11,304 nucleotides of DNA, from IMG/VR virus record IMGVR_UViG_3300000035_000055, positions 1-11,304 of that record, one strand, 5' to 3'. Each line of letters begins with the position of its first letter. Within the stretch, counting starts at the first letter, position 1. The translations under genes were made by a program, and so were the position numbers. Origin of the DNA: a virus. Below, piece after piece: positions 1 through 11,304 of this stretch. Under the pieces are notes generated by a model, which saw only the letters and a list, made by a program, of their open reading frames with translations, searched no databases and had not been told where the DNA came from.

Positions 1-50
1 TTTAAGTAGTTCATCAGATATAAAAAAGCGTCTTAAAACGGCTGTATGAC
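1..50. repeat. Left inverted terminal repeat (50 bp, perfect)
   Basis: Bases 1-50 (tttaagtagttcatcagatataaaaaagcgtcttaaaacggctgtatgac) are the exact reverse complement of 11255-11304. Identity stops at base 51 (t versus g). The 5' end begins with TTT. Confidence 0.97.
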
Positions 51-54
51 TATT

Positions 55-103
55 TAAAATAAAAGTCGGTCGAAATGTGCGAGGGACACACACCCGACCG
101 ACC
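55..103 (-). terminator. Rho-independent terminator closing the minus-strand transcription unit
   Basis: In the minus-sense RNA, GUCGGUCG (revcomp of 95-102) pairs with CGACCGAC (revcomp of 65-72). An inner UGUGUG/CGCACA helix needs a U-G wobble that exists only in the minus sense. The stem is followed by UUUUAUUUU (revcomp of 56-64). It lies about 50 nt downstream of the last stop codon at 154. Confidence 0.75.
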
Positions 104-153
104 GAATAGTACGACTTTAACGTCTGTACAACGATATAATATTAACGCACAAT

Positions 154-630
154 TTACTGTTTTATTTTGCGTCTGACACGTTTTTGTGTCGGCTGTGGTG
201 TAACTATACCTTCATAACGCAAAACCGTCTTATACGGCAAATTACAGTATGATTTTGACGTTGCCACACGTCTGCCGTTATCGTACCCGACACCTAACAG
301 ATGACCGACTGACATATAAATACTAACATCTCTATGTGGCGTTATCAGTATATCACCCGACATAAGACCTTCACCCGTTGCAAGGTTCACACGTCTTGTC
401 ACGTCTTTAAAACCTGCTTTAATCAGTGCGCCCGTAAGATTACCCGTATAACTTGCCCCGTACTGACGTACACTGATACCTGCTTTTTCTATGACATATA
501 TGACAAGTGATGCAGCGTCAAAGTACGATGTATCATTCAGAACATCTTGTATGTCCTTGCTATCTTCACATATTCGCATCATCTCTGATGCAAATATACC
601 CGATTGTCTATTAACTGTTTTCTTCAACAT
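154..630 (-). CDS. Last gene; possible papain-fold (NlpC/P60 or Amidase_5-like) cell-wall hydrolase or endolysin candidate, function uncertain
   Basis: The ORF-track start at 636 is GTG; the first ATG is at 630, preceded by AAGGGTG. YFDAASLVIYVIEKAGI followed by SGDILITPH resembles the D-C-S-x-hydrophobic ... GD-hydrophobic ... H layout of papain-like peptidoglycan amidases. Ala sits where the nucleophile Cys is expected. The gene overlaps the end of the upstream gene by 20 nt. Confidence 0.45.
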   Translation of the reverse strand: MLKKTVNRQSGIFASEMMRICEDSKDIQDVLNDTSYFDAASLVIYVIEKAGISVRQYGASYTGNLTGALIKAGFKDVTRRVNLATGEGLMSGDILITPHRDVSIYMSVGHLLGVGYDNGRRVATSKSYCNLPYKTVLRYEGIVTPQPTQKRVRRKIKQ

Positions 631-2512
631 AAACACCCTTATTTAAAAGTTCATAAATCATGTCTTTTTCATTTGTTGTCATTTGGTCATCTGATATGTC
701 GGTGACTTCTGTGAACACTGAATAACCGATTTTCTGCCCGATGACAACCCGTTCACATTCGTTGTTATACTGCTTGTTGTTCTTTGACTGATACCAACGA
801 ATATAAACATACGGTGTCAGTCCGTACAATATTTTGCTTTCAAACTGCTTTTTGCCTATATATTCAGTACCGTCACCCGTTCTGTATATGACATCTTGTT
901 TCACGTCACATTCATACAGTGCGAACACTATACCGTCAGTCATCAGTTTGGCAACACCTTCACCCGTGACAATATTCACGTCATATTGTAGGTTAATTGT
1001 CCTGCCCGTCAGTTTGCTGTCTAGTTGTTGCAGTCCTACAAACGGCAAGAATATTGTTATTTCCGTCTGATAGTCCGTGATGTTCTGATTGTGTGTCGGT
1101 ATCACGATGTCACCGAAATTCAGATTGATATATGTGTTAATCGGTGTCGATGCAGATATACCTGTGTCGTAAGTCGCACACCGAATGTTGCTTGCTATCG
1201 TGTCACCTATCTTGCAGAACACACGGTGAATTCTGTCGACATAATCACCTAAGTCAATGTTCCAAACGAAATAAGTGCTGCTCTCAGTCTTGAAACGTTT
1301 ACTTGCAAATTCTTTTAGGTTGTCGACAGTAACATTGTACACATTGATTGAACCGTACTTGTCAATATATTCGGTTGTAGGTGCTGCCGTACCTATAAGT
1401 TCGATTACAAGTTTACTCGTCAGTACCGAACAGTCGAACTTTATAGACGCTGTCTGCTTGTCATCAGACACTGTGAACGAATGTTCTATTTCACCGCCAT
1501 ATTCGTCTTGATACGTCAGTTTTGGTGTATCTTGAAAACTGTAATTTTCATTAGCGGTCAGCGTGATATTGACCATGTCAGATGTCGTAAACGGTGACGG
1601 TGAATGACTGCCCACCGCATTGGTAACATTGTTGTTAAGCGTAACTATATTCTTATACGCTGTCGCACTGCCCGAAAATTCTATACCTTTATCGGTGTCT
1701 ATGTCGTAAGACGATAAGTCGACAGTAAGTGTTGCGGTTGTCCCGTCATCTGTAATTGTCATCGTCACTTCATGAACTTCACCTTCACTGTCGGTGTATG
1801 ACATATAAGGTGCTGACACGAAAGTATAATTTTCGTTTGCGGTACACGTTATATCTAGCGTGTCCGTTGTCAGTGCGCTTTCGGGTATGCCGTATGTGGC
1901 ACAGTTTTCTATGTCGTTTGTTATAGCGACTGCCGAACCTATTATTTCGGCTGCTGCCGTTATCAAGATACCCTTATCAGATGTAAGGGTAAGTGTCGAT
2001 AAGTCAATATTGACAGTTGCTGACTGCTTGTCATCAGATACCGTAAAGTCGATATACCGCTTAACACCGTCACCGTCATAATATATGATGTTCGGCACGT
2101 CACCGCTGAACTGATAATTGTCACTGGCTGTCAGCGTGACCGCAAGTGTTTCATCTGACTTGATTGTTTCGGGTGCGTCAGACGTACACCCGACCAAATC
2201 AGTTGTAACCGTTATTGTTTCGGCTGACGCATCGGCTGTCACGCTGCCCGTCAGATAGGCAGTCACTTTTTTGCTGCCCATGTCCGAAATAGTAATTGTG
2301 AAAGTTGCTGTTTTTCCGTCATCACTTAAAACGGCTGTTTCAGTATATTCGTCACCGAATGAACCTTGATATTCGAATTTCGGCGCGTCTGTGAACTTGT
2401 ACCCGTCATTAGCCGTGACCGTACCCGTGAACTGTTCACGTTTGGTCACTTCATCGGGAAAACTCGCTGTCGTGTTCGCTATGTTGTTTGTTAAATTCAG
2501 TGTTACCGCCAT
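611..2512 (-). CDS. Large tail protein: four tandem ~95-aa beta-rich repeats plus a ~250-aa C-terminal domain (tail knob or receptor-binding candidate)
   Basis: ATG at 2512 is preceded by AAAGGTGA. At 633 aa it is the largest structural ORF and lies in the late module after the capsid gene. The C-terminal segment ITIFLPFVGLQQLDSKLTGRTINLQYDVNIVTGEG recalls the [24 protein letters not shown] region of the phi29 gp9 tail knob (recalled, weak). Confidence 0.6.
   Translation of the reverse strand: MAVTLNLTNNIANTTASFPDEVTKREQFTGTVTANDGYKFTDAPKFEYQGSFGDEYTETAVLSDDGKTATFTITISDMGSKKVTAYLTGSVTADASAETITVTTDLVGCTSDAPETIKSDETLAVTLTASDNYQFSGDVPNIIYYDGDGVKRYIDFTVSDDKQSATVNIDLSTLTLTSDKGILITAAAEIIGSAVAITNDIENCATYGIPESALTTDTLDITCTANENYTFVSAPYMSYTDSEGEVHEVTMTITDDGTTATLTVDLSSYDIDTDKGIEFSGSATAYKNIVTLNNNVTNAVGSHSPSPFTTSDMVNITLTANENYSFQDTPKLTYQDEYGGEIEHSFTVSDDKQTASIKFDCSVLTSKLVIELIGTAAPTTEYIDKYGSINVYNVTVDNLKEFASKRFKTESSTYFVWNIDLGDYVDRIHRVFCKIGDTIASNIRCATYDTGISASTPINTYINLNFGDIVIPTHNQNITDYQTEITIFLPFVGLQQLDSKLTGRTINLQYDVNIVTGEGVAKLMTDGIVFALYECDVKQDVIYRTGDGTEYIGKKQFESKILYGLTPYVYIRWYQSKNNKQYNNECERVVIGQKIGYSVFTEVTDISDDQMTTNEKDMIYELLNKGVYVEENS
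1379..2509 (-). repeat. Four tandem in-frame coding repeats (~95 aa each) in the N-terminal 60% of the 633-aa tail protein
   Basis: Approximate repeat units are aa 2-98, 99-193, 194-288 and 289-378. They share the pattern (L/I)T(A/C)(S/T)(A/D)N(E/D)NY-F ... P ... Y ... G ... FT(V/I)(S/T)DD(G/K)(K/Q)(T/S)A ... D(L/C)S. Units 2 and 4 keep a 15-nt exact core, ctgcttgtcatcaga, at 2024-2038 and 1454-1468. Confidence 0.85.
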
Positions 2513-2514
2513 AT

Positions 2515-2955
2515 TCAGTCACCTTTGATTGTTACCATAATAAGTTCACCTTCCTTGTCGAACTGCTGTTTAGGAAATGTCAGTTTTTCAAAGTTCGGCT
2601 GAACGTTGTAAATATCTTCCCTTGATGATATGTACTTGTCGGCACTGTCACTGCTTGATACGGTAGCGGTTGCCGTAAGTATCTTGTCACGGTATGTCAT
2701 CAGAACGTCAACCGACAGTGTCAGTTCATACGTCTTGTTTTCTAGCACCCGAAAACTGTCTACGAAATAATATCTGTTCAGTTCTTCAATGTACAGATAC
2801 GAATATGTAAATATATTGTCCCACCGTATAATGACTGTCGGTTTTACGATGTCGAACCCGTCACGGATAAGACCTTTGACACTGACACCGTCTGTCAGCG
2901 TCTTATTGATTATGTCCTTTCGGTTGTTGTAATTGTAAAGTGTTATATGTACCAT
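2515..2955 (-). CDS. Small tail protein, possibly equivalent to the N-terminal domain of a phi29 gp9-type tail knob
   Basis: The ORF-track start at 2961 is TTG; the first ATG is at 2955 (MVHITLY...). YSYLYIEELNRYYFVDSFRVLENKTYELTLSVDVLMTYRDKI resembles phi29 gp9 [47 protein letters not shown] (recalled). The stop at 2515 is 2 nt from the next ATG. Confidence 0.5.
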   Translation of the reverse strand: MVHITLYNYNNRKDIINKTLTDGVSVKGLIRDGFDIVKPTVIIRWDNIFTYSYLYIEELNRYYFVDSFRVLENKTYELTLSVDVLMTYRDKILTATATVSSSDSADKYISSREDIYNVQPNFEKLTFPKQQFDKEGELIMVTIKGD

Positions 2956-2974
2956 GACCAACTTATATTAAACA

Positions 2975-3025
2975 GTGCCGTGCCTGCTGCTATTATGGAG
3001 AAAAACAGTTATTCAGACACGGCAC
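2975..3025 (-). promoter_or_regulatory. Strong stem-loop in the 173-nt non-coding gap after the capsid gene (attenuator, RNA-stability element or part of a structured ncRNA)
   Basis: In the minus-sense RNA, GUGCCGUGUCUG pairs with CAGGCACGGCAC: 12 bp including one U-G wobble that would be a C-A mismatch in the plus sense. The loop is 27 nt and is followed by UGUUUAAUAU. No ORF fits the 2962-3134 gap on either strand. Confidence 0.55.
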
Positions 3026-3134
3026 ATAAGAATGAAAGCACGCCCGTAAAGACACCGATGAACACCGTCAAGTAAGGTTATGAGCCTTAAAACGTATGTA
3101 CAACACGGCTGCCGTCAGACGTTAGTTATACATA

Positions 3135-4295
3135 TTATGCTATGAAGAACAGCACGAAATTTTCATTTGTGTCGTTGAAGAACGAACAGTCAAATTTAAA
3201 GTAGTTGTTGAAAAACTCTGCTTTCGCATTGTAGTTGGTCGTAACTCGCTTGTCGCTGTTCGTAACACCTAAACTGTCACGGTCGAACATCACACCGATG
3301 ACACCCGATATTTCGATGTCAGTACCGCTTGCAGACTTGACATTGATTTTGCTACATTCGTCAAAACTGTACTTCAACCCACTTGCTTGCCAACAAGGTA
3401 CTGTTTCACATTTAGGCAGCACCACTTCTGACTTGTTGTAAGTGTCGCTGTACAGATATGTCCCTGCTGCTTTCGCAAAATCTGTCAGCAGTACGGTATG
3501 CAGCATGTCGGCACTTGTAAAACGTTCTTTACCGCCAACGTTGAACAGTGTGGATATGCTAGCCAAACGGTCACTGTACATACCCATGATATAAGACGCA
3601 TAACGTATGAATTCGGGGTTAAGAACCGCTTGTTCTGCTGTCAGCGTTGTGCCGAATTTCTGATTGTACATGTACAAAAGGTTCACGCATCTGTTTGTGC
3701 TGCCCTTCGAATAGTCACCGCCAAATGTGTCAGCGTCTGCAATAAGTGTTTCAGCGACCATGTTGTTAATAGTACGCATGATAAGTGCGTCTGTCTTGAT
3801 AGTCATCGACTTGTCGACAGCGTTGTAAATCATCGAATAAAAGCCGTTAAGTTGTTCTGCGTTGTCAAAACTTTCTTTCACTTGACGTTCTGTCACGCTT
3901 ACGGGTACTTCGAAAGTCACCTTGCTGTTAAAGAATTTGGCACTTACTGTCGGTTTATAGAATACGTCTTGTTTGTATTCTTTGCCGTTCTCCAAATTCC
4001 ATGTGTCATTTTCCTGTGCTTCGGGTATGTCGCACTGTATCTTTTCAAGTACGCTACCGAATTCCCAACTGTCCATAAGAACAGACGGTACTTTACCCGT
4101 GTATGGTCGGTTGACGAATACAACCTTACCAATATGGTCAACTAATGACTTGACATAATTGTCAACTTGATTTGCGTTAAAAATCTCTGTACCCAAATCT
4201 ACAACACCGCTCAAATCTTCTGCAACGATGTCGCTTTTTCCTAAAACTTCGTTAGAAATAGAATTAACTATCTCATAAATTTGTTTTACTTCCAT
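3135..4295 (-). CDS. Major capsid protein, phi29 gp8-like (HK97 fold), without a C-terminal Ig-like decoration domain
   Basis: The ORF-track start at 4304 is TTG; the first ATG is at 4295 (MEVKQIY...). [23 protein letters not shown] matches phi29 gp8 [38 protein letters not shown] matches [28 protein letters not shown] matches [32 protein letters not shown] matches NYYLHVWQTLSASRFANAVAF. All phi29 sequences are recalled. Confidence 0.85.
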   Translation of the reverse strand: [386 protein letters not shown]

Positions 4296-4313
4296 AATAT
4301 CCAAATTAAAATG

Positions 4314-4901
4314 TTAATAAATGTCTGTACAAATATCTTCTATGATGTCGGACAACATCTGACGTTGCAGATTGAACAGTCTGACTTTCAGTTCAGCGTC
4401 TATGTTCTTCAACACTTCCGAACCGTCACCCGTAATTGTTCTGACATTTGTCAGTTCATTGTATGTTTCGGTTCTGTCGTTGTTACCGACTGTTTCATGT
4501 CTTTCACGCTGACTGAATTCATCTTCGTTGAACGCCTTGTTGCTGTCCGTGTCCGTTTGGTCACTGTCGCTGACTGCCGTGATGCTGCCCGTCTTAACGT
4601 CAACTATCTTCTGCCCGTCAGATATACCATATTCGGCATACAGTGCGTCATGCAGTTTTTTCCATGACTGCAAGTGAGTATATACGACAGCAGTTATGAA
4701 TGTGACATAATTGTCTGCCGTAAGATAATCAAGCAAAGTACGGTTACCATACAGCCCGACTGCTAGACTGTCCATACTCTGCCGTGTCTGACCCGTGAAC
4801 AGTTCACTGAATTCATCAGCGAGCGTGCTAACTGTCCCGTCATCAGAAAATACAGTTTGGAACAGTCCGTTTTCCGATGTGAATAATTCCTTGTACTTCA
4901 T
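4314..4901 (-). CDS. Hypothetical assembly or structural protein between portal and capsid genes (scaffold or head-tail adaptor/lower-collar candidate by position only)
   Basis: 195 aa. Its ATG overlaps the portal stop (ATGA at 4898-4901), suggesting translational coupling. It ends 10 nt before the TTG codon at 4304 and 18 nt before the preferred capsid ATG at 4295. No motif was recognised. Confidence 0.7.
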   Translation of the reverse strand: MKYKELFTSENGLFQTVFSDDGTVSTLADEFSELFTGQTRQSMDSLAVGLYGNRTLLDYLTADNYVTFITAVVYTHLQSWKKLHDALYAEYGISDGQKIVDVKTGSITAVSDSDQTDTDSNKAFNEDEFSQRERHETVGNNDRTETYNELTNVRTITGDGSEVLKNIDAELKVRLFNLQRQMLSDIIEDICTDIY

Positions 4902-6109
4902 GCCCTTACTGTTTCTAGTTCGTCTTTATGTCTATCAGAATTTGTCCGTTCCGTTGTTTCGTCTGTATCTTGTAATAGGACATCGTTCTGTTTTTCGTCA
5001 TCTGTACCGTATGAAGGGGTGTCGCTGCTTTCGTCATCATCTGTCCCGTCATCGTCTGTGTCGGTGTCTGTTTCGTCATCAGACGTGATTGTTTCTTCAT
5101 CGTCATTCGTGTCGGCTGCTGTTTCACCGTCACCGTCTGTCGTGTCGGCTGCTGTTTCGTCTGATATACTTGTATCACTTGTTTCATCTTCCTTTATATT
5201 TTCTTCTGTCATCTCCCCGTCTGTCGGTGTGTCCGTTGTTTCAATAATCTTGTCGTTATTTTCTTTTTCAGTTTTCCACGCACTGTTAAGGTCAACCGTT
5301 ATGTCAGTGCCGAACATATCATTGATTTTCTTTATAGCACCTATTCGCTGACGTAACATATCATCTACAAACGGCAAAAGTGCGTCAACGTTAGCAGCGA
5401 CTTCACCCGTATTCAAGCGTTCACGTTTCATGTTGAAATTAGCGTTCAAACCCAATTCGTTCAGTAGGTTCGCTTTGAAATACTGCTGCAATTCGATAAG
5501 TTGTGCAATATACTGACTGTTCGTTGTCGGTGCTGACTGCATCTTGACACCTTCGAAAAAAGCGTTGTTTCCTATGACAGAAAAATCACCTTCTTTTATC
5601 TTCTTCAAGAATTCATCTGCCGACTGTTTCGTCTTGTCATCGCTAGCCGAAATAAGCATTGTTATTCGTGAAAGTATCGCTGCCGTGTCAAGCGAAATTG
5701 TGCTGTCTGTCAGCAACACCGCATACTTACCTATAAGCGGTAACAGTCCGTTCATCTCATAATCGTTACGACATAATACACCGTCTTGTCTGATGTCGAA
5801 CTGTTTGTATAGGTTTAGTGCCACATTAGCGACTGTGTACACGGTAGGTCTGCCGTATTCATCGGGTTGACCGCCCAACGTACCCGAAAGCGCAATTATC
5901 TGTCCTTCGACATCGGTGACGAAACAGTGACCGTCAGTCTGTAACAGATGTTCGAATTCTTCCTGCGGTAGACTGTCGGGCAGTCCTTCATATCTGAATA
6001 TAGACTGTGTCTGACACAGTGTATAAGATATTATGTGACCTACCGACTTGTCCTTGTTCTTGAACAGTGACTGAAAGTAACTGTAATTTATATCTTTACT
6101 TTTTGACAT
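4898..6109 (-). CDS. Portal (connector/upper collar) protein, phi29 gp10-like, with a ~120-aa hyper-acidic C-terminal extension
   Basis: [20 protein letters not shown] matches phi29 gp10 [43 protein letters not shown] matches [50 protein letters not shown] matches [26 protein letters not shown]. Roughly aa 1-280 covers the 309-aa phi29 protein; the remainder is D/E/T-rich. Confidence 0.88.
   Translation of the reverse strand: [403 protein letters not shown]
5107..5158 (-). repeat. 19-nt exact direct repeat inside the portal acidic tail
   Basis: tcgtgtcggctgctgtttc occurs at 5107-5125 and again at 5140-5158. The 33-nt (11-codon) spacing encodes the duplicated peptide ETAADT. Confidence 0.9.
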
Positions 6110-6125
6110 ATTGTTAATTTTGGTG

Positions 6126-6133
6126 CAAATATA
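6126..6133 (-). promoter_or_regulatory. Candidate Bacteroidota-type -7 promoter element (TATATTTG) for the late/morphogenesis genes
   Basis: Plus-strand caaatata is TATATTTG on the minus strand, matching the TAnnTTTG consensus. It lies in the AT-rich 71-nt gap between the ATPase stop (6181) and the portal ATG (6109), about 17 nt upstream of that ATG. No clear -33 TTTG was seen. Confidence 0.5.
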
Positions 6134-6180
6134 ATATATATTTTATTACATTGTTTAAATATTGTGTTAATTTAAGTTAA

Positions 6181-7311
6181 TCACTTACCATGCAGTATGT
6201 TAGACTTTGCCGATGTCAATATGTAATTACGCACGATTTCACCAATTTCGTTGCTTTGATAGAACACCTTGTCTTTGGCAAAATAAGCACTGATTTTTCG
6301 GTCTATTTCGGTAGCGGTAGAAATTAACCGTCTATGATAATTAGGTCTGCCGTTCATGTCTAGCGTATAAATAAGTGAACCTTCCGTGTCTTTTATCGGT
6401 GTCGTTTTTGAGTGAATGTAAATAAAATTATCCGTGTCCGTCATAATCACGTTACCTTGCAACGTCACGTCTGAAAACACGATGTAGAAAATGAACTGTA
6501 CGTCACACGGTTTATATTTCACTGGCAAGTGTGGATAAACAGCCAATTCCCACTTACCGCCCGTTATCATCTGTAAGTTCTCATTATCGAAACAGAAATA
6601 CTTGTTCGATTTCTTTTGATGTTCGGTGCTGCTGCAATATTCAACTGCGACTGTCGCACCTGCGTCACCGAACTTATAGATGTCAATACTGCCCTGCTGC
6701 ATACGCTGTACACCCGTAAGTCCCATCTCTGCGAAATAAGGACAGTATTTGTTAACGGTGTTACCTAACATAAACACCTTGACATCGTCACGCTGTCTTA
6801 TTATTGTAGACAGCAGGTTCATGAACAACATAAATTCATCGGGTAGGTAATAACGTCTTGTCAAGAATTCATCAAATACGATAGTAGTGACATTAGGATA
6901 AGATGTCGATTTCTCATGTTCTTGTTCACTTAGACAGAACCCGTAACAGAACGGTGTTAAGTCGGGCACACGCTTACCCGTTTCACTGTCGAATGATGAC
7001 AAGAACCACTTGCCCGACAGATAGAACACTTCATTGAACTTACCGTCAGTCAGTGACGTGATAAGCCCGTTTTCGACTATACCCGAAAACAGCGTGTCGG
7101 CACGCTTGCCCCGTAAATCTTCACGCCACCTTCTGACGTAACACATCTGCTTGCCCGTTTTAAGATACTGTTTGATACCGTACAGTAATAGGGCGTATGT
7201 CTTGCCGTTTGAACGTTCACCGAAAATGACGTTATAGTCAGCGTGTTTCGCTAGTATGCTTGTAAGCGAATAATAACGGTTCTTTACTTCTTTTACCTTT
7301 ACTTGTTTCAT
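6181..7311 (-). CDS. DNA packaging (encapsidation) ATPase, phi29 gp16-like
   Basis: YNVIFGERSNGKTYA (Walker A) matches phi29 gp16 LNFVIGARGIGKSYA. CYVRRWREDL matches IYVRRYKPEL. EKSTSYPNVTTIVFDEFL (Walker B) matches EKSNAYPNVSTIVFDEFI. FMLGNTVNKYCPYF matches ICLSNAVSVVNPYF. Its ATG overlaps the polymerase stop (ATGA at 7308-7311). Confidence 0.92.
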   Translation of the reverse strand: MKQVKVKEVKNRYYSLTSILAKHADYNVIFGERSNGKTYALLLYGIKQYLKTGKQMCYVRRWREDLRGKRADTLFSGIVENGLITSLTDGKFNEVFYLSGKWFLSSFDSETGKRVPDLTPFCYGFCLSEQEHEKSTSYPNVTTIVFDEFLTRRYYLPDEFMLFMNLLSTIIRQRDDVKVFMLGNTVNKYCPYFAEMGLTGVQRMQQGSIDIYKFGDAGATVAVEYCSSTEHQKKSNKYFCFDNENLQMITGGKWELAVYPHLPVKYKPCDVQFIFYIVFSDVTLQGNVIMTDTDNFIYIHSKTTPIKDTEGSLIYTLDMNGRPNYHRRLISTATEIDRKISAYFAKDKVFYQSNEIGEIVRNYILTSAKSNILHGK

Positions 7312-9521
7312 AATTCTTTAAATTTAATACCCCGTAAATAATTCAGATATATCACCGACAGTGACAGTGTGTACGCTGTCGGTTCAAGGTGTACGCCCGA
7401 CAGTTCACTGAACTCTGACGTGTTACCTAAATAGTCAGTCAGACACCCCGTGACGGGATAGTCGACATAAGTGTGTATATTCTTGCCCGTTGCCGTTGCA
7501 GGAATGTCAAGATAATTCGTGAAAGCGTCAAAAATACCTTCGTCACCGTACTTATCCAAAAGATACGGTATCGCTGAACGCTTGTTCACACCCGACACCG
7601 TCAGTGAATAGTCATAATCAGTCTGACCGACAGTAAGTGCGTTTTCTTCTTCGACCATGTATCGTTTTGCACCTAACGTCTTGAACCTTCTGTACACACC
7701 TTCAAAATCCCACACACCCAACATCTTCGTCACACCCTTTATCGTTTTAGGAGAACACAGCGAAAAATCTATACCGTGATACTTGCACGCTTTTTTAAGT
7801 TTTGTTTCGACAAGATGGTTATAAGCGTCAAAATAGTCAGCGTGTTTTTCGTAATTCAAAATCTTGATACTGTCGGTATCTGAATATATGTAGTCACCCT
7901 TACATTCAAGTATGCCCGTGAACAAATTGCGTCTTGCATAAGCAGTCACGAATATGCCCCAACCGTAAAACAAAAAGCGATTGCGTGACTGATTATAAGA
8001 CATAAGCAGTTCTTCTTTCATGTCGGCTGTGACCTGCTGCGTGTCCCATACACCGTTGTATGTGAATTCTTCACGCAACGGGTTCGTGACCGTCATGCCG
8101 TAACATGAATTCAGCATTTCTTTGCTGTTAAGGTATTCTGTTTCCTTGCCTTTGACACCTTTCAAGGTAGTCTTTTTCTCATACAGATGTAATATCGATT
8201 TTACGAATTCTGTCGGCAGATACTGTTTTTCATATATCCACATTTGCCCGACTTTCAGATTACCCCAACTGTACAGACGTTTGATAATATCATAATCAAT
8301 GTTCGTTATCGTAAGACACACTTTTTCAGCAGCGACCAACCGCCCGTTATTTTCTGCCGTGTTGTGCTTTATCCAACATTTTGACACTGGTATATAGTTT
8401 TCAAAACTTTCACGGGCAAAGATGTCATCGAATTCAACGTCAAAGATGCAAAGGTACTTTTGCATGATGAACTGAAAATGTTTCATGCCTGCTACCTTCA
8501 CCCGTCTGCCCCGTGACATCGGGAATTGTTCTGCTATCATGACATACGGATAACTAGACGTAAAATCGTAACTTGCAACGTCTGTGACTGTAAGGTCGCT
8601 ATAATTAGCATTGGCGTGCGTGAACCCACCCATGAATGAACGCTGCATGATTTCGAATTCATCAAGTGACGTTATCTGTAAATCCTGCATCAGTTCGATA
8701 TAACGAAAGTTCTGCTGACGCTTGCCGTTTTCGTCACGTCTGAACAGACAGTTTTTGCGACAGTATTTGCGCACAAAACCCGTTTTTGTAAGCGGTATAT
8801 TGATTATATTCTTGTTATCTTCGATTTGCTGCTGTATGTACGCCATGACAACACGCACGTCATTGACACAGTACCCGATTTCCAATTCTGTAAGCGGTGT
8901 TTCGCTGTGGCGTAAAAGCGAGTAGTCCAAATCACCCGTCAGTTTGCTGACCTTGTATCGGTTAAGTTGTGAACCTAATTTTGCAAGCGAATACCCCGAC
9001 AAAAGATAAGAACATCTGAATTCTATAAAAGTGTCCGTAATTGCATAAATAGGTTTTCTTAAATCAATACTGAATACCTTATGCCACCCGAACAGTGAAC
9101 GTATGAACTGAAATTCGTATGACAGATTATGAACGTACACAATCAGATGTCGTTTTTCAGACAGTTCAAGTGCGTCAGCCATACGGTCACAGATATACAG
9201 AAATTCTTGCCATGTACGCCCGATTATTATATTACCGTTAATCCCGAATTGCCACACATACATGATACCTATTTTTTCGAATTTCGGTTTTTTGCCCGTC
9301 TTGTCAAATATTTCTTGTACTTGTTCGTATGTATATTGTCTACCGTCTAAATCACGGTAGAATGATGTTGTTTCGATGTCGAATGAACACGGTATATTGT
9401 AATAATATACACCTTTCGAATTGCCCCGTAAGTTCTTGTTGTTCACCGACAGTTTAAGAACTGTGTCGATGTCCTGCGGTCGGTATACATCACCGTGTTC
9501 GTTGAATTGTACTGCTTTCAT
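7308..9521 (-). CDS. Protein-primed family-B DNA polymerase (pPolB)
   Basis: Motifs found: ExoI SFDIETT (aa 46-52); ExoII HNLSYEFQF (131-139); ExoIII YCVND (217-221); motif A YDFTSSYPY (318-326); motif B KEMLNSCYG (467-475); motif C YSDTDS (546-551); KxY as GAKRY (617-621). Order and spacing match phi29 gp2, with extra length (737 versus 575 aa). Confidence 0.96.
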   Translation of the reverse strand: MKAVQFNEHGDVYRPQDIDTVLKLSVNNKNLRGNSKGVYYYNIPCSFDIETTSFYRDLDGRQYTYEQVQEIFDKTGKKPKFEKIGIMYVWQFGINGNIIIGRTWQEFLYICDRMADALELSEKRHLIVYVHNLSYEFQFIRSLFGWHKVFSIDLRKPIYAITDTFIEFRCSYLLSGYSLAKLGSQLNRYKVSKLTGDLDYSLLRHSETPLTELEIGYCVNDVRVVMAYIQQQIEDNKNIINIPLTKTGFVRKYCRKNCLFRRDENGKRQQNFRYIELMQDLQITSLDEFEIMQRSFMGGFTHANANYSDLTVTDVASYDFTSSYPYVMIAEQFPMSRGRRVKVAGMKHFQFIMQKYLCIFDVEFDDIFARESFENYIPVSKCWIKHNTAENNGRLVAAEKVCLTITNIDYDIIKRLYSWGNLKVGQMWIYEKQYLPTEFVKSILHLYEKKTTLKGVKGKETEYLNSKEMLNSCYGMTVTNPLREEFTYNGVWDTQQVTADMKEELLMSYNQSRNRFLFYGWGIFVTAYARRNLFTGILECKGDYIYSDTDSIKILNYEKHADYFDAYNHLVETKLKKACKYHGIDFSLCSPKTIKGVTKMLGVWDFEGVYRRFKTLGAKRYMVEEENALTVGQTDYDYSLTVSGVNKRSAIPYLLDKYGDEGIFDAFTNYLDIPATATGKNIHTYVDYPVTGCLTDYLGNTSEFSELSGVHLEPTAYTLSLSVIYLNYLRGIKFKEL

Positions 9522-9555
9522 TCTTATAATTGTATTTATTTAGATTATATGCTGC

Positions 9556-10185
9556 TTATAACATATCTTTAAGTTCATCATATATCCTGCGAACATTTTC
9601 TGTCATCTCGCTTGCTGCATCGTCTGCCTGGTGTTCGATGTCTTGTTGCAGTGCTTTCGAAAGTTGTTCAGCGTCACTTTCGATTTGGTCGCTTATGTCC
9701 TGTGCTGCCCGTTCAAGTTCACCCGAAAAATCCTTATAACGCATCAGATACTGTTCGACATATTCAGACGATTTTATACTGTCCAACTTACCCGACATAT
9801 AGTCAATCATGTCACTGTATTCTTGTTTCGTTAGGTCGTAACTTGTTCTGATATGTTCGTTGTACTGTCTTGCACCGCTTGCCATAGATGTCGGCTGTTT
9901 CAAGAACTGTACCGCTTTCGCATAATCTATCTTTAAATCTTTCCATGACTTACCACCGACAGAAAACTTGCTGTAACGGTCACTGTCAAGATGCAGTGAC
10001 TTAACAGCAGGAGAATATATCCCTGCTTTTTCAATGTTCTGAATTCGTCTGTTCGCTATCTGAAATACACGCTTGATTTCATCTTTCATGTCCTTGCTGC
10101 TTTCGGCAGCGTTCAGAATATCAGTGCGAAAGTCATTTTTCAGACGCTGAAACAGACTGTCAGAATAATTTATCTTACCTTTCAT
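9556..10185 (-). CDS. Candidate terminal (priming) protein, assigned by position only
   Basis: This 209-aa ORF lies immediately upstream of the pPolB gene, as gp3 does in phi29. It has a basic N-terminal half and an acidic, helical-looking C-terminal third. A genome with ITRs and a pPolB requires a terminal protein. No sequence-level similarity was recognised. Confidence 0.45.
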   Translation of the reverse strand: MKGKINYSDSLFQRLKNDFRTDILNAAESSKDMKDEIKRVFQIANRRIQNIEKAGIYSPAVKSLHLDSDRYSKFSVGGKSWKDLKIDYAKAVQFLKQPTSMASGARQYNEHIRTSYDLTKQEYSDMIDYMSGKLDSIKSSEYVEQYLMRYKDFSGELERAAQDISDQIESDAEQLSKALQQDIEHQADDAASEMTENVRRIYDELKDML

Positions 10186-10201
10186 AATTTACCTTTGCTT
10201 G

Positions 10202-10249
10202 AAAAAACGGGGTACAGTTGTAGCGTCATTTTCATACAACCATACCCCG
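10202..10249 (-). terminator. Rho-independent terminator between the early small ORFs and the replication genes
   Basis: In the minus-sense RNA, CGGGGUAUGGUUGU pairs with ACAACUGUACCCCG: 14 bp including two adjacent wobble pairs (U-G and G-U) that would be mismatches in the plus sense. The loop is 14 nt and is followed by UUUUUU (revcomp of 10202-10207). It starts 30 nt after the stop at 10279. Confidence 0.8.
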
Positions 10250-10278
10250 CAACTGATTAAACCTAAACAAATACTACA

Positions 10279-10650
10279 TTATAAGTCAACGAAATTGATA
10301 CCGTAACATTTGCGCCCGTGACTTTCGTACTCATAAATCGTATAACCGACTTTACCTTCACGGATAGCAGCGACAGCGTCAGCGTCATTCAAGATGTCAC
10401 GAACAGTGTCCGTCATGTGCGCTGGTATGTTAATTAGTTCTTTATGCTTGCTGTCGATGAACACGGGTGCTGTTTCGATTTTACCGTTGAAAATGAAACA
10501 CCCGTTAAAAGTGTGAATGTTGTCAGCACCGCCTCGCTTTTTGTCATTGTAGATGTTCGACAGTTTTGTGTACTCAAAACCCGTTGTGTCGATGTCGAAC
10601 TGTGCACCTTTATTGAACCTTGATGCAAAAGAAAAATTTTTCTGTTCCAT
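10279..10650 (-). CDS. Early protein of unknown function (ssDNA- or dsDNA-binding replication accessory candidate by position and size only)
   Basis: Clean 123-aa ORF with an ATG start, in line with the other genes. It occupies the position that SSB/DBP genes hold in phi29-like phages. No motif was recognised. Confidence 0.7.
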   Translation of the reverse strand: MEQKNFSFASRFNKGAQFDIDTTGFEYTKLSNIYNDKKRGGADNIHTFNGCFIFNGKIETAPVFIDSKHKELINIPAHMTDTVRDILNDADAVAAIREGKVGYTIYEYESHGRKCYGINFVDL

Positions 10651-10674
10651 GATTAAATAATTTATACGTTAATA

Positions 10675-10845
10675 CTATTTTGTGGGTTCGCTGCCGACTG
10701 ACAGCGAATTAACCCAAACTTTGAACCTATTTGCTTTAATAACCCAATTCGTATTCTTGCTGACTTCATCGTCTTGTATAAAAGCGTTCAAAGCACACAG
10801 CAAGTTGAACTGTACTTCATCGAAATTATTACGTTGTTCACCCAT
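10675..10845 (-). CDS. Small early ORF (56 aa) missing from the supplied ORF track
   Basis: Hand translation of the minus strand gives ATG at 10845: MGEQRNNFDEVQFNLLCALNAFIQDDEVSKNTNWVIKANRFKVWVNSLSVGSEPTK, with stop TAG at 10675-10677. It fills the only gap in an otherwise continuous minus-strand gene array, 11 nt after the upstream stop and 24 nt before the next ATG. Confidence 0.55.
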   Translation of the reverse strand: MGEQRNNFDEVQFNLLCALNAFIQDDEVSKNTNWVIKANRFKVWVNSLSVGSEPTK

Positions 10846-10856
10846 AATATCAAAAT

Positions 10857-11114
10857 TTAATGTGTACCAACAAGTTGGTGATTAAAATAATAACTGTTCA
10901 TGACTAGACGGTGTGTGAAATAACAATCGTCTAATACCTTCACATAACCTTTGCCGACTAGTTGTGACAGATAACCTTTAATCTGATTATCTGTAAGACC
11001 TAACATCTTATAGTCTGTTTCATCATAGCAAAAACACCCGTTTTCACCGTAACTGTTCGCATTTTCCACACATAGCGTGTAAATGATTTCTTCAATGTCT
11101 GTCAACTGTTTCAT
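10857..11114 (-). CDS. First early gene; possible small winged-helix DNA-binding protein
   Basis: 85-aa ORF with an ATG start, the first gene after the right-end promoter. LGLTDNQIKGYLSQLVGKGYVKVLDD resembles the recognition helix plus wing of wHTH regulators. This assignment is weak. Confidence 0.6.
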   Translation of the reverse strand: MKQLTDIEEIIYTLCVENANSYGENGCFCYDETDYKMLGLTDNQIKGYLSQLVGKGYVKVLDDCYFTHRLVMNSYYFNHQLVGTH

Positions 11115-11147
11115 AATATGTATCTATTTAAGTATAACTTTCGGTTG

Positions 11148-11155
11148 CAAATATA
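11148..11155 (-). promoter_or_regulatory. Candidate Bacteroidota-type -7 promoter element (TATATTTG) for the early genes
   Basis: Plus-strand caaatata is TATATTTG on the minus strand. It lies about 34 nt upstream of the first ATG (11114), inside the 140-nt non-coding stretch between the right ITR and the first gene. The octamer is identical to the one at 6126-6133. Confidence 0.55.
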
Positions 11156-11201
11156 CATCGTTTTCAGATAGGTTGTATCATTTATTGTGTTAAAAATATA
11201 A

Positions 11202-11220
11202 AAATAAAAAATTTTTATTT
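11202..11220. repeat. 19-bp all-A/T palindrome between the right ITR and the early promoter
   Basis: aaataaaaa-a-tttttattt has 9-nt perfect arms around a single central base. It sits in a longer A/T-only tract (about 11191-11220). Confidence 0.8.
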
Positions 11221-11254
11221 CTTTAACAAATAAATCTTACACACCGAAATACCC

Positions 11255-11304
11255 GTCATACAGCCGTTTTAAGACGCTTTTTTATATCTGATGAACTACT
11301 TAAA
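11255..11304. repeat. Right inverted terminal repeat (50 bp, perfect)
   Basis: Exact reverse complement of bases 1-50, ending at the last base of the window. Confidence 0.97.

Follow-up and report, generated by a model that had tools for sequence, protein, structure and literature searches.

Phages of the Astrithrvirus type are treated at length in PMC11476376. Isolate genomes of this type measure 11.1-11.9 kb. The genus Astrithrvirus holds the Salmonella phages astrithr, assan and Astrid (11.6-11.7 kb), alongside which we compared Pectobacterium phage DU_PP_III, annotated with 219-bp terminal repeats. Acinetobacter phage Aci01-2-Phanie (OX458330; 11,885 bp), here Phanie, has an inverted terminal repeat (ITR) of 199 bp and depends on a helper myophage according to PMC11476376, which cites Pourcel et al. 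2024; helper dependence is shown in Phanie only. Bacillus phage phi29 (Salasmaviridae), with 19.3 kb, has a 6-bp ITR, early and late operons that diverge, and a tail knob encoded by one gene.

Here we analysed a stretch of 11,304 nucleotides, referred to in its entirety as the window (IMG/VR record IMGVR_UViG_3300000035_000055). The window very probably comes from a linear dsDNA phage of 12,126 bp and falls short of the outer parts of both ITRs; this uncultivated phage would rank as a new genus-level lineage among the phi29-related podophages of the Astrithrvirus type. The group itself is already recognised, as the relatives of astrithr and Phanie. Eight of the 12 genes are common to the Astrithrvirus-type isolates and lie in the same order, with identities of 41-47% for the polymerase and 52-57% for the capsid protein (tblastn). 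At the nucleotide level, the nearest relative reaches about 30% similarity; astrithr and Phanie stand at 7-8%, far under the genus line of 70%. No near-identical record exists among GenBank phages, as the original prediction had expected. The genome comes from gut-type metagenomes.

Extent of the genome and terminal repeats

The arms at positions 1-50 and 11255-11304 form an inverted repeat that is 100% complementary and lies at the extreme ends of the window, just as predicted. From this perfect repeat and the gene set, the window had been taken for a complete genome near the lower size limit of tailed phages and for an isolated minimal lineage. Four independent contigs, each 100% identical to the window, overrun its ends. 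L087 (window 4053..1) continues for 411 nt past base 1 and L086 (window 10842..11304) for 411 nt past base 11304, while L003 and L085 reach 39 nt beyond base 1 and 63 nt beyond base 11304, respectively. Since the two 411-nt extensions are identical inverted copies that stop at the same base, they define a genome of 12,126 bp. Its 461-bp ITR is perfect and has 5'-AAAGGTAC as its outermost sequence; the window represents bases 412-11,715 of this genome. The window thus holds all 12 genes and only the innermost 50 bp of either ITR copy, lacking the outer 411 bp of each.

The sequence of the ends leads to the same result. A family terminal motif, AAAGGTAY...TTTTAAC.TTTCCC.AAC, is present at the reconstructed end and absent from the window's own ends (TTTAAGTAG). 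In relatives, whose ITRs measure 42-570 bp, 18 contig ends show Illumina adapter joined directly to AAAGGTA, and another 17 begin exactly at AAAGGTA. The 50-bp repeat probably reflects an assembly cut at the branch point that the inner border of the repeat creates in the graph; a contig broken there would be expected to keep exactly 50 nt at each end. That the window is nevertheless a complete, isolated 11,304-bp genome with a genuine 50-bp ITR appears highly improbable, even though its repeat is perfect and exactly terminal, every gene lies inside it and GenBank phages offer no near match. The argument from small size falls with the missing repeats, and 12,126 bp is slightly above the isolates' range. 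Isolation is contradicted by IMG/VR, where at least 122 genomes sized 10-13 kb are closer than the isolates (capsid identity 68-76%), and by a gene order from g02 to g11 that recurs in 72 of 82 related loci.

Gene layout, early region and replication

Twelve open reading frames, the number predicted, cover 93% of the window. All lie on the minus strand, as do the RNA elements described below; such complete co-directionality is unusual. The first gene, g01 (10857..11114; 85 aa), is unique to this genome, without a match in the 82 related loci, and gave a weak winged-helix hint (E 0.2). Two conserved early proteins follow: g02 (10675..10845; 56 aa), present in 73 of the 82 loci and without a family match in the profile search, and g03 (10279..10650; 123 aa), present in 78 of them at 46-58% identity and without homologues in Pfam, the PDB or the isolates. 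Between g03 and g04, folding places a terminator-like hairpin with some 17 base pairs and a trailing U6 (10201..10250; MFE -26.2 kcal/mol, z -2.8). By analogy to phi29, g01-g03 would form a short early unit with the terminator at its close.

The 737-aa product of g05 (7308..9521) is a protein-primed family B DNA polymerase (PF03175, 4.3e-15; phrog_1907, 3e-71). All catalytic motifs that had been claimed were located: ExoI FDIET, ExoII HNLSYE and ExoIII YCVND, the polymerase motifs A (DFTSSYP), B (KEMLNSCYG) and C (YSDTDS), and KRY. In ExoII, Glu occupies the usual Asp position throughout the family. Immediately upstream lies g04 (9556..10185; 209 aa), a putative terminal protein. This assignment draws on the gene's location and its homology to Phanie gp2 (phmmer 6.3e-11; astrithr gp2 1.6e-8), an uncharacterised protein that PMC11476376 regards as the p3 counterpart; the g04 family profile has no match to the solved phi29 terminal protein. 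If replication resembles that of phi29, it would start at both ends with the g05 polymerase primed by the g04 terminal protein, and the AAA end would permit slide-back initiation.

Head, packaging and tail

The prediction of a phi29-type head with capsid, connector and packaging ATPase holds up in profile searches, in which the matches to PF25622, PF05352 and PF05894 all exceed the Pfam cut-offs, as does the polymerase match to PF03175. The major capsid protein g09 (3135..4295; 386 aa) matches PF25622 Phi29_MCP at 1.9e-51 and phrog_2006 at 3e-31; its start is the ATG and not the upstream TTG, and the exact 386-aa product is recorded in other assemblies. The gp10-type connector, or portal, g07 (4898..6109; 403 aa; PF05352 5.5e-15, phrog_2038 5e-41), ends in a C-terminal acidic tail some 110 aa long, with DNA repeats at 5034-5242. 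The gp16-type packaging ATPase g06 (6181..7311; 376 aa; PF05894 9.4e-25, phrog_2150 3.5e-37) indeed adjoins the polymerase gene, overlapping the end of g05 by 4 nt. As in phi29, the ATPase would fill a small capsid of the Phi29 type, through the connector, with protein-capped DNA of unit length. Also conserved in the virion module is g08 (4314..4901; 195 aa), a homologue of gp7 from Phanie (2.3e-12) and astrithr (2.1e-10) in searches with a profile of the window's clade; a PDB search gave no match, and its position suggests a lower collar or scaffold. A structured non-coding spacer of 179 nt (2956..3134; MFE -52.3 kcal/mol, z -2.5) separates the capsid gene from g10, where relatives have 58-78 nt. 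Neither a phi29-type pRNA nor a tRNA was found in the window.

The original prediction had also listed missing parts. No candidate for a head fibre, tail fibre or appendage emerged from Pfam and PHROG searches of the window, and none of its genes is a holin candidate, but a tail is recognisable as a split knob. The minor part, g10 (2515..2955; 146 aa), corresponds, as judged from its matches, to the N-terminal domain of the phi29 gp9 / C1 gp12 family: in the PDB, its family profile finds 4eo2, the tail knob of phage C1 under the label major tail protein (E 2.7e-4), and 8egs (E 0.033), and phmmer finds gp9 of astrithr (1.4e-14) and Phanie (4.5e-14). The major part, g11 (611..2512; 633 aa), is a homologue of Phanie/Astrid gp10, matching the Astrithrvirus-type gp10 in hhalign (probability 99.4%, E 1.1e-21) and Astrid A0A3G8F2C2 in BFVD (E 2.6e-14). 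Its AlphaFold2 model (mean pLDDT 79) and Foldseek matches to Ig domains indicate four tandem Ig-like domains (residues 1-378, DNA 1379-2512), encoded by DNA repeats spaced at 285-288 nt. The conserved C-terminal domain (residues 380-633, DNA 614-1375) is modelled with moderate confidence (pLDDT 68), and similarity to phi29 gp9 was not recovered for it. By analogy to phi29, the tail would be a stub built from the split knob, comprising g10 and a g11 with four lateral Ig-like domains.

Autonomy or helper dependence

The last gene, g12 (154..630; 158 aa), encodes an NlpC/P60-like 'endolysin-like domain' protein, with PF25309 ELLD at 24.6 bits, under the cut-off of 27, and phrog_14030 at 7e-13. 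Aligned with its only two homologues, it reads FDAASLVI against FDCSSLVI and has Asp at the His position. Loss of the catalytic Cys and His is another unusual feature of the genome; g12 is probably inactive, or else a structural tail-tip protein. Because the window encodes neither a receptor-binding protein nor a holin, and no lysin that is evidently active, reliance on a helper comes into consideration, and we see an even chance that the particle may not infect alone, as with Phanie. It may instead dock on a helper that infects together with it, attaching to that phage's tail and drawing on it for entry and lysis. The g11 Ig-like domains could, against this, themselves bind a receptor.

Only slightly below an even chance do we place the same genome as an autonomous virulent podophage, in which the g11 Ig domains would form a receptor-binding collar, and g12 or a small early protein would serve entry or lysis. 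Carbohydrate binding by Ig-like domains is described for other phages (PMC11476376), and g11 homologues bear InlB B-repeat-type domains (PF18998). Among relatives these homologues also vary widely in length (443-1023 aa) and number of Ig domains, as expected of host-range determinants, and Astrid is termed non-satellite in a preprint (10.1101/2025.06.18.659913). An absent holin and a lysin-like protein stripped of its catalytic residues speak against autonomy, as does the helper requirement of Phanie, the closest studied relative, as given in PMC11476376. The isolate names 'K58 g2', 'Aci01-2' and 'P9AB12kb' and the multi-contig S.Ent 1-35-3 offer a lead in the same direction, suggesting second genomes of mixed lysates. 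One further reading is a defective element or a linear plasmid replicating by protein priming, with no particle of its own; the long ITR, the type of polymerase, the very small genome and the lack of evident lysis genes would all fit. We regard it as the least credible reading, given that head, portal, packaging ATPase and tail-knob set are intact and under selection in more than 100 relatives, and that related isolates make virions (PMC11476376). As to the host of the phage, Shine-Dalgarno sites are few and there are two TAnnTTTG elements, a hint of Bacteroidota; taxa assigned to relatives by MAG binning are inconsistent and therefore not usable as host evidence.

Comparison with known phages

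The relationship to phi29, as originally proposed for a small, protein-primed tailed phage, is borne out by the shared polymerase type, Phi29-type capsid, gp10 connector and gp16 ATPase, and by ends that begin AAAG (AAAGTA in phi29, PMC11476376). The reconstructed genome differs in its long ITR, single gene direction and split tail knob, and the pRNA, appendages, head fibre, scaffold, holin and endolysin of phi29 were not found in the window. With Astrithrvirus the genome has in common the core, its order and the ATPase gene adjoining the polymerase gene, at 45-47% (polymerase) and 52-54% (capsid) identity when DU_PP_III is included; the Astrithrvirus phages, in contrast, carry four opposite-strand genes at the right end and have enterobacterial hosts.

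Phanie shares the eight core genes in the same order, the split tail knob with Ig-like domains and the lack of a tail fibre, with 57.5% capsid and 46.9% polymerase identity. It has six Ig-like domains (PMC11476376) as compared to four in g11, a gene 11 annotated as amidase, a small gene between ATPase and connector, two small opposite-strand genes at the right end, an Acinetobacter host and no homologues of g01-g03 or g12.

Closest are metagenomic relatives from gut and rumen, including IMGVR_UViG_3300021400_002135, many genomes in the human faecal co-assembly 3300045988 and 'Podoviridae sp. ct...' viruses. They resemble the reconstructed genome in size (10-13 kb), long ITRs, the terminal motif AAAGGTAY and the order g02-g03-terminal protein-polymerase-ATPase-connector-g08-capsid-g10-g11, with identities of about 74% for the ATPase and 63-68% for the polymerase. 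Beyond g11, their genomes continue with a convergent cassette that includes an M15-type peptidase; the window lacks it and has its unique genes g01 and g12 instead, which explains its single gene direction. What is new here is a genus-level member of a kind of phage that is already known.

Genome ends and true length

The original prediction read the window as a complete genome bounded by a true 50-bp inverted terminal repeat (ITR), and it named contigs extending beyond the repeats as evidence to the contrary. Such contigs exist. A search of other assemblies for the exact protein products led us to four contigs that match the window at 100% identity and run past its ends. Contig L003 (JGI 3300005279) continues for 39 nt and L087 (ENA ERZ27241762) for 411 nt past base 1, while L085 extends 63 nt and L086 (ENA ERZ27241759) 411 nt past base 11304. 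The two 411-nt extensions are exact inverted copies of each other and end at the same base. The 50-nt inverted repeat at the window ends (1-50 and 11255-11304, 100% complementary) is therefore the innermost stump of a 461-bp ITR. Window and extensions add up to 12,126 bp; the perfect 461-bp ITR of this reconstruction starts 5'-AAAGGTACGC. With completeness falls the argument that the genome lies near the lower size limit for tailed phages. We infer that a contig cut 50 nt into the repeat at both sides reflects a graph assembler stopping at the repeat branch. Exact-pattern scans of IMG/VR and of the JGI metagenome contigs for window and junction sequences returned no match. The JGI scan also missed a 37-nt pattern contained in the JGI contig L003, so the record sets of the two JGI resources differ.

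The ends of related genomes independently support this reconstruction. ITRs in related IMG/VR genomes range from 42 to 570 bp. The heptamer AAAGGTA forms the exact start of 17 contig ends among the relatives, and at 18 further contig ends an Illumina adapter is joined directly to it, which marks the physical DNA end in these genomes. A TruSeq adapter is fused to both genome ends in the public IMG/VR contigs L006, L011, L014, L022, L023, L042, L059, L060 and L069; such remnants are contamination of the records, yet direct proof of the position of the physical end. The reconstructed end and the relatives have in common the terminal layout AAAGGTAY ... TTTTAAC.TTTCCC.AAC, and the phi29 genome ends in AAAGTA (PMC11476376). 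Within the ITR outside the window (L086 1-461), about eight copies of a TGTACC-containing unit recur with 11-nt phasing, and AACGTGAAACA is present twice. These repeats and the conserved terminal layout could be origin or protein-binding sites.

The corrected ends remove a false claim to the smallest complete tailed phage and expose a general trap: when a metagenomic contig has a short and perfect inverted repeat at its very tips, this can be all that is left of a far longer ITR. They also provide the physical ends, AAAGGTAY, for a whole clade of phi29-related phages with genomes of 11-13 kb, none of them cultured, which abound in assemblies from human faeces.

Replication and packaging genes

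The 12 ORFs, all on the minus strand, occupy 93% of the window, and profile searches bear out the phi29-type assignment of the original prediction. The polymerase (g05) matches PF03175 at 4.3e-15 (56 bits against a Pfam cut-off of 25.8). Likewise, the capsid protein g09 matches PF25622 (Phi29_MCP; 1.9e-51, 175.8 bits), the connector g07 PF05352 (5.5e-15, 56 bits) and the packaging ATPase g06 PF05894 (9.4e-25, 88.2 bits), each above the Pfam cut-off, and the PHROG matches agree for all four proteins. The gp8-like capsid, gp10-like connector and gp16-like ATPase thus stand as first called. So does the placement of the ATPase gene next to the polymerase gene, whose end it overlaps by 4 nt.

The exonuclease motifs Exo I-III, the polymerase motifs A, B and C and the KxY motif were located in g05. 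ExoII reads HNLSYE (residues 130-135, window 9116-9133, minus strand); here Glu takes the position of the Asp that is usual in protein-primed polymerases, an exchange shared by astrithr, Phanie and almost all of the metagenomic relatives examined. Upstream of the polymerase gene lies g04, which we consider a putative terminal protein from its similarity to Phanie gp2 (phmmer 6e-11); its family gave no sequence match to the solved phi29 terminal protein. At its C-terminus the connector has an acidic tail of some 110 residues with a high content of Asp, Glu and Thr, for which imperfect DNA repeats code (window 4901-5242, minus strand). The connectors of relatives measure between 317 and 425 aa.

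Gene set and terminal structure suggest how such a genome is most likely copied and packaged. Protein priming would start replication at both ITR ends, the AAA end would be compatible with slide-back initiation in the manner of phi29, and a gp16-type motor would package unit-length DNA.

Relatives and taxonomic placement

A megablast search of the whole window against GenBank phages yielded no near-identical genome, in line with the original prediction. Its further claim of an isolated, unclassified lineage does not hold. Protein searches retrieved isolates of 11.1-11.9 kb with 41-47% identity in the polymerase and 52-57% in the capsid protein, namely the Salmonella phages astrithr, assan and Astrid (genus Astrithrvirus), Acinetobacter phage Phanie, Pectobacterium phage DU_PP_III, Enterobacter phage Entb_47, a Shigella phage and Vibrio phage K58 g2, the last an incomplete record of 10.4 kb. 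This K58 g2 record (OZ195715) is cut within the polymerase gene, hence 10.4 kb is not its true genome size. Names or locus tags of several isolate records suggest a second small genome in a mixed lysate: OZ195715 (K58 g2), OX458330 (Aci01-2-Phanie), MF979562 (locus tags P9AB12kb) and OR845046-57 (S.Ent 1-35-3).

The isolates share one gene order, consisting of small genes, the putative terminal protein, polymerase, ATPase, connector, a protein of about 185 aa, capsid, a protein of about 146 aa, a large protein and a lysin. Eight core genes of the window follow it with homology throughout: putative terminal protein, polymerase, ATPase, connector, gp7-like protein (g08), capsid, small knob protein (g10) and Ig-domain knob protein (g11). 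The Astrithrvirus-like clade (cluster 23 of PMC11476376) is defined by a genome of about 11-12 kb and this eight-gene order; the reconstructed genome, at 12,126 bp, has both. Closer still are at least 122 relatives of 10-13 kb in IMG/VR with capsid identities of 68-76%, most of them from sample 3300045988, by its description a co-assembly of human faecal data. The order from g02 to g11 is kept in 72 of the 82 loci compared.

We estimated nucleotide similarity with an approximate, one-way, BLASTN-based measure and not with VIRIDIC. The nearest relative reaches about 30%; the values for astrithr and Phanie are 0.074 and 0.077. These lie far below the line of 70% identity to the type species over genome length (ICTV) that would place the window in Astrithrvirus, itself listed in the NCBI taxonomy as a genus without a family. 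The lineage is a genus-level new member of an already described group that is well populated in metagenomes. Some added value as leads comes from its corrected ends, from the layout with all genes co-directional and from the probably inactive lysin-like gene.

Early genes, expression signals and host

The four genes g01, g02, g03 and g12 have no counterpart among the isolates; within the metagenomic clade g02 and g03 are conserved, and g01 and g12 are not. Pfam searches with g01-g04 gave nothing usable. A strong hairpin of about 17 bp with a trailing U6 (window 10201-10250, minus strand) separates g03 from the putative terminal protein gene and resembles an intrinsic terminator at the end of a short early unit. 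The non-coding spacer between the capsid gene and g10 (179 nt; window 2956-3134, minus strand) is structured (z -2.5) and two to three times as long as in relatives. No tRNA genes were found in the window.

Most genes are devoid of a Shine-Dalgarno sequence, and a sigma-70 promoter scan was uninformative. The 12-mer TATATTTGCAMC occurs twice (11148-11155 and 6126-6133, minus strand), the first copy 40 nt ahead of g01 and the second 24 nt ahead of the connector gene. It conforms to TAnnTTTG, the Bacteroidota -7 promoter motif, and is a weak hint of a host in that phylum. Other relatives occur as small contigs binned into MAGs from gut and rumen, with the labels Staphylococcaceae, Phocaeicola, Christensenellaceae, Enterousia and others; with labels this inconsistent, we rejected a host assignment from binning. 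The lysin homologues were too few to provide a clue.

Tail module and lysis

Downstream of the connector, the g08 clade profile matches Phanie gp7 (2e-12); against the PDB, the profiles of g08 and g03 found no match. The small knob protein g10 matches astrithr gp9 (1e-14), and its family profile reaches the N-terminal part of the solved tail knob of phage C1 (4eo2, E 2.7e-4). The large protein g11 aligns with the isolate gp10 proteins (hhalign probability 99.4%, E 1e-21) and with the Astrid protein in BFVD (Foldseek E 2.6e-14). Its model predicts four Ig-like domains with confidence (residues 1-378), and the C-terminal domain with less. Searches of solved structures with the single sequence and the family profile returned chance matches or designed Ig domains only, and the full AlphaFold model returned generic Ig proteins only. 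The C-terminal domain alone gave no significant match in the PDB, nor any sequence or fold match to solved knobs, and matches to this part were limited to Astrid-type proteins. In Astrid, DU_PP_III and Phanie the tail knob is described as the product of two genes with lateral Ig-like domains (PMC11476376), and g10 and g11 match this arrangement. The published link of the g11-type C-terminal domain to phi29 gp9 was not reproduced by sequence or fold search.

Beyond the large knob gene, the isolates and most IMG/VR relatives carry small opposite-strand genes, as seen in astrithr, Phanie, K58 g2 and the Shigella phage. In the metagenomic clade these form a convergent cassette encoding proteins of about 82, 140, 64 and 108 aa (L093 11069-11699; L051 10549-11811; L072, L084 and others), of which the 140-aa protein is M15 peptidase-like. 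The window lacks an opposite-strand cassette, all 12 genes being co-directional, and has at this place g12 (window 154-630, minus strand), its sole lysin-like product, an NlpC/P60-like protein with an endolysin-like domain. Its motifs read FDAASLVI and D-x3-Y, whereas its only two database homologues have FDCSS(L/F)VI and H-x3-Y: the catalytic Cys is replaced by Ala and the catalytic His by Asp, and a 12-residue segment common to both homologues is missing. Several independent assemblies carry an identical g12, so the substitution is not a sequencing error. Judged by these residues, g12 is probably not an active peptidase. No membrane-spanning stretch was found in coding-strand ORFs outside the known genes of the window; hydrophobic ORFs, considered as membrane proteins, were rejected as nearly all antisense artefacts.

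Helper dependence

How such a phage would enter and leave its host is suggested by Phanie, the relative studied in most depth. A review citing Pourcel et al. 2024 (PMC11476376) reports that Phanie infects only while attached to a helper myophage by the latter's tail, and proposes that this may also be true of other members of the group. By analogy, we see about an even chance that the window phage depends on a helper too. It encodes homologues of Phanie gp9 and gp10 (g10 and g11), Pfam and PHROG searches found no receptor-binding protein, and neither a holin nor an evidently working lysis gene is in view, g12 being without its catalytic residues. Against this, the Ig-like domains could themselves serve as adhesins, and one preprint terms Astrid non-satellite. 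A mixed-lysate origin of the isolates would fit helper dependence across the group.

A more far-reaching and rather unlikely scenario is that the window genome and its large gut clade might be obligate tail-borrowing satellites of the Phanie kind in anaerobic gut bacteria, possibly Bacteroidota. The present member would be the furthest reduced: it would have lost the convergent lysis cassette, would retain no more than a lysin-like protein without catalytic function, and would need a helper for both entry and exit. If the clade shares the helper-tail dependence of Phanie, it would represent an unrecognised class of gut satellites; if the satellite reading is true, the window phage, with no working lysis gene in view, would be a good test case.

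Comparison with the phi29 group

Compared with the Salasmaviridae, that is phi29 proper, the window genome differs in several respects. Salasmaviridae carry a pRNA gene near one end, whereas Rfam searches at E values up to 1 found neither pRNA nor any other family in the window or the ITR-bearing contigs. They also possess appendage, head fibre, holin and endolysin genes, to which nothing in the window has a Pfam or PHROG match. Their early and late operons are divergent, in contrast to the single coding strand of the window genome. In common with the phi29 group, it has a protein-primed polymerase, a Phi29-type capsid protein, a gp10-type connector, a gp16-type ATPase and a linear genome with an ITR.

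Follow-up and report, generated by a model that had tools for sequence, protein, structure and literature searches.

The question raised by this window (the whole 11,304-nt stretch of DNA analysed here) is which bacteria its phage infects. The preliminary description proposed a phi29-like phage with a Bacteroidota host, and the phi29-like type was borne out by matches to protein-primed family-B DNA polymerase (Pol), gp16 ATPase, connector and Phi29_MCP families. The window is incomplete, as the contigs L043 and L122 lengthen it by the same 411 nt at both ends in inverted orientation, giving a reconstructed genome of 12,126 bp whose true inverted terminal repeats (ITRs) are 461 bp long and reach 411 nt past each window end. 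The phage is a linear, protein-primed podovirus of 12.1 kb, Astrithrvirus-like (phi29-like), of which the window covers the unique core; every window gene lies on one strand.

10857-11114, minus strand: early gene 1, 85 aa, no Shine-Dalgarno (SD) sequence, A at -3; low-confidence structure model
10675-10845, minus strand: early gene 2, ORF of 56 aa
10279-10650, minus strand: early gene 3, 123 aa, clade-conserved, 54% identical to a 121-aa protein of relative L003
10201-10250, minus strand: intrinsic terminator-like hairpin with U6 after early gene 3 (z -2.8)
9556-10185, minus strand: terminal-protein candidate, 209 aa, adjoining Pol upstream
7308-9521, minus strand: protein-primed family-B DNA polymerase (family matches)
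6181-7311, minus strand: gp16-type packaging ATPase (family matches)
4898-6109, minus strand: upper collar/connector with acidic C-terminal tail (family matches)
4314-4901, minus strand: 195-aa protein, placed where Astrithr-like phages have their shortened lower collar (synteny with Astrid, PMC11476376)
3135-4295, minus strand: phi29-type major capsid protein, MCP (family match)
2515-2955, minus strand: homologue of the tail-knob N-part, 146 aa (weak PHROG tail match)
611-2512, minus strand: major part of the tail knob, 633 aa, repeated N-terminal Ig-like domains (homologues with PF18998; PMC11476376)
154-582, minus strand: endolysin-like-domain protein, start ATG 582, or ATG 630 according to gene callers
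54-103, minus strand: terminator-like hairpin with U-run after the lysin-like gene (z -4.25)
1-50, unstranded: right ITR, innermost 50 bp; left copy at 11255-11304

Domain and family searches gave no known function for the early proteins and no family match for the 195-aa protein. Synteny suggests the role of the terminal-protein candidate, which is 26% identical to the syntenic Astrid ORF2 (E 5e-9), and the 146-aa protein is syntenic with the 'putative tail knob protein' of Phanie.

The six nearest cultured relatives (Pol identity 41-47% throughout, MCP identity 52-58% where the match is full-length) infect Salmonella, Acinetobacter, Pectobacterium, Vibrio, Shigella and Enterobacter. These hosts are Gammaproteobacteria, and the premise that cultured phi29-like phages are confined to Firmicutes and Mycoplasma is therefore outdated. 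The Astrithrvirus-like phages compared (Salmonella phages astrithr, Astrid and assan, Acinetobacter phage Phanie and Pectobacterium phage DU_PP_III) have the same linear 11-12 kb genome with ITRs and the same order of terminal-protein candidate, Pol, gp16 ATPase, connector, short collar, MCP and two-gene tail knob, with Pol 45-47% and MCP 52-58% identical to those of the window. They differ in their use of SD sequences (fraction 0.62-0.77), the lack of TAnnTTTG enrichment, the opposite strand of their right-end genes and their gammaproteobacterial hosts. Bacillus phage phi29 (Salasmaviridae) has the same PolB, gp16 ATPase, connector and MCP families, a genome terminus that likewise starts with AAAG, and a reliance on host RNA polymerase that the window phage presumably shares. 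It differs in its 6-bp ITRs, its sigma-A -35/-10 promoters and its strong SD use (0.83), and no pRNA was detected in the window.

A total of three copies of TATATTTG were found on the coding (minus) strand of the window, at 11148-11155, 6126-6133 and 591-598 (0.71 expected; 6 of 200 shuffles reach three). The first two and their strand had been described correctly, whereas the third had been missed. All three occupy non-coding gaps preceding genes, the third becoming intragenic should ATG 630 be the start of the lysin-like gene, and all extend to TATATTTGCA, for which about 0.02 occurrences per strand are expected under a mononucleotide model. In Bacteroidota the -33/-7 promoter elements are TTTG/TAnnTTTG, the latter more precisely TAHHTTTG, whose G is at -5 (PMC6847099, PMC7366714). 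Transcription start sites (TSS) were predicted from the published box placement, T-12 to G-5 (PMC6847099).

11146-11155, minus strand: P1, candidate early promoter, -7 box TATATTTG(CA) (box match), predicted TSS ~11143
6124-6133, minus strand: P2, candidate late promoter, -7 box TATATTTG(CA) (box match and homologous spacers), predicted TSS ~6121
589-598, minus strand: P3, third TATATTTGCA, candidate promoter (box match), predicted TSS ~586
11183-11193, minus strand: TTAACACAATA upstream element, 27 nt ahead of the P1 -7 box
6160-6170, minus strand: TTAACACAATA upstream element, 26 nt ahead of the P2 -7 box

The ATG lies 33 nt downstream of the P1 octamer and 16 nt downstream of that of P2. 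P1 would serve the genes at 11114-10279 with a leader of ~29 nt, near the B. thetaiotaomicron median of 32 nt, and P2 the connector-to-tail block with a leader of ~12 nt. P3, in the 28-nt gap from the tail-knob stop (611) to ATG 582, may be a promoter but is the weakest and a doubtful candidate, with a leader of only 4 nt or a position within the ORF if ATG 630 is used. As in the sigma-ABfr systems of B. fragilis, B. thetaiotaomicron and F. johnsoniae, where TAHHTTTG is often followed by CA, SD sequences are absent and starts are A-rich at -11 to -15 with A at -3, the window combines such candidate boxes with such starts. The window differs in the short predicted leaders of P2 and P3 (~12 and ~4 nt) and in that no -33 TTTG was found at its promoters; in F. 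johnsoniae the -33 element is weak or undetectable (PMC6847099, PMC7366714).

Over the whole window TAnnTTTG was not enriched (12 found, 11.2 expected). It was enriched in the non-coding DNA (803 nt), with three sense-strand copies against 0.66-0.79 expected, a modest window-only result for a degenerate motif (P ~0.03-0.04). On these figures the motifs could be taken for a chance outcome of AT-rich spacers, but the three exact 10-mers speak against this, and the comparative data already contradict it, leaving chance with almost no probability. At the homologous site between the ATPase and connector genes, a TAnnTTTG box was found in 39 of 41 IMG/VR relatives, and in 37 of the 41 the late spacer runs from a terminator hairpin through TTTG and ~20 variable nt to an invariant TATCTTTGCA. 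L001 carries TAAATTTGCA and L002 carries TATCTTTGTA. The early and right-end promoters of the relatives have the same architecture.

Scored genomes were grouped by SD fraction, the share of starts with an anti-SD duplex of -4.4 kcal/mol or lower: 46 were SD-less (below 0.3; 44 of them relatives with at least 57% Pol identity) and 44 relatives, all with at most 54% Pol identity, were SD-using (0.5-1.0). Motif counts in upstream spacers (found/expected), partly pseudo-replicated within the clade as many relatives are close to one another, were as follows.

46 SD-less genomes: TAnnTTTG 152/33; TTTG-N18-22-TAnnTTTG 103/1.0; TATAAT 5/67; TTGAC-N17-20-TAnnnT 0/5.7
44 SD-using relatives: TAnnTTTG 28/28; TTTG-N18-22-TAnnTTTG 2/0.7; TATAAT 84/52; TTGAC-N17-20-TAnnnT 33/4.8
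Bacteroides phage B40-8 (control): TAnnTTTG 15/2.7; TTTG-N18-22-TAnnTTTG 5/0.08

The bipartite -33/-7 pattern is ~100-fold enriched in SD-less genomes, where TATAAT is depleted, and SD-using relatives, similar in GC, show no enrichment; together with the conserved box of the homologous spacer, this supports the earlier reading of the octamer as a Bacteroidota -7 element. The most enriched hexamers in the B40-8 spacers were CTTTGC and TTTGCA, while distant relatives, Astrid and phi29 have SD sequences and sigma-70-type boxes. A neighbour-joining Pol tree gathers those SD-less, motif-bearing genomes that were included into a single clade, whose sister (L098, L050) uses SD. This uncultured clade (L001-L039, L041, L045-L049, L051, L070 and L089, from IMG/VR and gut MAG bins) resembles the window in Pol (57-67% identical), in lacking SD sequences, in its TAHHTTTG promoters at early, late and right-end positions and, for the members placed, in falling into one clade with it. 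Features that the window lacks are a canonical -33 TTTG (most relatives), a terminator ahead of the late promoter and 2-5 oppositely oriented right-end genes (many relatives), and a TGTTTCACGTGAAACA palindrome or sigma-54-like elements in the ITRs (some relatives).

The preliminary description had counted seven of 12 starts without SD; the SD poverty stands but the count was understated, as a GGAG/GAGG/AGGA core was found at none of the 12 window start codons. The strongest anti-SD duplex, -5.4 kcal/mol, belongs to the alternative start ATG 630, and the best among the other starts is -4.9, compared with means of -6.0 for Astrid and -7.2 for phi29. The SD fraction was 0.25 in the window, 0.00-0.14 in SD-less relatives and 0.38 in L042 (a 9.1-kb partial copy); the controls gave 0.10 (B40-8), 0.62 (Phanie), 0.77 (Astrid) and 0.83 (phi29), and L099, with at most 54% Pol identity, fell between the two groups at 0.33. 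The frequency of A ahead of window starts is 0.75 at -3 and 0.50-0.75 at -15 to -11, an enrichment like that of B40-8 and in agreement with published Bacteroidetes data (PMC6847099). Starts in that phylum lack SD and favour A at positions -3, -6 and -11 to -15 (PMC6847099, PMC7366714).

These starts also bear on whether TATATT within the box is an ordinary sigma-70 -10 hexamer, which would imply a proteobacterial host like those of the nearest cultured Astrithrvirus-like relatives. TATATT shares 5 of 6 bases with TATAAT, and a weak sigma-70-like match (9/12) overlaps P2, but the same scan gave no match at P1 or P3, the -35 TTGACA is absent, and the part of the box kept invariant within the clade is TTTG(C/T)A rather than the -10 core. 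With TATAAT depleted in the clade and SD missing from the window starts, against the high fractions of Astrid and Phanie, we consider sigma-70 promoters and a proteobacterial host extremely unlikely. A further reading has a phage-encoded factor, perhaps one of the three small early gene products, recognise the repeated 10-mer, which would then reveal little of host sigma use. The only two exact copies of TTAACACAATA in the window each lie 26-27 nt from a -7 box, TTAACA and TTTAAC are enriched in the spacers of relatives, and the early proteins have no known function. Nevertheless, the genome is too small for a polymerase of its own, no sigma-like domain was found, and the host enzyme must read the early promoter before phage proteins exist. 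The TAHHTTTG core with TTTG 19-21 nt upstream also occurs across divergent lineages and in an unrelated Bacteroides siphovirus, and a phage-encoded factor is very unlikely.

Host RNA polymerase with a Bacteroidota primary sigma of the sigma-ABfr type would start at three '-7 only' TATATTTGCA promoters. P1 would transcribe the three small early genes and, by read-through of the hairpin terminator at 10201-10250, those for terminal protein, polymerase and ATPase; P2 would boost the connector, collar, capsid and tail-knob genes, and P3 may drive the lysin-like gene. The mRNAs would be translated without SD pairing from start regions that are unstructured and rich in A (at -3 and -11 to -15), of the kind that Bacteroidota ribosomes use. 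The phage and its uncultured 11-12.7 kb clade probably descend from SD-using ancestors with sigma-70-type promoters through one host jump.

The decisive evidence for a Bacteroidota host is comparative, namely the absence of SD in the relatives, the bipartite motif and the single clade. Because the promoter and translation-start signals are typical of that phylum, the window phage probably has a Bacteroidota host, as the preliminary description held, and with the large uncultured clade of its relatives it very probably infects Bacteroidota. To our knowledge, no phi29-type phage of Bacteroidota has been cultured.

The MAG bin labels of the relatives conflict. Four SD-less members were binned with Gastranaerophilales/Melainabacteria, four together with Christensenellaceae, Acutalibacteraceae and Scatosoma, and only one with Prevotella. 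Clostridia families are expected to use SD, and the Bacteroidales-binned relatives tested all use it strongly. Binning is demonstrably unreliable as a host guide here, since one clade appears in both Clostridia and Prevotella bins and Bacteroidales-binned relatives have strong SD; the bins may, we infer, follow composition instead of host (clade contigs are mostly 35-38% GC, up to 44%). The same bins nevertheless raise the reading of a gut Melainabacterium (Gastranaerophilales), or another SD-poor non-Bacteroidota lineage, as host, with the likeness arising from similar requirements. L045, L046, L047 and L084 come from four species-representative Melainabacteria/Gastranaerophilales MAGs, the top taxon among the closest matches, and SD absence is not unique to Bacteroidota because a subset of Cyanobacteria also lacks it (PMC6847099). 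The unreliable binning weakens this reading, and TTTG-N19-21-TAnnTTTG alongside depleted TATAAT corresponds to the architecture published for Bacteroidota, which B40-8 reproduces; we regard such a host as unlikely. The size of the L003-type lysin family (1537 clusters, some with >1000 members) likewise suggests a very common host. Unlike the window, the SD-less relatives checked (L001, L002, L003, L039) have lysins of the M15 or amidase_2 type, and no homologues of the lysins or tail protein were found on cellular contigs.

A Bacteroidota host had been presented as an extension of the known host range of this virus type, but a Bacteroidales host was suggested in silico as early as 2024 for another gut phi29-like phage, Bacteriophage sp. 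isolate 2692_55609 (~12 kb, human faeces), from homologue searches (Evseev et al. 2024, PMC11476376). That isolate was reported as a relative of Amedibacillus phage AD70P2 (PMC11476376), whose Pol is only 33% identical to that of the window.

All twelve plausible genes of the window were found on its minus strand. The features that define the virus type, together with two non-coding elements and one poorly matched gene, are as follows.

10201-10250, minus strand: strong hairpin (44 nt) followed by U6, between the three small early genes and the genes for the terminal-protein candidate, polymerase and ATPase
7308-9521, minus strand: protein-primed family-B DNA polymerase (Pol; PF03175, E 4e-15; phrog_1907, E 3e-71)
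6181-7311, minus strand: gp16-type packaging ATPase (PF05894, E 9e-25)
4898-6109, minus strand: phi29-type connector (PF05352, E 6e-15)
3135-4295, minus strand: Phi29_MCP capsid protein (MCP; PF25622, E 2e-51)
2956-3134, minus strand: non-coding region of 179 nt, GC-richer and structured (two long hairpins, z -2.2), flanked by the genes for the capsid protein and the tail-knob N-part
154-582 (or 154-630), minus strand: lysin-like protein, matching only the 'endolysin-like domain' PF25309, below the curated cut-off of that family

By its Pol, ATPase, connector, MCP and inverted terminal repeats (ITRs) the virus is classed as a phi29-like, Astrithrvirus-like protein-primed podovirus. The terminal-protein candidate, a 209-aa ORF beside Pol that matches no family model, shows 26% identity (E 5e-9) to the syntenic ORF2 of the Salmonella phage Astrid, whose Pol is 47% identical to that of the window. 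The preliminary description had confined cultured phi29-like phages to Firmicutes and Mycoplasma, and this has to be corrected, as the closest cultured phages are Astrithrvirus-like phages of 10.4-11.9 kb infecting Salmonella, Acinetobacter, Pectobacterium, Enterobacter, Vibrio and Shigella (Pol identity 41-47%, full-length MCP identity 52-58%). Phi29-like phages that are cultured or otherwise verified come from Bacillota, Actinomycetota, Mycoplasma and, more recently, Gammaproteobacteria. Astrid and the Acinetobacter phage Phanie share the gene order of the window, including the tail knob split into two genes, an arrangement described by Evseev et al. 2024 (PMC11476376). A near-identity nucleotide search of the phage collection with the window gave no match, and an exact-sequence look-up of its Pol gave no entry.

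At its two ends the window carries a perfect inverted repeat of 50 bp (1-50 and 11255-11304). Independent JGI and ENA contigs that are 100% identical to the window extend beyond either end, adding one shared sequence that is inverted between the two ends; the following stretches continue the window ends.

L043:4054-4464: end extension, 411 nt added
L122:1-411: end extension, 411 nt added
L042:9088-9126: end extension
L121:1-63: end extension

The extensions in L043 and L122 stop at exactly the same base. The genome reconstructed from these contigs has 12,126 bp with 461-bp ITRs and starts 5'-AAAGGTACGC; the phi29 genome likewise begins AAAG. On this reconstruction the window reads as the ITR-collapsed core of a larger genome and not as a whole genome, with the 50-bp repeat probably marking the point at which the assembler collapsed the long repeat. 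The ITR extension holds seven further copies of GGTAC in one orientation, two of CGTGAAAC and four of TGTTAA, and no canonical TAnnTTTG pointing inward was found in it.

Three copies of TATATTTG were found on the coding strand in non-coding gaps, at 11148-11155, 6126-6133 and 591-598, and are treated here as the -7 boxes of candidate promoters P1, P2 and P3. The first two had already been reported and interpreted as the TAnnTTTG -7 element of the Bacteroidota primary sigma factor; both were confirmed, and the third lies between the tail-knob stop codon (611) and ATG 582 of the lysin-like gene. The count of three compares with 0.71 expected and is reached in 6 of 200 shuffles, while the longer TATATTTGCA, which all three copies read, is expected about 0.02 times per strand from base composition. 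The first copy stands 33 nt and the second 16 nt before the downstream ATG. TAnnTTTG shows no enrichment genome-wide (12 found, 11.2 expected), and the comparison of intergenic frequency with a composition-matched expectation, which had been proposed as a check, gave an enrichment that is modest on the window alone (three against 0.66-0.79 among the 803 non-coding nt, read on the sense strand, P ~0.03-0.04). The assignment to the -7 element is upheld by the three window copies taken together with their conservation at homologous sites in relatives.

Neither TTTG nor TTG occurs 19-21 nt 5' of the -7 box at any of the three candidate promoters; a -33 element is also weak or undetectable in F. 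johnsoniae (PMC6847099, PMC7366714). P1 and P2 instead share an 11-mer, present in exactly two exact copies in the window and further upstream than the -33 TTTG of the relatives, which may be a regulator-binding or UP-like element.

11183-11193, minus strand: TTAACACAATA, 27 nt upstream of the P1 box
6160-6170, minus strand: TTAACACAATA, 26 nt upstream of the P2 box

Sigma-70 consensus promoters were also scanned for and rejected, the matches in the window being many, weak and scattered, with one overlapping a spacer, at P2 only.

The translation starts were found to go further than the preliminary description, which had counted seven of twelve without a Shine-Dalgarno (SD) sequence: no start carries a GGAG, GAGG or AGGA core at positions -18 to -4. 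The strongest anti-SD duplex in the window, -5.4 kcal/mol, belongs to the alternative lysin-like start ATG 630 (at best -4.9 kcal/mol at the others), the mean being -6.0 kcal/mol in Astrid and -7.2 in the Bacillus phage phi29, and the fraction of window starts with a duplex of -4.4 kcal/mol or below is 0.25 against a window background of 0.11. Adenine reaches a frequency of 0.75 at -3 and 0.50-0.75 at -15 to -11, and the same profile was obtained with an identical pipeline from the Bacteroides phage B40-8, whereas SD-using relatives have a G peak at -12 to -9 in its place. Bacteroidetes starts are described as lacking SD and as having A at -3, -6 and -11 to -15 (PMC6847099, PMC7366714), a pattern to which the start context of the window, as read from its sequence, corresponds.

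A scan of IMG/VR by Pol gave 41 related contigs, forty of them at 62-67% Pol identity and one (L040) at 46%, most being 11-12.7 kb long, and a scan of species-representative genomes added 70 contigs. The spacer homologous to P2, between the ATPase and connector blocks, has the same layout in 37 of the 41 IMG/VR contigs: a terminator hairpin with CCCCCGTTTTATTTGG at its end, then ~20 nt that vary, then TATCTTTGCA, which is invariant and stands ~32 nt upstream of the ATG. L001 has TAAATTTGCA and L002 has TATCTTTGTA. This layout reads as TTTG-N~20-TAnnTTTG, the -33/-7 architecture of Bacteroidota, which is kept while the flanks drift. The same architecture precedes the leftmost genes of the relatives and their opposite-strand genes at the right end. 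The relatives have a terminator upstream of the late promoter whereas the window has none upstream of P2.

Expression signals in the window, its relatives and control phages, from one crude gene caller run on all genomes of at least 9 kb and on the controls; many members of the SD-less clade are closely related, which bears on its counts. SD fraction is the share of starts with a duplex of -4.4 kcal/mol or below; motif counts in upstream spacers are found/expected.
SD fraction, 46 genomes below 0.3 (window and relatives with at least 57% Pol identity): 0.00-0.14; window 0.25
SD fraction, scored relatives with at most 54% Pol identity: 0.5-1.0, except L099 with 0.33
SD fraction, controls: B40-8 0.10; Astrid 0.77; phi29 0.83
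Motifs, 46 SD-less genomes: TAnnTTTG 152/33; TTTG-N18-22-TAnnTTTG 103/1.0; TATAAT 5/67; TTGAC-N17-20-TAnnnT 0/5.7
Motifs, 44 SD-using relatives: TAnnTTTG 28/28; TTTG-N18-22-TAnnTTTG 2/0.7; TATAAT 84/52; TTGAC-N17-20-TAnnnT 33/4.8
Motifs, B40-8: TAnnTTTG 15/2.7; TTTG-N18-22-TAnnTTTG 5/0.08

Two genomes fall outside both groups, L099 and the 9.1-kb partial copy L042, which is identical to the window and has an SD fraction of 0.38 over eight genes. In the B40-8 spacers, de novo hexamer enrichment places CTTTGC and TTTGCA on top, so the 'GCA' extension of the window 10-mer is typical of a Bacteroides phage. In a neighbour-joining Pol tree, a distance tree without support values, the included genomes that lack SD and bear the motif form a single clade whose sister (L098, L050) uses SD, so that signals of three independent types switch at the same node.

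The primary sigma factor of Bacteroidota does not use -35/-10 promoters and hosts with sigma-70 do not use those of Bacteroidota (PMC6847099, PMC7366714). Promoters of the TAHHTTTG type, a lack of SD and start regions rich in A are together the hallmark of Bacteroidota, and on these expression signals a Bacteroidota host for the window phage is highly likely. No prophage or culture link to such a host came to light. Homologue searches with the window lysin-like protein, an M15 lysin of the type found in the relative L003 and the N-terminal region of the tail knob brought up nothing but ~11-12-kb phage contigs and shorter fragments, with no cellular context, and no consistent co-binning of the SD-less clade with Bacteroidota genomes was found among species-representative genome bins. 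Four clade members (L045-L047, L084) are in bins labelled Gastranaerophilales/Melainabacteria, four in Clostridia-type bins (Christensenellaceae, Acutalibacteraceae, Scatosoma) and one in a Prevotella bin. The Gastranaerophilales labels point to the only serious rival to a Bacteroidota host, because a subset of Cyanobacteria is likewise without SD (PMC6847099); a search for literature on Gastranaerophilales phages or on SD use in Melainabacteria returned nothing usable. Eight other relatives (L072, L075, L079, L080, L092, L097, L102, L106) come from Bacteroidales, Bacteroidaceae, Alistipes, Cryptobacteroides or Paludibacteraceae bins, and since they use strong SD (fractions 0.68-0.93) and have little or no TAnnTTTG in their spacers, their labels are probably wrong. 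The labels are thus mutually inconsistent and were rejected as host evidence; the bins are untrustworthy in either direction, and we judged co-binning to be uninformative rather than contradictory for a Bacteroidota host.

Probably, a very abundant, uncultured clade of protein-primed podoviruses of ~11-12.7 kb is the first phi29-like lineage infecting Bacteroidota. Its ancestors would have used SD and changed host once, and both promoter and translation-start signals would have been exchanged completely in the process. The window would be a deep, rare branch with its own TTAACACAATA instead of the -33 box, and the relatives would add sigma-54-consensus ITR elements. The L003-type M15 lysin (L003:10581-11006) gave 1537 clusters at 90% identity (E <= 1e-10), several with 186-1226 member sequences, the longest contig among the top 120 being ~12 kb; the L003-type clade is therefore extremely common in public metagenomes, which points to a common host. 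The lineage of the window itself is rare, with the identical sequence in a few JGI and ENA assemblies only; samples carrying the phage include JGI 3300005279 and 3300005361 and ENA ERZ27241762 and ERZ27241759.

Both the type of expression signal and the type of virus are known; in practice, what is new is their combination. Nucleotide and protein searches of the GenBank-derived phage collection yielded no member of the SD-less clade, and literature searches found no cultured phi29-like phage of Bacteroidota. We infer the host rather than demonstrate it, and the general idea was raised in 2024, when Evseev et al. (PMC11476376) suggested, from homologue searches, that Bacteroidales are the host of another phi29-like gut MAG. 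Intrinsic expression signals split the hosts cleanly here while the MAG co-binning labels contradict one another, which suggests that label-based host suggestions, published ones included, need re-checking against such signals. If the Bacteroidota assignment is true, the host range of phi29-like phages gains one of the dominant gut phyla, and a 12-kb genome with twelve genes would be among the smallest of tailed phages known for Bacteroidota. The clade would then be a natural experiment in which, following a move from one phylum to another, promoters, SD and start-codon context were all exchanged while the structural and replication chassis was conserved. As a small protein-primed replicon whose Bacteroidota promoters are defined, such a phage could serve genetic tools for Bacteroides or Prevotella.

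With start sites predicted from the published box position (T-12 to G-5), P1 would direct transcription from near 11143, with a leader of ~29 nt, for the three small early genes. No recognisable promoter was found after the 10201-10250 hairpin and before the genes for the terminal-protein candidate, Pol and ATPase, and these would therefore be expressed by partial read-through of that hairpin. P2, starting near 6121 with a leader of ~12 nt, would boost the connector, collar, MCP and tail-knob genes, and the TTAACACAATA common to P1 and P2 may bind a regulator. One early protein of 85 aa could be such a winged-helix regulator, which stays a guess since its predicted structure (mean pLDDT 55.7) is too poor for a fold search. 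P3, the least secure of the three, would start near 586 and give the lysin-like gene a nearly leaderless mRNA; gene callers favour ATG 630 as the start of this gene, which would place the P3 box inside the ORF. A hairpin with a U-run at 54-103 would close the transcription unit.

The lysin-like protein has just two homologues among 5.8 billion proteins. The sole non-identical one (P0002) also carries NlpC/P60 and peptidoglycan-binding domains, and the Cys of its 'DCGH' is Ala in the window protein. In the four relatives checked (L001, L002, L003, L039) the lysins are of M15 or amidase_2 type and unrelated to the window protein, three of the four being encoded on the opposite strand; aligning the window protein with them to decide between the starts 582 and 630 showed no homology. 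In the tail-knob major protein (611-2512, minus strand), the first 380 residues contain a unit of ~90 aa repeated in tandem about four times, and homologues of this protein carry PF18998, an InlB B-repeat-like domain. Its nearest non-identical homologue shows only 35% identity, and the part likely to bind the receptor is therefore specific to the window lineage.

The structured region at 2956-3134 could act as a terminator of the capsid gene or as an attenuator, or could encode a small RNA, for instance a packaging RNA (pRNA). It had no match in Rfam, and an Rfam scan of the window for pRNA gave no match at E up to 1; to our knowledge no pRNA has been reported in Astrithr-like phages. A hairpin and T-run come immediately after a TAACTTTG box in the homologous spacer of the relatives L070 and L089. 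In both of these, the counterpart of the 10201-10250 hairpin immediately follows a TTTG/TAACTTTG promoter and so lies in a 5' leader.

In many SD-less relatives, though not in the window, both terminal repeats contain copies of TTTGGCACG(C/G)TTTTTGCA.

L002:134-195, L003:28-109, L027:83-97 and L049:65-79, with mirrored copies at the opposite ends: TTTGGCACG(C/G)TTTTTGCA, 20 loci in all
L003:5095-5215 and homologous spacers of ~37 loci, with several sites in L049, L051 and L070: palindrome TGTTTCACGTGAAACA

The first element exactly matches the sigma-54 -24/-12 consensus TGGCACG-N4-TTGC, and GGCACG-type copies, up to four per end, mostly stand ~60-70 nt from the contig end and point inward. None was found among the SD-using relatives. 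The element could serve as a sigma-54 promoter or belong to a replication origin. TTAACAC repeats precede the terminal elements of the relatives too. The palindrome is absent from the window, whose ITR extension has the two CGTGAAAC copies as half-sites. In the relatives it lies within the terminator loop that precedes the late promoter and beside other promoters as well, and is among the most enriched k-mers of the spacers.
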